Shown here: one piece after another, positions 1-64,000 of the stretch
Position numbering within the stretch: the stretch's first letter is position 1
How the letters are laid out: each line of letters opens with the position of its first letter
Assembly: GCA_965205865.1 (NCBI GenBank)
Contig: CBDBHR010000030.1
Coordinates: 320,001-384,000, forward strand
Source of the DNA: a bacterium
GTDB lineage: Bacteria; SAR324; NAC60-12
Reading direction: 5' to 3'
DNA: 64,000 bases
Program-made: the position numbers and the translations under genes
The notes under the pieces: model-generated
Seen by the model: only the letters and a program-made list of their open reading frames with translations
What the model was told of the DNA's origin: nothing
The model's database searches: none

Positions 1-412
1 GGTTGAGCAGAAGCAGATGCAGTGTGATTGACTCTGAAAGAAATATTTGGGCCGTTTGGGATTTGATACTTCCTAAGTATCCCCGAATCATCATAAAAAG
101 GTAGACTAAAAAAGCCGACATCCGAGGACACCCTATTTCCAGCCTCAGTTCTTCCGGCTTCAATTCCTCATCTTCTACGGGAAGATGAGGAAGCCATGGA
201 TTCCGGGCTTCCTGCCATCGTTTATCCTCTAAACGCTCTTTCTTTTTATTTCTTGCGTATTTCTCCAAATCCTGTTCAATTTTGTCCAATATCTCCGGCT
301 CTCGCTCAGACAATTGATCAAGTTCTGATAAGAAATTTTCAAATTCTGTATCAGGAGCGCTTAAAAAAAGATGTTTTTCTGCTCGAATGAATGGTTTCAT
401 TTTGGGTGCCAT
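1..412 (-). CDS. 5' part of a probable transposase (ISNCY/IS5-like); runs off left edge
   Basis: My translation from the ATG at 412 is open to position 1 (MAPKMKPFIRAEK...IEQDLEKYARNKKKERLEDKRWQE...GCPRMSAFLVYLFMMIRGYLG). It is not in the ORF track because it has no stop in the window. It lies just past the point where the SBP gene is cut. Family call is from recalled resemblance only. Confidence 0.45.
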   Translation of the reverse strand, partial: MAPKMKPFIRAEKHLFLSAPDTEFENFLSELDQLSEREPEILDKIEQDLEKYARNKKKERLEDKRWQEARNPWLPHLPVEDEELKPEELRLEIGCPRMSAFLVYLFMMIRGYLGSIKSQTAQIFLSESITLHLLLLN

Positions 413-515
413 AATTCTTAATATTGAAGTTATTCACAGTTATTTCAATGAATTATGGCACTTTTTAACCTCAAGTTAAAGATATAATTCTAAAAAATAC
501 CTTTTCGGCTAGGAT

Positions 516-1286
516 CTAGTTAGGATTCTTCGTATAGGTGATAGCGCTGCCCCCTACCCAGTCGGTCAGCTCATAGGGTCCGGTGCCGACCAGGTTCCTC
601 CAATCCTGAGCGTTGCCATGCTCCTTGATTACCTCGGGGGGATATATCCAGCCTGTCGGGTGGCTATTGTAGTAAATCTGATCCCGCGCATTGAAGTTTA
701 CCTGCTTCAGCTTGAAGACAACGGTGTACTTGTCGGGCGCCGTTATCGATTCAATTGGCAAGTTGGTGATACTGGCGTCGCCCGGGCTCTTCTCGGTGAA
801 ACCGCTGCCCAGGCCCGTTACCCGGTGGTAGGTAAACACGACATCATCGGCAACCAGCTCACGCCCGTTCATCGGCGCCTTATTGTGCCAGTGAATGCCC
901 TTGCGGATTTTGAAGATTATGGTCAGGGGGTCTGGCATTTCGTAACTCTCCGCCAGATGTGGTTTAACAACCTCGATAGGAGTATGCCACCCCATATAGC
1001 CCCATTTGTCCCTGGGTATTGCCCAGTCCACCATGCCCAGCTTATCTAAAACGAGATTAATGGATTTATACGGGAGCGTGCCCCACCAGGTGTCAGTGTG
1101 CGGCGGCTCGTCAAGGTCTGCGGCGAAAACAATTTGCCCACCGTATTGAGGCGCTTTTATCATCTTGCTAGTGGATGGGTCTTTGACCATTTCCTGGGCA
1201 AAAGCCACCGAGCCCATCGCCAGAGCAATCGCCCCCGACACACCAAACCACATCCATTTTTTTATTCTTTGCTTAATCTTTTTCAT
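516..1286 (-). pseudogene. Family-5 (Opp/Dpp-type) ABC substrate-binding protein, N-terminal half, truncated
   Basis: Signal peptide (...AMGSVAFA|Q), then motifs MVKDPST..APQYGG, LAESYE, IRKGIHWH.K.PMNGREL.A.DV and VGTGPY. Ends abruptly at TKNPN* in a CTAG. RBS GGAGA precedes the ATG at 1286. Confidence 0.85.
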
Positions 1287-1495
1287 AATAATTTCTCCAA
1301 ATACGATTGAATTAAAAAGGGATTTCGAAAGGGATTTCGTACTCCCACCATTGCTTCTTTTTTTCATTCTATTCCTGATCTTTTTCATGATTATCTCCTT
1401 TCAAATACTATTGAATTAACAAGGGATTTCGAAAGTGAATTCGTACTCCCACCATTGCTCCTCTTATTTTTAGTAGCATCCATCATTTCTCCTTT
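1280..1495. repeat. ~100-bp tandem duplication of the SBP 5' leader/RBS
   Basis: aaatac(g/t)attgaattaa(a/c)aagggatttcgaaag..ttcgtactccc..cattgct occurs at ~1299 and ~1403. Each copy is next to an RBS+ATG on the minus strand. Confidence 0.75.
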
Positions 1496-1762
1496 CTTGT
1501 GATTTAGGGTGAAGGACGCACTCAGGCGTCCATGATTTTCCAAATACCCCATTTTCCTTCGGTTCCTGGAGCTTGGAACGTAGGACTTGGGGCTTGGAAT
1601 TTGAAACGAGAAATCTTAAGGATCTTTCCCCTTCGGACTGGGCGCCACATCCGCGTCGCTTCCGGTACGCCGATGCACCGTATGCGGGGGGCCGCCTCCG
1701 GACCACCGAGCGCGGATCGCCGTGTGCAGACCAACCGTACCAACGGTCCCGTCGAGATGACA

Positions 1763-1932
1763 CTAGTATCGTAAGGCAAAAGTTCGTACATGTTTTTCTC
1801 CTTCTGGCTATTCGTAGCGTTGTCATTCCGGGCGAAGACCCGGAATCCAGGGTCCGTTTCGATACCCTGGATTCCGAGTCTTCGCGGGAATGACACGGAG
1901 AGTGTGTACGAACTTTCGCCACAGTGTACTAG
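1763..1932. mobile_element. Putative MITE with CTAG ends carrying a REP-like palindrome
   Basis: Imperfect terminal IRs CTAGTA..GGC(A/G)AAAGTTCGTACA at both ends. The internal GTCATTCC...GGAATGAC nested palindrome lies at 1822-1894. Confidence 0.55.
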
Positions 1933-1994
1933 GGATAGAACTTGGGACTGGGAACTTAGAAATTGGGAACGGGAAACTAGGAACTGATAACTTA

Positions 1995-2920
1995 GAACTT
2001 ATCCTTAAATAACATTAACTTTCCTGTAAGTTATGATAGCTGCAGCCAATTGAAGCAGTGCGAGATAAGTTTGATTATATTTTTCGAATCGGACCATTAT
2101 CTTGCGAAATCTGTTGAACCATGAATGGCTCACCTCGACGACCCATCTTCTGGGTCTGTATTGGGGATTTGCTTTTTTTTCTTGAATCTCTTCACCCCGT
2201 TTTTTCACATGTGGCACATAATCATTGGATCGAATGATCTGTGATGCTGGCTCACCGTGGTAGCCTTTGTCTGCGCACAGATGTTGTTCAATGCCCTCAG
2301 GCCGCGCAATGACGATTTCCTCCAAGACCAATTCCAACTGTGTCACATCATGCCGGTTCGCCCCGGTTACGACGAGGGACAGCGGGACACCACGGCCGTC
2401 AACCAGCAAATGACGCTTGCTCCCTTTTTTTTCCCCTGTCAGTCGGGTTTCGACCAACGGTTTCCTGAGCCAGTGGGGCTTTGACAGTCGTGCCGTCTAT
2501 GCTTTGCCATTTCCAGGAGATCCCTTCCATCTCATCATATTCGGCAAGTCCGGCTTGCCAAAGCGACAAAAAGAAACCCGCTTCATTCCAACGCATGAAA
2601 TGAGCATGGATGGCACTAGGACTCCCATATTTTTCCTTGGGAAGGGCTCTCCATTGACAACCGGTGCGCAAAACATATACAATTCCCTCGAAAATTTGGC
2701 GCGCAGGCATTGGCTTTCTACCACCACCGGGTTTGCGCTTGTAGGTCTTGTTCGGGTCACGTTTGGGTTTTGGTATCAGTGGCTCCACTCTGGCCCAAAA
2801 TGAATCAGATACTTCCCACGACTGTACTTTTGCCATATAGCCTCCATGCGTTTATGGTTGAACATGATGACAAAAATAATGCAGGAAATACCAATTTTCA
2901 AGTTATTAAAGGATAAGTTC
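1995..2920 (-). mobile_element. IS5-family insertion sequence (IS1031/IS427-like), 926 bp
   Basis: 19-bp IRs GAACTTATCCTT(A/T)AATAAC at 1995-2013 and 2902-2920, with TTA on both flanks. Contains a split transposase. Confidence 0.9.
2005..2836 (-). CDS. IS5-family transposase, orfA (2399-2836) + orfB (2005-2457), joined by probable programmed -1 frameshift
   Basis: orfA has YVLRTGCQWRALP and SIDG. orfB has KRHLLVDGRGVPL, ADKGY and RWVVE. The slippery GGGGAAAAAAAAG is at 2424-2436 (minus). Confidence 0.9.
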
Positions 2921-2929
2921 TTAATAATT

Positions 2930-3061
2930 AATTGGGAATTGGGAATTGGGATTTTGGATTTTGGATTTTGGATTTTGGATTTTGGATTTTGGATTTTGGA
3001 TTTTGGATTTTGGATTTTGGATTTTGGATTTTGGATTTTGGATTTTGGATTTTGGATTTTG
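2930..3061. repeat. Heptamer tandem repeat: (AATTGGG)3 + (GATTTTG)16
   Basis: Read directly: 16 perfect GATTTTG units at 2950-3061. Confidence 0.95.
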
Positions 3062-3671
3062 AGTTTACTCTCATAACTACCTTATTGGCAATATCTTTAA
3101 TTTATACTTGAAACGGGTTAATTTCAGACTTTCATGTCATCCTGAGCAATACGAGGGAACGCATTTTTGCCTTTTCGTCCCTAGAATAAAATATTATATA
3201 AGGCTCTGCAAATGTTTATCAAGCCTTTTTTTATATAAATACCGCGACTCACTGAATTGCCATTCCGTCTTCGGATATTGGAAAAATATGTTTACTCGAT
3301 CTGGAAATGTTTGTCAACTTTTTTTAAACGGCGACTATTGCCCTTTCTTTCCTGGAATAAAATATTGTATAATCACTCTGCAAATGGTTGTCAAGCATTC
3401 AAGGCTATCTGTTCTCAGCTACAGCGGCCCGCGTAGGGTTTTCACTTACAAAAATAACCTGTATATCAATATGATTCAAAAACTGATAGCTGACAGCAGA
3501 GGGCTAAAAGCTAATTTCAGATGCAAAAATACAGAGATGAAAATGGAAAGTCAAACATTTTTCTTAAAAAAATTAAAGGTAACTTTCAGGTCTCTGAAAA
3601 ACCCGTTTAGTTCAATATCGGTGAAAAAAGATTCCCGAGGAGGATCCATCACTTCACTTCCTCCCGCACCT

Positions 3672-3775
3672 ATTTTGAATCGAACGGGCGGGAACCCTCC
3701 CAAGATTTTGTTCAATCGATCGAGCGGGAACCCTCCCACAGCTAATTTTGAATCAAACAAGCGGAAATCCTCTCC
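3672..3775. repeat. Three imperfect ~30-bp direct repeats
   Basis: ATTTTG..AATC.A.C..GCGG(G/A)AA.CCTC.C at 3672, 3705 and 3745. Confidence 0.7.
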
Positions 3776-3919
3776 TTGCCTAAAACAACAAGGCATGATT
3801 TCAGCACTACTACGCGGCGCAAAGCCTATAGCAAGTTTGGATCAGGAGAATTGCGCAATAATGGAGGTCAGCTATAAAAAGATTTATTGCGTCCATCTTC
3901 GGCATGAGCCAAAAAGCGA

Positions 3920-4414
3920 ATGAAGGATTATGTTTATTATGGAAAGACGGAATTTCGTGGCATCCATAGCAATGATCTCTTAAAAATCCGTGAGAAAGTC
4001 AAAGGCCCCGATCATCTCACTCACCTTCAAGCAAAAAAGAACATCTTCCCTGAATACTACTTGATCCGTGTGGAGAACTTCCAGGATATGATCGAAGCAG
4101 ACTTGGATGAATGGATCTATCTGTTAAAACACGAATCCATCAAGTCGGAATTTAAATCGAAGCACATTCGTGAAGCCGGGAAAAAATTAGACCTTGTGAC
4201 AATGGGTTCTGAAGAACGCAAACACTATGAAAGGTATCTTATGCATTTGGTTTCGGAACGAGGAATCATCGAAACGGCAAAAGCAGAGGGGAGAGAAGAA
4301 GGAATCGAAAAAGGAATCACTGACATGGCAAGAGAAATGAAACAAAAAGGGATTGATTTAAAAATGATCAGTGAAATTTCCGGATTGTCTCCGGAGAAAA
4401 TTGAAAAATTATAA
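3920..4414 (+). pseudogene. Rpn family (PD-(D/E)XK recombination-promoting nuclease/putative transposase) C-terminal portion
   Basis: FPEYYLIRVENF..LDEWIYLLK and EGREEGIEKG..MAREMKQKG...ISEISGLS.E.IEKL tail. The N-terminal nuclease domain is absent. Confidence 0.75.
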
Positions 4415-4579
4415 GATCCTCTTATGCTTCCCTGAAACGAGCTGACCAACGGATCAACGTTGACTTGTGACCCCGCGCTTTTCTCAAAAGTTTCTGCAAG
4501 ATTACAAGTCCATCTCATTTTCAAAGTTCAGTGAAATGTCACAAGCATGTTATCCAAGGCGTTAGAATGACAACATATT

Positions 4580-4773
4580 CTGGACTTTGGACATTCGATT
4601 TATTCTTTTAATTTTCATTATTCAATAATATCAGTTGGTTGAAATTCTGTAAAAAATTAATACAGGTTGCTGTTTTCCGTTTTTGATGATACGACCTGTA
4701 TTAATTCCAATACAGGTTCGTAAGATGTTGATTTTATTAAACCCAAAAGTTGGATAAAATGTTCAAAGTCGAG
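4580..4773. mobile_element. 194-bp MITE, copy 1
   Basis: 16-bp imperfect IRs (CTGGACTTTGGACATT / AATGTTCAAAGTCGAG). 8-bp direct repeat AACATATT at 4572-4579 and 4774-4781. Confidence 0.9.
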
Positions 4774-4797
4774 AACATATTGTGAGTAGATCAATTT

Positions 4798-5052
4798 ATG
4801 GGAAAATACGATAAGTTGATTCTCCGAATATTGCGGGGAAACTCCGATGAAAACATTGCTTTTGAAGACTTGTGTGAGTTGTTGAAGCGACTTGAGTTCG
4901 AAGAGAGAACAAAAGGCAGTCATCATATTTTTCGAAAGACCGGTGTGGAGGAAAAAATCAATCTACAGCGTGATGGTAGTAAGGCAAAATCTTATCAGGT
5001 TCGTCAAGTTCGGACTATTATTGCAAAGCATAAGCTTGCTGGAGACGAATAA
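4798..5052 (+). CDS. hicA: HicA family toxin
   Basis: 84 aa, with F..L..LL..L.F.ER.KGSHHIF and INLQ..G.KAK.YQVRQVR. Confidence 0.9.
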   Translation: MGKYDKLILRILRGNSDENIAFEDLCELLKRLEFEERTKGSHHIFRKTGVEEKINLQRDGSKAKSYQVRQVRTIIAKHKLAGDE

Positions 5053-5264
5053 TGTTTAAATATGAAACAATAATTTATTGGAGTGAAGAAGATCAAGTGT
5101 ACATAGCAGAAGTTCCTGAATTACCGGGATGTATGGCACATGGCAATTCATACGAATTGGCTTTAAGCAGTGCAAAAGAAGCCATTCAATTGTGGCTCGA
5201 TACTGCCAATGAGTTTAGTGATCCCATTCCAGTGCCTAAAGGGCATCGGCTCATGTACGCTTAG
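5052..5264 (+). CDS. hicB: HicB family antitoxin
   Basis: YWSEED..YIAEVPELPGCMAHG.SYE.AL..AKEAI.LW. Overlaps the hicA stop. Confidence 0.9.
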   Translation: MFKYETIIYWSEEDQVYIAEVPELPGCMAHGNSYELALSSAKEAIQLWLDTANEFSDPIPVPKGHRLMYA

Positions 5265-5269
5265 GAGCA

Positions 5270-5462
5270 TATTCAAGAAATCGCTCAAAAAGAAGGAGTA
5301 TCCATCAACCAATTTATCTCTTCGGCAGTCTCTGAGAAAATCTCAGCAATCATGACAGAGGAATATTTGGAGCGAAGAGCTAAGAGAGCGGATAGAAAAG
5401 AATTTGGAAAAATTCCAGATCAAGTCCCTCACCGTCCTCCAATAGCAGGAGTTGAGCTGTGA
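5270..5462 (+). pseudogene. 5'-truncated ribbon-helix-helix (CopG/HicB-like) antitoxin
   Basis: My translation is IQEIAQKEGVSINQFISSAVSEKISAIMTEEYLERRAKRA...*. There is no start codon and it abuts the hicB stop. Confidence 0.65.
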
Positions 5463-5585
5463 CCTGTCCAACAATGGCATCCGGACGGACCTTGACCACA
5501 GCGCTTTGATTATGGCAATGTCGGAGGTTACCCCGAGCACAACGATGATCTGCAGACAGATCATTTTTGAGGAAGCAAATAACCG

Positions 5586-5612
5586 GTGGGACGGCAAGCA
5601 CGCCGCCGTCCC
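5586..5612 (-). terminator. GC-rich hairpin downstream of SBP fragment
   Basis: GTGGGACGGC-loop-GCCGTCCCAC stem. Confidence 0.55.
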
Positions 5613-5666
5613 ACGGGGTTTAGGGGATTCCTGGAGCAAGGCGAGACTAGTGCCCCATCTCTGGCT

Positions 5667-5960
5667 TCACTCTTTGTCGACCCGGAGGTACGCGAAGATG
5701 TCACTCCGGTTCATGGGGCCGAGCTCCTCTTCGCTGTTGTAGCCCTTGATCCATGGTTGGGTGACACCGAACAGGGGAGTTATTGGCCCCCTGATCGTCC
5801 ACAGTTGCTCGGCGACGCGCAGGTCGGCCTTCCGCAGCCACTCCTTCTGCTCCTCTATCGTGATAGCGGCCCGCGCATTCTCGAAGTACTCGTCAAAAAC
5901 GGGGTCGCTGTTGTTCGAGGGATGCCAGGAGTTCTTCGAATAGTATGCCGCGATCGACAC
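5667..5960 (-). pseudogene. Family-5 SBP C-terminal fragment
   Basis: N.SDPVFD....ARAA.T.EEQ...QPWIKGYN.E, similar to the C-terminus of the 28240 SBP. Confidence 0.75.
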
Positions 5961-6313
5961 CGGGGCACTTCAAGCGCGCGGATGCCATGGAGTACCTCGC
6001 AAATGCGCAGGATGCGTGGTTTCCGCCAGATGAGCCTGACGAGACCGAGTCGATTGAAAGCTTGATCGAACGGCTCGACGCAGCGGTCCTCGGGCTAATC
6101 GAGGCATTGGACGATGACAGCGCTGATCTGCAGCGGCTACTCGACGAAGCGCGTCGTTCTCATGATGACACTCATTGGATGTGAATCTCCCGATCAACAT
6201 GTACGATTCAATACTGATCTTGAAACCCGCTGGAGTTGAGCGATTACTAATTCGAGACACGCATCAGGGTACAGCGAGAACAATAGGGTCACCGAAGTTA
6301 GCAGCTGAAAAGG

Positions 6314-6389
<76 letters not shown>

Positions 6390-6542
6390 GTGTCTTGGAC
6401 AGGTAGATCGCAAGCCTATCGAAAAAATAGATTTATTTCAAGAAAAAACTACGCCTTTTTAACAGTTCCGTATAAAAGCCATGAAAATTAACCTTGCACG
6501 CCTCTTCGGTCTTCTCTTGTATAGGCCGGGTCCACTTGCCAT

Positions 6543-6985
6543 TCAAGAATCATAGCTATTGTCTTGCAAAAGCCGGATCAATTTCCCATGTGCGGCAGGG
6601 AAAGAAAACTGAGCGATTTGATGCAAGGCCACCCATTTGACGGAAACAGATTCATTTTGCGGGTCATGCTCGTTACAAGAACGTAAAAAGCAGTGCAGGG
6701 TCACTTTGAAGGAGGTGTAACCGTGTTTGATGGTCGACAAATGTTGCTTGATCGTAATGCGAACATGGTGCTGCTTTCGCATTCCGGTGACCAATTCCTT
6801 CTGCATGTCTCGGTCTCCATTTAAATGGATATTGGGAAATTCCCACAATCCTGCCATCAATCCCTCTGCAGGACGTTTGCGAATTAAAAACCGGTCCTTC
6901 TTTTGAATGACTGCCAGGATGGTGGTGATGGATTGCAAAGGACGACGTTGTACTTTGGCGGAGACCTGCTCCGTGGAACCTGCCT
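6543..6985 (-). pseudogene. mutY: MutY A/G adenine glycosylase C-terminal (NUDIX-like) part; N-terminal catalytic/Fe-S part missing
   Basis: LIRKRP.EGLMAGLWEFP, IKHGYTSFKVTL and FPAAH.KLI motifs. In-frame stop shortly upstream. Confidence 0.7.
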
Positions 6986-7018
6986 TAAGAAGAATAAAAA
7001 ATCCATTCGAGTTTCAGG

Positions 7019-7212
7019 CTGGACTTTGGACATTCGATTTATTCTTTTAATTTTCATTATTCAATAATATCAGTTGGTTAAAATTCTATAAAAAATTAAT
7101 ACAGGTTGCTGTTTTCCGTTTTTGATGATACGACCTGTATTAATTCCAATACAAATTCGTAAGACATTGATTTTATTAAACCCAAAAGTTGGATAAAATG
7201 TTCAAAGTCGAG
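7019..7212. mobile_element. 194-bp MITE, copy 2
   Basis: Near-identical to 4580-4773, flanked by a different direct repeat TTTCAGG (7012-7018, 7213-7219). Confidence 0.9.
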
Positions 7213-7313
7213 TTTCAGGAAGACGTGAAAAATTTGAATTTACATGAGTTCTGATATCCCGTAGAATTTGATTCGGGGATTTCACTCAGTATATACGTAG
7301 GAGCCTTCAAGTC

Positions 7314-8693
7314 ATGCGTTTGGATGATACAATTGCGGCCATTGCCACGGCAACAGGACCGGCAGGCATCGGTGTGATTCGGATTAGCGGAAATAGAGCC
7401 ATTCGTGTTGCCTGCGCAATTTTTTCCCCTTCCCATTCCGAACAGAATTTCGAGGAGGCGCAATCGCATCGTCTCTACCATGGCTGGATCCACGATCAAG
7501 GGCGATCTCTGGACGAAGTGCTGGTTGCGGTGATGCGAGCTCCGCATTCCTACACCACGGAGGACGTCGTAGAAATCCAGTGCCATGGCAGTGTTGCTGT
7601 CTTACAAACTATGCTGGAACTGATATTGAAGCATGACGTGCGTTTGGCCGAACCCGGAGAGTTCACCCAACGCGCCTTTTTGCACGGAAGACTGGATTTG
7701 ACGCAGGTTGAAGCCGTATCCGACCTGATTCATGCCCGTTCTCGTCTGGGAATTTATACGGCTGTCAATCAACTGAAGGGAAAGTTGTATGAGGCGATTG
7801 CTGCGATCCGGGAAGACGTAGCCCATGTTGCGGCCTTGATTGAAGCCACTATTGATTTTTCTGATGAAGACGAAGAATTCACGCAGCATGAGGAATGCGT
7901 GACACGTCTGGAGCAGACCCGTAAGGATTTGGAAGCGCTTCTCTCCTTTGCAGAACAAGGGAAGATCCTGCGGTCCGGTTTGGGGGTGGCGCTGATTGGC
8001 CGTCCCAATGTTGGAAAATCAAGCTTGCTCAATGCCTTGCTGCAGGAACAGCGCGCGATTGTGACGGAAATCCCCGGAACCACCCGAGATGTCATTGAAG
8101 AATCCATCCATTTTAAAGGACTGGCCATTCGCTTGATCGATACGGCAGGGATCCGCATGACAAAAGACATTGTTGAAAGCGAAGGTGTGCAGCGTAGTAG
8201 AAATGCCTGGGAAACTGCAGATATGGCGCTCCTGCTCCTCGACAGTTCCACCTCGTTGTTTCCAGAGGACAAGCAACTCCTGGAGCAAGCAGATCCGGAG
8301 GAAACCATAGTGGTGCTGAACAAAAAGGATTTACTCTCTGGTGATCAACCTGCCTGGATCGAGCAGTGTCATCCGTTCAAGACGGTATTGGTTTCGGCAA
8401 AGCATGCGGCGGGACTGCAGGAATTGGAAGAATCCTTGTTTGAAAAAGGGACCCGAGATGGGTTTTTGATGGAAGAACAAGCCCTCATCACCAACGTACG
8501 ACAGCAACAATCAGCCAAGAAAGCATTATTCGCCTTGCAGGTTGCTCTGGAAGACTTGCGCAATAGGGTGGGAGAAGAATGCCTGGCGGTGGATCTCGCC
8601 GGTTGCTTGCGCGCCCTGGGTGAAATCGTCGGAGACACGACGGCGGATGATTTATTGAATCGGATTTTTTCGCAGTTTTGTATTGGGAAATGA
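7314..8693 (+). CDS. mnmE: tRNA modification GTPase MnmE
   Basis: DTIAAIAT, GRPNVGKSSLLN, PGTTRD, DTAG and C-terminal IFSQFCIGK. Confidence 0.98.
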   Translation: MRLDDTIAAIATATGPAGIGVIRISGNRAIRVACAIFSPSHSEQNFEEAQSHRLYHGWIHDQGRSLDEVLVAVMRAPHSYTTEDVVEIQCHGSVAVLQTMLELILKHDVRLAEPGEFTQRAFLHGRLDLTQVEAVSDLIHARSRLGIYTAVNQLKGKLYEAIAAIREDVAHVAALIEATIDFSDEDEEFTQHEECVTRLEQTRKDLEALLSFAEQGKILRSGLGVALIGRPNVGKSSLLNALLQEQRAIVTEIPGTTRDVIEESIHFKGLAIRLIDTAGIRMTKDIVESEGVQRSRNAWETADMALLLLDSSTSLFPEDKQLLEQADPEETIVVLNKKDLLSGDQPAWIEQCHPFKTVLVSAKHAAGLQELEESLFEKGTRDGFLMEEQALITNVRQQQSAKKALFALQVALEDLRNRVGEECLAVDLAGCLRALGEIVGDTTADDLLNRIFSQFCIGK

Positions 8694-8717
8694 ACCCCGA
8701 CTTTCCGGTTTATTCCA

Positions 8718-11700
8718 TTAACTGCATCCGGATGTGGCCCCACACGAGACGCATTTGAGGCAAGAGCCGTTGCGGACCATGGTCAACTGCCCGCATGTTT
8801 CACAATACTCTCCCTCATACCCTTTCATTTTTGCTTCCTGTAGTCGCGATTCCTGCGAACGCTGCAAAGTCCATGCTTCTTTCTTTCCTGCAGTGTACGC
8901 GTCGGAGCGGGAGGCGCTATTGGAATGTCCGCTTCCCGGGGACAATGAAGCACGCTCCGAAAAGTCAGCAAAAGAATGTTCCACTTCCATGAAACGTCTT
9001 TCCGTCTCGGCATTGGGTCGTTGTCCGGTCATTCCATCGCCTTTCGATTCTTCAGCAGGGGTGGCGAGACTGTCCAAGGTACGCTCCACCACGATTTCTT
9101 CCCCTTCGAATTCGGGTTCCGTCTGTTTGCGAGAGTACAGTTCACTGGCTTGCAGATCTTCCTGATTGACGTGCGCCAAATCATTCCGTGCCAGATAAGT
9201 GATGGCCAATTCCCGGAAAATGTAGTCGATGATCGAAGTGCTCATCTTGATGGCATCGTGTCCGGCAACCAGACCATTGGGCTCGAAACGCGTGAAGACA
9301 AACGCTTCCACGTATTCTTCCAAAGGCACGCCATGTTGCAATCCCAGAGAGATGGCAATGGCGAAACAGTTCATCATGCTACGAAAAGCGGCGCCCTCCT
9401 TGTGCATGTCCAGGAAAATTTCTCCTATGGTGCCATCCGGATATTCGCCGGTTCTCAAATAGACTTTATGTCCTCCTACAATTGCTTTTTGAGTGTATCC
9501 TGTCCGTCTTTGAGGCAGTCGGCGCCGTTTTGCCAAATAGCGATGGATAATGCGCTCCGCAATGCGTACTTCCGGTGATTGCGCCTCTTCGACTTCCTCA
9601 GAATCTTCCCTCGCCAAGGACCTCCCGTCCTCCTCATCCACATTGGTATTGAGGGGTTGACTCAATTTGCTGCCATCTCGATAAAACGCGTTGCATTTCA
9701 AACCCAATTCCCAAGAGCGATTGCAGGCGTCTTTGATGTCGGAGATGGAAGCATGTTCAGGCAAATTGATAGTTTTGGAAATGGAGCCGGAAATAAAAGG
9801 TTGCGCAGCTGCCATCATGTGGATGTGGGCTCGAGGGGCGATGTAACGTTTGCCTTTTTTCCCGCACTTGTTGGCACAGTCGAAGACGGCATAGTGTTCT
9901 TTTTTCAGATGTGGCGCCCCTTCAATCGTCATGGTACCACAAATGTAATCATTGGCGGCTTCAATTTCCTTTTCGGAAAACCCCAAGGCTTTGAGGACGT
10001 GGCGATCGTCGAGTTGCTCATCACTGAATCCCAGGGTTTGTTTACAAAATTCTTCTCCCAGTATCCATTTGTTGAAGACGAAGGTGATATCAAAAGCAGA
10101 GGACAACTGAGATTCGACGCCTTCCAGCACGTCTTCGGTGAATCCTTTCAGTTTCAAAGTCTCCGGGTTGATGCATGGACTCCCCTGCAGGGTGCCCTGA
10201 CCTTTGACGTAAAAAACGATATCAGCACTTTGCGATTCGTTATATCCCAGTCTCTTCAAAGCAGGGGGGATGGATTGATTGATGATTTTAAAATAGCCTC
10301 CTCCCGCCAACTTCTTGAATTTGACCAGAGAGAAGTCGGGTTCGATCCCGGTCGTGTCACAGTCCATTACCAGTCCGATGGTCCCGGTGGGCGCAATGAC
10401 GGTCACCTGCGCATTGCGGAATCCGTGTTTTTCTCCCAATTCCAATGCCTGATCGGAAGCTTGCCGGGCCGCCTTGAGCAAATCAGGGGGACAGTATTGA
10501 CTGTCGATGCCCACCGGTTTGATCGTCAGTTCCTCATATTCGGTTTCGGGCACACGGTAAGTTGCCCGTTGATGGTTGCGCACTACCCGTAAAACGTGTT
10601 GCCGGTTGTTTTCATATTCAGGAAAGGGACCCAATTCCCTGGCCATTTCCGCAGAGGCAGTATAGGCCGTCATGTGCATGATGGCGGTGATGGCGCCACA
10701 GATGGCAGTGGCTTTGTTCGAATCATAAGGGATTCCCGAGGTCATCAGGTAAGTGCCCAGATTCGCATATCCCAATCCCAGCGTGCGGTAATTGTAGGAC
10801 AGTTCCGCAATCCGTTGACTGGGAAATTGGGCCATCAACACGCTGATTTCCAAAACAACCGTCCACAAGCGCACGGCATGACGGAAACTCTTGATATCGA
10901 ATTCTTTGTTTAGGGAATCCTGAAACTTGATCAGATTGAGGGATGCCAGATTGCAGGCGGTATCATCCAGAAACATGTATTCACTGCATGGATTCGAGGC
11001 CCGGATTGCGCCACCTTGCGGACAGGTGTGCCATTCATTGATGGTGGTGTCGAATTGAATCCCCGGATCGGCGGAAGACCAGGCAGTGTAGGCAATTTGT
11101 TCCCACAATTCGGAGGCTTTCAGGGTTTTACAGGGTTGAGGAACCCGACCTTCCGCAGCCGCGTTTACCTTTTCAGTGCGCCAGTATAGATTCCAGTCAC
11201 CTTCTTGCTGCAGGGTTTGCATGAAATCATTGGCGATACGGACGGAGTTGTTGGCGTTTTGTCCGGAGACCGTGCCATAGGCTTCCGCATTCCAGTCAGT
11301 GTCATATTCTTCAAACTCGATACCCCTGTATCCCTGCCGGGCCAGTTGAATGATCCTTTCTATGTAATTGGCGGGGACATGAAATTGACGGGCTTTTCGA
11401 ATGGTTTGGCTTAGCGCGTAATTTTTTTTACGGTCGAATTTTTCTTCCGGGAGTACCTCCCCTTCTCCCTGCCAACCATGAATGGCATCAAACAATTCAT
11501 TGAGAATATTTGAAATTGTCATTGAACCGGCAACCATAGCGGCTACCTTTTGTTCTTCCACGACCTTCCAATTGATAAAGGATTCGATATCAGGATGATC
11601 CATGTCCAGACAGATCATCTTGGCGGCCCGCCGAGTGGTTCCCCCCGACTTGATGGCGCCGGCGGCAGTATCTCCTATCTTGAGAAACGACATCAACCCT

Positions 11701-12449
11701 GAAGAAACACCACCGCCGGATAGTGGTTCCCTACCTCCACGGATATACGAAAAATTGGTGCCGGTTCCCGAACCATATTTGAACAGGCGCGCCTCCCGCG
11801 TCCACAAATCCATGATGCCTCCCTCCTGCACCAGATCATCGGTGACGGACTGGATAAAACACGCATGCGGTTGCGGATGAGTGTAGGCGTCTTTGGATTT
11901 GGTCATCTGTTTAGTATCGGGATCGATGTAATGGTGCCCCTGCGACGGCCCCGTGATGCCATAAGCCCAGTTGAGACCCGTATTGAACCATTGAGGTGAA
12001 TTGGGAGCCGCCATCTGCTTGGCCAGCATGTAGCGCATCTCATCATAAAACGCCCTGGCATCCTTTTCGCTGTCGAAATAACTATAACCCCAGTAGGTCC
12101 AGCACCCTGCCAATCTGCGAAAGAGTTGGCGCGAATCTGTTTCAATGGTGGTTTGTTCTGATTCAGGCAGGTTGCTCAGTTTTGCTTTGTCTGCCACGGA
12201 AGGCTGCAACCAGGAGGGGATGTTTTTTTCTTTTGCAGGTTTCAAATACCGGGGTATACCGGCTTTACGAAAATACTTCTGGGCGAGGATGTCCGTCGCC
12301 ACCTGAGACCAGTTCCGGGGGACAATCACTTCCTTCCACTCGAAAACAATGGAACCATCCGGATTACGTATCACCGAAGATCTGGTAGTGAACTCTATGG
12401 ACTCGAAAGGGTCCTGACCTTCCCTGGTGTACAATCGTTCTATTTTCAT
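8718..12449 (-). CDS. nrdJ: Vitamin B12-dependent (class II) ribonucleotide reductase
   Basis: [29 protein letters not shown] and SKTIN motifs; TSCPD-like domain and C-terminal Cys motifs; 1243 aa. Confidence 0.96.
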
Positions 12450-12761
12450 GAAATCCTCTCTTTCAGAAGTTGGAATATTCCAAATTTTCTCTAAGGTTAC
12501 CAGATCATTATCGCATCAAGATTATTTTCACAATATTTTTTACTGACGTTCTTGCCGATCTTGTGCTACGATTGTTTTTCATGGAAATGGTGATCTCTCA
12601 AAATGTTGATTCTGGTGTTAACTATTTGAATATATTACCATTTCCATGTTTGATTGTCATCTAATTGCAGGATTCAGGTCTGTTTTAAACACTCATATTG
12701 CACCTATTTGTCGGACAAATTCTTTTAAACGCCGGCAAAGCCGTTCAACAAAAAGACATTT

Positions 12762-14195
12762 ATGGAGTTTGAGCCCGTCATTGGTTTAGAAATTCATGCC
12801 CAGTTGGCCACCGAGTCCAAAATTTTCTGCCGTTGTTCTACGGAATACGGGGTGTCTGCGAACAAAAACACCTGTCCGGTCTGTATGGGATTGCCTGGCG
12901 TTTTGCCGGTATTGAATAAAAAAGTACTGGAATTCGCGGTGCGTTTGGGATTGGTAACCCATTGCGCGATTCGACTCGATTCTCAATTCGCGCGCAAAAA
13001 TTATTTTTATCCGGATTTGCCCAAAGCCTACCAGATTTCGCAATTTGACCGCCCCATTTGTGAAAATGGTTGGCTCGACGTCGAAGTCGACGGGCGTGCC
13101 AAACGGATCGGCATCACGCGCATCCACATGGAAGAAGATGCCGGCAAACTGCTCCATGAGGAGGGAAACGGTTCCAGCAGTTATGTCGATTTGAATCGAG
13201 CTGGAGTGCCCTTGTTGGAAATCGTCAGCGAACCGGATTTACGTTCTCCGCAGGAAGCAAAAGCCTACATGGAAAAAATTCACGCCCTGGTGACCTATCT
13301 TCAGATTTCCGATGGGGATATGGAAAAAGGCAATCTGCGCTGTGACGCCAATGTTTCCATCCGTCCGAAAGGACAGCAAAGTTTCGGCACCCGCACTGAA
13401 ACAAAAAATATCAACTCGTTTCGTTTTGTACAACAAGCCATCGATTATGAAATCGAACGTCAAACCTGGGAAATCCTGGATGGACACGAAATCACTCAGG
13501 AAACACGTCAGTGGGATGCCGGGAAAAAAGTGACTTATAGCATGCGCAGCAAAGAGGAGGCACACGATTATCGCTATTTCCCCGATCCCGATCTGCCAAT
13601 TGTCCATATTTCTCGAGCATGGATCGATAACATCGCACTGCAGTTACCGGAACTGGCGGATGCTAAACAAAAACGTTTTGTCGCCGAATATCAATTACGT
13701 GAGGAAGACGCAAAACGGTTGGTCGCCGATCGCGCAGTGGCCGATTACTATGAGGCGGTGATGGCCAACAATACGCATGCCAAACTGGCCTTCAGTTGGG
13801 TGATGATGGAGTTGGGACGGGTGATGAACGAAACAAAAACCGGCATTGATGAAATCGGCATTCCTCCCCGCCAGTTGGCAGAATTGATCAAAATGATTGC
13901 AGACAACTCCATCAGTGGAAAAATCGCCAAGAAGGTTTTCGAGGAGATGCTCTGCAGGGATCAATCTCCTCGCGCTATCGTGGAAGCCAAAGGCTTGAAA
14001 CAAATCTCCGATTCCGGCGCACTGGAAAACTTGGTCGTGGAGACCATCCGCAAAAACCCCGTTCAGGCGCAGCAATACCGGGACGGAAAAACCAAAGTTT
14101 TCGGCTTTTTTGTAGGACAAATCATGAAAGCGTCCAAAGAACAAGCCAATCCTCGAATCGTCAACCAAATATTGAAAGAAAAACTCGATGGATAA
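12762..14195 (+). CDS. gatB: Asp-tRNA(Asn)/Glu-tRNA(Gln) amidotransferase subunit B
   Basis: VIGLEIHAQL, RKNYFYPDLPK, HMEEDAGK and DYRYFPDPDL. Confidence 0.98.
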   Translation: MEFEPVIGLEIHAQLATESKIFCRCSTEYGVSANKNTCPVCMGLPGVLPVLNKKVLEFAVRLGLVTHCAIRLDSQFARKNYFYPDLPKAYQISQFDRPICENGWLDVEVDGRAKRIGITRIHMEEDAGKLLHEEGNGSSSYVDLNRAGVPLLEIVSEPDLRSPQEAKAYMEKIHALVTYLQISDGDMEKGNLRCDANVSIRPKGQQSFGTRTETKNINSFRFVQQAIDYEIERQTWEILDGHEITQETRQWDAGKKVTYSMRSKEEAHDYRYFPDPDLPIVHISRAWIDNIALQLPELADAKQKRFVAEYQLREEDAKRLVADRAVADYYEAVMANNTHAKLAFSWVMMELGRVMNETKTGIDEIGIPPRQLAELIKMIADNSISGKIAKKVFEEMLCRDQSPRAIVEAKGLKQISDSGALENLVVETIRKNPVQAQQYRDGKTKVFGFFVGQIMKASKEQANPRIVNQILKEKLDG

Positions 14196-14928
14196 GCAAC
14201 GTTTTGAAAATCCATGGATGATGCGTGGAATCAAAATTCTGGAACCCCTTTCCCTCATGTGTCTTCTTGGATGCGGGATATGGATTTTCTCCGGCACTCC
14301 CACAGAAAAAGAAATGGGATTCGTACAAAAAATCATGTACCTTCACGTTCCCACGGTTATCGTGACTTATACCGCATTTTTCGTGGTGTTTGCCTTTGGT
14401 ATCGCTTATTTGTGGAAACAAGACTTGTTTTTTGACCAGGTGGCCAAATCATCTGCTCAAATAGGGTTGATTTTCTGCGGGCTTGTGTTGATCACCGGGG
14501 CTATCTGGGGCAAACCGACTTGGGGAACTTATTGGGTTTGGGATGCCCGCCTGACTACCACTCTATTACTCTTTCTCATTTTTGCGGGATATTTTTTGCT
14601 GCGCGCCTTTTCGAAAGAAAGAGAAAGGGAAGCGCGATTTGCTTCTGTTTTGGGCATCATTGGATTTTTGGACATTCCCATTATCCACAAGTCCGTGGAA
14701 TGGTGGCGCACGCTTCACCAGCCTACCACTTTGTTGAAAGTGGGGACGGCAGGAGAAGCCAATCCGGCCATGCCTTCCGAGTTGCTCCTGCCACTGTTGG
14801 CCGCCATGGGGGCCATGTTGATTTTTTATCTCTATCTTCTCTTGTTGCGTCTCCACCTGGAACGTCAACATCACACCTTGCAAGAGAGGATTGTCGAATA
14901 CGAAGGAGAGTCGCAGCCATGCCAATGA
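14188..14928 (+). CDS. ccmC: Heme exporter / cytochrome c biogenesis protein CcmC
   Basis: YLHVP, WGKPTWGTYWVWDARLT and WWRTLHQ. Confidence 0.95.
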   Translation: MDKQRFENPWMMRGIKILEPLSLMCLLGCGIWIFSGTPTEKEMGFVQKIMYLHVPTVIVTYTAFFVVFAFGIAYLWKQDLFFDQVAKSSAQIGLIFCGLVLITGAIWGKPTWGTYWVWDARLTTTLLLFLIFAGYFLLRAFSKEREREARFASVLGIIGFLDIPIIHKSVEWWRTLHQPTTLLKVGTAGEANPAMPSELLLPLLAAMGAMLIFYLYLLLLRLHLERQHHTLQERIVEYEGESQPCQ

Positions 14929-15059
14929 ATTTGGAATTTGTTATCAGCACCTACGGGATTTGGATGGCTACCATGATCATTTATGTTTGGCTCATGAGAC
15001 GCAAATTGAAAAACTGCAACCATGCTTTGGAAAACCTGGATCAAGAGCAAAAATCGTGA
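14919..15059 (+). CDS. ccmD: Heme exporter protein CcmD (46 aa)
   Basis: Small single-TM protein with basic tail (MPMNLEFVISTYGIW...RRKLK) between ccmC and ccmE. Confidence 0.75.
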   Translation: MPMNLEFVISTYGIWMATMIIYVWLMRRKLKNCNHALENLDQEQKS

Positions 15060-15493
15060 AAAGCACCTATAAATTTTTAATCGGTGGCTTGGTCATTTTT
15101 GCCATGCTGGCTGCCATATCGATTCAAGGCTTGCAGGAAATGACCGTGTTTTTTCATACGCCTGAGGAAATTCTCGCCGCTCCTGCCGATTTCGAAAACA
15201 AAACAATTCGCATCGGCGCCCTGGTGCAGCCCGGCAGTGTGGAATGGGATGCCAAAACCCTCATCCTTTCCTTCAACGTGACGGAAGATTCCAAGCAATT
15301 CATTCCGGTGGTCTATGTAGGGGTGAAACCGGATATGTTTCGTGAAGGACAAGGGGTGGTCGTGGAGGGAAAAATGCAAGGCCAGGTATTCACAGCGCAT
15401 CAACTGCTCGTAAAACACAGTGAAGAGTACAAACTGGACCCGGAAACTCATAAAAGTAAAAAAGATTATTATAAAACCCTCAGTGAGTCCTGA
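15056..15493 (+). CDS. ccmE: Heme chaperone CcmE
   Basis: GTG start overlaps the ccmD stop. IRIGALVQPGS, PDMFREGQGVVVEG and KHSEEY heme-binding motif. Confidence 0.95.
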   Translation: MKSTYKFLIGGLVIFAMLAAISIQGLQEMTVFFHTPEEILAAPADFENKTIRIGALVQPGSVEWDAKTLILSFNVTEDSKQFIPVVYVGVKPDMFREGQGVVVEGKMQGQVFTAHQLLVKHSEEYKLDPETHKSKKDYYKTLSES

Positions 15494-15814
15494 AACAATC
15501 TCGAAATTCCGAATCACTCTTGATTCCTGAAAACAGTTTTCAAAAAAAAGAGCGATTCTCCTGCAAAAACAGCAAAATCTCTATATTTTCAAACACTCAC
15601 CGGACTGATGTTCGATCTCTGGAATGGAAACGATTACCTGACCAGTGACGGCACGTATGCATTCATGGCAACCAGGGAAGGATCATCCCAGGCAAAAGCT
15701 TTTGATTGCATCGGCGTGAGCATGCGGATCTGAATCATATGATCCAGCCTGATCAGACCATTTTTTGGCTCATGCCGAAGATGGACCGCTAAAGATTTTC
15801 TGAAAGCGTATCGT

Positions 15815-15900
15815 TGCGAAGGATTTAATGGGGTTTGGGAAATTGTCAGTTCTCACCGAACAGATACTTACCGGACGGCGTATGCGATCAAACTAGAAAA
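15815..15900 (+). pseudogene. Internal fragment of RelE/HigB-like (Gp49-type) toxin
   Basis: My translation is GFNGVWEIVSSHRTDTYRTAYAIKLE, joined directly to the oppC fragment. Confidence 0.5.
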
Positions 15901-16152
15901 TCATACCAGGTGGTCGGTCCCCAGCAGGTATTTTCCTGACGCTGGGCTCAGCCTGTCTATCAGGTGAATCTCGCTCACCCCGTAGGGGGCCAGAACCTCG
16001 GCAAAGATCGCCACCAGAATCAAGAACAAGGTGACCATCCCGCCAAACGTCCCGAGGGGCTTCTCCTTGAGAAGCCTGATGAAGAAATCCACAAACCGAC
16101 CTCGTCGCTTGGGTTCACTGACTTTGGATGGGAATTCTATGGTGTCACTCAT
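15901..16152 (-). pseudogene. OppC/DppC-type permease 5' fragment
   Basis: RLLKEKPLG..GG...LF..VAIFA.VLAPY...YLLGTDHL, then stop. Confidence 0.8.
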
Positions 16153-16171
16153 GTTCTCGATTTCTCTATAG

Positions 16172-16256
16172 GTAGGGCCGGTGGTCCGGCATTCCGGTGA
16201 CGTCCCGGCCTGAAAAACGCATCGCTCGCATTGACCGGGACGTCACCCGGCCCTAC
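16172..16256. repeat. GTAG-type REP-like palindromic element
   Basis: GTAGGGCCGG...CCGGCCCTAC ends with inner GTGACGTCCCGG/CCGGGACGTCAC stem; lies between the oppB and oppC fragments. Confidence 0.75.
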
Positions 16257-16278
16257 CGTATAGCTTTCGCGCCAGCGA

Positions 16279-16602
16279 CTATTCATACCGCACCCTCGGG
16301 TCCAGATAGGGATAAATCAGGTCGATGAGGAGATTGAGCAGCACCACCCCGGTGGCGAAAAAGAGGTTGATTCCGGAGACCATCGGGTAGTCTCTCTCAT
16401 TGAGGGCATTCACCAAGAGACGGCCGATCGCCGGCAGGTTGAAGATGTTTCCCATGATCACCGCGCCCCCAACCAGGATCGGCAACTGCAGGCCGCAGAG
16501 AGGCTGGGCGGCCGCAGCGCGGCCAATAAGCCCAGCTGAACGCGTCACCACCGGGATGAGGGCATTTTTGAGGGTGTGCCGGATCACCACGGCCCGCTCC
16601 TT
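16279..16602 (-). pseudogene. OppB/DppB-type permease 3' fragment (copy A) with palindromic insert
   Basis: RHTLKNALIPV...GGAVIM.NIFNLP..RDYPMVSG...YLDPRVRYE. Confidence 0.85.
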
Positions 16603-16814
16603 CATTTCAATCGAGAAAATAAAAGACAATTTAATATTTGACCCCTTTCCGCCACTCGGTCCTGACCGCCTCTTCTTTTTGAAGCTCAAAAGGACACTTT
16701 CAGAGACACCGTAAGAGGGCGAGAGCAAAATCTATGAGGAGCAACTATTTCTCATGGCACTTGCCCCCTTTGAAGATTACACAATAGCAAAGATAAGACG
16801 TGGTTTCATGACAT

Positions 16815-17021
16815 GGAAGGAAGCAAACAGGGGACCGCCGCAGTCCCCCATCCCGGAGGCAAGTATGCTACGAAAAATAGCGAGTGTTTTGAAGGCGCCG
16901 CCCGCTGGTCTTGAGGAAAAGTAAGTTTGAATGACCCCCATATTGGATCGCGCTATTGCAGGAAAGGAAGAACAGTGGTAAATTGCAAAGAGTTATTTCA
17001 GATTGAGGAAAAAAGGAAGTT
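16815..17021 (+). repeat. Recurrent ~200-bp hairpin+promoter element, copy 1
   Basis: GGGGAC..GTCCCC hairpin, a second hairpin, and TTGCAG-17nt-TAAATT (16956-16984). Confidence 0.85.
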
Positions 17022-17696
17022 ATGAAAAGATTTTGGATCATTTGGTTGATGGGAGGCGTGAGCTGGTTGCTGAGCCATGGGGCGGTTTATGGGCAACCAA
17101 CGCTGGGATTTACCCAGGAAGATCGAGAGCGCATCATTCGGCTGGAAACCACCTTAACGCTCTTTATGGAAGCTACTGATCAGCGGTTTATCGAATTACG
17201 GGAAGACATAAACAAACGCTTTGAACAGGTAGATAAACGCTTTGAACAGGTAGATCAGCGGTTTATCGAATTACGGGAAGATATGAATATCCGCTTTATC
17301 GAATTACGGGAAGACATGAATAAACGCTTTGAACAAGCAGATAAGCGCTTTGCGCAGGTGGATCAACGCTTTGAAGACATGAACAACCGCTTTGAACAGA
17401 TGATGAATACCTTGCAGCTGATTGCCGGCATTTTTACCGTCCTGACTCTGGGTGTCATCGGATTTGCCTATTGGGACCGACGCACTATTATTCGCAAAGC
17501 AAAACAAGAGACCCTGGAAACGCTGGAGCGGGACGCCGCTCCTAAAGAAGAAGCGATCATTGACCGAGCTGTAGCGCAAGCGGTTCAAGAGATCAAAAAA
17601 GACAATCGTCTGCAAGACTTGATCGCTGCCTTACGCATATTGGCCGCCACTGACCCACCTCTGGCAAACGTTCTCAAAGAATTTCATTTATTATAG
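17022..17696 (+). CDS. Signal peptide + repeat coiled-coil + TM protein, paralog 1 (224 aa)
   Basis: KRFEQVD / RFIELREDMN repeats followed by TM LIAGIFTVLTLGVIGFAYW. Confidence 0.85.
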   Translation: MKRFWIIWLMGGVSWLLSHGAVYGQPTLGFTQEDRERIIRLETTLTLFMEATDQRFIELREDINKRFEQVDKRFEQVDQRFIELREDMNIRFIELREDMNKRFEQADKRFAQVDQRFEDMNNRFEQMMNTLQLIAGIFTVLTLGVIGFAYWDRRTIIRKAKQETLETLERDAAPKEEAIIDRAVAQAVQEIKKDNRLQDLIAALRILAATDPPLANVLKEFHLL

Positions 17697-17949
17697 ACTC
17701 CCTCACAACCCAGGGCGTTATCCTGGGCTAATATGTTAAGCCTTTTCAGGGCCACTTTGAGCAATTTTGCACTTATAATTAAGATAAGTCCCGCATAGGG
17801 TGGGGTTGGGGGTGAGATGTCGCGGAAAGGGGTGAAGAAAAGTTTCTGTCCTTTTTCTTTCGCCCCTTGATATCTACTAGCCCCTTGATATCTACTATGA
17901 TATAAAAAAAGTAGCGACTTTCCCATTAAGAGTTTCACCGGAGGATAAG

Positions 17950-18220
17950 ATGCCTTTTCCAGAATATTTAACCTTAGCAGAGTTCAAAAAACTCCCGGTT
18001 GAGCACATTTTACTATCAATATCGTCAGAGCAGCAAAGTGTGACGGTGCAATTGCCGGATGGGAATGAAATTATTATACGCCCTGAGTCTCCATTGAAAC
18101 CTTTACCTGTATTAAAAGGGCATATTCCAAAAGGTTAGAAAGAAGCCATTTATCATGAGTCAGAGTGATTTGATCTTATTTGATGCAGGAATGTTCATTG
18201 GCGCATTATTACAGGAAAGA
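17950..18220 (+). pseudogene. Broken antitoxin + 5' end of PIN-type toxin
   Basis: The first ORF reads ...LKGHIPKG*KEAIY (likely Trp to stop). It overlaps MSQSDLILFDAGMFIGAL, which is then cut. Confidence 0.45.
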
Positions 18221-18677
18221 GATTGGAGTCAATTGCGTCAAAGCCATTTGGCATTTGGTCGTTTCATTCGGATTTTTCCTCGTCATCGCTTTATCCGTCA
18301 AGAGTGGAAAATCTCCGTTGCTCAATTGTGACAACATATTCATCACCTTCGTCCCTTGGCTGATACCATTGAGCGTTTAGCTCCAGCACTTTCCAGAGAA
18401 AGACCCAATGTAGAATATCCATGGAAATCTCCAGATAATCAACTCTATATCCTTGTCATTATGAATTTAATGAAATACTGGAAGAACTAGAGAGTGTTCG
18501 AGGAAGGAATTTGCTAAAATTGATGAACAGGATCATTTCAGATGAGAAATGGTCTGTGGCTTTTGGAATAGGATAATAATATATTTCATTATAACTGTAT
18601 TTCAGGAATTCTGAGATGAGGTGTCCCCATTGTGATTATGAGGAAGCTCAAGAAGTTTTCACAACAAAAGCTCTTAT

Positions 18678-18838
18678 CCCTGAGCCCCTTGGATCAGGAG
18701 GCGCGAATATAGTCCTGCCGGAGAACCTCCAGCATCATGGTGCGCATCATCCGCACGGTGGCGGCCGCCGAGACCGTTCCTAGAATCACGCTGGGGATGA
18801 GGAACGCCGCGAGATTCCCCAGCGGGTCCACGGTGAAA
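18678..18838 (-). pseudogene. OppB-type permease internal fragment
   Basis: FTVDPLGNLAAFLIPSVILGT...RMMRTMMLEVLRQDYIR, with an internal stop. Confidence 0.8.
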
Positions 18839-18962
18839 TTAGTGCTTTAAGATTCACTCCATCGGCACTAATTCTGCACGTTTCCAAACTAAACCAAATT
18901 AGAGTTGAGGAGAGTCCTCACCGTCATTCAGGAAAACCGAGAGGAATTTATCAGGAGATGGG

Positions 18963-19202
18963 ATGAAATTGTTACGCGGAACGAAAGTTGAACTCGATCA
19001 GAAATACCTCCATGTCACGCTAGCGGATGGGCGCATAATTTCGACGCCTCTTTCCTGGTATGAAGAACTGACTCATGCCACAGAAGACCAGCTCCATCAC
19101 TATAAATTTCTTGGCAACGGATTGGTCATCGAGTGGCATGATTTGGATTTCCATCTGGATGTTCAAGAGATGAGTATGGAAATTCAAGAAAAAGCGGCCT
19201 GA
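18963..19202 (+). CDS. DUF2442-like antitoxin, preceded by a 3' remnant of its DUF4160-like partner
   Basis: LHVTLADGR.ISTPLSWY..L..AT..QL...IEW.DLD.HL. The overlapping upstream frame ends IQENREEFIRRWDE. Confidence 0.75.
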   Translation: MKLLRGTKVELDQKYLHVTLADGRIISTPLSWYEELTHATEDQLHHYKFLGNGLVIEWHDLDFHLDVQEMSMEIQEKAA

Positions 19203-19365
19203 TTGGCAGAAGTAAGGATAGGCGTTTTTGACAAACTTCGGTAGCAGGGTATGCCATGCGGTGGTCCCCTCGTAGGCTTGGCGGAGCTGGCAAAGGAAGG
19301 GTCCCCTGGAGAGGGGCTCCGACTTACCCGGGCGGAGTGCCGCAATATAGGTTTCCTCTTCTTTC

Positions 19366-19913
19366 CTGGCTGCCAGAAAATAGTCATTCTCTTTAATGCC
19401 CACCACAGCGCCACGGATGACTCGGGAGCCGCCGACACCTCCGTCAACCCCCAGGACCACGATGATCTGGAGGAGCCCTTGTCACACAATGGACATGATG
19501 GTTAACTAGAGCAGCAGCCCCTGGAAGGCCATCCAGGTATCGACAAAGCGCTGCACCGCCAGGTCCACTTTCCCTCCAAGGTATCCGGAAGTGCCGCCGA
19601 TCAGGACCGCGATGAGTACGTTGAGCGCCGTCGCAGCCAAACCGACGGATAAGGAAATACGAGCTCCGTAGAGCAGGCGGTTAAATAAGTCCCCTCCCAA
19701 GTGGTTGGTCCCCAACAGATATTGGACGGATGGGGCTTGCAGTATGTCGGCCAGGTGCATTTCCCGATAGGGATAAGGCGCCAGAACATCGGCAAAAAGC
19801 GCCACCACAATAAAGAGCAAGACGATCATCCCGCAGGCCTTCCCCAGGGGCTTCTCCCGCCACAGCCGGATGAAGAAATCCGCAAACCGGCCCCGTCGCT
19901 TGGATTCACTCAT
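19366..19913 (-). pseudogene. OppC-type permease 5' part, frameshifted
   Basis: REKPLG, LLGTNHLGGD...LYGARISL.VG, GGKVD..VQRFVD, then SRVIRGAVVGIKENDY in a shifted frame. Its start overlaps the oppB stop (ATGAGTGA). Confidence 0.85.
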
Positions 19914-20390
19914 ACCGTACTCTCGGGTCCAGATAGGGAAAAATCAGGTCGATGAGGAGATTGAGCAGCGCTACCCCGGTGGCGAAAAACAGATTGATTC
20001 CGGAGACCATCAGGTAGTCTCGCTCATTGAGGGCATTCACCAGGAAACGACCGAGCTCCGGCAGGTTGAAGATGTTCTCCATGATCACCGCGCCCCCGAC
20101 CAGGATAGGCAACTGCAGGCCGATCGGAGCACCACCGGGATGATGGCATTTTTGAGGGTGTGCCGGATAATCACGACCCGCTCCCTGTGTCTTTTGGACC
20201 AGGCGGTTCGGATATAATCCTGCCGGATCACCTCCAGCATCATGGTCCGGGTCAAGCACATAGTCGTCTCCGAGACCCACATGCCCAAAATTATGGCGGG
20301 AATGGCGAACATTTGAAGGTTCCCCAGGGGGGCATCGGTAAATCGAATCAGTTCCATTGAAGGTGATCACTACCACCAGACGGAGGGGTA
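19906..20390 (-). pseudogene. OppB-type permease 3' part (copy B), frameshifted, no insert
   Basis: RTMMLEVIRQDYIRTAWSK in one frame and GLQLPILVGGAVIMENIFNLP...YLDPRVRYE in another. Confidence 0.85.
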
Positions 20391-20556
20391 AATGATGACG
20401 ACAGTCCCGATGAACTTTGTCATTCTCTGCCCAATAAGCTAAATGAGGTCCTTTGCTTGACGAAAAGTTAATCATAAACTGTTACGTGTCCCCAGTTTTC
20501 ACTTACCTCAGTTAAAAATTGAAATAAATCTGGTCCGTTGAAGTTCGTTGAGCAAC

Positions 20557-20585
20557 TTGTCTCTCTGCCAAATCTTTGCTACACT
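20557..20585 (+). promoter_or_regulatory. Sigma70-like promoter of UPF0175/DUF3368 pair
   Basis: TTGTCT-17nt-TACACT with extended TG. Confidence 0.45.
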
Positions 20586-20620
20586 TTTATTCAGTGGAAT
20601 GACTCATCCTGAGAAGAAAG

Positions 20621-20875
20621 ATGGAATCAAAAATGACGATTGAATATCCGGCAAATTTGCCTGATATTTTGCAAGCCACTCGTTTGCAGTTTGAGCAGGA
20701 AGCACGAATGGCGATGGCTGTGAAACTGTTTGAAATGAAGCGCATCTCTTCAGGAATAGCGGCTGCTTTGGCTGGGATGGATCGTGTTTCATTTTTACTC
20801 CAGTTGCACCGATATGGAACCACAATGATCGATTTAGAAGAAGAAGAGTTGATCTCGGATATGGAAAATGCCTGA
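20621..20875 (+). CDS. UPF0175 family antitoxin
   Basis: EAR.AMAVKLFE..RISSG.AA.LAGM.RV.FL..L. Confidence 0.85.
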   Translation: MESKMTIEYPANLPDILQATRLQFEQEARMAMAVKLFEMKRISSGIAAALAGMDRVSFLLQLHRYGTTMIDLEEEELISDMENA

Positions 20876-21368
20876 AGCTGCTAAAATTGTCGTCAATACG
20901 GGTCCGATTTTGGCGCTTGTCGCAGCATTAGGTGATTTGAAAGTGTTACGCGCTCTCTACCAAGAGGTTTGGGTTCCTTTTGAAGTCTGCCAGGAAATAG
21001 AAGCAGGAGGTTCTCCAGGTTTTGCAGTCGAGGCATTTTTAGCAGAGCGCTGGTTCACCAAAACTTCCACCTCCCTTGAAATACCTTCTTTACTCCTCAA
21101 TTCTCTGGATCGTGGAGAGGCTTCCGTTATTCAACTGGCCCTGGAAAAAGAGATTCCCACAGTCTGTATTGATGAAGCAGCGGGTAGGCGTGTTGCCCGG
21201 TTAAGCGGATTAAACCTCACAGGATCAATCGGAATTTTACTACGCGCTCATCACGAAGTGTACCCATTTTCCATAGAAGACGCCATTCAAGGCATGCAGG
21301 ATAAAGGAGTTTGGCTCAGCCAGAGCATCATTGATTTCGTGCTGACTCAAATACAAGAAAATCACTAG
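20868..21368 (+). CDS. DUF3368 / PIN-domain toxin
   Basis: VVNTGP, LDRGEAS.I.LA, IDE..GRR.AR..GL..TGSIGIL. Confidence 0.85.
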   Translation: MPEAAKIVVNTGPILALVAALGDLKVLRALYQEVWVPFEVCQEIEAGGSPGFAVEAFLAERWFTKTSTSLEIPSLLLNSLDRGEASVIQLALEKEIPTVCIDEAAGRRVARLSGLNLTGSIGILLRAHHEVYPFSIEDAIQGMQDKGVWLSQSIIDFVLTQIQENH

Positions 21369-21465
21369 CGTATGCGAATCAAAACCAATTATGGTTGAAG
21401 TTCAAGAGCATGCGCAATGACTTCTGTTTCACCACAATCAAAGGTTGAATCATTTTGTTAAGGTA

Positions 21466-21674
21466 GAAGGAAGAAGACAGGAGACCACTAAAGCAGTCCC
21501 CCATCCCGGAGAATATTATGTTACAAAAATTGGCGGGTGTTTTGAAGGCGCCGCCCGCTGGTCTTGAGGAAAAGTGAGCTTGAATGACCCCAATATTGGA
21601 TCGCACTATTGCAGGAAAGGAAGAACAGTGGTAAACTGCAAATAGTTATTTCAAATTGAGGAAAAAAGGAAGTT
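21466..21674 (+). repeat. Recurrent ~200-bp element, copy 2
   Basis: Aligns by eye with 16815-17021; TTGCAG-17-TAAACT. Confidence 0.85.
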
Positions 21675-22232
21675 ATGAGAAGATTTTGGATCACTTTGTT
21701 TCTGGGAGCAATGAGCTTTTTGCTGAGCCATGTAGTGGTTTATGGGCAACAAACGCTCGGATTTACCCAGGATGATCGAGAGCGTATCATTCGGCTGGAA
21801 ACCACCTTAACGCTCTTTATGGAAGCTACTGATAAGCGGTTTATCGAATTACGGGAAGATATGAACAACCGCTCGAAGCAGGTTGACAAGCGCTTTGTCG
21901 AATTACGAGAAGACATGAACAAGCGCTTTGAACAAATGATGAATACCTTACAACTGATTGCCGGCATTTTTACCGTCCTGACTCTGGGTGTCATCGGATT
22001 TGCTTATTGGGACCGACGCACCATCATTCGCAAAGCCAAAGAAGAGACTCTGGAAACGCTGGCAGGGGAGGCCGCCCCTAAAGAACAAGCGACAATCGAC
22101 CAGGCTGTGGCGCAAGCGGTGCAGGAAATCAAAAAAGACCAGCGTCTGCCAGACTTGCTCTCGGCTTTACGAAAACTGGCCGCCACCGACCCGCCTCTGG
22201 CGAACGTGCTCAAAGAATTTCATTTATTGTAG
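21675..22232 (+). CDS. Coiled-coil membrane protein, paralog 2 (185 aa)
   Basis: Same architecture as 17022 with fewer repeats. Confidence 0.85.
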   Translation: MRRFWITLFLGAMSFLLSHVVVYGQQTLGFTQDDRERIIRLETTLTLFMEATDKRFIELREDMNNRSKQVDKRFVELREDMNKRFEQMMNTLQLIAGIFTVLTLGVIGFAYWDRRTIIRKAKEETLETLAGEAAPKEQATIDQAVAQAVQEIKKDQRLPDLLSALRKLAATDPPLANVLKEFHLL

Positions 22233-22290
22233 CTTCAATCACGCTCCTCACTACTTAGAGGGAGGGGAAGCGCTTATCCGGAAAACCCCT

Positions 22291-22690
22291 TTATTCATAC
22301 CGCACTCTCGGGTCCAAATAGGGATAAATCAGGTCGATCATGAGATTGAGCAGCACCACCGCGGTGGCGAAAAAGAGGTTGACTCCGGAGACCATCGGGT
22401 AGTCTCGGTCATTGAGAGCACTCAGCAAGAGACGGCCGAGGCCCGGCAGGTTGAAGATGTTCTCCATGATCACGGCGCCTCCCACCAGGATCGGCAACTG
22501 CAGGCCGCAGAGAAGCTGGGCGGGCGCAGCGCGGCCAATAAGCCCAGCTGAACGCGTCACCACCGGGATGAGAGCATTTTTGTGGGTGTGCCGGATCACC
22601 ACGGCCCGCTCCTTGAGCCCCTTACCAGGCGGTGCGGATATAGTCCTGTCTTAAGACCTCCAGCATCATGGTGCGCATCATTCGCAGGGT
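22291..22690 (-). pseudogene. OppB-type permease 3' fragment (copy C) with palindromic insert
   Basis: RMMRTMMLEVLRQDYIRTAW (frameshifted) through YLDPRVRYE. Confidence 0.85.
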
Positions 22691-22768
22691 GACTTTACAT
22701 TCCATGTTCTGGTTCCTTCATAGCAATTTCTTATGATAAAGACCGAAGCTCAATTAAGGGAAGAAAAG

Positions 22769-23164
22769 TTAGGCAGCTAGGGTTTTTACATGAGAGTATT
22801 CCAATATATTTTGATCGACTGTCATTAAAGGATAATCATAAACTCTCGCAGTGGCCACTATGATCTGATCGGCTGGGTCCCGATGGAAATCTCCGGGAAG
22901 TTGGGTGGATTCTACCACAATCCGTGGCGTGAGTTCTATCGAATGGACACATGGATAGACCAAGGCTATATTTAACCACTCTTCGAGGGGATCTGACAAA
23001 TGCAACCGGCCATATTTTACCAGTCTGGCAACCTCCCAACACGAGATTGTGCTGATGGCCAGACCTTCTTCGGCTTGTTCACCCAGCCATTTGAGTTTTT
23101 CCGGGCTCAGCCGATCACTGCCATGAACCCACCAGACCCAGATATGGGTATCCAGAAGAATCAT
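22769..23164 (-). CDS. vapC: VapC PIN-domain toxin
   Basis: ILLDTHIWVWW, IS.WEVA.L and FHRDPADQIIVATA. Confidence 0.92.
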   Translation of the reverse strand: MILLDTHIWVWWVHGSDRLSPEKLKWLGEQAEEGLAISTISCWEVARLVKYGRLHLSDPLEEWLNIALVYPCVHSIELTPRIVVESTQLPGDFHRDPADQIIVATARVYDYPLMTVDQNILEYSHVKTLAA

Positions 23165-23376
23165 TTCAGCGCCTCCCAGTCTTCCAAAGCAACGGGAGCG
23201 GTAGGATCTTCGTAGGAGAAAGGTTTCCCACGTAAAGGATAGCGTGGAGCGGGCTGAGGTTTGGGAATAGTTTTGAGCACAATGACTTCCACCATTTCTC
23301 CTGCTTGAAAGGGTAGATGATTTAGCACCAAAGTGCCATCTTCGGAGAGAGTGGTTTCAATACGATGGGCTTGCAT
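23161..23376 (-). CDS. Cognate antitoxin
   Basis: MQAHRIETTLSEDGTLVL..LPFQAGE.VEVIV...DWEALK; overlaps the vapC start. Confidence 0.8.
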   Translation of the reverse strand: MQAHRIETTLSEDGTLVLNHLPFQAGEMVEVIVLKTIPKPQPAPRYPLRGKPFSYEDPTAPVALEDWEALK

Positions 23377-23533
23377 GTTTGCCTTTCCTGAAAATGCAGT
23401 TTTTTTTCCAATGCATGGTCTTATTTTGGATTTGTTCAATCGCTTTTATTTTTATACAGCATTCCCTTGAATTTCTACAGAAAAAAATTTTACATCAGCT
23501 CCCCTGTAACGCTCTGATAGGGAATCCAATTGA

Positions 23534-23732
23534 GTAGCACGAAAGGCAGAAGACAGGGGACCCCTAAAGCAGTCCCCTATCCTGGAGGTAAGTCTGTTAT
23601 AAAAAAATGGCGGGTGTTATGTAGGCACCCCCCGCTGGCCTTGAGGAAAAGTGAGTTTGAATGACCCCCATATTGGATCACACGATTGCATGAAAGGAAA
23701 AACAGTGGTAAACCAAGCCGTTATTTCAAATT
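23534..23732 (+). repeat. Recurrent ~200-bp element, copy 3
   Basis: Same hairpins and TTGCAT-17-TAAACC; here upstream of a TA pair. Confidence 0.8.
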
Positions 23733-23869
23733 TCCCATCAAGAGATTAACCATCGGACTCACTGAATAAGGATGGGCGCTCAGTTGGGATGTGTAGGGAT
23801 CACACACTGAAAAATTCCTCTTCTCTTCCCAATCATTATGGCTCAATGAACCTTAGAAAAAAAAGCAGC

Positions 23870-24115
23870 ATGAACACAGCAGCAACCCAGAAAGTAGAAC
23901 TCCATCAAGCAATCAATCGCATCCCTGAGAATAAGCTGGAAGCCGCAAAAGTCTACTTGCATTCGCTGGCCCAAGAAGGGGCAAGCAACGAAGCTAAAAA
24001 AGGGAGCTTAGAAGGGATATGGGAAGGGACAGGACTTGAAAACCTCGACTTTGAAGCTGAATTGAAAAAACTGAGAAAAGAAATGAGTGAGGCGATCTTA
24101 TCCAGGAAATTTTAA
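23870..24115 (+). CDS. Putative antitoxin (DUF2281-like)
   Basis: 81 aa, ...KKGSLEGIWEG...LKKLRKEM; its stop overlaps the PIN gene start. Confidence 0.7.
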   Translation: MNTAATQKVELHQAINRIPENKLEAAKVYLHSLAQEGASNEAKKGSLEGIWEGTGLENLDFEAELKKLRKEMSEAILSRKF

Positions 24116-24498
24116 TGAAATACCTTGTAGATACCGTTGCCCTAAATCGTCATTTCACGAGAAATAAAAATATCGGGAAACAAGCCCGTGAGATCCTTTC
24201 CAATCCTGACGAAAACGTGTTTTATATCTCCATTGTGAGCCTCATGGAGATTTTGTATTTATCAGAAAAAAACAGGATAGATATTTCATTGAAAGAAACA
24301 CTAAGACGGATCAATGCCAAAGAAAGCTATCAGATTGTCGAACTTGATGCAGAAATTCTCCAAGTAGCCGAAACTGTCCCATTTCCTGAGCTTCATGACC
24401 GATTAATACTTGCGACGGCAAAATGGCTTGAGGTTCCCATCATTTCAAGTGATAAGGATTTCCAAAATGTTGAAGGTATCACGACCATTTGGAAATAA
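24115..24498 (+). CDS. vapC: VapC PIN-domain toxin
   Basis: YLVDT, SIVSLMEILYL and ELHDRLI.ATA.....PIISSD. Confidence 0.9.
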   Translation: MKYLVDTVALNRHFTRNKNIGKQAREILSNPDENVFYISIVSLMEILYLSEKNRIDISLKETLRRINAKESYQIVELDAEILQVAETVPFPELHDRLILATAKWLEVPIISSDKDFQNVEGITTIWK

Positions 24499-24590
24499 TC
24501 CATCTTATCCTGTTTTGCTCTCCAATGTTCTCATTTCAAGTACCCTTCCCAGGAACAAGAAAGGCAACGGTTTTCCCAGGAGAGCCTTTC

Positions 24591-24648
24591 GTAGCACGGA
24601 AGGCAGAAGACGGGGGACCACCGCAGTAGTCCCCTATCCTGGAGGTAA
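24591..24648 (+). repeat. Recurrent element, 5' partial copy 4
   Basis: gtagcacggaaggcagaagacGGGGGAC..GTCCCCtatcctggaggtaa. Confidence 0.75.
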
Positions 24649-24693
24649 AGCAGTGGAAACTCTGGAATTGTGAGAACAACCCCTTTTGCGTGC

Positions 24694-24997
24694 TTACCCA
24701 TTGAAAGGATTGATCAGTCTGGCCAGGAGGCTTCTTTTGCGTTTCCCCGTGGTGCCGTAACTACCCTCACCTCCGCGCAGTCTGGGATCGAGCAGGTCTT
24801 CCATCGCGTCACCGAACATGTTGAGGGAATAGACGGTAATCGTCAGGAAAAGCCCCGGCCAGAGCGCCAGCCAAGGGGCCGCCTCCATGTACTGACGCCC
24901 TTCGCGGCTGAGCAGTCCCCCCCAACTGGGAATCTCGACGGGCAGCCCGAATCCGAGGAAGCTCAGCGAAGCCTCGGCAATGATGACGCCGCCAATT
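24694..24997 (-). pseudogene. OppC-type permease 3' fragment
   Basis: [14 protein letters not shown]...PSWG.LL...APWLALWPG..LTITV..LNMFGDA..D.LDPR. Confidence 0.85.
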
Positions 24998-25105
24998 TCG
25001 GGCAGAAGCGTGGGAACGCTTAAGGCTCTTGCCTTTCCTCATCCGTTTCGATATTTTTCCATATATTATTCTATATTGGAAGTTTTCCTGAAACTGGAAG
25101 ACAGT

Positions 25106-25648
25106 ATGGATAAAAAAAGTAGCGTTCCCATTCAACAGCACATCCACTTGATCCGAGGAAAGGAGGTGATTATCGATTCAGATTTAGCGGAACTCTATGG
25201 CGTACCAACAAAGCGGCTCAATGAACAAGTTAAGCGTAACATAGAACGTTTTCCAGAGGACTTTATGTTTCAGATGACGAAAGAGGAGCTAGCTTATTGG
25301 AGGTCGCAAATTGCGACCTCCAATCCATCCAAAGCCAAAATGGGTCTACGCAGAAAACCCCACGTATTTACAGAACAGGGAGTGGCAATGTTATCCAGTG
25401 TGCTGAACAGCCCGATAGCAGTCCAGGTTAATATCCAGATCATGCGTGCTTTTGTCCAATTCCGCAGGATGCTGGCCTCTAATCAAGAACTTCTTGCCAA
25501 AATTACGGCAATGGAGGCAAAGTATGATGAGCAGTTCAAGATGATCTTTGAAGCGATCCGCTCCATGATCGAACAAAAAACTACAAAACGACAAATAGGA
25601 TTTGCAGTTCCTTCTAATAACCAAGGAATAATATCAAATGGAGGATAA
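25106..25648 (+). CDS. ORF6N domain DNA-binding protein
   Basis: [37 protein letters not shown] and [15 protein letters not shown]. Start reassigned to MDKK. Confidence 0.9.
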
Positions 25649-25667
25649 TTTGCCTGTACCTTTTCTT

Positions 25668-25713
25668 ATATTACATAAAATGGTGGGTGTTTGGAAGGCA
25701 CCGTCCGCTGGCC
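25668..25713 (+). repeat. Recurrent element, internal partial copy 5
   Basis: ttacataaaatggtgggtgtttggaaggcaccgtccgctggcc abuts the oppB stop. Confidence 0.7.
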
Positions 25714-26037
25714 TTATTCGTACCGCACCCGCGGGTCCAGATAGGGATAAATCAGGTCGATGAGGAGATTGAGCAGCACCACCCCGCTGGCGAAAAACAG
25801 GTTGACTCCGGAGACCATCGGGTAGTCTCTCTCATTGAGGGCATTCACCAAGAGACGACCTATCCCCGGCAGGTTGAAGATGTTCTCCATGATCACGGCG
25901 CCCCCGACCAGGATCGGCAACTGCAGGCCGCAGAGAGGCTAGGCGGCCGCAGCGCGGCCAATAAGCCCAGCTGAACGCGTGACCACCGGGATGAGGGCAT
26001 TTTTGAGGGTGTGCCGGATCACCACGATCCGCTCCTT
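25714..26037 (-). pseudogene. OppB-type permease 3' fragment (copy D) with palindromic insert containing a stop
   Basis: Same breakpoint and upstream spacer as copy A. Confidence 0.85.
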
Positions 26038-26262
26038 CATTTCAATCGAGAAAATAAAAGACAATTTAATATTTGACCCCATTCTAATATTTGACCCCTT
26101 TCCGCCACTCGGTCCTGACCACCTCTTCTTTTTGAAGCTCAAAAGGACACTTTCAGAGACACCGTAAGAGGGCGAGAGCAAAATCTATGAGGAGCAACTA
26201 TTTCTCATGGCACTTGCCCCCTTTGAAGATTACACAATAGCAAAGATAAGACGTGGTTTCAT

Positions 26263-26478
26263 GACACGGAAGGAAGCAAACAGGGGACCACCGCAGTAGT
26301 CCCCCATCCTAGAGGACATTATGTTACAAAAAATGGCGGGTGTTTGGAAAGCACCGCCTGCTGGCCTTGAGGAAAAGGGAGCTTGAATGACCCCCATATT
26401 GGATCGCACTATTGCAGGAAAGGAAGAACAGTGGTAAACTGCAAATAGTTATTTCAAATTGAGGAAAAAAAGGAGGTT
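26263..26478 (+). repeat. Recurrent ~200-bp element, copy 6
   Basis: Aligns with copies 1-3. Confidence 0.85.
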
Positions 26479-27090
26479 ATGAGAAGATTTTGGATCACTT
26501 TGTTTCTGGGAGCAATGAGCTTTTTGCTGAGCCATGTAGTGGTTTATGGGCAACAAATGCTCGGATTTACCCAGGATGATCGAGAGCGTATCATTCGGCT
26601 GGAAACCACCTTAACGCTCTTTATGGAAGCTACTGATAAGCGGTTTATCGAATTACGGGAAGATATGAACAACCGCTTTGAACAGGTAGATCAGCGGTTT
26701 ATCGAATTACGGGAAGATATGAACAACCGCTCGAAGCAGGTTGACAAGCGCTTTGTCGAATTACGAGAAGATATGAACAACCGCTTTGAACAGATGATGA
26801 ATACCTTGCAACTGATTGCCGGCATTTTTACCGTCCTGACTCTGGGTGTCATCGGATTTGCTTATTGGGACCGACGCACCATCATTCGCAAAGCCAAAGA
26901 AGAGACTCTGGAAACGCTGGCAGGGGAGGCCGCCCCTAAAGAACAAGCGACAATCGACCGGGCTGTGGCGCAAGCGGTGCAGGAAATCAAAAAAGACCAG
27001 CGTCTGCCAGACTTGCTCTCGGCTTTACGAAAACTGGCCGCCAACGACCCGCCTCTGGCGAACGTGCTCAAAGAATTTCATTTATTGTAG
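26479..27090 (+). CDS. Coiled-coil membrane protein, paralog 3 (203 aa)
   Basis: Paralog 2 plus one 18-aa repeat unit. Confidence 0.85.
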   Translation: MRRFWITLFLGAMSFLLSHVVVYGQQMLGFTQDDRERIIRLETTLTLFMEATDKRFIELREDMNNRFEQVDQRFIELREDMNNRSKQVDKRFVELREDMNNRFEQMMNTLQLIAGIFTVLTLGVIGFAYWDRRTIIRKAKEETLETLAGEAAPKEQATIDRAVAQAVQEIKKDQRLPDLLSALRKLAANDPPLANVLKEFHLL

Positions 27091-27147
27091 CTTCAATCAC
27101 GCTCCTCACTACTAGAGGGAGGGGAATCGCTTATCCGGAAAACCCCT

Positions 27148-28110
27148 TCACTCATACCGCACTCTCGGGTCCAGATAGGGATAAATCAGGTCGATGAGGA
27201 GATTGAGCAGCACCACCCCGCTGGCGAAAAACAGGTTGACTCCGGAGACCATCGGGTAGTCTCGGTCATTGAGGGCATTCACCAAGAGACGCCCGATCCC
27301 TGGCAGGTTGAAGATGTTCTCCATGATCACCGCGCCCCCGACCAGGATCGGCAACTGCAGGCCGATCAGGGTGATAACCGGGATGAGGGCATTTTTGATG
27401 GTGTGCCGGATAATCACTACCCGCTCCCTGAGTCCCTTGGACCAGGCGGTCCGGATATAGTCCTGCCGGAGCACCTCCAGCATCATGGTGCGCATCATCC
27501 GCATGGTGGCGGCAGAGGAGGCCGTTCCCAGAATCAGGCTGGGAATGAGGAACACCGCCAGATTCCCCAGCGGGTCTTCGGTGAAAGAAACCAGCTCCAG
27601 CGGCGGCGCCCAACCCCACCAGATGGCCGGGTAGATCATGACCATAATGCCCAGCCAGAAGTTCGGCGTGGCCAGGCCGATGACGGCGAGGGAGCGCCCC
27701 ACGTAGTCGGCGGCCGTATCCTGGCGAATCGCCGAGTAGATGCCGATTGGCAGCGCGATCACGAGCCCGATGAGGATTGCCATCAAACCGAGCTCAATGG
27801 TGACCGGCAGTCTCTCTAATATCGCCTCCTCCACCGAGTTTCTCGTAAACAGGGATTCGCCAAGGCTGCCGTGCAGGAAAATATCTCCTATCCATCGTCC
27901 ATACTGCACGTAAACAGGCACGTCCAATCCCAGCATACGCTCAAGAGCTTCACGGTCTACATCCCATTGCACATTGAACATTCCCATCCTGCCCACGATG
28001 ACGTCTATGACATCGCCGGGGATGAAGCGCACCGAGAGGAAGACCAGGATGCTCAAGATAAACAGGGTGGGGATTATCAGCAATAACCGCCTGATGATAT
28101 AGGCTCTCAT
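27148..28110 (-). CDS. Intact OppB/DppB-type ABC permease (320 aa)
   Basis: MRAYIIRRLLL..PTL...RFIPGD, RLPVT.EL, QDYIRTA.SKGL and ENIFNLPG.G. Confidence 0.93.
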   Translation of the reverse strand: MRAYIIRRLLLIIPTLFILSILVFLSVRFIPGDVIDVIVGRMGMFNVQWDVDREALERMLGLDVPVYVQYGRWIGDIFLHGSLGESLFTRNSVEEAILERLPVTIELGLMAILIGLVIALPIGIYSAIRQDTAADYVGRSLAVIGLATPNFWLGIMVMIYPAIWWGWAPPLELVSFTEDPLGNLAVFLIPSLILGTASSAATMRMMRTMMLEVLRQDYIRTAWSKGLRERVVIIRHTIKNALIPVITLIGLQLPILVGGAVIMENIFNLPGIGRLLVNALNDRDYPMVSGVNLFFASGVVLLNLLIDLIYPYLDPRVRYE

Positions 28111-28239
28111 GTGACACACCTTATCAGTCGTTGGATGAGGACAGAATCTCCTCTTCGATGATTCAATGAGTAAAGGAGCCGGGAAGCTTGAGCCTCCCAG
28201 CTCCCTTTTCCCCGAGCTAAGCCACAAGGGATGAAACCC

Positions 28240-31060
28240 CTAATAACCCATTGCTTCCTTCAGCTCACTATCAATCCAGAGGCGGGTCAAAACCTGGTTA
28301 AATTGACCGTTTCCCATGTACACTTCATTGTTAAAACCTATGAGCCACGGTTGGACCGCGGTAAAAGCTGGAAAATTAGGAGTCCATATCGACCAGAACT
28401 CCTCTATCCCATACTGATTCAACTCTCCAGCTAACCTGTACTGCTCGTCGAGAGTGGTAGCGGCTAAGGCGGCTTCAAACTTGGCTGTATAAACCGGGTC
28501 GTTGACATTGGAGCTGTTCCAATGTGCGCCCGGCGTATAACGTTTTTGGGTGCCCACTGGATCCCCATAGTTAGCCATTTCCGCATTGATCATTTCGAAA
28601 TCCCTCTCACCTCTTTTAGCGGAAAATTCAGCTCCTGGCTGTACATCAATCTCTGCTACATCAATGCCAATCTTATTCCAGTATGAAAAGACTAATTGTA
28701 CATAGTTCAAATCGTAGCGGTCGATATGCAAGAACTTGGTCTTGAATCTAATGCCGTCCGCGCCGCGCTTGTACCCGGCCTCATCAAGGAGCTTTTCGGC
28801 ACCTTCCGGGTCGTAGTCAAAGACTTTCTTGACGTCTTCGGGCCAATCTTCAAATTGGGTGACAACCTCTGTATAAGACCGGTTTAGCTGCCCCTGGGGT
28901 ATCGTATCGGCATAACCCCCAAAGTAGGTATTGTTAATTTCTTCGAGGTTTATTGCCATTTGCATGGCCTTGCGCACCCGGATGTCGGAAAAATACGGCA
29001 ACTGAACGTTGATGCCAAAACCATTATCCGACCGACCGGTCCACGGCCATATCACGATTTCGGGGTTGGTCCGCTTAAGGCTCTCTACCTGATCGAGACT
29101 CCTGATTTGAGTGTTGCCGAGCACACCCATGTAATCAAGCTTACCCGTGCGCAGTGCCGCCAGCTGTGTTGCCACTTCGGGCATAATCAGGTTCCTTAAC
29201 TGGTCAATATAGGGCAGGCGGTTCTCCGCGTATTTTTCGTCGTAGGCCCAGTAGTCAGGATTCTTGTCCCAGGTGATAGAGCTGCCCTCGGTCCAGTCAG
29301 TCAGCATCATGGGTCCGGTGCCGACCAGGTTCCTCCAATCCGAAATGTCGCCGTGTTCCTTGATTACCTCGGGCGGGTATATCCAGGCAGACCAGTCGCC
29401 GAGGATAGAAGTCAGCGCACCGAGGTATGGCTCCTTCAGCTTAAAAACAACCGTCCATTTGTCAGTGACCTCTATCGATTCCAAATCCCAACTTTGGAAA
29501 CTATAAGCTGTTTGGGCTTTTTTCGGTGAAACCGCTACCCATACCCAACAGACGATGATAGTTAAACTCGATATCCTGGGCCGTCAGCTCACGACCGTTC
29601 ATCGGAGGCTTATCATGCCAGTGAACGCCCTGGCGGACTTTGATGATAATAGTTAGTGGGTCGGGCTGCGACCAGCTTTCCGCCAGCGCCCCTCTCGAGT
29701 AGGCTGGAGGGACGTTGAGATATTTGAAGGCAAATTTGTCCCTATCTATTCCCCAGTCCGCGATGGCCAGCTTCTCTGTAACGACCCCGGTGGATACATT
29801 CGACCCTCCACCAGACAGCAAGGAGTCAGGACCCGGCCACTCTGCTTTCAGGGCAAAGGTTAATGTCCCGCCATACTCTGGCGCGGACACCATCTTGCCG
29901 GTGGAGGGGTCTTTGACCATGTCCGAGGCGGCAAAGGTCAAGGTCGTGAAACCAAGTACAATCATGCTGAGGAGGGCCAGCATGGAACGCCCTTTTGAGT
30001 TTCGATGATGATTTATCATAATAATCCTTTCTTTCATTTGAGAAAAAGTAAACCAAAAGCACCCCGCCTGGAAATTTTCAAGCATCATTTCCGGCTGGGA
30101 TACCGTTTTGAGTATGGTCAATCCATACGATTTCCGTTCCCTTTGAGGAACGGAAGCTAAAACCCATTGATCACAGGCCAGTTCCTGATCCAAGCGGAAC
30201 AGCCGATAGGCCAGATAGATCAACGGGTTGAACCAATAAACACACTTGAGCGCTAAAGCCCAGGTGATGAAGAGAGAATCTTTGCGTTGTAGATGGGCCA
30301 GTTCATGAGCGAGAATGAATTCCGTTTCCCGTGGGGAAAAGCGTTCGGCAAACCGGAGGGGCAGCACCAGATTGGGATGCAACCATCCGATCACTGCAGG
30401 CCCCTGAATCCGTGCGGAGACGAACACGTCCCCCTGGAACTTCAGGCCCATTGTGAGGCACAGTTTTTCGAGCAACCTTCTCATTTCCAGGGAAGGTTTC
30501 CGCTTCTCTCGCAGCAGTTGCTTCTGAAAATGCGCATGCCGGTGTAATGTGAAAAGTCCCATCATCACGAATCCCCCAAGCCACACGAAGAAAATGATCG
30601 TCATGCCGTCTATTTCCGAAAAAACAGGCCACCCGCCAACCGAGGCGGAGGATGGGGAATCTCGAGGGGGGAAGCTGGGCTCACTCAAACGCTCCGCGGG
30701 AAAGGGAGAAGCCTTTTCCTGTATCGCCGTTTTCATGGATTCCCACCGAGCCTTATTCTCTACGTTGATCTGTTGGAATAAGGCTTCGGACGCAGTGAGG
30801 GGCTTTTTGTTTTGCAGCAGGGCAAACACCCCTTGCTGCATCTTGAAGTTATAAAGGATGTTTTGCCAGGAAGGGAGGAGACTGAGTTGTGTTTGAGGGG
30901 TGACGATGATCATCATTTTAAGAGCAGGGAGCAGCCAAAGCGCGTGACTCCATTTTGCCCCAAAATAACGAACCACCGGTTTGCGAATCACGAACACGAA
31001 AACGATTAAAAGACTGGACCACAGGGTGGCCTCAGCTAATCCGTACATTAGAGTTGCCAT
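28240..31060 (-). CDS. BlaR1/MecR1-type M56 peptidase fused to family-5 ABC substrate-binding domain; one +1 frameshift near 29500-29523
   Basis: M56 motifs W.LP.L, GP..IG...P..VLP, AHELAH.R.D, YWFNPL, QELACD and KERI. These are followed in frame by a TM and MVKDPSTGK..APEYGG, LAESW, VRQGVHWH. The other frame continues AYSFQSWDLESIEVTDKWTVVFKL...VGTGP to the SBP C-terminus. Confidence 0.85.
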
Positions 31061-31080
31061 TTCAACACCTCCTCAAGGGA

Positions 31081-31455
31081 TCAATCCATTTTTTCTAAAA
31101 GAATCTTCAATTCCTCAATTTCTTGCTTCGTCAATAATTCTTGTTCGGCAAAACTTGTGAGCAGCGGAGAGACTTTTCCGCCAAACCAATTCTGCAAAAA
31201 ATTTCTACTTTCCAAATGCAGATACACTTTTCGACAGACCATGGGAAAATACAGATACTTCCTCTTGTCCTTTTTGAACCCCAAAATCTTTTTCTTTAAC
31301 AAGCGGTTCAACAGAGTCTTTACTGTCTTGGCCTGCCAATCCTTCTGAGGAGCAAGGGTTTCAATCACCTCTTGGGCTGATTGCGGTGATTTTTCCCATA
31401 GCACCTCCATCACTTCACGCTCTGCATTGCTGATCTTCCTTGTCATCTTCGTCAT
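31081..31455 (-). CDS. BlaI/MecI/CopY family repressor
   Basis: ISNAE.EVM.VLW..SP..A.EV...L...W...TVKTLL.RL.KK..L and F.GK.SPLL..F. Confidence 0.95.
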   Translation of the reverse strand: MTKMTRKISNAEREVMEVLWEKSPQSAQEVIETLAPQKDWQAKTVKTLLNRLLKKKILGFKKDKRKYLYFPMVCRKVYLHLESRNFLQNWFGGKVSPLLTSFAEQELLTKQEIEELKILLEKMD

Positions 31456-31477
31456 TTCCTTTTTTCGCTTTCCTTGC

Positions 31478-31837
31478 ATGATTACCTTTGTAATCATTTT
31501 ATAAGAATTACATAGGTAATCTTAGAAATCAAACTTTTTTTACGAGATTGAAAATTTTTACCGGTTTTGATAAAATTTATTATAAGTTATTGAAATATTT
31601 CATTTATATTTCATTTTCATTCTTAAAAGATATGATTACCTTTGTAATCTTTTATAAGAATTACACAGGTAATCTCAGAAATCAAACTTTTTTTACGAGA
31701 TCGAAAATTTTTACCGGTTTTGAAAAAAAATTTTATGAGATATTGAATATTTATTTTCCGTCATTGAGAAATATGATTACCTTTGTAATCATATTATAAG
31801 AATTACACAGGTAATCTTAGAAATCAAACTTTTTTTT
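31478..31837. promoter_or_regulatory. Triplicated operator/promoter unit with six BlaI-type palindromes
   Basis: Units start at 31478, 31632 and 31773. Each has GATTACCTTTGTAATC and ATTACA(T/C)AGGTAAT. Confidence 0.8.
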
Positions 31838-31885
31838 GTGCTTGATCTCTTTGTAGATGACAAAAAATTCAGTCAGTGTAATTTT

Positions 31886-33475
31886 TCAGGGGAGTTTCGG
31901 TCCTGCCGCAAGGATTTCCGCACTGGCGCTTTGTTCGTAGGAGCTGAAGTTTTCTTGAAATAAAGTTGCCAATTGCGCAGCTTGCCGGTCATAGGCGTCC
32001 GGGTCGCTCCAGCTGTTTTTGGGGAGCATGACCTCATCGGGAACTTCAGGGCAACGGGTGACCACTTCAAATCCAAAAATGGCATCGGGCTGGGTGGGTT
32101 GATTGTTGAGAGTACCCTGGTGAATCGCCTCCACGATGGTGCGAGTCAGGGAGAGTTTCATGCGGGAGCCGATGCCATAAGGTCCTCCGGACCATCCCGT
32201 GTTGACCAACCAGACCTGCGCAGCGGTTTGACGGATTCGAGCCGCCAGCAGTTCGGCATATTTAGTTGGATTCCAGACCAGGAAGGCGGCTCCGAAACAT
32301 GCGGAAAAGGTGGCTTGCGGTTCCTTCACTCCCATTTCGGTTCCCGCCACTTTGGCGGTATAGCCGCTGATGAAATGGTACATGGCTTGAGCCGGAGTCA
32401 ACTTGCTCACGGGAGGTAACACGCCGAAGGCGTCACAAGTGAGAAAGATCACGTTTTTGGGGTGTCCGCCGAGACAAGGGATTTTTGCATGGGGAATGTA
32501 GTCGATCGGATAGGAAGCACGGGTGTTTTCCGTGATGGCGCTGCTCATATAATCCACCTCCCGCGTATGGGGATCATAAACCACGTTCTCGAGAATGCTT
32601 CCAAAGCGAATGGCACGAAAAATTTCAGGCTCTTTTTCCTCCAGAAGCCCGATACATTTGGCGTAACATCCTCCTTCAATGTTGAAAATACCCTCATCAC
32701 TCCAACAGTGTTCATCATCACCGATTAGCTCGCGCCGGGACGCTGCGGAAAGGGTGGTTTTTCCCGTACCGGAAAGACCAAAAAATAAGGCAACCTCACC
32801 AGTGGCGCCTTCGTTGGCCGAGCAATGCATCGACAAAACGTCTTGTTTGGGCATGAGGTAGTTCATGATGGTGAAAACCCCTTTCTTCATTTCACCTGCA
32901 TATTGGGTTCCCAGAATGACCAATTCCCTGCTTTCAAAATTCAGATCGATGCTGGTAGAAGAGGTCATATGAGAGGTGAATTTATTGGCGGGAAATTCGC
33001 CTGCATTGTACACGGTATAATCCGCTTCTCCAAAGCCCGCTAATTCTTCCGGGGTGGGGCGAATGAGCATGTTGCGCATAAAAAGCGCATGATAGGGGCG
33101 GGAGCAAATTATCCGTACTTTGATACGGTACTTGGCATCCCAGCCTGCAAAGCCATCACATACATAAAGTCGCTCTCGGGTATTTAAATAATCAATGGCT
33201 CGCTCCCGGTTGATCTGAAAAGTGTGTTTGTCCAAGGCAACATTGATCTGTCCCCACCAAATGTGCTGTTCACTTTCAGGACCTTTGACAACTCTTTTGT
33301 CGTTAGGACTCCTTCCTGTTTTTTTCCCGGAGGAAACGATCAAAGCCCCTGTACGGGAGATAGCGGATTGTTTTTCGTATTTGATGGCTTCTTCATACAA
33401 GGTCGCAGGGGAGGCATTGCGCACAATGGTCTCCAATTGGATACCATGGATGTGAAGATTGAAGGGTGAAGACAT
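31886..33475 (-). CDS. pckA: Phosphoenolpyruvate carboxykinase (ATP)
   Basis: [34 protein letters not shown] and NIEGGCYAK. Start set at the GGAG-preceded ATG. Confidence 0.97.
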
Positions 33476-33634
33476 GAAATTCTCCGGGGGGTTCCTATTC
33501 CAACTCATGATCACGCCACAATGCATGACCCCCTTGCTTCAGGGTGGGTCGCTATGCTTTTCGCGTGAGAGTCGTAAATACAGGGTTGGTCTTGATTTTC
33601 CAAACTTTCAAGCCTGACTGCAAATCTACGCGGA

Positions 33635-34225
33635 TCATTTATTTTTTTCAACCGTTCTGAGAATCTTTCCAAGGGTCGTTAAAGAACAGGAATATTTGGC
33701 AGCTAATTTTTGTTGAGGAATTTTATCCTGGAAATATTCCCTGGTAATCTCGCTCTCGTGTTTCCAAGCTTTCGATCTTTTACGCTTGCCAAACGGAAGG
33801 GCTTTGATTCCTTTAGACTTGAGAATTGCAGCGATGTTTCCCGGCGAGACTCCATATTTTGCAGCAAGTTTTACAGTGGATGTTCCACCCCGCTTGTATT
33901 CCACTGCAATTTCGTCTGCATATTCCCAGATTTGCGATTTTTTTTGACCCCCTCTCGAGCGAAGATTCACGCCACCTGCTTTGAGAATTTCACTAATGGT
34001 TTGGTGGGAAACGTCAATCCGGAGAGTCGTCTTCACCCATGGAACGAGATCTCGAAGGGATTTACCTGATTGATATGCTTTCGTGATTTCAGCGGAATGC
34101 TGCCAGGCCCAACTTTGTTTGGGTCGTCGCATATTTTTGCGTCTGACTGTTTCTTGGAAAGCCCCTCCCTGTTTCCTTTTTAAGTTTCCTGCGTCACCAG
34201 CTGTTTTTTTCTTAGTTTGGCTCAT
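33635..34225 (-). CDS. Basic protein with three tandem HTH-like repeats
   Basis: Three W..A/S.EI...Y......LA.KY..S..TI..IL-type units. Confidence 0.65.
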   Translation of the reverse strand: MSQTKKKTAGDAGNLKRKQGGAFQETVRRKNMRRPKQSWAWQHSAEITKAYQSGKSLRDLVPWVKTTLRIDVSHQTISEILKAGGVNLRSRGGQKKSQIWEYADEIAVEYKRGGTSTVKLAAKYGVSPGNIAAILKSKGIKALPFGKRKRSKAWKHESEITREYFQDKIPQQKLAAKYSCSLTTLGKILRTVEKNK

Positions 34226-34526
34226 ACTCCGACTCTGTTGCCCTTGAACAAAAAATTGTTTGAATGATTAAAATAATCTTAAAACGTTATCCATAATATT
34301 TGAAAGTCACTTCTTTTACAAATGAAAACTGTTTTTATTAGAAATGGGAAATACGCTCGACGAATCATGTGGGATAATAGTCGCTCTTGAAAGAATTATA
34401 TGAAAGTGGAATGCTATGATTATATGCAAAGCCTTGAATTTATTTTGTTCCCTTTTTTACCATTTTTAAAACATAAATATTCAAAGCGGAGAATATTCTA
34501 CCATTGAATTTGAGGAGATAAATAAT

Positions 34527-34690
34527 ATGGATAAGGTTGTACATTTTGAAATTCCCTTCGATGATTCTGAAATATCAATTAAATTTTACCAAGACATCTT
34601 TGGCTGGAAAATAAACTAAGCTGGAGAGATGCCTTACTGCTTGGCGGGCACTGTAAAAACTGACGAGAATATGATGCCTGAAACTGGAAT
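34527..34690 (+). pseudogene. VOC/glyoxalase family 5' fragment with internal stop
   Basis: RBS GAGGAG, then MDKVVHFEIPFDD....KFYQDIFGWKIN*AGEMPY. Confidence 0.75.
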
Positions 34691-35226
34691 TTGAGAAACT
34701 CTACTCAAAGCTCTTCCTGCCATCTGTTCGCCATGGCGCTGCCGGCGCGAGAAAACGTTATGCCGGCCTCATCGACGGTCACAAAGAGGTTGAATTCACC
34801 GGAATGGAAGTCGTGCGTCGGGATTGGACGGAACTTGCCAAGGACGTACAGCGTGAACTCTACAAGAGACTTTTCGCAGGGGAACCAGTAGAAGGTTATC
34901 TCGCAGATATCACGACCTCGCTGCGCAAAGGCGAACTCGACCACAAACTGGTTTATCGCAAGGGACTGAGAAAGAGCCTGGCGTCATACACGGCCAATAC
35001 GCCTCCACACGTTGCCGCAGCACGCAAATCGAGTAATCCGGGCCGCGTCGTTTCATACTTGATGACCGTCGCCGGCCCCGAACCCCTGGATGCGCTGCAG
35101 AACAGCCCGGACCGCCAACACTATCTCGACAAGCAAATCCGACCGGTCGCGGAACCGGTACTTGCCGTCCTTGGTCTCGACTTCGACGGGACCATCAGTG
35201 ATAATCGACAGATGTCGCTGTTTTAG
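34684..35226 (+). pseudogene. polB: DNA polymerase II (family B) 3' fragment
   Basis: LEFEKLY...GARKRYAGL...FTGMEVVRRDWT.LAK and KLVYRKGLRK.L..Y....PPHV.AAR, HYLDKQIRPVA. Confidence 0.8.
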
Positions 35227-35293
35227 TTCAAGGATGGCAAGAATTGGCCGCGTAGCTGCGGAATGTGCTCCGGTTTCGACATAGACAGTCCTC

Positions 35294-35770
35294 TTAAATG
35301 TCCACTTGTTGAGGAAATTCAGGAATCAACGAGGATTGTCTCAACTCGCCTTGGGAATCATAGAATTGCATTGTCCCGTTTTCCGTGCAAACCCAACACT
35401 CTTTCGCCCCTTGATTGAAGTACAACTGCCGTTTTTCCGCCATCTCCTCCTCGTCGTTTGAAGGAGAAAGCACCTCAATACAAATCATAGGGGCGCTTGA
35501 AGCGGAAAACTCATTTTTGACCAATTCAGCTTGATCTTTGGTGAGCCATACAACATCAGGCACTTTGGTACCTTTGCTCGTTTCCAAGGGAAATTCAAAA
35601 AGAGTCATGCCATCCGGTTTGAAGGTTTCCAGTAGTTGGATAATGGCTTTTTGATAAAATAAATGTTTGATACTGACAGGACTCATTTCTATTTTCCCTT
35701 TTTTATTTAACTCAATTTTATAGGGTAAATCCCTTAAATTTTTATCGTCGCAGAGTTCTTGCCAGTTCAT
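35294..35770 (-). CDS. Uma2 (DUF820) family endonuclease
   Basis: IEMSP...H, KVPDV.W and AP.ICIEVLSPSN...EM.EKR.LYF..GA.E.WV. Confidence 0.9.
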   Translation of the reverse strand: MNWQELCDDKNLRDLPYKIELNKKGKIEMSPVSIKHLFYQKAIIQLLETFKPDGMTLFEFPLETSKGTKVPDVVWLTKDQAELVKNEFSASSAPMICIEVLSPSNDEEEMAEKRQLYFNQGAKECWVCTENGTMQFYDSQGELRQSSLIPEFPQQVDI

Positions 35771-35986
35771 TAATGCTCCCTGTGAAACAAAGATTTTTCA
35801 AAATTTTCAGATTCACTTCATTTTATTGAAATTCTATGGGCTGTCAACATTAACAATCGCTGTCGGAGTTGCTTGCAACCCGTGGCAATGTCCGGTAATT
35901 GTAAGAAATCAAGACAGGCTTGGTAGAGAAATTTTTGGATTTTATAAAATTTAAAAAGATGAACAGGAATAATGTTGAAGAGCTTG

Positions 35987-36688
35987 TCAGGAATTGGATG
36001 GATGGTCCTGGAAACGATAGCCCACTCCCCGTACGGTGACGATGCGTCGCCCATAATCGCCCAGTTTTTTGCGGAGCCCCACGATTTGCACGTCCACAGA
36101 ACGATCCGTCACGTTATAATCATCTCCCCGTACCGCTTCAACAATTTGATAACGGGTGTAGACCCATCCCGGTCGAGAGGTGAGCAGATACAAAATTTGA
36201 AACTCCGTATAAGTCAAATCAACAGGATTTTCGCCAATCAACACTTCGTGTCGTCCGGGATGAATTTCAAGTTCCTGAATGCGTACAGTATCGACCGTGT
36301 CAATAGATTTCTGCAATTTGCGCCTTAATGTCGTACGTACCCTGGCAATCAGGATTTTGGGTGAAAAAGGTTTTGTGACATAGTCATCTGCGCCCAGTTC
36401 CAGTCCCGTGATAATGTCCGATTCTCCGCTCTTGGCAGTAAGAATGATCACCGGAATGGACTGTGTTTGACGATCGTTTTTCAGTAACCTGCATACTTCC
36501 AATCCATCAATGCCGGGCAGCATCAAGTCCAGAAGAATTAAATGTGGCTGCAGGTATTGGGCGGTTTTAAGCGTTTCTTCACCCGACGTGATTATGCTGA
36601 TTCGATACCCTTCTTTTTGAAGGTTGTATTTCAACACCTCGCAAATATCCACTTCATCTTCGACAATCAGGATTTTTTCTCTCGACAT
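35987..36688 (-). CDS. phoB: PhoB/OmpR-family response regulator
   Basis: Receiver domain (LLDLMLPG, GADDYVTKPF) plus winged helix (TVRGVGY); last gene of the pst operon. Confidence 0.85.
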   Translation of the reverse strand: MSREKILIVEDEVDICEVLKYNLQKEGYRISIITSGEETLKTAQYLQPHLILLDLMLPGIDGLEVCRLLKNDRQTQSIPVIILTAKSGESDIITGLELGADDYVTKPFSPKILIARVRTTLRRKLQKSIDTVDTVRIQELEIHPGRHEVLIGENPVDLTYTEFQILYLLTSRPGWVYTRYQIVEAVRGDDYNVTDRSVDVQIVGLRKKLGDYGRRIVTVRGVGYRFQDHPSNS

Positions 36689-36775
36689 GGCTCTTGCTCG
36701 CCGCAGTGATTATCTTGCAATCAGGGACGCTCTTTCCAACCCTCGCTTCTCAGGCTGTCCGGTTTTCCACGGGTT

Positions 36776-37441
36776 TTACAGTTTTTTGTGACGAACAATT
36801 TTACCACTGGCATTGTAAATCGCGTCTTCCGCAATTTTCTTGGCATGGTCCGCGATATTTTCCAGGTGACCGGCAATCGTCCATAATGCGAGCAGACTTT
36901 CCGTATGTTCCGGCTTTTGCTCGAGTGTTTGTTGAATTTGGGCGCACACCGTTTCGTGCATCCCATCGATTTCCTCTTCGGCCTTACCTACTTCATTGGC
37001 CAGTTTCACATCCAGATTGATCAGTGATTCCAGACCGTTTTTGACAGTCCACTGGACCCGTTCGGTCATCCCCTTCCAGTCGAATTCCAAAACAACCTCC
37101 GGGCGTTCGCACAGGGAAAGCACGGATTGGGCGATGTCTCTCGATAAATCCCCAATGCGTTCCAGATCGTTATCGCTTTTCAACAAGGAAATGATCAGAC
37201 GCAAGTCCCGGGAAACCGGTTGGTAGAGAGCGAGGATTTTCAGACATTCCTCTTCCACGTCGATCTCTATCTGATCCACCCGGTGGTCAGTTTCAATCAC
37301 CCCTTGCGCCAGATTGCGGTCTCTGGCTTCCAGGGATTGGATCGCCTCCTGCAAGTTTTTTTGCACAATGGCGCTCAATGACAAAATGAGCTGGCTCAAT
37401 TTATTCGTTTCCCGGTCAAATCGGTCAAAATGGATAGGCAT
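36776..37441 (-). CDS. phoU: Phosphate signalling protein PhoU
   Basis: D..EI..EEECL..LALYQPV..DLR, DLERIGD and LE.IADHA..IAE. Confidence 0.95.
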   Translation of the reverse strand: MPIHFDRFDRETNKLSQLILSLSAIVQKNLQEAIQSLEARDRNLAQGVIETDHRVDQIEIDVEEECLKILALYQPVSRDLRLIISLLKSDNDLERIGDLSRDIAQSVLSLCERPEVVLEFDWKGMTERVQWTVKNGLESLINLDVKLANEVGKAEEEIDGMHETVCAQIQQTLEQKPEHTESLLALWTIAGHLENIADHAKKIAEDAIYNASGKIVRHKKL

Positions 37442-37461
37442 GATCTGGTTTCTCCTGCAGT

Positions 37462-38247
37462 TTATCCAAAACGTCCGGTGATATAATCATCGGTCCGGGG
37501 GTCGCGGGGTGTTTGGAAGATCTGATTGGTGCGATTGTATTCGATCAGCACTCCTTCATAAAAGAAGGCCGTGTGATTGGAAACCCGTCCGGCTTGCTGC
37601 ATATTATGGGTGACGATGACAATGGTATAATCCCCGCGCAGTTCTGCAATTAAATCTTCGATACGGGCTGTCGAGCGGGGGTCGAGGGCGGAGCACGGTT
37701 CGTCCATCAGGATGATTTCCGGATTCACCGCCACGGCCCGGGCGATACACAGACGCTGCATCTGGCCTCCGGAAAGACCCAGGGCGGATGCATGGAGGCG
37801 GTCCTTCACTTCATCCCACAAAGCCGCACGTTTCAAACTCCGCTCCATGTTTTCATCGAGCGCATGCCGGTCCGTGATACCACCGATGCGCAAACCGTAG
37901 ACCACATTTTCATAAATTGTTTTGGGAAAAGGGGTGTATTTTTGAAAAACCATTCCCACCCGGCGCCGCAATTGGATCACGTCGAGGGTGGGGGTGTTGA
38001 TTTCGATATCGTCCAATTTGAGGCTACCCTCGATATGCACCCCGTCTATCAGATCATTCATCCGGTTCAGACAACGCAAAAATGTCGATTTGCCGCATCC
38101 GGAAGGACCAATCAAAGCGGTGACCTGATTGCGAGGAATTTGAAAAGCGACATCGAAAAGCGCCTGTGCCTGGCCATAAAACAAATTCAATTTGTCCACT
38201 ACAACAATGGGATTCGAGATATTCTGGTCGATCACCTCGGTTGTCAT
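37462..38247 (-). CDS. pstB: Phosphate ABC ATPase
   Basis: [30 protein letters not shown] and YITGRFG. Confidence 0.97.
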
Positions 38248-38261
38248 AGAGCATCTCCGGA

Positions 38262-39887
38262 TCAAAACTCACGAATGGTGTAGCGTTTCCGCATTTGATT
38301 TCTTAAATAAATCGCCACGCTGCTCATCATCAAAACTATGAGCACCAGTAGAAATGTGGTGACAAAAACCATCGGTTTTGCCGCTTCCACGTTAGGAGAT
38401 TGAAATCCCACGTCGTAAATGTGAAATCCCAAGTGCATGAACTTCCGTTCCAAATGCGCAAAGGGGAAATTCCCATCGACGGCGAGGGAGGGAGCCAACT
38501 TGACCACTCCGGTGATCATCAAGGGAGCAACCTCCCCGGCAGCACGGGCCATTGCCAGGATAAAACCGGTCATAATCCCTGGTGAAGACATTGGAATAAT
38601 AATGCGCAGAAGGGTTTGTAATTTGGTTGCGCCCAGAGCCAGGGAGGCTTCCCGGAGACTCACCGGAACCGCTCCCAGTGCTTCTTCGGTGGCGACAATG
38701 ACAACGGGGACAGTTAAAAGCCCTAAGGTCAGGCTGGCCCAGAGGATGCCTCCGGTGCCAAAAGTCGGGGTTGGTAGTCGTTCCGGGAAAAAGAGGCGAT
38801 CCATCAGACCTCCGACGCCATAAACAAAAAAGCCGAGTCCAAAGATACCATAAACGATCGATGGGATCCCGGCCATATTGTTTACGGCAATACGCACCAG
38901 CCTCAACGCCATCCCCTCTTTCGCATATTCCCGCAGATAAATTGCAGTGATTACCCCCAAAGGGAAAGATAAAAAGCTCATTATGAACACCATCATGACA
39001 GTTCCGAAAATGGCTGGAAACAACCCTCCTTCCGTATTTGCTTCCCGTGGTTCCTCCGTAAGCAATTCGCTCACTTTTTTCAAATAAAACCGTATTTTGT
39101 TTCCAATTGACATTTGATTGGGACGGTAGGCCTGCACGATATTCACAATAGGGATCACAAGGGTTTGACCGGATGCATCGCTGAAAACCGATTGGTATGG
39201 AGCAAGTTCCGTGCGTACCAACTGCTGTCTTACCAGCAAGTTTTCGAAATTTTGCTCCAGTCGGGTGAATTTTTCTCGCAATGTCCGATACGTTTCCGTT
39301 GTTTCCGGAACCTCCTTGTATTTCAGTGCCAGTTCCTCGTTGCGCAGTTTCTCCATCAGCCCGGCCAATTTGAAAATCTCTTCATTGACAGGAATGAGGG
39401 CTTTTTGTTTTTCGCGAGTCGCCTCTATCACTTTTTCCAGGTTTTTCCAGTTGGGAGTCGCTTGTTCGAACCCCGGAGCGGAAATTTCTTCCAAATACCC
39501 ATAGAAGTTACCATATTCTGTTCGTTCCAGAACAATAATTTCAGGAGGAATACTTTTTTCTTCAATCGCGTCTTCCTCCACCCAGCGAAAATCCAAGTTA
39601 TAGAGGTCGCGGTTGCCCACTTTCAATTGCAGACGGTTTTTTCCGGTTTGGGGATGGACCTGCTCCGCTTTTTGTTCCCCCAAGATCCGTGTTTCATCTT
39701 TTAAAGTGAGTAGAGAAACATTCGATGGCCAAAAAACGCCCAGTCCGTTGTACATGATCACTGATACGAGGATAAGGGCAATGAGCATAATGATGCCTAA
39801 AGCAACACCGGTACCCCACACCAGGGGTTCTCCGACTTTCCAGAAAGGACGATTCTCTCCGGGATTTCGACTATTGGAATTGACCAT
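38262..39887 (-). CDS. pstA: Phosphate ABC permease PstA (long form)
   Basis: [16 protein letters not shown] and [10 protein letters not shown]. Confidence 0.95.
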
Positions 39888-42186
39888 ATTTTTTTCTCAA
39901 ACGTTGACGAATGATTTCCGCAATCGTGTTCAAAATGGAGGTCAATAAAAACAAAACCACTGCGGACAAAAAGAGAATTCGATACAAGGTGCCATCCACC
40001 GGCGCCTCGGGTAGTTCCACGGCAATGTTTGCGGCAAGCGTGCGCATTCCATTCAAGATGCTCCAGTCGAGAATAGGCGTATTACCTGTTGCCATCAAAA
40101 CTACCATCGTTTCACCAGCAGCACGCCCGAATCCGATAATGCAAGCGGCGAAGATGCCGGGACTGGCAGAAGGAATGACGATTCGCCAAACAGTTTGCCA
40201 TCGACTGGCACCGAGAGCCAGGGAGGCATATTTCAAACTGGCGGGGACATTGGTCAAGGCGTCTTCCGATATGGTGAAAATTATGGGAATGACCATGAAT
40301 CCCAATCCAAAGGCGATGATCACGCTATTTCGCTGCTCATAACGAACTCCCAGTTCGTTGAAAAGCCACTGGTTGAAATCTCCTGCAAAAAAGATCTGCT
40401 GGGCTAATTCCTGAAAAGGAAGAGTTGCTAAGCAGGCCACGATTATAACAGGTATCAGTAATAAAAATTCATATCCTTTTGCCTCGATCCACTTAGCCCA
40501 GTTCTGATGGCGTACCAGAAACCACGCAGCCACAAACAATAGCGTGGCCAGGGGAATGAAAAACAAAGAGAGAAAAAATGCCAACACGTAATCTTCCACA
40601 ATTGGCGCTAACCACAATGCGATCATGAATCCAATGATTACGGAAGGCATTGCTGCCATCACTTCTACACCGGGTTTGATAAAACGGCGAAAGGATTCGT
40701 TGGCAAACTGGCTGGTATAAATGGCGCCGAACAGGGCGAGAGGGATGGCCAGAAACATTGCGTAAAACGTACCTTTGAAGCTTCCGAATATCAGAGGTAC
40801 CAAACTGAATTTCGGTTCAAAATCATCACTTGCCGAAGACGATTGCCATACATAATCGGGTGCCGGGTAATCTTCATACAACACTTTACCAAAGAGGGTT
40901 TTCCAACTGATTTCCGGATGGGGATTTTCCACTTTCCAAAGAGTAACCAGGTTTCGGGCATCCATGGCAAGCAATCCGTTACCGCGGGGGGCGGTGTTAA
41001 AAATTTTGATCCTTTGTTCTGTCACGGAATCTTTAGAACGATTGGGTAGGACTTCCGCTTCAAATCGTAACAATTGTCGTTCCGTTGTCGTGTGGTCCCA
41101 ATGAATGATTCCCTCTTCATCGAGACTCAACAATGATTTGTCCACTCGAGATGGGATCAGCTGTATCACAGGACTGCTATGGGAAGGCAACGTATGCGCA
41201 CGTTGGAGAATCTTGCGAGTTTCATTTTGGGGATCGGGCACCAAAAACCAGGTGGTCACCTGACCTTTCTTGTCCCCAACTGCCAGGGATATGTCTCCAA
41301 AAACCAAATTGAGGGCTGTGATGTTTCGCTTATTGCGGAAGGCAGTAAAATTTTGCAAAAGCACCGGTTCTCCTGGTTCCTCCAAAGACCAGTGCCACAA
41401 TTCTCCCTGATCGGTGGCGGCATAGAGATTCCGGCTCGCGCCATCCATGGTAAAAAAAGTAAAGTTGCCGGAAGGCGTTTCTTGCAAAGAGGCTGTATAG
41501 GATTCTGTTTGCTGATTCCCTAAAAAATCTTCTTCGACGATTCTCTGCGTGATTTCAATACGATTTCGAGGAAAGAGCTGGACGAGGGTGTGCCGCGGTT
41601 CATCATCTTCGGGAAGCGAGGCGCGCGCGAGTGTTTTTAAGGGGATACCTTTGCCATTTGCCGGAAACGAGGCGACTTCCAGCAAATCATGAATGGTGTG
41701 TCTGCCCTTTTCCGTAAATTGCGGTATGAATTGAACCTGAAGAACGCTGGCGGAATGATCTTGCCAGACAAGGCTGAAGAGGTTCTGTCCATAAAACTCG
41801 ACGTTTTGGATTCTGAGTGCCGTATCGGTAGGGGGTTGACTTTGTTTTTGAAGCAGGATGGTTCCTTCCTTCAAATCATAAAAATGCCAGAGCCCCCTTT
41901 TATCCAGGAAAGAACCTGTTTCCAGATACTCGTCCATCGCGGCACTGAGAAATCCATCGGACCCGTGCTGCTTCACCTGAAACCGGGCCAGGATTTCCTG
42001 ACCCGGAGGTAGAAAAAGAGGAAGGGATACGGATGCAATCAGAAAAAGAATCCCAATCACGCAGATGATGACCAGGATACCTCCTGTTACGATCAAATAG
42101 CGGGCTGCGGTGTCCCACGCTTTTGCCCGCTTGAATACGCGTTCATTGATTGAAGTCGAAGGACGCCGATACGGGAAGGTGAACAT
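39871..42186 (-). CDS. pstC: Phosphate ABC permease PstC with large N-terminal beta-rich domain
   Basis: WQSS..SDDFEPKFSLVPL.FG and GFGRA.GETM.VLMATGNTP. Confidence 0.93.
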   Translation of the reverse strand: MFTFPYRRPSTSINERVFKRAKAWDTAARYLIVTGGILVIICVIGILFLIASVSLPLFLPPGQEILARFQVKQHGSDGFLSAAMDEYLETGSFLDKRGLWHFYDLKEGTILLQKQSQPPTDTALRIQNVEFYGQNLFSLVWQDHSASVLQVQFIPQFTEKGRHTIHDLLEVASFPANGKGIPLKTLARASLPEDDEPRHTLVQLFPRNRIEITQRIVEEDFLGNQQTESYTASLQETPSGNFTFFTMDGASRNLYAATDQGELWHWSLEEPGEPVLLQNFTAFRNKRNITALNLVFGDISLAVGDKKGQVTTWFLVPDPQNETRKILQRAHTLPSHSSPVIQLIPSRVDKSLLSLDEEGIIHWDHTTTERQLLRFEAEVLPNRSKDSVTEQRIKIFNTAPRGNGLLAMDARNLVTLWKVENPHPEISWKTLFGKVLYEDYPAPDYVWQSSSASDDFEPKFSLVPLIFGSFKGTFYAMFLAIPLALFGAIYTSQFANESFRRFIKPGVEVMAAMPSVIIGFMIALWLAPIVEDYVLAFFLSLFFIPLATLLFVAAWFLVRHQNWAKWIEAKGYEFLLLIPVIIVACLATLPFQELAQQIFFAGDFNQWLFNELGVRYEQRNSVIIAFGLGFMVIPIIFTISEDALTNVPASLKYASLALGASRWQTVWRIVIPSASPGIFAACIIGFGRAAGETMVVLMATGNTPILDWSILNGMRTLAANIAVELPEAPVDGTLYRILFLSAVVLFLLTSILNTIAEIIRQRLRKKYGQFQ

Positions 42187-42205
42187 AAACGGCCTTTCAA
42201 ACCAA

Positions 42206-43196
42206 TTACATCATTTTCTCTCCAAGGAGTTCCAACTGTTTTTTCACAACCTCTCCGGGAAGTGGCAGGTAGCCGTCTTTGACTACGATTTCTTGTCCTT
42301 GTTTTGACAAGACGAATTTCAGATACTCCAAGGTGCGCTTCGGTAGCGGTTTCCCCGGTTCTTTCGCCACATAGATATAAAGCATGCGGGCCAGTGGGTA
42401 TTTACCGGAAAGCACATTGGCATAATTCGGCTCGTAAGCATCTTCGCCTTTTTTCTTGGATAAGGGCAGGGCGCGGACGCCGGAAGTTTGATAACCAATT
42501 CCGGAATATCCGATTCCTCCTAATTCTTCCGTCACGCCCAACACAACGGAGGCTGACCCGGGCTGTTCTTTCACTGTACTCTTGAAATCACCCTTGAACA
42601 ACGCATTGGATTTGAAATATCCATAGGTTCCGGATGCGGAATTACGACCGTAGAGACTGATGGCGCGATTTGTCCAATACCCTGAAAGTCCTAATTGGTC
42701 CCAGGTCGTCACATCCAGGTGTCCCCCTTTGCGGGTACTGGAGAAAATAGCATCCACTTCTTCCAACGACAATGCTTCGATGGGATTGTCTTTGTTAACA
42801 AAAACAGCCAGAGAGTCCAGTGCCACTCCAATTGCTGTCGGCTTGAAACCATACTTATTCTCGAAGGAGTTGACTTCTTTTCTCTTCATTTTGCGTGACA
42901 TCGGCCCTAATTGCGAAACACCTTCGATCAATGCAGGTGGCGCGGTACTGGAGCCTTTCCCTTCTATTTGCGCATTCACGCCAGGATATTCTTTCCGAAA
43001 TGATTCGGCCCATAGGGTCATCAGGTTGTTCAGACGTATCTGAACCAACGCTGCTCAAATTTCCGGCAACACCTGATGTTTTTGAATAATCCAACAATCT
43101 ATCATCCACCTTTGCCTGTCCCCACACGACAGAGGCGCCAAACAAAATTCCTCCTGTCAACAATACGCTTGCTGAATTTCTCAGAAAATTCTTCAT
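42206..43196 (-). CDS. pstS: Phosphate-binding protein PstS with a 1-nt frameshift near 43036
   Basis: Signal peptide and GNLSSVGSDT in one frame; LNNLMTLWAE.F...EGKGSSTAPPAL...GRNSASGTYGYF in the other. Confidence 0.9.
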
Positions 43197-43287
43197 CTAA
43201 TACTCCTTTCGATTCAAATCGGATTCAATCATGATGGAACAACAAAATGATGCCCCACATTCCAAACTTCCTGGTTGGAACAAGCGT

Positions 43288-43342
43288 ATTTTAGGAACTG
43301 ATTGTTACTTGATTATTAGCAAATGATTAAATTCAAATTAAA
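43288..43342 (-). promoter_or_regulatory. Pho-box-like array upstream of pstS
   Basis: Four TAA-core half-sites exactly 11 bp apart (+ strand TTA at 43305, 43316, 43327, 43338) with a TAAAAT -10 at 43288-43293. Confidence 0.55.
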
Positions 43343-43607
43343 CATTAATTCGATGCTGTTTCAAATGAGAGGTCGAAAAAGTTGTGTTTTTGATTATTTT
43401 ATAACCCTTGTGCTTTTTATTTAATCATTCCTACGCCCCACCAACATCGCCTTTTTTACTCAATGAAAAATTATTTTTATGAAATGATAAATAATATCAG
43501 TTTGTTGAAATTTAATTATTTGAAGGGCGGTATCTTGGCCGACTTTTTGTAACAGACCCTACTATGCCAAGCCTGAGAAATACAAAATTGTATGCAAGGA
43601 GTAATTT

Positions 43608-44903
43608 ATGTTAGCAAAACTGTTAAAGAGAATCTGTCTTTATTTATCGGTTTCATGGTTCCTGTTTTTTGCTTTCAGCGCGCAGGCGGCTGAGACTATC
43701 AAAGTGGGAATTTTGCATTCGCTGAGTGGGACAATGGCCATCAGCGAAACCTCCCTCAAAGACGTGGCCCTCATGGCAATTGAGGAGATCAATGCCAGTG
43801 GGGGATTGTTAGGAAAGCAAATAGAACCCATTGTTGTAGATCCGGCTTCCAACTGGCCCTTGTTTGCCGAAAAAGCGCGAGAATTGATTCAAAAACATGA
43901 AGTTGCCGTGACTTTTGGTTGTTGGACTTCTGTCTCCAGAAAATCCGTATTGCCAGTTTTTGAAGAATTAAACGGTCTGCTTTTTTATCCCGTGCAATAT
44001 GAAGGTGAAGAATCTTCATACAATGTTTTTTATACGGGAGCCGCGCCAAACCAACAAGCGATTCCTGCCGTTGAATACCTCATGAGTGAAGATGGTGGAG
44101 AGGCAAAACGTTGGATGCTCATAGGGACTGATTATGTCTATCCTCGCACCACGAACAAAATCCTTCGCGCTTTCTTGAATTCAAAGGGGGTGGCCGAGGA
44201 AGATATTTATGAAACCTACACGCCCTTCGGTCATAGTGACTGGCAAACCATTGTATCGGATATCAGAACCTGGTCTGCTGAAGGTCCCACGGCTGTCGTT
44301 TCTACGATCAATGGGGACGCCAATGTTCCTTTCTACAAAGAGTTGGCAAATCAAGGTGTAATGGCGGAAGATGTGCCTGTGGTCGCGTTTTCGGTAGGAG
44401 AGGAAGAATTACGTGGGATCGATACCTCCGCACTGGTCGGACACTTGGCTGCCTGGAATTATTTCATGTCGATTGAGAATCCTGTCAATGAAGAATTCAT
44501 TGCCAAATGGAGAGCTTATGTGGAAGAAAACAATCTTCCCGGAGGCGACAAACGGGTGACCAATGATCCCATGGAAGCGACCTACATCGGGATTCGTATG
44601 TGGGCGCAAGCGGTGATTCAGGCGGGAACGACTAATGTGGACGCGGTTCGGCAGGCAGTCGGTTTCCAAAGCGTCATGGCTCCTTCCGGATATGAAATCA
44701 CTATGGATGCCAAAAACCACCACCTGCGCAAGCCTGTGTTGATTGGAGAAATCCAGGAAGATGGACAATTCGAGGTTGTCTGGCAAACAAACGGTCCCAT
44801 TCGTGCGCAAGCCTGGAGTCCTCATATTCCGGAAAGCGCCATTAAAATTGCTGATTGGACCTATCCCTGGGTTTGTGGCAACTGTACCGAGTCCCGATTC
44901 TGA
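43608..44903 (+). CDS. urtA: Urea ABC transporter substrate-binding protein
   Basis: IKVGILHSLSGTMAISE, FGCWTSVSRK and YPVQYEGEE. Confidence 0.96.
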   Translation: MLAKLLKRICLYLSVSWFLFFAFSAQAAETIKVGILHSLSGTMAISETSLKDVALMAIEEINASGGLLGKQIEPIVVDPASNWPLFAEKARELIQKHEVAVTFGCWTSVSRKSVLPVFEELNGLLFYPVQYEGEESSYNVFYTGAAPNQQAIPAVEYLMSEDGGEAKRWMLIGTDYVYPRTTNKILRAFLNSKGVAEEDIYETYTPFGHSDWQTIVSDIRTWSAEGPTAVVSTINGDANVPFYKELANQGVMAEDVPVVAFSVGEEELRGIDTSALVGHLAAWNYFMSIENPVNEEFIAKWRAYVEENNLPGGDKRVTNDPMEATYIGIRMWAQAVIQAGTTNVDAVRQAVGFQSVMAPSGYEITMDAKNHHLRKPVLIGEIQEDGQFEVVWQTNGPIRAQAWSPHIPESAIKIADWTYPWVCGNCTESRF

Positions 44904-45184
44904 AGAATTTTACGCCAACTGATTTTAGTGGAGGGCACCGTCCAGCCCCCGTTTTTAAGGAAGAAACCCACTAACACAAAATGAATTTTATTCAGAAGTC
45001 CGAAGAAACTCGAGAGTATGGGAATTTGTTCTCATTCAGGCATCCCAGGGGACCCTACATTTCTCGTGGCTTGGCAGTTACTTGAATTGTGTCCCTTGGG
45101 GCTTGAACACATTTATCCGGACACGAATGCTCAATAATATAAAGTCGTTCACTCGACGGTTCCTCACCCCAAATCACATCTCAG

Positions 45185-46927
45185 GTGACTTCGACTTCAA
45201 AAAAGAGCAAAATCGAAGGTATTTCTCCATTGAGTTCATTGACATTGAAGTTCTCATCTCCACTTTCTTCCGTCATGCTTATCATAGCATTCTTGTTTTC
45301 TCGTAGCGTAAAAAAGTCAATCCTGGGACTGATGCCGCTGTTCTTGGTTTTGTTTCTACTCCCAGTCACCGGATTTGCTGACGAACGAGAAGAGGCGCTA
45401 CGGGGTTTGGGATCTGAAAATCGTAAGGTTCTGATTGCATCGATCAAGGTTTTTGGGAAATTGAATGACCCTTCTCTTTTGCCGATTTTAAAGGCATTGA
45501 AGGAAAAGAAGATCCGCATCACTCCTGGTGGAAATGTCGTTATTTTAGAGAATATAACTAGTGGTATGGATGTCATCACCGGGGAAACGATCTCATTAGA
45601 AGGTCTCAAACTCAATACCCCAAAAGTCAATAATGCCGTTCGTCGCGTGCTCAATCCGGTGATTGGGCAATTACAACTGGCCTCACCGAATCCCAAAGAT
45701 CGCCTGAAAGCAGCCCAAGAGTTGACCAAAAGGTCCACTGACGAAGCCATTGAACCCATCCGACATGCGTTGAGCAAAGAAACTGAAGACGTTGTGCGTG
45801 AAGCCTTGACGGTAGCATTGGCAGTTATTGGAATTCAAAGTGAAGAGAAAAAGCTGAGATTAGGCGCAATCCGCACTTTCGGTGATTCAGGAAATATTCG
45901 ATTCAAAAGTATCCTTCAAAAATTACTGACCCGCAATGAAGATGGTTCTTTTCAAGAGCCGGACCCGGAAATCAGAGAAGCCGCTTCTGGGGCGATAAAG
46001 GATATCGAAAGTGCGATTGCGGTGATTGAACTGGTGGGGGACGTGTTTCGTGGTATCAGTTTGGGCAGTGTTTTGTTGCTGGCCGCCTTGGGTTTAGCGA
46101 TCACTTTTGGACTGATGAAGGTCATCAATATGGCTCATGGCGAAATGCTCATGCTGGGGGCTTATTCCACCTATATTGTTCAGAATATCTTCCAAACTCA
46201 TCTCAACCAATTCTTTTCTTTTTATCTGCTCCTCGCTCTACCCGTCGCTTTCTTGATTCCAGCGTTGGTCGGTATGGTAATAGAACGCAGCGTGATTCGT
46301 TTTTTATATGGACGCCCTTTGGAAACTTTACTGGCTACCTGGGGTATCAGTCTATTACTGATTCAAACCGTTCGCCTTATTTTTGGCGCACAGAATGTTG
46401 AAGTCGCCAATCCTAAATGGTTGGCGGGAGGGGTCCAAATTGCGCAAGGACTGGTATTCCCTTTCAGTCGAATAACCATAATCTTCTTCACCCTATTGGT
46501 CGTGATTTTTGTGGGACTCCTCTTACAAAAAACATCGCTCGGCTTACAAGTAAGAGCGGTTACCCAAAATCGGAAAATGGCCTCCTGTATGGGAATCTCT
46601 TCCTCACGTACAGACATGTGGACATTTGGTTTGGGATCGGGAATCGCCGGTTTGGGGGGGCTCGCATTGTCTCAATTGGGGAATGTCGGGCCTGAGTTGG
46701 GACAGCTTTATATCGTGGACTCTTTCATGGTGGTGGTTTTTGGAGGTGTTGGAAAAATATTGGGAACCGTGGCCAGCGCCATGGGACTGGGCGTTATTAA
46801 TAAATTTCTGGAACCCTATGCAGGCGCCGTTTTTGGAAAGATCGTCATTTTGGTTTTTATAATCGTCGTTCTGCAAATGCGTCCTCGAGGATTGTTTGCT
46901 CCCAAAGGACGATTGCTCGAAAATTAA
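45185..46927 (+). CDS. urtB: Urea ABC permease UrtB (start uncertain, possibly 45275 or 45332)
   Basis: GLAITFGLM.VINMAHGE, LYGRPLETLLATWG and DSFMVVVFGGVG. Confidence 0.93.
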   Translation: MTSTSKKSKIEGISPLSSLTLKFSSPLSSVMLIIAFLFSRSVKKSILGLMPLFLVLFLLPVTGFADEREEALRGLGSENRKVLIASIKVFGKLNDPSLLPILKALKEKKIRITPGGNVVILENITSGMDVITGETISLEGLKLNTPKVNNAVRRVLNPVIGQLQLASPNPKDRLKAAQELTKRSTDEAIEPIRHALSKETEDVVREALTVALAVIGIQSEEKKLRLGAIRTFGDSGNIRFKSILQKLLTRNEDGSFQEPDPEIREAASGAIKDIESAIAVIELVGDVFRGISLGSVLLLAALGLAITFGLMKVINMAHGEMLMLGAYSTYIVQNIFQTHLNQFFSFYLLLALPVAFLIPALVGMVIERSVIRFLYGRPLETLLATWGISLLLIQTVRLIFGAQNVEVANPKWLAGGVQIAQGLVFPFSRITIIFFTLLVVIFVGLLLQKTSLGLQVRAVTQNRKMASCMGISSSRTDMWTFGLGSGIAGLGGLALSQLGNVGPELGQLYIVDSFMVVVFGGVGKILGTVASAMGLGVINKFLEPYAGAVFGKIVILVFIIVVLQMRPRGLFAPKGRLLEN

Positions 46928-46952
46928 ATGGAATGATAGACCAAGGCTCGAG

Positions 46953-48035
46953 ATGAGAGGGATGATTTTACAGATACATTCGAAAAGAGGTTGGCTGGTG
47001 ACATGTTTACTCGCCTCAATCATGATGATTGTGATTCCCCTCATGAATTTGTTTTTGGCAGTGGATTCTTTTTTTCATATTCCGGATTATGTCATCAACA
47101 TTATGGGGAAGTTCTTATGTTATGGTATGGTCGCCTTGGCAATGGATATGATCTGGGGGTATACGGGGATCTTGAGTTTGGGACATGGAGTCTATTTTGC
47201 ATTGGGAGGCTATGCCATGGGGATGCATTTGATGCGCGCCATGGAAGGCATGGGCGTGTACCGTAGCAAACTGCCGGATTTCATGGTGTTTCTGGATTGG
47301 AAAGAACTTCCCTGGTTTTGGTATGGCTTTGACATGTTCTGGTTTTCATTGGTAATTGTGGTGCTTGCCCCCGGATTACTGGCTTATATTTTCGGATACT
47401 TTGCATTTCGTTCCCGTGTGCGCGGAGTTTATTTTTCCATTATTACTCAAGCCATGACCTATGCCAGCATGTTGTTGTTTTTTCGAAATGATACGGGATT
47501 TGGAGGAAACAACGGTCTCACTGACTTTAAGCATATCCTGGGATTTTCTCTGCGTGAACCAAATACCAGATTAGGCCTTTATGTTTTGTCCGCCTTCTTT
47601 TTACTGACTGGATACCTGCTGTGTCGGTTCGTCGTGCAATCGAAATTGGGCCGGGTGCTCAGAGCCATCCGTGATGAAGAAGATCGCGTGCGATTCTCCG
47701 GATATGATCCCAAACAATACAAACTTTTTGTTTGGACTCTTTCCGCCGTCATGTGTGGTATCGCAGGGGCTTTGTACGTACCTCAAGTGGGAATCATCAA
47801 TCCCAGCGAAATGCAACCATCGAACTCTATTGAAATGGCAATCTGGGTTGCTATTGGGGGGCGAGGGTCGTTGGTAGGGGCACTGCTGGGAGCGGGGTTG
47901 GTCAATAGCGCCAAAAGCATTTTCACTGTTGTTTTCCCCGAGTTGTGGCTGTATGTTTTAGGCATCTTGTTCATCGTAGTGACCCTCTTCCTGCCACGGG
48001 GTATAATCGGACTGTTTCAAAAAACAAAGGATTGA
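46953..48035 (+). CDS. urtC: Urea ABC permease UrtC
   Basis: WGYTGILSLGHG, RSRVRGVYFSIITQA and GGNNGLTDF. Confidence 0.95.
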   Translation: MRGMILQIHSKRGWLVTCLLASIMMIVIPLMNLFLAVDSFFHIPDYVINIMGKFLCYGMVALAMDMIWGYTGILSLGHGVYFALGGYAMGMHLMRAMEGMGVYRSKLPDFMVFLDWKELPWFWYGFDMFWFSLVIVVLAPGLLAYIFGYFAFRSRVRGVYFSIITQAMTYASMLLFFRNDTGFGGNNGLTDFKHILGFSLREPNTRLGLYVLSAFFLLTGYLLCRFVVQSKLGRVLRAIRDEEDRVRFSGYDPKQYKLFVWTLSAVMCGIAGALYVPQVGIINPSEMQPSNSIEMAIWVAIGGRGSLVGALLGAGLVNSAKSIFTVVFPELWLYVLGILFIVVTLFLPRGIIGLFQKTKD

Positions 48036-48041
48036 AAACAA

Positions 48042-48818
48042 ATGGACCGGCTCAAAGTCAGTAATCAGGTCGACACCACCCATGGAGTGATTCTCTATAT
48101 GGAAGATGTGTCGGTTAGTTTTGATGGTTTTAAAGCCTTGGATCGACTCGATTTGTATATCAACGAAGGTGAACTGCGCAGTGTCATTGGACCCAATGGA
48201 GCAGGGAAAACAACCATGATGGATGTGATCACCGGAAAAACACGTCCCGAGCAAGGACGAGTTTATTTTGGGCAACGAATTGAATTGACCCAACTCTCGG
48301 AAAACGAAATCGCGCATATCGGCATTGGACGAAAATTCCAGAAACCAACAGTCTTTTTGGAACATACGGCGTTTGAGAATCTGGAGTTGGCAATGCATCA
48401 TGATAAGGGAGTTTGGACCAGTCTGTACGCCAAATTGACCGCAGGGCAATGTGACCGGATCGACAACGTTCTCGAAACGATCGGCTTGCAGGAACAAAAA
48501 ACCGTCAAGGCGGGATTGCTTTCCCATGGTCAAAAACAGTGGCTGGAAATTGGCATGCTTCTGATGCAGGACCCACTATTGTTGTTGGTGGATGAACCGG
48601 TGGCGGGAATGACTCCATCAGAAATGGACCGCACTGCCGAATTGTTGCAGTCGCTGGCAGGACAACGTTCGGTGGTCGTGGTGGAACATGATATGGAGTT
48701 TATCCGTTCGATTGCCCAACAGGTGACCGTATTGCACGAGGGACGAGTACTGGCGGAAGGAACCATGGAGCAGGTTCAAAACAATCAAAAAGTCATCGAA
48801 GTGTATCTGGGAGCCTAG
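48042..48818 (+). CDS. urtD: Urea ABC ATPase UrtD
   Basis: GPNGAGKTT, GRKFQKP and LSHGQKQWLEIGM. Confidence 0.96.
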   Translation: MDRLKVSNQVDTTHGVILYMEDVSVSFDGFKALDRLDLYINEGELRSVIGPNGAGKTTMMDVITGKTRPEQGRVYFGQRIELTQLSENEIAHIGIGRKFQKPTVFLEHTAFENLELAMHHDKGVWTSLYAKLTAGQCDRIDNVLETIGLQEQKTVKAGLLSHGQKQWLEIGMLLMQDPLLLLVDEPVAGMTPSEMDRTAELLQSLAGQRSVVVVEHDMEFIRSIAQQVTVLHEGRVLAEGTMEQVQNNQKVIEVYLGA

Positions 48819-48819
48819 T

Positions 48820-49515
48820 GTGTTGGAAATCCACGATCTCAATCAGTTTTACCAGGAAAGTCACACTCTATGGGACGTGAATTTGTGCGTTCCTCAAGGA
48901 GCATGCCTTTGCCTGATGGGACGAAATGGGGTGGGCAAAACAACTCTGCTCAATGCCATCATGGGAATTTTACCGATTCAATCCGGTAGTATCCAAATGG
49001 AGGGACAGGATTTGACGGGGAAACCCATTGATTTGAGAGCGCGTGTCGGTATCGGATATATTCCCCAAGGGAGAGAGATTTTTTCTCAATTGACAGTTGA
49101 AGAAAATCTTAAAATAGGGTTGACGGCCCGCCGTGAAAAAATCAGAGAAATTCCAGAAAAAATATTCTATTTGTTTCCTGTGTTGAAAGAAATGCTCAAT
49201 CGTCGAGGTGGAGATTTATCCGGTGGCCAGCAGCAGCAACTCGCTATTGGCCGGGCCTTGGCGCTCAATCCAAAATTGTTGATCCTGGATGAGCCTACCG
49301 AGGGAATTCAACCCAATATCGTCCGTGAGATAGGTTCGATTCTGATGCGATTGAATCGCGAAGAAAACCTAACGGTCCTGCTCGTTGAGCAAAAGCTGCC
49401 CTTTGCCCGCAGAGTCTCTAGAGATTTCTGTATCATGGAAAAAGGTCGAATTGTTACCAAGGGGCCTATTGAGGGCCTATCCGACGATATTGTACATCAA
49501 CATTTATCCGTATGA
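48820..49515 (+). CDS. urtE: Urea ABC ATPase UrtE
   Basis: GRNGVGKTT, GDLSGGQQQQLAI and DEPTEGIQP. Confidence 0.96.
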   Translation: MLEIHDLNQFYQESHTLWDVNLCVPQGACLCLMGRNGVGKTTLLNAIMGILPIQSGSIQMEGQDLTGKPIDLRARVGIGYIPQGREIFSQLTVEENLKIGLTARREKIREIPEKIFYLFPVLKEMLNRRGGDLSGGQQQQLAIGRALALNPKLLILDEPTEGIQPNIVREIGSILMRLNREENLTVLLVEQKLPFARRVSRDFCIMEKGRIVTKGPIEGLSDDIVHQHLSV

Positions 49516-49570
49516 GGATTGTCCCCCATTTGCAACTTCCCTTTGAATCTTTTTCTCCTAAGAGCCTTAT

Positions 49571-49873
49571 ATGCATCTTACCACCCGAGAGATTGAAAAA
49601 TTGATGATTTTTACTGCCGGTGAGTTGGCACGTCAACGCAAAACCCGTGGCTTGAAGCTCAACTATCCGGAAGCGATCGCTTTGATCACATCAGAAATTT
49701 TAGAAGAGATCCGCAATGGAAAAACCGTGTCGGAGTTGATGAGCTTGGGTACTAAAATCCTTTCTGCGGAAGACGTCATGCAAGGAGTACCCGAGATGGT
49801 CCGGGAAATTCAAGTAGAAGGCACATTCCCGGATGGGACCAAATTGGTGACGGTTCACGACCCCATTCAATAA
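49571..49873 (+). CDS. ureA: Urease gamma subunit
   Basis: [10 protein letters not shown] and [14 protein letters not shown]. Confidence 0.98.
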
Positions 49874-49900
49874 AATCATTCCACGTCATGAAAGGATCCT

Positions 49901-50272
49901 ATGATTCCTGGAGAAATCATTCTGTGCAAAGACCCCATTGAGGCCAATCAAGGGAGAGAAACCCAACAACTGAAGGTGTCCAATCTGGGAGACCGTCCCA
50001 TCCAAGTGGGTTCTCATTGCCATTTTTTTGAAGTCAACCGTTGGCTTTCTTTTGAACGGGAATTCGCTTATGGGATGCGCTTGAATATCCCTGCTGGCAC
50101 GGCAGTCCGTTTTGAACCGGGAGATGTCAAGGAAGTGGAAGTCGTACCCTTTGCGGGAAGCCGCATGATTTTTGGAATAAACGGGAAAATAAATGGCGCG
50201 TTGGATGATCCCTTGGTGAAAGCAAAGGCCATGATTGCCATTCAAGACTTCGAAATAAAGAGGACTCCATGA
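49901..50272 (+). CDS. ureB: Urease beta subunit
   Basis: [16 protein letters not shown] and [12 protein letters not shown]. Confidence 0.98.
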
Positions 50273-51975
50273 AAATAGAACGTCGTACCTATGTGGACCA
50301 CTATGGCCCCACAGTCGGGGACAAAGTACGCTTGGGAGATACGGATTTGTTGATCGAAGTGGAAAAAGACCATACAGTCTATGGAGATGAAAGCAAATTT
50401 GGAGGGGGAAAAGTGCTCCGGGATGGCATGGGACAATCGCCACAGTCCACTCGCGGTGATGGCACGCCGGACATGGTGATTACCAACGCCTTGGTGCTCG
50501 ACTACAAAGGGATTTATAAAGCGGATATCGCGGTCCGGGACGGGCTTATTCGCGGAATCGGAAAATCCGGAAACCCGGGTACCATGGCAGGTGTAACTGC
50601 GGGTATGGCAGTGGGGGCTTCCACTGAAATCGTCGCGGGAGAAGGAACCCTTCTGACGGCAGGAGGCATCGATGCCCATGTCCATTATATTTCCCCCAAT
50701 CAAATCCCGGAAGCCTTTTACTCAGGCATCACAACTCTAATTGGCGGAGGTACCGGGCCCGCCACGGGGACCAATGCCACCACTTGCACCCCCGGGGCAT
50801 GGAATATCAAAAGGATGTTTGAAAGCGTGGAAGCTTTTCCTCTGAATTTCGGCTTTCTGGGAAAAGGCAACGCTTCGCTTCCGGTGGCTCTACGTGAACA
50901 AATCGAAGGAGGCGCATTGGGGCTCAAACTCCATGAAGATTGGGGAACAACACCGGCTGCCATAGACCAATGCCTGGCTATTGCGGAAGAATTTGACGTG
51001 CAAGTGGCCATCCATACCGACACGCTCAATGAAACCGGTTTTGTCGAAGACAGTATTGCAGCTTTTAAAGGAAGAACGATCCATACCTACCACACCGAAG
51101 GTGCGGGAGGAGGCCATGCTCCCGATATAATCAAGCTGTGCGGACAAGCCAATGTGTTGCCTTCCTCCACAAATCCAACCATGCCTTTCACACGCAATAC
51201 CATGGATGAGCACCTGGACATGTTGATGGTTTGTCATCATTTATCCGCTTCCATTCCCGAAGACGTCGCTTTTGCGGATTCACGTATTCGAGCGGAAACC
51301 ATTGCTGCGGAAGACATTCTCCATGACTTGGGCGCATTCAGTGTGATAGCCTCTGACTCGCAAGCAATGGGACGTATTGGCGAGGTGATTTGCCGAACCT
51401 GGCAAACTGCGGATAAAATGAAGAAACAACGGGGCGCATTGCCAGAGGATGGCGAGCAGAACGACAACTTTCGCGCCAAACGATATATTGCCAAATACAC
51501 TATCAACCCTGCGATCATCCATGGTATGAGCCATTGCATTGGTTCCATCGAGGTTGGCAAATTGGCGGATTTGGTTCTTTGGAAACCCGCGTTCTTTGGA
51601 GTCAAACCCGAATTGATCATCAAAGGCGGTTTCATCGCTGGCGCTGTAATGGGAGATGGCAATGCCTCGATTCCTACACCTCAACCCTATATTTACAGAG
51701 AGATGTTTGGAGCCTATGGAAGAGCGACCAATCAAACTTCCGTTCATTTTGTTTCCCAAGCGAGTTTACACAGCGGGGCGTTGCAGGGTTTGAATCGCAA
51801 GCCCGTGGCCGTCCAAAAATGCCGGGTACTTTCCAAGAAAGATCTCGAGCTCAATGACTATTTACCAGACATTGAAGTCAATCCGGAGACCTATGAAGTC
51901 AAAGCTGATGGAGAACTGCTGAAATGTGAACCTGTAGAAGTTTTACCACTGGCCCAACGCTATTTTCTGTTTTAG
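50269..51975 (+). CDS. ureC: Urease alpha subunit
   Basis: [28 protein letters not shown] and SDSQAMGR. Confidence 0.99.
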
Positions 51976-51988
51976 AAATTTTATCCTG

Positions 51989-52441
51989 ATGCATTTGGTT
52001 GAAACCGTCCATCCCCTAGAATCGCTGACAACTCCGATTTCCGGTTTTCGCCGGCACACTCTGACCTTGTCATGGGAAGAGCGATGCCAGGGGCATGGGA
52101 AACGACAATCGGACCAGGGATTTGAATTTGCCATCTCCCTGCCTTATGGAACCGTGCTCAAACAAGATGACTGCTTGATTTTGGAATTGCGGCAATTGGT
52201 TATTTGCGTGAACGAAGCCAAAGAACCCGTGTATTTGATCCATCCGACTTCTCCTCGAGAATGGGCGTATTATGCCTATCAACTTGGTAATCGCCATCAA
52301 CCTTTGATGATTGCCGATCAGGCATTGATTTGTCTCGCCAATTCAGCCACTCGGAGTTTATTGCATCAACTGAAAATTTCCTGTCAAGAAGCCTCTCAGC
52401 CCTTCAATTCTGCGCGTCTCATGACTGGGCACTCCCATTGA
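51989..52441 (+). CDS. ureE: Urease accessory protein UreE
   Basis: L.WEER....R..D.G, AY.LGNRH.P and C-terminal HSH. Confidence 0.85.
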   Translation: MHLVETVHPLESLTTPISGFRRHTLTLSWEERCQGHGKRQSDQGFEFAISLPYGTVLKQDDCLILELRQLVICVNEAKEPVYLIHPTSPREWAYYAYQLGNRHQPLMIADQALICLANSATRSLLHQLKISCQEASQPFNSARLMTGHSH

Positions 52442-52450
52442 GACTCTGAA

Positions 52451-53143
52451 ATGGAACCACGACATCTGCTACAAGTACTGCAAATGCATGATAGTTTCTT
52501 TCCCACCGGCGCTTTTGCATTTTCTGATGGACTGGAAAGCGCGGTTGCTGAGCAACAAGTTCGGAATGGCGCCGATTTGGACCATTGGATGGCGCATTAC
52601 CTTCATTCCGGTTTTCTCCCCTGCGAAGGGTTGGCCTTTCATCGAACGTGCCTGGCTTATCTGGCAGGAAATTGGCAGCACATTCAAATACTCGATCGGG
52701 AATTGACCGCGCTCAAACCATCCGCATCCGTCAGAATGAGCAGCCTGACCGTGGGGAAAAGCTTTCTCAATACCTGTCTGCCTCTTTACCCCCACCAGGA
52801 CTTGGAAAAAATCCGGGAAGCCATTCAGCAGCATCAAATGCATGGCAACGCCGCGGTCGTTTATGCTCTGGTTCTGACGGTCAGCCAAGTTCCTGAGAGA
52901 GAAGCGCTGTCGGGATATGGGTATTCCTGTCTGGCTGCTATTGTTTCTGCCGCCTTGCGTTTGATAGCAATAGGACAACAAGAAGGGCAAACCTTGTTAG
53001 CGCATTATTTGAATCAATTACCCGCTTTGGTGGACAGTATCTTGCAGATGAATCCTCAAACCCCTCTCACTTTGTTTCATCCGTTGTTGGATATTCGACA
53101 GATGAGTCACCGGCACCTCCATACCCGATTGTTTCGTTCCTAG
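52451..53143 (+). CDS. ureF: Urease accessory protein UreF
   Basis: [15 protein letters not shown] and H..LHTRLFRS. Confidence 0.93.
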
Positions 53144-53213
53144 TAACCCCTGCAATATTCCTCCCTCTATTCCAACTCGCCTGGAAGCGGAAAAGAGGAC
53201 ATTGAAGAGAAGA

Positions 53214-53867
53214 ATGATGAGAAAACCAGTCAGAATTGGAATTGGCGGCCCCGTAGGTTCCGGGAAAACGGCATTGCTGCATTGTTTATGTCGATACATG
53301 CGCAATCAATTTCAGTTGGCCGTAATCACCAACGATATTTTTACAAAAGAGGATATGGATTTTTTAATCAAAAATGAAGCTCTGTCGGCAGACCGGATCA
53401 TTGGCGTGGAAACAGGAGGCTGTCCGCATACCGCCATCCGAGAAGATGCCTCTCTGAATTTTGATGCAATGGAACAGTTGCTTGTTCGCTTTCCACAGGT
53501 GGATATCATTTTTTTAGAGAGTGGGGGAGACAACCTGGCTGCCAGCTTCAGTCCGGAACTGGTCGATGCTTCCATTTACGTGATTGACGTTTCCGGAGGA
53601 GATAAAATTCCACGAAAAGGAGGACCGGGTATTACAAGATCGGATCTGTTGGTCATCAACAAAATCGATCTCGCTCCCCATGTGGGGGCCAACCTCGAGG
53701 TGATGAAGCAGGATGCCGAATTGATGCGAGGCAAACTGCCTTTTGTTTTCACTGATCTCAAACACCTCGAAGGCGTGCAGGACGTCGTATCCTGGATTCA
53801 TACCGATGTGCTCTTTGAAAAGGATACGGATATGGGACCCCAATTGTCTCTTTTTGCTGTAGACTGA
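53214..53867 (+). CDS. ureG: Urease accessory GTPase UreG
   Basis: [29 protein letters not shown] and INKID. Confidence 0.98.
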
Positions 53868-54262
53868 ACCACGACCACTCCTTCCCACCGTCCTGCAAAA
53901 TGTGGGAATAAACGCAACCAGGGAACGGGTGAGCAGTTGATCCGGATTGTATAAAATGCTATATTTCCGATCATCCGAGAACCGAGGGATACGCTTCGGA
54001 ATTACAATTCCACGCAGTCCGGCAGGCATGGCAACGAGAAGGCATCCCCGGGTTGGTGAGACTGGTTACCGCAATGACGGCGCGTGGTGATTAAACGGAA
54101 CTACGAAGCCCTGCAGGGTATGAAGTCCCGGTAATTACCCGGATTTCGGATGGGTCATGGACTGCTTAAAACGCACCGAAGTGGCGAACAACTGAAGGTA
54201 GCCTTGGTAAGACGAGACCCTCGAATACGAAATGGAATAATTTTTTTTGAGATTGTATCAAT

Positions 54263-57200
54263 TTGACAAATCCATTCTACGAACAGCCTGTCCTCAACTC
54301 ACCCTACGAGCGCCCGAGCCGGCATTGGGAACTGGACGATACGGGACAGCCGACCCAGAAGATCAAAGACAGCCGGAGGCGGGCCGAATTCATCACGCCG
54401 ATCCCGAAACCGAAGAAGCAAAAAGGAGCGTCCGTGGAACAACAGGCCCTGGTGCTCGACGAAAGGAAAGGGCTGTCCACCGCCGCGCAGCAATACGATC
54501 AAACGGCGATTATCAGCGGGGTTCGCCGGCAGGTTGACGGGTGGCGGGACAAACCGAATCCGAGCCACTGGCAGGTGACTGCTGAGACTGCCCGTCTGCT
54601 CCAGCACTGGCGGCACCACCGCTTCAGCGGCATACGCCCCTTCTTCTGCCAGATCGAAGCGGTAGAGACCGTCATCTGGCTCACCGAGGTTGCGCCGCGC
54701 GTGGGCCGGGTCGGCAGGGACTTCCTCGACTACCTGGCGAATGTCAACAACGATGCCAATCCACACCTGTCCCGACTAGCGCTTAAGCTGGCGACGGGTG
54801 CCGGAAAGACCACGGTTATGGCCATGTTGATCGCCTGGCAGACCATCAATGCGGTCCGACGTCCTCGCAGTCACAGATTCACGCGTGGTTTCCTCGTAGT
54901 CACACCTGGAATCACCATCAAGGACCGCCTGCGCGTGTTGCAGCCCAATGATCCGGACAGCTATTACCAAAGCCGTGAGTTGGTACCCGGCGACATGCTT
55001 GCCGATCTCGATAAAGCAAAGATCGTCATCACCAATTACCACGCCTTCAAACCGCGTGAGCGCTTGGAACTATCCAAAGGCGGCCGTTCACTTCTCCTGG
55101 GCCGAGGCGAGACTCTGAACACCCTGGAAACCAAGGGACAAATGCTGCAACGGGTCATGCCCGAACTCATGGGAGTCGGCAACATCCTAATCCTTAACGA
55201 TGAAGCGCACCACTGCTATCGCGAAAAACCGGGCGAGGAGCAGGAAGGGTTGCTTACCAGAGATGACAGGAAGGAAGCCCAAAAGAACAAGGAAGCCGCC
55301 CGCCTTTGGATTTCGGGGCTCGAAACAGTCGGCAGCAAGTTGGGTATAAACCGGGTGATGGATCTCTCTGCGACACCTTTCTTCCTGCGTGGCTCGGGCT
55401 ATGCAGAGGGAACGTTGTTTCCCTGGACGATGAACGACTTCTCGCTGATGGATGCCATCGAATGCGGCATCGTCAAACTTCCCCGAGTACCGGTGGCCGA
55501 CAACATCCCGGTGGAGAAATGCCCAGGTTTCGCAATCTCTGGGAACACATACGCGTCGCCATGCCGAAGAAGGGACGGAACCAAGCCGGGCACCTCGATC
55601 CCTTGAGCCTGCCCGTGGAACTCCAGACTGCCTTGGAGGCTCTGTACGGGCATTACCGCAAGACCTTCGAGCTCATGCGGGAAGCGGGCATTGACGTCCC
55701 ACCATGCTTTATTGTGGTCTGCAACAACACCTCCACCTCCAAGCTGGTCTATGACTATATCGCCGGTTTCCACCGTGAGAACGATGATGGTTCCACAGTC
55801 TTCGAAAATGGACGCCTCGAACTGTTTCGTAACTTTGACGAATACGGTAAGCAATATCCGCGGCCTCGCACGTTGCTGATCGACAGCGAACAACTGGAAT
55901 CCGGGGACGCGCTGGACAGGAACTTTCGTGCCATGGCCGCCGGTGAGATCGCACGCTTTCGAAGAGAAATCATCGAGCGCACCGGTGATCGTCACCAGGC
56001 CGAGCGCATCAGCGACCAGGAGTTGCTCCGTGAGGTGATGAACACCGTAGGAAAACCGGGTCGCTTGGGAGATTCGATTCGCTGCGTCGTGTCGGTTTCG
56101 ATGCTTACTGAAGGATGGGATGCCAACACCGTCAGCCACGTGCTGGGCGTGCGCGCTTTCGGCACGCAATTGCTCTGCGAGCAAGTCATCGGCCGCGCTC
56201 TGCGTCGCCAATCCTACGATCTCAACGAAGACGGCCTGTTCGACGTCGAGTACGCGGACGTCTTGGGGATACCCTTCGACTTTACGGCGAAGCCTGTCGT
56301 GGTTACACCAAAGCCACCACGAAAGACGGTGCAGGTGAGAGCCGTACGCCCCGAAAGAGACGCGCTCGAGATCCGTTTCCCTCGGGTGGCCGGCTACCGG
56401 GTGGAATTGCCGGAAGAACGACTCAGCGCCGATTTCAACGAGGACTCTGTGTTGGTACTGACACCGGAACAGGTTGGTCCTTCCATTACCACGAACCAAG
56501 GGATTATTGGTGAAGGTGTCGACCTCGATCTGCTTCACACCAACGACCTGCGACGCACGACCCTGCTCTTTTTTCTGACCAAGCGGCTGCTCTACACGAA
56601 ATGGCGCGACCCGCATGAAAAACCCAAGCTTCATCTCTTCGGACAACTCAAGAGCATCACCAGACAGTGGCTCGATGACTGTCTCGTCTGCAAGGGCGAC
56701 ACCTACCCTGCCCAACTCATGTACCAGGAACTGGCCGACGTGGCCTGCGAGCGTATTACGGCAGCCATCACGCGAGCGGAAATCGACAGGCGTCCCGTCA
56801 AGGCTGTCCTTGATCCATTCAACCCTTTCGGTTCCACGATCCATGTCAACTTCAACACGACAAAGATCAGCCGTTACGAGACCGATTCCCGCTGCTGCCA
56901 CGTCAACTGGGTCGTCCTCGACAGCGATTGGGAAGCGGAATTTTGCCGCGTCAGCGAATCCCATCCTCGTGTCAAAGCCTACGTCAAGAACCACAATCTC
57001 GGTTTCGAGGTCCCTTACCGTCACGCCTCCGTAACGCGGACGTACCTACCGGATTTTATCGTCCTCGTCGACGATGGCCATGGAGAGGACGATCTCCTGC
57101 ATCTCATCGTCGAAATCAAGGGCTATCGAAGGGAGGACGCCAAAGAGAAGAAAACCACTATGGACGTCTATTGGGTGCCCGGCGTGAACAATCACCGCCG

Positions 57201-57300
57201 CTACGGCCGCTGGGCCTTTGCCGAGTTCACGGACGTCTATGAGATCCAACGGGAATTCAACGAGTTGCTCGCGGCGCGAATAAGGCAAGGGCAGTTATGA
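54263..57300 (+). CDS. Type III restriction enzyme Res-like subunit (SF2 helicase + PD-(D/E)XK nuclease), 1-nt frameshift at ~55507-55510
   Basis: LATGAGKT and DEAHH in ORF1; MLTEGWD, EQVIGRALRR and YLPDFIV...VEIKG in ORF2. One extra C in ATCCCGGT joins VADNI-P-GGEMPRF. Confidence 0.88.
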
Positions 57301-57327
57301 TGGATACATCCGATCAAAGGTTGTAGA

Positions 57328-57705
57328 ATGAACAAGCAAAGACAGACACAGGAAGCGCAGATTTACCGGAACCGTATTGAAGTCTTACGCAACTATGCTG
57401 CGCTTGATAGTTTCTCGGTGAACGAGGAATCCGAGAAGGACTTCTGGTTATTTGTTGGCTCAATATCCTTCCCGAAAAAAGCAGGATTGGCACTTATGGA
57501 CAATGGCAACCTGCGCGCCATCTGGAATGGGGAGGGTGGCAGCCAACTTGGACTTCAATTTCTCGGCCACCAATTGGTACAGTATGTTATTTTCAAACGA
57601 TGCCAGGTTACCGGAGATGTTTCTCGGGTGGCAGGTCGCGAGACGCTGGAGAGGATCAAGAGTCGGATTCACGCTTTCGATCTCACAGCGCTGATGGAGA
57701 TATGA
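57328..57705 (+). CDS. Hypothetical protein (125 aa)
   Basis: Co-oriented ORF inside the R-M locus; no motif recognised. Confidence 0.7.
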   Translation: MNKQRQTQEAQIYRNRIEVLRNYAALDSFSVNEESEKDFWLFVGSISFPKKAGLALMDNGNLRAIWNGEGGSQLGLQFLGHQLVQYVIFKRCQVTGDVSRVAGRETLERIKSRIHAFDLTALMEI

Positions 57706-57712
57706 CAAAGGT

Positions 57713-58909
57713 ATGCCCATGCATGAATTTCAGACGGATTTGACCTTTCTGGTTGAGAATCTGGGCAGCATCAACAAGGGAGAGTTCGTACAACGACCGC
57801 TCACTGTTTTTTGCGGACCCAACAACGCAGGTAAAACCTGGACCCTGTATTCATTATACTATTCATATAGTTGTCTACTGAACATCTTAAAAGATAAAGA
57901 GGAGAGTAATAATCATTGGAATCTGGATGAATTCAACAAGAGCGTGTCATCCAGGCTCGCGAATTTTGTATTCAATACCTCCTCCAAACAGCTGAAAACC
58001 GCAAAATTCCATCTTAAAACCAGTATGGACTGGCAAAGTATTATTAAGTACACGCCTAAAACCGATATTTTCCTGATGCCCGCGGAGCGCAACGGTCTTC
58101 ACTTATTTTTTCGTGAGCTCAGTACGCGACGCACGGCTTTATTGCACCATGCTTCCCGGGAAAAGATCAATATCTCAGAGTTACTGCGTGATGTTATTCT
58201 CTCACGCTATGCTCTTCCGATCGCTGATTACATCGATTGGTTAAACAGCCTGGTGGAAACTCAACGCTCAGGGACAGGTGATTTTCACGACTTCGCTGAA
58301 CGGTTGAAAAAAGATCTGGCAGGCGGAGCCTACAAGGTCGATGCTCGCACAGGCGGCATTGAATTCAAACCCTACCAACTCAAGCGCGATGGCGTAAGAA
58401 CCCCTTCAATGGGTTTACACATGACTTCCGGTGCGGTAAAAAGTCTTTTCGGACTGTGGTTTTACCTGGAACATCAGGCATGCGAAGGAGACGTCCTGAT
58501 GATCGATGAGCCGGAATTGAATATTCATCCCGATAACCAGCGTAAAATTTCCCGCTTGCTGGCAAAACTTGTGAATGCCGGATTGAACGTTGTCATCAGT
58601 ACCCACAGTGATTATATGGTGCGTGAATTCAACTCGTTAATCATGTTAAGCCGGGACAATGATAAGACATTACGGAAAAAACACGGGTACGACGATGATG
58701 AGATTCTGAAACCCGAACAGGTCGGCGCTTTTCTCTTCGAACAGCAAACTATTAATTCCTTTAAACTCACGGCGGAAGACGGCATCTATGCAACGACCTT
58801 TGACGAAGTCATTAAGGCTGTAAATGAAGTGAATGATGACATTTACTACAGCCTTCAAGAGAAAAAAGATGAGCAAAAAGCAAAATGTCACATCGGTGAA
58901 TCTCAGTGA
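57713..58909 (+). CDS. ABC/AAA_15-21-type ATPase
   Basis: Walker A GPNNAGKT, MPAER, signature-like TSGAVK, Walker B IDEPE.NIHP and STHS. Confidence 0.88.
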   Translation: MPMHEFQTDLTFLVENLGSINKGEFVQRPLTVFCGPNNAGKTWTLYSLYYSYSCLLNILKDKEESNNHWNLDEFNKSVSSRLANFVFNTSSKQLKTAKFHLKTSMDWQSIIKYTPKTDIFLMPAERNGLHLFFRELSTRRTALLHHASREKINISELLRDVILSRYALPIADYIDWLNSLVETQRSGTGDFHDFAERLKKDLAGGAYKVDARTGGIEFKPYQLKRDGVRTPSMGLHMTSGAVKSLFGLWFYLEHQACEGDVLMIDEPELNIHPDNQRKISRLLAKLVNAGLNVVISTHSDYMVREFNSLIMLSRDNDKTLRKKHGYDDDEILKPEQVGAFLFEQQTINSFKLTAEDGIYATTFDEVIKAVNEVNDDIYYSLQEKKDEQKAKCHIGESQ

Positions 58910-58976
58910 TCTTATCCGGGCTATATCCTGAAAATTTTACTGACCGGCAACAAGAATCATCGCATAACAGAGAACA

Positions 58977-61877
58977 ATGGCCAGAAAGTCCAAACCGAAG
59001 AAACAAGTGGGAAGCTTCACTCACGGTGAGGCTTCGCGGAAGAACATCCCCACTGCCGAGTACCAGGCCGTGATGGAGAGGGACGAACGCAGTCCGGTGC
59101 GGGTCGCCTATCAACGCCGCAACCGCGACCTCGATCCCCAACTCGTCTGGCGGGGCAAGGACGAACAAGACGCGTCGGACCTTCTCGTGCAGGCGCCACC
59201 GCTCTTTATTCAGGAAAAAGTCCACCCCAAAGTGCTGGTCGACGACCTGGTACGCCACAGCAAGGAAACGGGAACATCTTCTCAACTCGACCTCTTTGCC
59301 GATTTCAATGGGCTGCCGGATGAAGACGCCCGCACCGAGTTCTACCAGCACGACGCCAACTGGTCCAATCGCATGATCCTCGGAGACAGTTTGCAGGTGA
59401 TGGCCTCCCTCGCCGAGCGCGAAGGACTGCGGGGCAAGGTGCAGTGCATCTACATAGACCCACCCTACGGCATCAAGTTCAACTCCAACTTCCAGTGGTC
59501 CACCACCAGCCGGGACGTCAAGGACGGCAACGCCACCCATATCACCCGTGAACCGGAACAGGTCAAGGCCTTCCGCGACACCTGGCGCGACGGCATTCAC
59601 TCCTACCTGACGTACCTGCGGGATCGCCTGACCGTGGCGCGAGATCTGCTCACGGAAAGTGGTTCGATCTTTGTACAGATCGGAGATGAAAACGTGCACC
59701 GGGTACGAGTTCTGATGGATGAGGTGTTTGGGGAGGAAAATTTCATCTCGGAAATCGTGTATGTGAAAACGAGCAATCAAACTTCGAAATTCATCGGGAA
59801 TGCTGCCGACATTTTGCTGTTATACGCAAAGAGCAAAGAGCATCTAAAATATCGGCAGTTGTATTCGCACAAATCATTTTTTGGAGACAAAGCGTATCGA
59901 AAAGTAGAACTGGAAAATGGCATGAGAAGGAATCTGACAAAGGACGAGTCATCACTTACCGCGCCGTTGCCAAAAAGTGCAAGAGTATATCGATTGAGCG
60001 GAACGAGTTCGGCCACAGGGTCAGAAACATCGCGAAAAGGTTTTGAGTTTGAAGGAAAAATATATCGTCCCGAAAGGTCACGCGGCTGGTCAACTAGCAT
60101 GAATGGATTGGGGAAATTGGTGTTAGCGAATCGCCTGACGTCTTTAAGAGACACACTTGGATATATTAGATATCTAGATGATTTTCCCGTTGCACCGGCT
60201 AACAATGTTTGGACGGAGTTTGGTAGTTCAGTTGGTGATAAAAATTATGTTGTTCAGACCCATCCGATGGCCATTGCCCAATGCATCTTGATGACCACCG
60301 ATCCTGGCGATCTTGTGTTGGACCCAACCTGTGGTTCCGGCACCACCGCGTACGTTGCCGAGCGATGGGGGCGTCGTTGGGTCACCATCGACACGTCCCG
60401 CGTGGCATTGGCGCTGGCCCGTGCTCGTATCATGGGTGCCCGCTATCCTTACTATCTTCTCTCCGACAGCCCGGAGGGACAAATCAAGGAAGCAGAACTC
60501 GCGGGTGATGTGGACTATGGCGCAATAGAAAACTTCAAGAGAGCACAGTCTGACGAGATGATATCCCGCGAAAAAGAGGAAGTCTTGTTGAACGATGGCC
60601 TGCCCGTGGAACCCCCGACTTACCGGAACATCCGCCAGGGTTTCGTCTACGAACGCGTCCCCCACATCACCCTCAAGTCCATTGCCAACAACGCCGAGAT
60701 CGACGTAATCTGGGAGAGGTTTCAGGAGACATTGGAACCGCTGCGCAATCAATTGAACCACACACTTGGCATGGAGTGGGAGGAGTGGGAAATCTCCCGC
60801 GAGAGCAAGGGTGAATGGCCGTCAGTGGCGAAGACCTTGCACGCCGATTGGTGGAAACAACGTATCGCCCGGCAGAAAATGATCGACGCCTCCATCGCCG
60901 CCAATGCCGACTACGAATACCTCTACGACAAGCCCTACGAGGTCAAGAGGACGGTACGGGTAGCCGGACCATTTACGGTGGAAAGTCTGTCCCCGCACCG
61001 CGTCTTGTACGTCGGTGAGGATGACGAACTGATTGACCCTACTGCGCAAGACAGGGTTGGCGATGGGAAGCAGCAGGATTTCGCGCAAGTGATTCTGGAG
61101 CACCTCAAGACATCCGGAGTCCAGCAATCACATAAAGAGGACCGCATCTCCTTCTCCGGGATCAGACCCTGGCCCGGCGATCTCGTCTGCGCGGAAGGAA
61201 CTTATATCGAAGGGGTGGCCGACTCCGAATCGTCTTTAGACGACGTGAAGGCAGGCGTCGAGAAGCGCGCTGCCATCTTCATCGGCCCCGAATTTGGCAC
61301 CGTCTCTCGTCCCGATCTCGCGAAAGCCGCCCGCGAATCCGCAGAGGCGGGTTTCGACGTGCTGGTTGCCTGCGCTTTCAATTACGAAGCCCACGCTTCC
61401 GAGTTCAACAGACTGGGGCGCATTCCCATCCTCAAAGCCCGCATGAACGCTGATCTCCACATGGCGGACGATCTCAAGAACACGGGAAAAGGCAACCTCT
61501 TCGTCATCTTCGGTGAACCCGACATCGATCTCCTCGACGCGGGTGACGGTCAACTCCGGGTCAAGGTCAATGGGGTGGACGTCTTCCATCCCAACACCGG
61601 CGAGATTCGCAGTGACGGCGCAGATGGTATCGCCTGTTGGTTCATCGACACCGACTACAACGAGGAGAGCTTCTTCGTGCGGCACGCCTACTTCCTTGGC
61701 GCCAACGATCCATACAAGGCCCTCAAGACGACGCTCAAAGCCGATATCAACCGGGAAGCCTGGGAAACGCTCCACAGCGACACTTCCCGCCCCTTTCCCA
61801 AACCCCAATCCGGCCGTATCGCCGTCAAAGTCATCAACCACCTCGGCGACGAGGTCATGAAAGTCTTCCGAGTGTAA
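58977..61877 (+). CDS. Type III Mod-like N6-adenine DNA methyltransferase
   Basis: ILGDSL, YIDPPY, VLDPTCGSGTT (beta order) and C-terminal RIAVKVIN.LGDE. Confidence 0.92.
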   Translation: MARKSKPKKQVGSFTHGEASRKNIPTAEYQAVMERDERSPVRVAYQRRNRDLDPQLVWRGKDEQDASDLLVQAPPLFIQEKVHPKVLVDDLVRHSKETGTSSQLDLFADFNGLPDEDARTEFYQHDANWSNRMILGDSLQVMASLAEREGLRGKVQCIYIDPPYGIKFNSNFQWSTTSRDVKDGNATHITREPEQVKAFRDTWRDGIHSYLTYLRDRLTVARDLLTESGSIFVQIGDENVHRVRVLMDEVFGEENFISEIVYVKTSNQTSKFIGNAADILLLYAKSKEHLKYRQLYSHKSFFGDKAYRKVELENGMRRNLTKDESSLTAPLPKSARVYRLSGTSSATGSETSRKGFEFEGKIYRPERSRGWSTSMNGLGKLVLANRLTSLRDTLGYIRYLDDFPVAPANNVWTEFGSSVGDKNYVVQTHPMAIAQCILMTTDPGDLVLDPTCGSGTTAYVAERWGRRWVTIDTSRVALALARARIMGARYPYYLLSDSPEGQIKEAELAGDVDYGAIENFKRAQSDEMISREKEEVLLNDGLPVEPPTYRNIRQGFVYERVPHITLKSIANNAEIDVIWERFQETLEPLRNQLNHTLGMEWEEWEISRESKGEWPSVAKTLHADWWKQRIARQKMIDASIAANADYEYLYDKPYEVKRTVRVAGPFTVESLSPHRVLYVGEDDELIDPTAQDRVGDGKQQDFAQVILEHLKTSGVQQSHKEDRISFSGIRPWPGDLVCAEGTYIEGVADSESSLDDVKAGVEKRAAIFIGPEFGTVSRPDLAKAARESAEAGFDVLVACAFNYEAHASEFNRLGRIPILKARMNADLHMADDLKNTGKGNLFVIFGEPDIDLLDAGDGQLRVKVNGVDVFHPNTGEIRSDGADGIACWFIDTDYNEESFFVRHAYFLGANDPYKALKTTLKADINREAWETLHSDTSRPFPKPQSGRIAVKVINHLGDEVMKVFRV

Positions 61878-61891
61878 GGTATTACGCAATC

Positions 61892-64000
61892 ATGTCTGTT
61901 CCCGATCAAAGCCATATAAACCGAGTTCGCGACGCGCTCTGGCAACGTACAGGGGATGCGTCCGTCATGGTTGGGAGTGGCTTCAGCAGAAGTGCTCTGG
62001 AAGTACGACCGGATACAGGCAAGCCTTTGACGTGGCGCGCACTGGCAAGACAAATGTCCCACAAACTGTATCCACAATCCGGTGACAGAAGTCGGAGCAA
62101 CGCGAGTACGGAAATGTCGGCAACTGATGATCTTCTGAGGCTGGCTCAAGAGTATGAGACCGCATTCGGAAAGAGCGATTTGCACCGTTTCCTGGGGAAA
62201 TTGATTCGGAACGACGATTTCAAGCCTGGAGAGTGGCATAAACGGCTGATGCAGCTTCCCTGGCGCGACGTGTTCACTACGAATTGGGACACTCTTTTGG
62301 AGCGAACGCAACCTCTCGTCGCGGACCGTGCTTACAGCGTCGTCCGCAATATGGATGAAATCCCACTGGCAAAGGGACCACGTATCGTCAAATTGCACGG
62401 GTCGTTTCCCACGCATTTCCCGCTTATCTTCACGGAAGAAGACTACCGTACCTACCCGAAGAAATTCGCCCCATTCGTAAACACGGTGCAGCAGTTGATG
62501 ATGGAAACCGTTTTCTGTCTGATCGGATTCTCGGGTGATGATCCGAATTTCCTGCAATGGTCGGGATGGGTACGCGATAACTTGGGTGAGGCCGCACCGA
62601 AGATATACTTGGCCGGATGGTTGGACTTGTCCCATCACCGGCGCCGCATGCTTGAAGATCGCAACGTCGTCCCCATAGACCTTGCTCGTCATCCCAAAGC
62701 GGGCAAGTGGCCGGAGCAATTGCATCACCACTATGCAATGGAATGGATTCTGCGCACGCTGGAACAAGGACGCCCATACGATGTCACGGAATGGCCTGCG
62801 TCGACAAGACAGCAATATGCGCCAATACCCGATTACCTTCACCCTGTGGAGACGGTAGAATCCACAGTACCCAAAGATGAACCGCAAAAGCTACCTGAGA
62901 TTGAGTCCGGAGACCTGCCGGATCGTGTGAGTGATACGCTCGAGGCATGGGCTCACAACAGGGAAATCTATCCGGGTTGGCTGGTGGTTCCTGCTAACAA
63001 GCGACAGGTATTGAGTAGGAATACCCAAGATTGGGAATCACTCATCCTACGAGTTCTCCCAGACTTTGCTCCGGTGGAACGGCTGCAGGCCATTTGGGAA
63101 TTGGTATGGCGTCATGAAATTCTGCTCGAACGAATCTCTTCTGAACTCGAGTCAGCGGCGGTGACGACACTTGATCTGATAGATTGCGAAGCTCGCACAG
63201 TTGACGGTCTAGTGGATCCCAAGATTGGATGGTCAAGCGTTAGAGAGGCTTGGCGAAGCATTGCGATGGTACTCGTGACGGTGGCCCGCCACCGTTTTGA
63301 TCGTGGCCTGTTCGATCAGCGGATCAAATTGTTATCACCTTTTCTTGATGATGATCCGTACGTTGCCCTCCGGGTTTATCACGAGCGGTGTCTCTGGGCG
63401 GTTTATTCAATGGACCTCAAAGCGCTGGAAGGTTTACTCGAGGACTGGAGGACCGAAAACTGCGACCCGGCCTGGATGATTAGAAAGGCAGCCATCCTCG
63501 TCGAAATGGGTTGGGATGACAAATCGACAGAGTTAATTGACCACGCGCTTGATACGATCCGTCAGATCCCTGCTGATGAGCGTAGCGTAGCTGGCCCATC
63601 ACGAGAAGGGTGGGCATTGTATTCGAAACAACGAATTGGAAACTGGGATATGCTTTCCAGGAGATGGGCTGAACTGGCACCTCTGAAGTGTGATGCCTCA
63701 ATGGAAATGCACCATGTCTCGAATGCTATAAGAAACATAAGAGATAACAGAGAAACGAGCACTACACAAACTTTTGATCTTGGAACACAGAGCACTAGCT
63801 GGAATATTATCAGTGCCGATTCCCAGGCTGCTGTTTACAGCGCCATTCGATTATGCGAAGTAGCCGGATTGCCCCCCTTTATCAATCAAATTATCATTGC
63901 GTCAGATATCTTGCAGTCTGCCGCGGAAAAACTGTCTGTGTCGGATACGGAGATGGCCATCCGCCTGGTACTCCGACTCTCGAAAACGGGAAATATGCTC
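61892..64000 (+). CDS. Sir2-like (SIR2_2) domain defence protein, Dsr-like; runs off right edge
   Basis: My translation has MVGSGFS, FTTNWDTLLE, IVKLHGS and LIGFSGDDPNFLQW.GWVRDNLG. It is absent from the ORF track, consistent with no stop before 64000. Confidence 0.85.
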   Translation, partial: MSVPDQSHINRVRDALWQRTGDASVMVGSGFSRSALEVRPDTGKPLTWRALARQMSHKLYPQSGDRSRSNASTEMSATDDLLRLAQEYETAFGKSDLHRFLGKLIRNDDFKPGEWHKRLMQLPWRDVFTTNWDTLLERTQPLVADRAYSVVRNMDEIPLAKGPRIVKLHGSFPTHFPLIFTEEDYRTYPKKFAPFVNTVQQLMMETVFCLIGFSGDDPNFLQWSGWVRDNLGEAAPKIYLAGWLDLSHHRRRMLEDRNVVPIDLARHPKAGKWPEQLHHHYAMEWILRTLEQGRPYDVTEWPASTRQQYAPIPDYLHPVETVESTVPKDEPQKLPEIESGDLPDRVSDTLEAWAHNREIYPGWLVVPANKRQVLSRNTQDWESLILRVLPDFAPVERLQAIWELVWRHEILLERISSELESAAVTTLDLIDCEARTVDGLVDPKIGWSSVREAWRSIAMVLVTVARHRFDRGLFDQRIKLLSPFLDDDPYVALRVYHERCLWAVYSMDLKALEGLLEDWRTENCDPAWMIRKAAILVEMGWDDKSTELIDHALDTIRQIPADERSVAGPSREGWALYSKQRIGNWDMLSRRWAELAPLKCDASMEMHHVSNAIRNIRDNRETSTTQTFDLGTQSTSWNIISADSQAAVYSAIRLCEVAGLPPFINQIIIASDILQSAAEKLSVSDTEMAIRLVLRLSKTGNML

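Follow-up and report, generated by a model that had tools for sequence, protein, structure and literature searches.

A sponge-associated SAR324 bacterium carries, directly downstream of a blaI/mecI-type repressor gene, a gene in which an M56 zinc-protease module is fused to a family-5 solute-binding domain. This M56::SBP5 fusion is a real architecture and not an assembly chimera, because intact paralogues occur in the same genome, in a same-genus genome and in 10 protein clusters. The locus lies in a 64-kb window (the whole stretch of DNA that was analyzed, 64,000 nt), in which open reading frames and Pfam matches place on the minus strand, in this order, the BlaI/MecI-type repressor gene, a gap of 20 nt, the M56::SBP5 gene and oppB. 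By analogy with BlaR1, we consider it reasonably likely that ligand binding on the tethered domain leads to cleavage of the repressor and derepression of the operon. The features of the locus are as follows.

31480..31816, minus strand: three tandem putative promoter/operator modules upstream of blaI, with two ATTAC-N4-GTAAT dyads each
31775-31790 and 31801-31816: dyads of module three (pattern search)
31634-31649 and 31659-31674: dyads of module two (pattern search)
31480-31495 and 31506-31521: dyads of module one (pattern search)
31081..31455, minus strand: blaI/mecI-type repressor gene, PF03965 (Penicillinase_R), 1.3e-33
28240..31060, minus strand: M56::SBP5 fusion gene by Pfam, 939 aa with one extra base ignored
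29987..31060, minus strand: M56 zinc-protease module (Peptidase_M56)
30986-31039, minus strand: TM1, by hydropathy
30899-30943, minus strand: TM2, by hydropathy
30605-30898, minus strand: periplasmic loop between TM2 and TM3 (EL1 equivalent)
30545-30604, minus strand: TM3, by hydropathy
30293-30307, minus strand: HELAH motif
30170-30184, minus strand: ELACD motif
29927..29986, minus strand: TM4 junction helix, residues 359-378 (hydropathy; AF2 helix 356-378)
28240..29926, minus strand: periplasmic family-5 (cluster C) solute-binding domain (Pfam SBP_bac_5)
29501..29523, minus strand: +1 frameshift interval, with the pieces of the binding domain in frames one base apart
27148..28110, minus strand: oppB-type permease gene, PF00528 (1.1e-33) and PF19300, intact, 320 aa
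24694..25038, minus strand: C-terminal fragment of an oppC-type permease, PF00528 positions 111-183 of 184

Architecture and recurrence of the locus

As assembled, the minus-strand open reading frames are 31081-31497 (138 aa), 29501-31060 (519 aa), 28240-29484 (414 aa) and 27148-28227. In Pfam searches the 519-aa frame matched Peptidase_M56 at residues 8-349 (9e-57) and SBP_bac_5 model positions 4-55 at residues 457-512, and the 414-aa frame matched SBP_bac_5 model positions 66-360 (9.3e-46). Deletion of any one base in 29501-29523 yields a single 939-aa frame. The initial annotation had described a blaI-like repressor followed by an M56 peptidase with HELAH and ELACD motifs, an in-frame passage through a TM segment into a family-5 binding protein of ~939 aa once the frameshift is mended, and an intact oppB directly afterward; the open reading frames, the Pfam matches and the motif positions bear out all of this.

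The two intact fusion paralogues in the same genome, on contigs C23 and C26, are 940 and 949 aa long (PF05569 about 1e-57, PF00496 1e-64 to 1e-67), and the C26 paralogue is the intact model of the system. The same-genus genome, a single contig of 4.3 Mb, has three full copies. Sequence OZ242383.1 holds two fusion loci, L006 and L013, the latter being the syntenic, intact copy (936 aa) of the window fusion. The fusion therefore recurs, with PF05569 and PF00496 both present in each of the 10 clusters. The order blaI, M56::SBP5 was kept in all five loci compared, with blaI upstream at a spacing of 19-20 nt, and oppB came next in four of the five. Over the whole genome there are three full blaI genes and three M56 genes, all paired with each other. 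Among the genomes searched, the fusion is restricted to one genus of sponge-associated SAR324 bacteria. Several members of the fusion clusters are truncated in other assemblies.

The claim that the fusion heads its own transporter operon stands in part: oppB does follow, but it is the sole intact transporter gene here, and ATPase genes are absent beside all copies. The oppB gene (probable start 28110) encodes BPD_transp_1 and its N-terminal domain and shares 78-86% identity with its counterparts at the other fused loci. The sole oppC remnant near the operon is the fragment at 24694-25038; oppC fragments in this downstream region lie amid duplicated oppB ends, PIN toxin genes and an ORF6N gene. 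At the C26 locus, both oppB and oppC follow the fusion. There were 18 oligo_HPY ATPase matches, none of them within the window or the loci L004 and L005. No fusion copy has adjacent ATPase genes, and a complete Opp/Dpp operon (a binding protein, two permeases and two ATPases) is absent; the genome holds roughly 100 other modules of binding protein and permease without an ATPase.

Repressor, protease and binding domain

Translation of the repressor likely starts at the ATG at 31455 or 31446, the longest frame reaching 31497. The protein aligns end to end with MecI (1sd6, 7.4e-23) and BlaI (1sd4, 1.1e-16), gap-free over residues 3-122 and 2-121, respectively, and follows the BlaI/MecI/CopY pattern of an N-terminal winged helix and a C-terminal dimerization domain containing the cleavage-site column. 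At the column of the MecI/BlaI cleavage site, Asn101-Phe102, it has Ser-Phe, which is invariant in all five paralogues.

Operators of BlaI, MecI and CopY are palindromic, of the TACA/TGTA type, and located at the repressor's own promoter. Upstream of blaI the ATTAC-N4-GTAAT pattern gave nine matches at six sites versus 0 expected, with none elsewhere in the window; genome-wide (4.74 Mb) there were seven sites, six of which are these. A repeat search placed the direct repeats of the modules 153 and 142 nt apart, a periodicity that Tandem Repeats Finder overlooked. We tentatively designate the dyads as candidate BlaI operators. Three dyad sites are also present at the orthologous locus L013. For the shorter form TAC-N4-GTA, there are six dyads in the window and three at L013; C26 and L006 instead have TACAGACTGTA, and the C23 locus has none of these dyads and no TGTAAT half-site whatsoever. 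The predicted recognition helix is identical among all five BlaI paralogues, even though the dyads vary by locus. A scan for sigma-70 promoters on the minus strand upstream of blaI yielded none that was convincing.

The M56 module resembles BlaR1. All 44 M56 sequences compared have the same residues at H252, E253, H256, D291, E293, C296 and D297, the M56 profile matched BlaR1 (8exp) over residues 3-320 (2.5e-21), and the best six PDB matches of the fold model of the window M56 were all BlaR1. The aligned autocleavage column is Cys334-Phe335, with Phe at the BlaR1 P1' position. AF2 placed helices at residues 2-33, 43-53, 152-184 and 356-378, in agreement with the four membrane helices given by hydropathy. 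The protease lies in the stretch that links TM3 to TM4, and, by comparison with BlaR1, the C-terminal domain would face outward. AF2 confidence was low in the periplasmic loop (pLDDT < 50) and TM4 (50-60), and the models do not inform on domain coupling. A predicted complex of the C26 M56 module (residues 1-395) and its BlaI scored 0.07 against a mark of 0.32, which is no evidence either way. The non-fused M56 relatives found in the searches, all with at most 44% local identity, carry TonB_C, TPR, ankyrin, HEAT, CarboxypepD_reg or DUF3738 domains, or nothing.

The C-terminal domain is PF00496 both by Pfam and by fold, with no match to PF00905, the penicillin-binding sensor (SxxK, class D-like). 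The AF2 model of the C26 paralogue has pLDDT > 90 over the binding domain and shows a complete bilobed fold. With the whole 949-aa model, Foldseek returned binding proteins only (DppA 6ofq, 1e-31; 5u4o, TMt 0.83), BlaR1 coming up only once the M56 part had been folded by itself. Structure prediction therefore gave four helices, an M56 half matching BlaR1 and a C-terminal half matching solute-binding proteins, in line with the earlier reading. TMt values against the DppA, OppA and NikA folds were 0.7-0.84, and the nearest solved binding proteins are remote (5u4o at 6.5e-27, and DppA; 18-24% identity in fold alignments).

The two halves of the fusion differ in their conservation. Identity among the M56 halves is 72-97%, against 44-78% among the binding domains, and the fused binding domains are interspersed among about 104 stand-alone paralogues (AU test, p 4e-38); the DNA of one of them matches that of a stand-alone gene at 98.75% identity. 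The sensor half has thus been exchanged repeatedly, probably by recombination with stand-alone paralogues, on an M56 half that probably has a single origin. The near-identity of one copy to a stand-alone gene also suggests that the binding domain is presumably ligand-competent.

Proposed mechanism and alternative explanations

The system we propose would be a one-step proteolytic switch of the BlaI/BlaR1 type, with a family-5 ABC solute-binding domain in place of the penicillin-binding sensor. The 939-aa protein would sit in the inner membrane via four helices, with the zinc-protease domain in the cytoplasm and the binding domain tethered by TM4 in the periplasm. The cognate solute would close the binding domain, and closure would be relayed, as in BlaR1, via TM4 and the TM2-TM3 periplasmic loop to the protease, which would cut the repressor at the conserved Ser-Phe in its dimerization domain. 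For comparison, BlaR1 is reported to cleave after Ser within its own loop (PMC9834060). Once cut, the repressor would come off the ATTAC-N4-GTAAT dyads, which would induce the permease genes along with blaI and the fusion gene; the nutrient itself probably switches on its own uptake genes. Since the operon has no other binding-protein gene, the tethered domain probably also passes solute to OppB/OppC, powered by ATPases encoded elsewhere.

A more elaborate version, which we put forward tentatively and think rather doubtful, treats the M56 module as a portable proteolytic-switch chassis onto which binding cassettes are swapped, the tethered domain being both the receptor of the transporter and the sensor. 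Cassettes from the pool of about 100 paralogues would be plugged in by homologous recombination, with the conserved DP.TGK.V.APEYGG patch at one end and the 3' end at the other, and with every exchange the one-protein sensor/actuator would come to respond to a different solute. Of the 97-residue periplasmic loop, the first half, which is invariant, might occupy the peptide-binding cleft as a pseudo-ligand, by analogy with EL1 of BlaR1, until displaced by the real solute, and shedding by signal peptidase would clear unliganded receptors.

Shedding bears on whether the domain is a tethered sensor at all. TM4 ends in LTFAA directly before the mature binding-protein sequence and belongs to the M56 module, since the KER motif that precedes it shows 90% conservation or more among M56 proteins. 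The fused domain has no cleavable signal peptide or lipobox of its own, TM4 replacing the leader. Stand-alone paralogues have classical signal peptides that are cleaved 4-5 residues ahead of a conserved (M/Y)V(K/T)DP, and LTFA|A fits the -3/-1 rule of signal peptidase I at that position. In S. aureus BlaR1, SpsB sheds the sensor at Gly331, immediately past the last helix (PMC9834060). Given the LTFA|A site and this precedent, the binding domain may not stay tethered. The fusion could then be a precursor from which a free periplasmic binding protein, an ordinary transporter receptor, results, either by signal peptidase I cutting after TM4 or by translation restarting at an internal Met before it. 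The M56 stub would read the ligand-loaded free protein docked on the periplasmic loop (compare LuxP/LuxQ and ChvE/VirA) or an unrelated cue. Consistent with release, Ala-Ala is kept at the leader cleavage spot (LTFAA-QKYVTDP in fused proteins, PAAA-QKYVTDP in stand-alone ones), and descendants lacking the M56 body (P0077, and also a binding protein in L006) have the M56 tail and TM4 as their only N-terminal leader. However, TM4 is a hydrophobic stretch of 19-20 residues running straight into Ala-Ala, without the helix-breaking Pro or Gly in a polar c-region found in stand-alone leaders (VSPAAA, GPTAAA); such a stretch, by the usual rules, favors an uncleaved anchor. In the FAA| reading, moreover, Phe at -3 is unfavorable. 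The fusion also stayed in frame through many cassette exchanges, which suggests that the covalent link matters. We therefore consider release as the main fate unlikely; it would be compatible with the tethered-sensor reading if shedding serves turnover only, as proposed for BlaR1.

A second alternative concerns the window copy itself, which could be a decayed remnant with a real frameshift and a rearranged downstream region, only the C23 and C26 paralogues being functional. The extra base is present in the assembly, the downstream oppC is fragmented, and truncated cluster members occur in other assemblies as well. Against this, the covering contigs of all four public runs (X1, X3, X8 and X7, from four studies) lack the extra base, at about 29509, at all depth, which restores the 939-aa frame. 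The frameshift therefore stems either from an error in the assembly or from a change private to the strain, and the suspicion of a real lesion in a dead fusion is not borne out. An A6 run at 29518-29523 was rejected as its site, since the public contigs put the extra base at about 29509. Apart from this base, blaI, the M56 part, the binding domain and oppB are open and conserved, the X3 and X7 contigs show 0-1 differences from the window over 30291-31681, and the syntenic L013 copy is intact. Decay thus seems distinctly improbable. Contig depth over the locus, inflated by paralogues, was left out of the analysis. Reading the region in four-letter steps was also tried and rejected: AAAA=K shifts the frame at nine places, and an AGCC=A step on 29083-31060, which gives a clean 659-aa read-through (P0001), is superfluous because intact paralogues exist.

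It is more improbable still that the M56 part is a membrane anchor, or a housekeeping or processing protease for the tethered binding protein, with BlaI obeying another signal. Membrane-tethered binding proteins work in transport in other bacteria, and signalling is here a proposal from homology; yet no variation is seen in the catalytic residues, the Phe of the aligned autocleavage loop or the repressor Ser-Phe site, and a strict one-to-one pairing with blaI, 19-20 nt apart, is the signature of a BlaIR system.

For the interval 29480-30060, where the initial annotation had suggested mapping reads, the contigs of the public runs lack the extra base and leave the junction neither supported nor refuted, the short-read contigs stopping at TM4 because the paralogues share that sequence. 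That two unrelated genes were misjoined at a repeat, as the ends of short-read unitigs near 29972-29974 and the lack of any contig longer than about 110 nt across TM4 among those listed for the public runs might suggest, can practically be dismissed, given that this junction is present at three loci in this genome, at three in the single-contig genome and in six clusters with full-length members (the contigs reach 1.26 Mb in clusters 1 and 3-6, and 4.26 Mb for P0006) and is invariant across 12 aligned sequences.

Relation to known systems and significance

To our knowledge, no bacterial sensors other than BlaR1-type receptors convert the binding of an external ligand directly into repressor cleavage inside the cell, and, beyond beta-lactams, we know of almost no natural ligand for the thousands of M56 proteins with other sensors. 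The system described here shares with BlaR1/MecR1 of S. aureus and Bacillus licheniformis (8EXP-8EXT; PMC9834060) the repressor gene directly upstream, four helices, a cytoplasmic HExxH...E gluzincin domain, the TM2-TM3 periplasmic loop, Phe at the autocleavage P1' column, a KER/KRR motif preceding the final helix and, at the C terminus, a ligand-binding domain outside the cytoplasm; its repressor is full-length, as are BlaI and MecI, and has Phe at P1' of their known cleavage site. It differs in that the sensor is a family-5 domain of ~560 aa, with reversible binding and Venus-flytrap closure, rather than an acylated class-D beta-lactamase-like domain, in that the adjoining target genes are ABC permeases rather than beta-lactamase or PBP2a, in that P1 of the repressor site is Ser rather than Asn, and in its host, a Gram-negative-type bacterium.

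The combination of M56, a BlaI homologue and a non-penicillin C-terminal domain is shared with atypical BlaIR systems such as CenIR of C. difficile and the M56-TonB_C and M56-TPR proteins. A survey of M56 proteins (10.64898/2026.04.08.717257) reports that most adjoin a BlaI homologue (about 96% have a blaI gene within 5 genes) and bear non-penicillin sensor domains, with 254 architectures in which transpeptidase sensors make up only about 6% of entries. SBP_bac_5 is absent from the nine common architectures that it names, and its 254-item list may include it. The literature searched held no description of an M56::SBP5 architecture, and the initial annotation likewise knew of no characterized fusion of this kind; the BlaI/BlaR1-kind system with such a sensor is thus previously undescribed in that literature, the protease-repressor scheme being already known. 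The ESM Atlas returned SBP5 clusters only (score 0.85) and no fused cluster with at least 50 members, which is not informative on novelty.

In its binding-domain fold (TMt 0.74-0.83) and adjacent OppB/OppC-type permeases, the system resembles the Dpp/Opp/Nik importers (PepT family; E. coli DppA 1DPP, DppABCDF 8Z1Z), from which it differs in the fusion to a protease, the lack of a cleavable leader of its own and the lack of ATPase genes in the operon.

Sensors with a binding-protein fold are known elsewhere, in the Venus-flytrap kinases BvgS and EvgS and in LuxP-LuxQ, TorT-TorS, ChvE-VirA and MBP-Tar, where, as proposed here, a periplasmic binding fold reports its occupancy to a transmembrane signalling protein. 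Their outputs are phosphorylation or chemotaxis, mostly with a separate binding protein or one of families 1-3, whereas the system proposed here would answer by cleaving a repressor directly, with a family-5 sensor that probably also serves transport.

The restriction to a single genus among the genomes searched limits the general importance of the system. Ligands of its sensor fold are open to in vitro screening (thermal shift, ITC), and the conformational change of that fold is well understood; non-canonical BlaIR signalling therefore becomes directly testable. The natural swapping of sensor cassettes on a near-constant protease module suggests that coupling is independent of the details of the binding domain, which would be useful for building biosensors. 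The system also illustrates a way for a symbiont that has about 100 uptake modules but few regulators to place chosen modules under substrate control. A sponge metatranscriptome library, in which DNA carry-over is possible, contained a 1472-nt contig spanning blaI and the M56 part and a 198-nt contig at the frameshift, a weak hint that the operon is expressed.

Organization of the operon and resemblance to BlaR1/BlaI

The minus strand of the window carries a head-to-tail series of four genes. The elements listed in the initial annotation, namely a blaI-like repressor followed by an M56 peptidase with HELAH and ELACD motifs, a transmembrane segment, a family-5 solute-binding domain (SBP5) and oppB, were all found on the basis of Pfam matches and motif coordinates:

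31081-31455, minus strand (longest ORF to 31497): blaI-like gene, Penicillinase_R (1.3e-33)
29501-31060, minus strand: 519-aa ORF, Peptidase_M56 (9e-57, residues 8-349) plus the SBP_bac_5 model over its first 52 positions
30293-30307, minus strand: HELAH motif, in the M56 part
30170-30184, minus strand: ELACD motif, in the M56 part
28240-29484, minus strand: 414-aa ORF, SBP_bac_5 model positions 66-360 (9.3e-46), one base out of frame
27148-28110, minus strand: oppB, BPD_transp_1 (1.1e-33)

The 519-aa ORF starts 20 nt downstream of blaI, and its residues 359-378 form a hydrophobic helix. The M56 profile aligned with S. aureus BlaR1 over BlaR1 residues 3-320 (2.5e-21), a span that takes in HExxH, the Glu motif and the autocleavage loop. 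The column of the BlaR1 autocleavage site, reported to be Ser283-Phe284 (PMC9834060), is occupied by Cys334-Phe335 in the window's M56, part of a GCFWF stretch found unchanged in all 12 fused sequences. When an AF2 model of residues 1-395 (pLDDT 73.3) was compared with the PDB, the six best matches were BlaR1 cryo-EM chains (E 4e-8 to 3e-6), and a 166-column core superposed on BlaR1 at 2.7 A. The repressor aligned without gaps to MecI and BlaI, and the column of Asn101-Phe102, at which BlaI is reported to be cut directly by BlaR1 (PMC9834060), is Ser-Phe in all five repressor paralogues.

A KER motif ahead of the junction helix (TM4) reaches at least 90% conservation in a set of 44 M56 proteins that includes distant members, and the aligned position in BlaR1 is KRR, which makes TM4 the last helix of the M56 protein itself and not a leader of the solute-binding domain. 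In stand-alone paralogues of this domain, a classical signal peptide closes with ...AVAA (followed by EKK) or ...PAAA (followed by QKY), 4-5 residues ahead of a conserved (M/Y)V(K/T)DP.TGK motif. In the fused proteins the sequence at this place is LTFAA-SDMVKDP or LTFAA-QKYVTDP. The join thus falls exactly at the leader-cleavage site of the stand-alone paralogues.

We consider it rather likely that these genes encode a BlaR1-like switch in which the solute-binding domain would act as the sensor, probably doubling as the transporter's receptor. In BlaR1, the ligand groove of the sensor is reported to be filled by the EL1 loop until ligand displaces it (PMC9834060). The main alternative is that the domain is released past TM4, through signal peptidase or internal initiation, to function as a free solute-binding protein. 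There is precedent in the shedding of the BlaR1 sensor by signal peptidase at Gly331 (PMC9834060), and sequence rules point both ways; we regard release as unlikely.

Reading frame and recurrence of the fusion

Removal of any single base from 29501-23 produced one continuous 939-aa frame, bearing out the length expected once the frameshift is corrected. Reads across 29480-30060 had been proposed as a check, and here Logan contigs from four runs of four studies (X1, X3, X7 and the RNA library X8), aligned to the frameshift stretch, restore the frame. In each run a single contig covers the place (198 nt, 29438-29636); besides two other differences, it is one base short at ~29509, and the base is missing in all of the depth (34.7/34.7, 22.2/22.2, 8.4/8.4 and 10.2/10.2). 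As these contigs lack the base and those of X3 and X7 otherwise show 0-1 differences from the window over 30291-31681, the frameshift is an assembly error or is private to the window's strain. Removing the ~29509 base gives the junction ...GFTEKSPN-AYSFQSW..., which is closer to the TE(K/R)S of relatives than what a slip in the A6 run would give. That the window's copy is dead, as its broken frame might suggest, seems quite improbable.

The window's genome (4.74 Mb in 30 contigs) contains exactly three M56 genes, every one of them fused. The other two fusions, on contigs C23 and C26, are intact (open frames, 940 and 953 aa). In each, the two Pfam domains are full length and blaI lies 19-20 nt upstream. 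The initial annotation had raised the possibility that no other genome carries the fusion; it is contradicted by record OZ242383.1, same-genus genome G001 and protein-collection matches. OZ242383.1 has two loci, L013 (936 aa) and L006 (946 aa), the former syntenic with the window (HTH gene, PEPCK, blaI, fusion, oppB). A search of 40 relatives with the M56 part (E <= 1e-20) matched G001 alone, which has three full copies and a remnant; the other 39 gave no match. The module was thus found in 2 of 41 genomes (the window's included) and 1 of 25 genera, and no more than one independent genome should be counted for G001 and OZ242383.1 together.

In a collection of 5.8 billion proteins, 10 of the 120 matches listed for the whole protein combined PF05569 with PF00496, with M56 parts at least 73% identical to the query; the other 110 were SBP-only. 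With the M56 region as query, 109 of the 120 matches listed were M56 proteins with TonB_C, TPR, ankyrin, HEAT, CarboxypepD_reg, DUF3738 or no second domain, at local identities of 44% or less. An exhaustive HMMER search of 1.84 billion representatives returned no protein longer than 809 aa among the best 150, below which other M56-SBP fusions with a very different SBP may rank. Six fusion clusters had 13, 1, 10, 9, 3 and 3 members, many of 940-943 aa and from contigs of differing lengths; an assembly chimera joining M56 to SBP is excluded for practical purposes.

Exchange of the sensor half

M56 proteins with non-penicillin sensors are reported to be the majority, with 254 architectures (CenIR preprint 10.64898/2026.04.08.717257). 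We found no description of an M56-SBP5 protein in the literature searched, the supplements of this preprint aside. The unexpected feature of our finding is the repeated exchange of the sensor cassette. Among 12 fused proteins, M56 parts are 72-97% identical and SBP parts 44-78%, one duplicate pair aside, and the two identities are uncoupled (M56/SBP: C26 vs L006 95/55, C23 vs P0007 95/46, P0008 vs P0009 94/51). The syntenic pair of window and L013 shares 92% in the M56 part vs 69% in the SBP part. In a FastTree phylogeny of 128 binding domains, the 13 fused domains need 12 label changes, of which starred branches force at least 11. A single clade of fused domains was rejected by the AU test (delta lnL 3184, p 4e-38) in an IQ-TREE analysis of 36 of the 128 rows, comprising the 13 fused domains and 23 neighbours picked after the first tree, with 92 rows left out. 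Most directly, DNA identity between the L006 fusion gene and a stand-alone SBP gene from the genome of the window is 98.75% over 1,680 nt, from ~codon 388, just past TM4, to the stop codon. The window-type M56 is also joined to two further SBP domains (P0412 and P0411). Sequence comparison thus indicates that the sensor half has been exchanged repeatedly.

Two stand-alone SBPs, P0077 (among the 120 matches listed for the M56 region) and one encoded at L006 16209-18071, retain the M56 tail (KERI.MINHH and TM4) as their N-terminus. They seem to descend from fused genes whose protease body was lost, and show that TM4 by itself can act as an export signal or anchor.

Upstream palindromes, transporter genes and genomic background

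The region upstream of the window's blaI is AT-rich (35% G+C) and contains three tandem modules, 153 and 142 nt apart, each holding two ATTAC-N4-GTAAT dyads; of the genome's seven sites of this kind, six lie here. L013 has three such sites. At four of the five blaI genes, the upstream region is enriched in TGTAAT half-sites relative to shuffles:

TGTAAT half-sites upstream of blaI (observed; shuffle mean; shuffles reaching the count)
Window: 6; 0.75; 0/300
L013: 4; 0.55; 1/300
C26: 3; 0.38; 3/300
L006: 3; 0.51; 2/300

Because the half-sites are enriched at these four loci and number 0 upstream of the C23 blaI, the dyads are candidate operators whose assignment is firm only as a repeated, locus-specific palindrome. 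In the C26 locus (L005 12455-12650), a partial tandem duplicate of the promoter and first ~50 blaI codons lies upstream of the intact blaI. Considering this duplicate and the three modules of the window, the regulatory regions of these operons duplicate readily.

The initial annotation had the fusion heading its own transporter operon. This holds insofar as oppB follows; oppC is in fragments, and neither the window nor the two paralogue loci of 18 kb (L004 and L005) gave a match to the Opp-type ATPase domain. oppB lies 3′ of the fusion in four of five loci, and C26 is the only one where intact oppB and oppC genes lie side by side. A YhgA-like transposase gene separates them in C23, L013 has no more than a 112-aa permease fragment, and no permease follows the L006 fusion. 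The window's genome encodes 104 near-full-length paralogues of the binding domain (out of 139 ORFs with matches; 153 tblastn matches) and ~105 oppB paralogues, 80-88% identical, whereas the Opp-type ATPase domain has only 18 matches. Its uptake modules must for the most part either draw on a few shared ATPases or be inactive.

In the window, a convergent coiled-coil gene adjoins oppB. The interval 19500-27100 is a heap of transporter debris, with these pieces beyond that gene:

19906-20475, 22291-22650 and 25714-25938: oppB 3′ fragments
19506-19913: OppC_N piece
24694-25038: oppC C-terminal piece
22769-23164 and 24115-24498: PIN toxin genes
24980-25648: ORF6N gene

A ~1-kb unit of the coiled-coil gene and the oppB 3′ end is duplicated (21662-22650 and 26466-27450), the copies being 95-98% identical in the coiled-coil part and 73% in the oppB end. 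The coiled-coil gene (26479-27090 and 21675-22232, both plus strand; L005 5356-6063) converges on the end of a permease gene in the window and the C26 locus alike. Its membrane-anchored product matches no Pfam family and carries (K/D)(K/Q)RF(I/V)ELREDMNNR repeats. Elsewhere in the window, an isolated 140-aa ORF (34804-35226, plus strand) resembles by eye the C-terminus of some larger enzyme, possibly a DNA polymerase, and may be another gene fragment. The best named relative of RpoB is a SAR324 cluster MAG (84% identity), and the window stretch is present in sponge metatranscriptome libraries.
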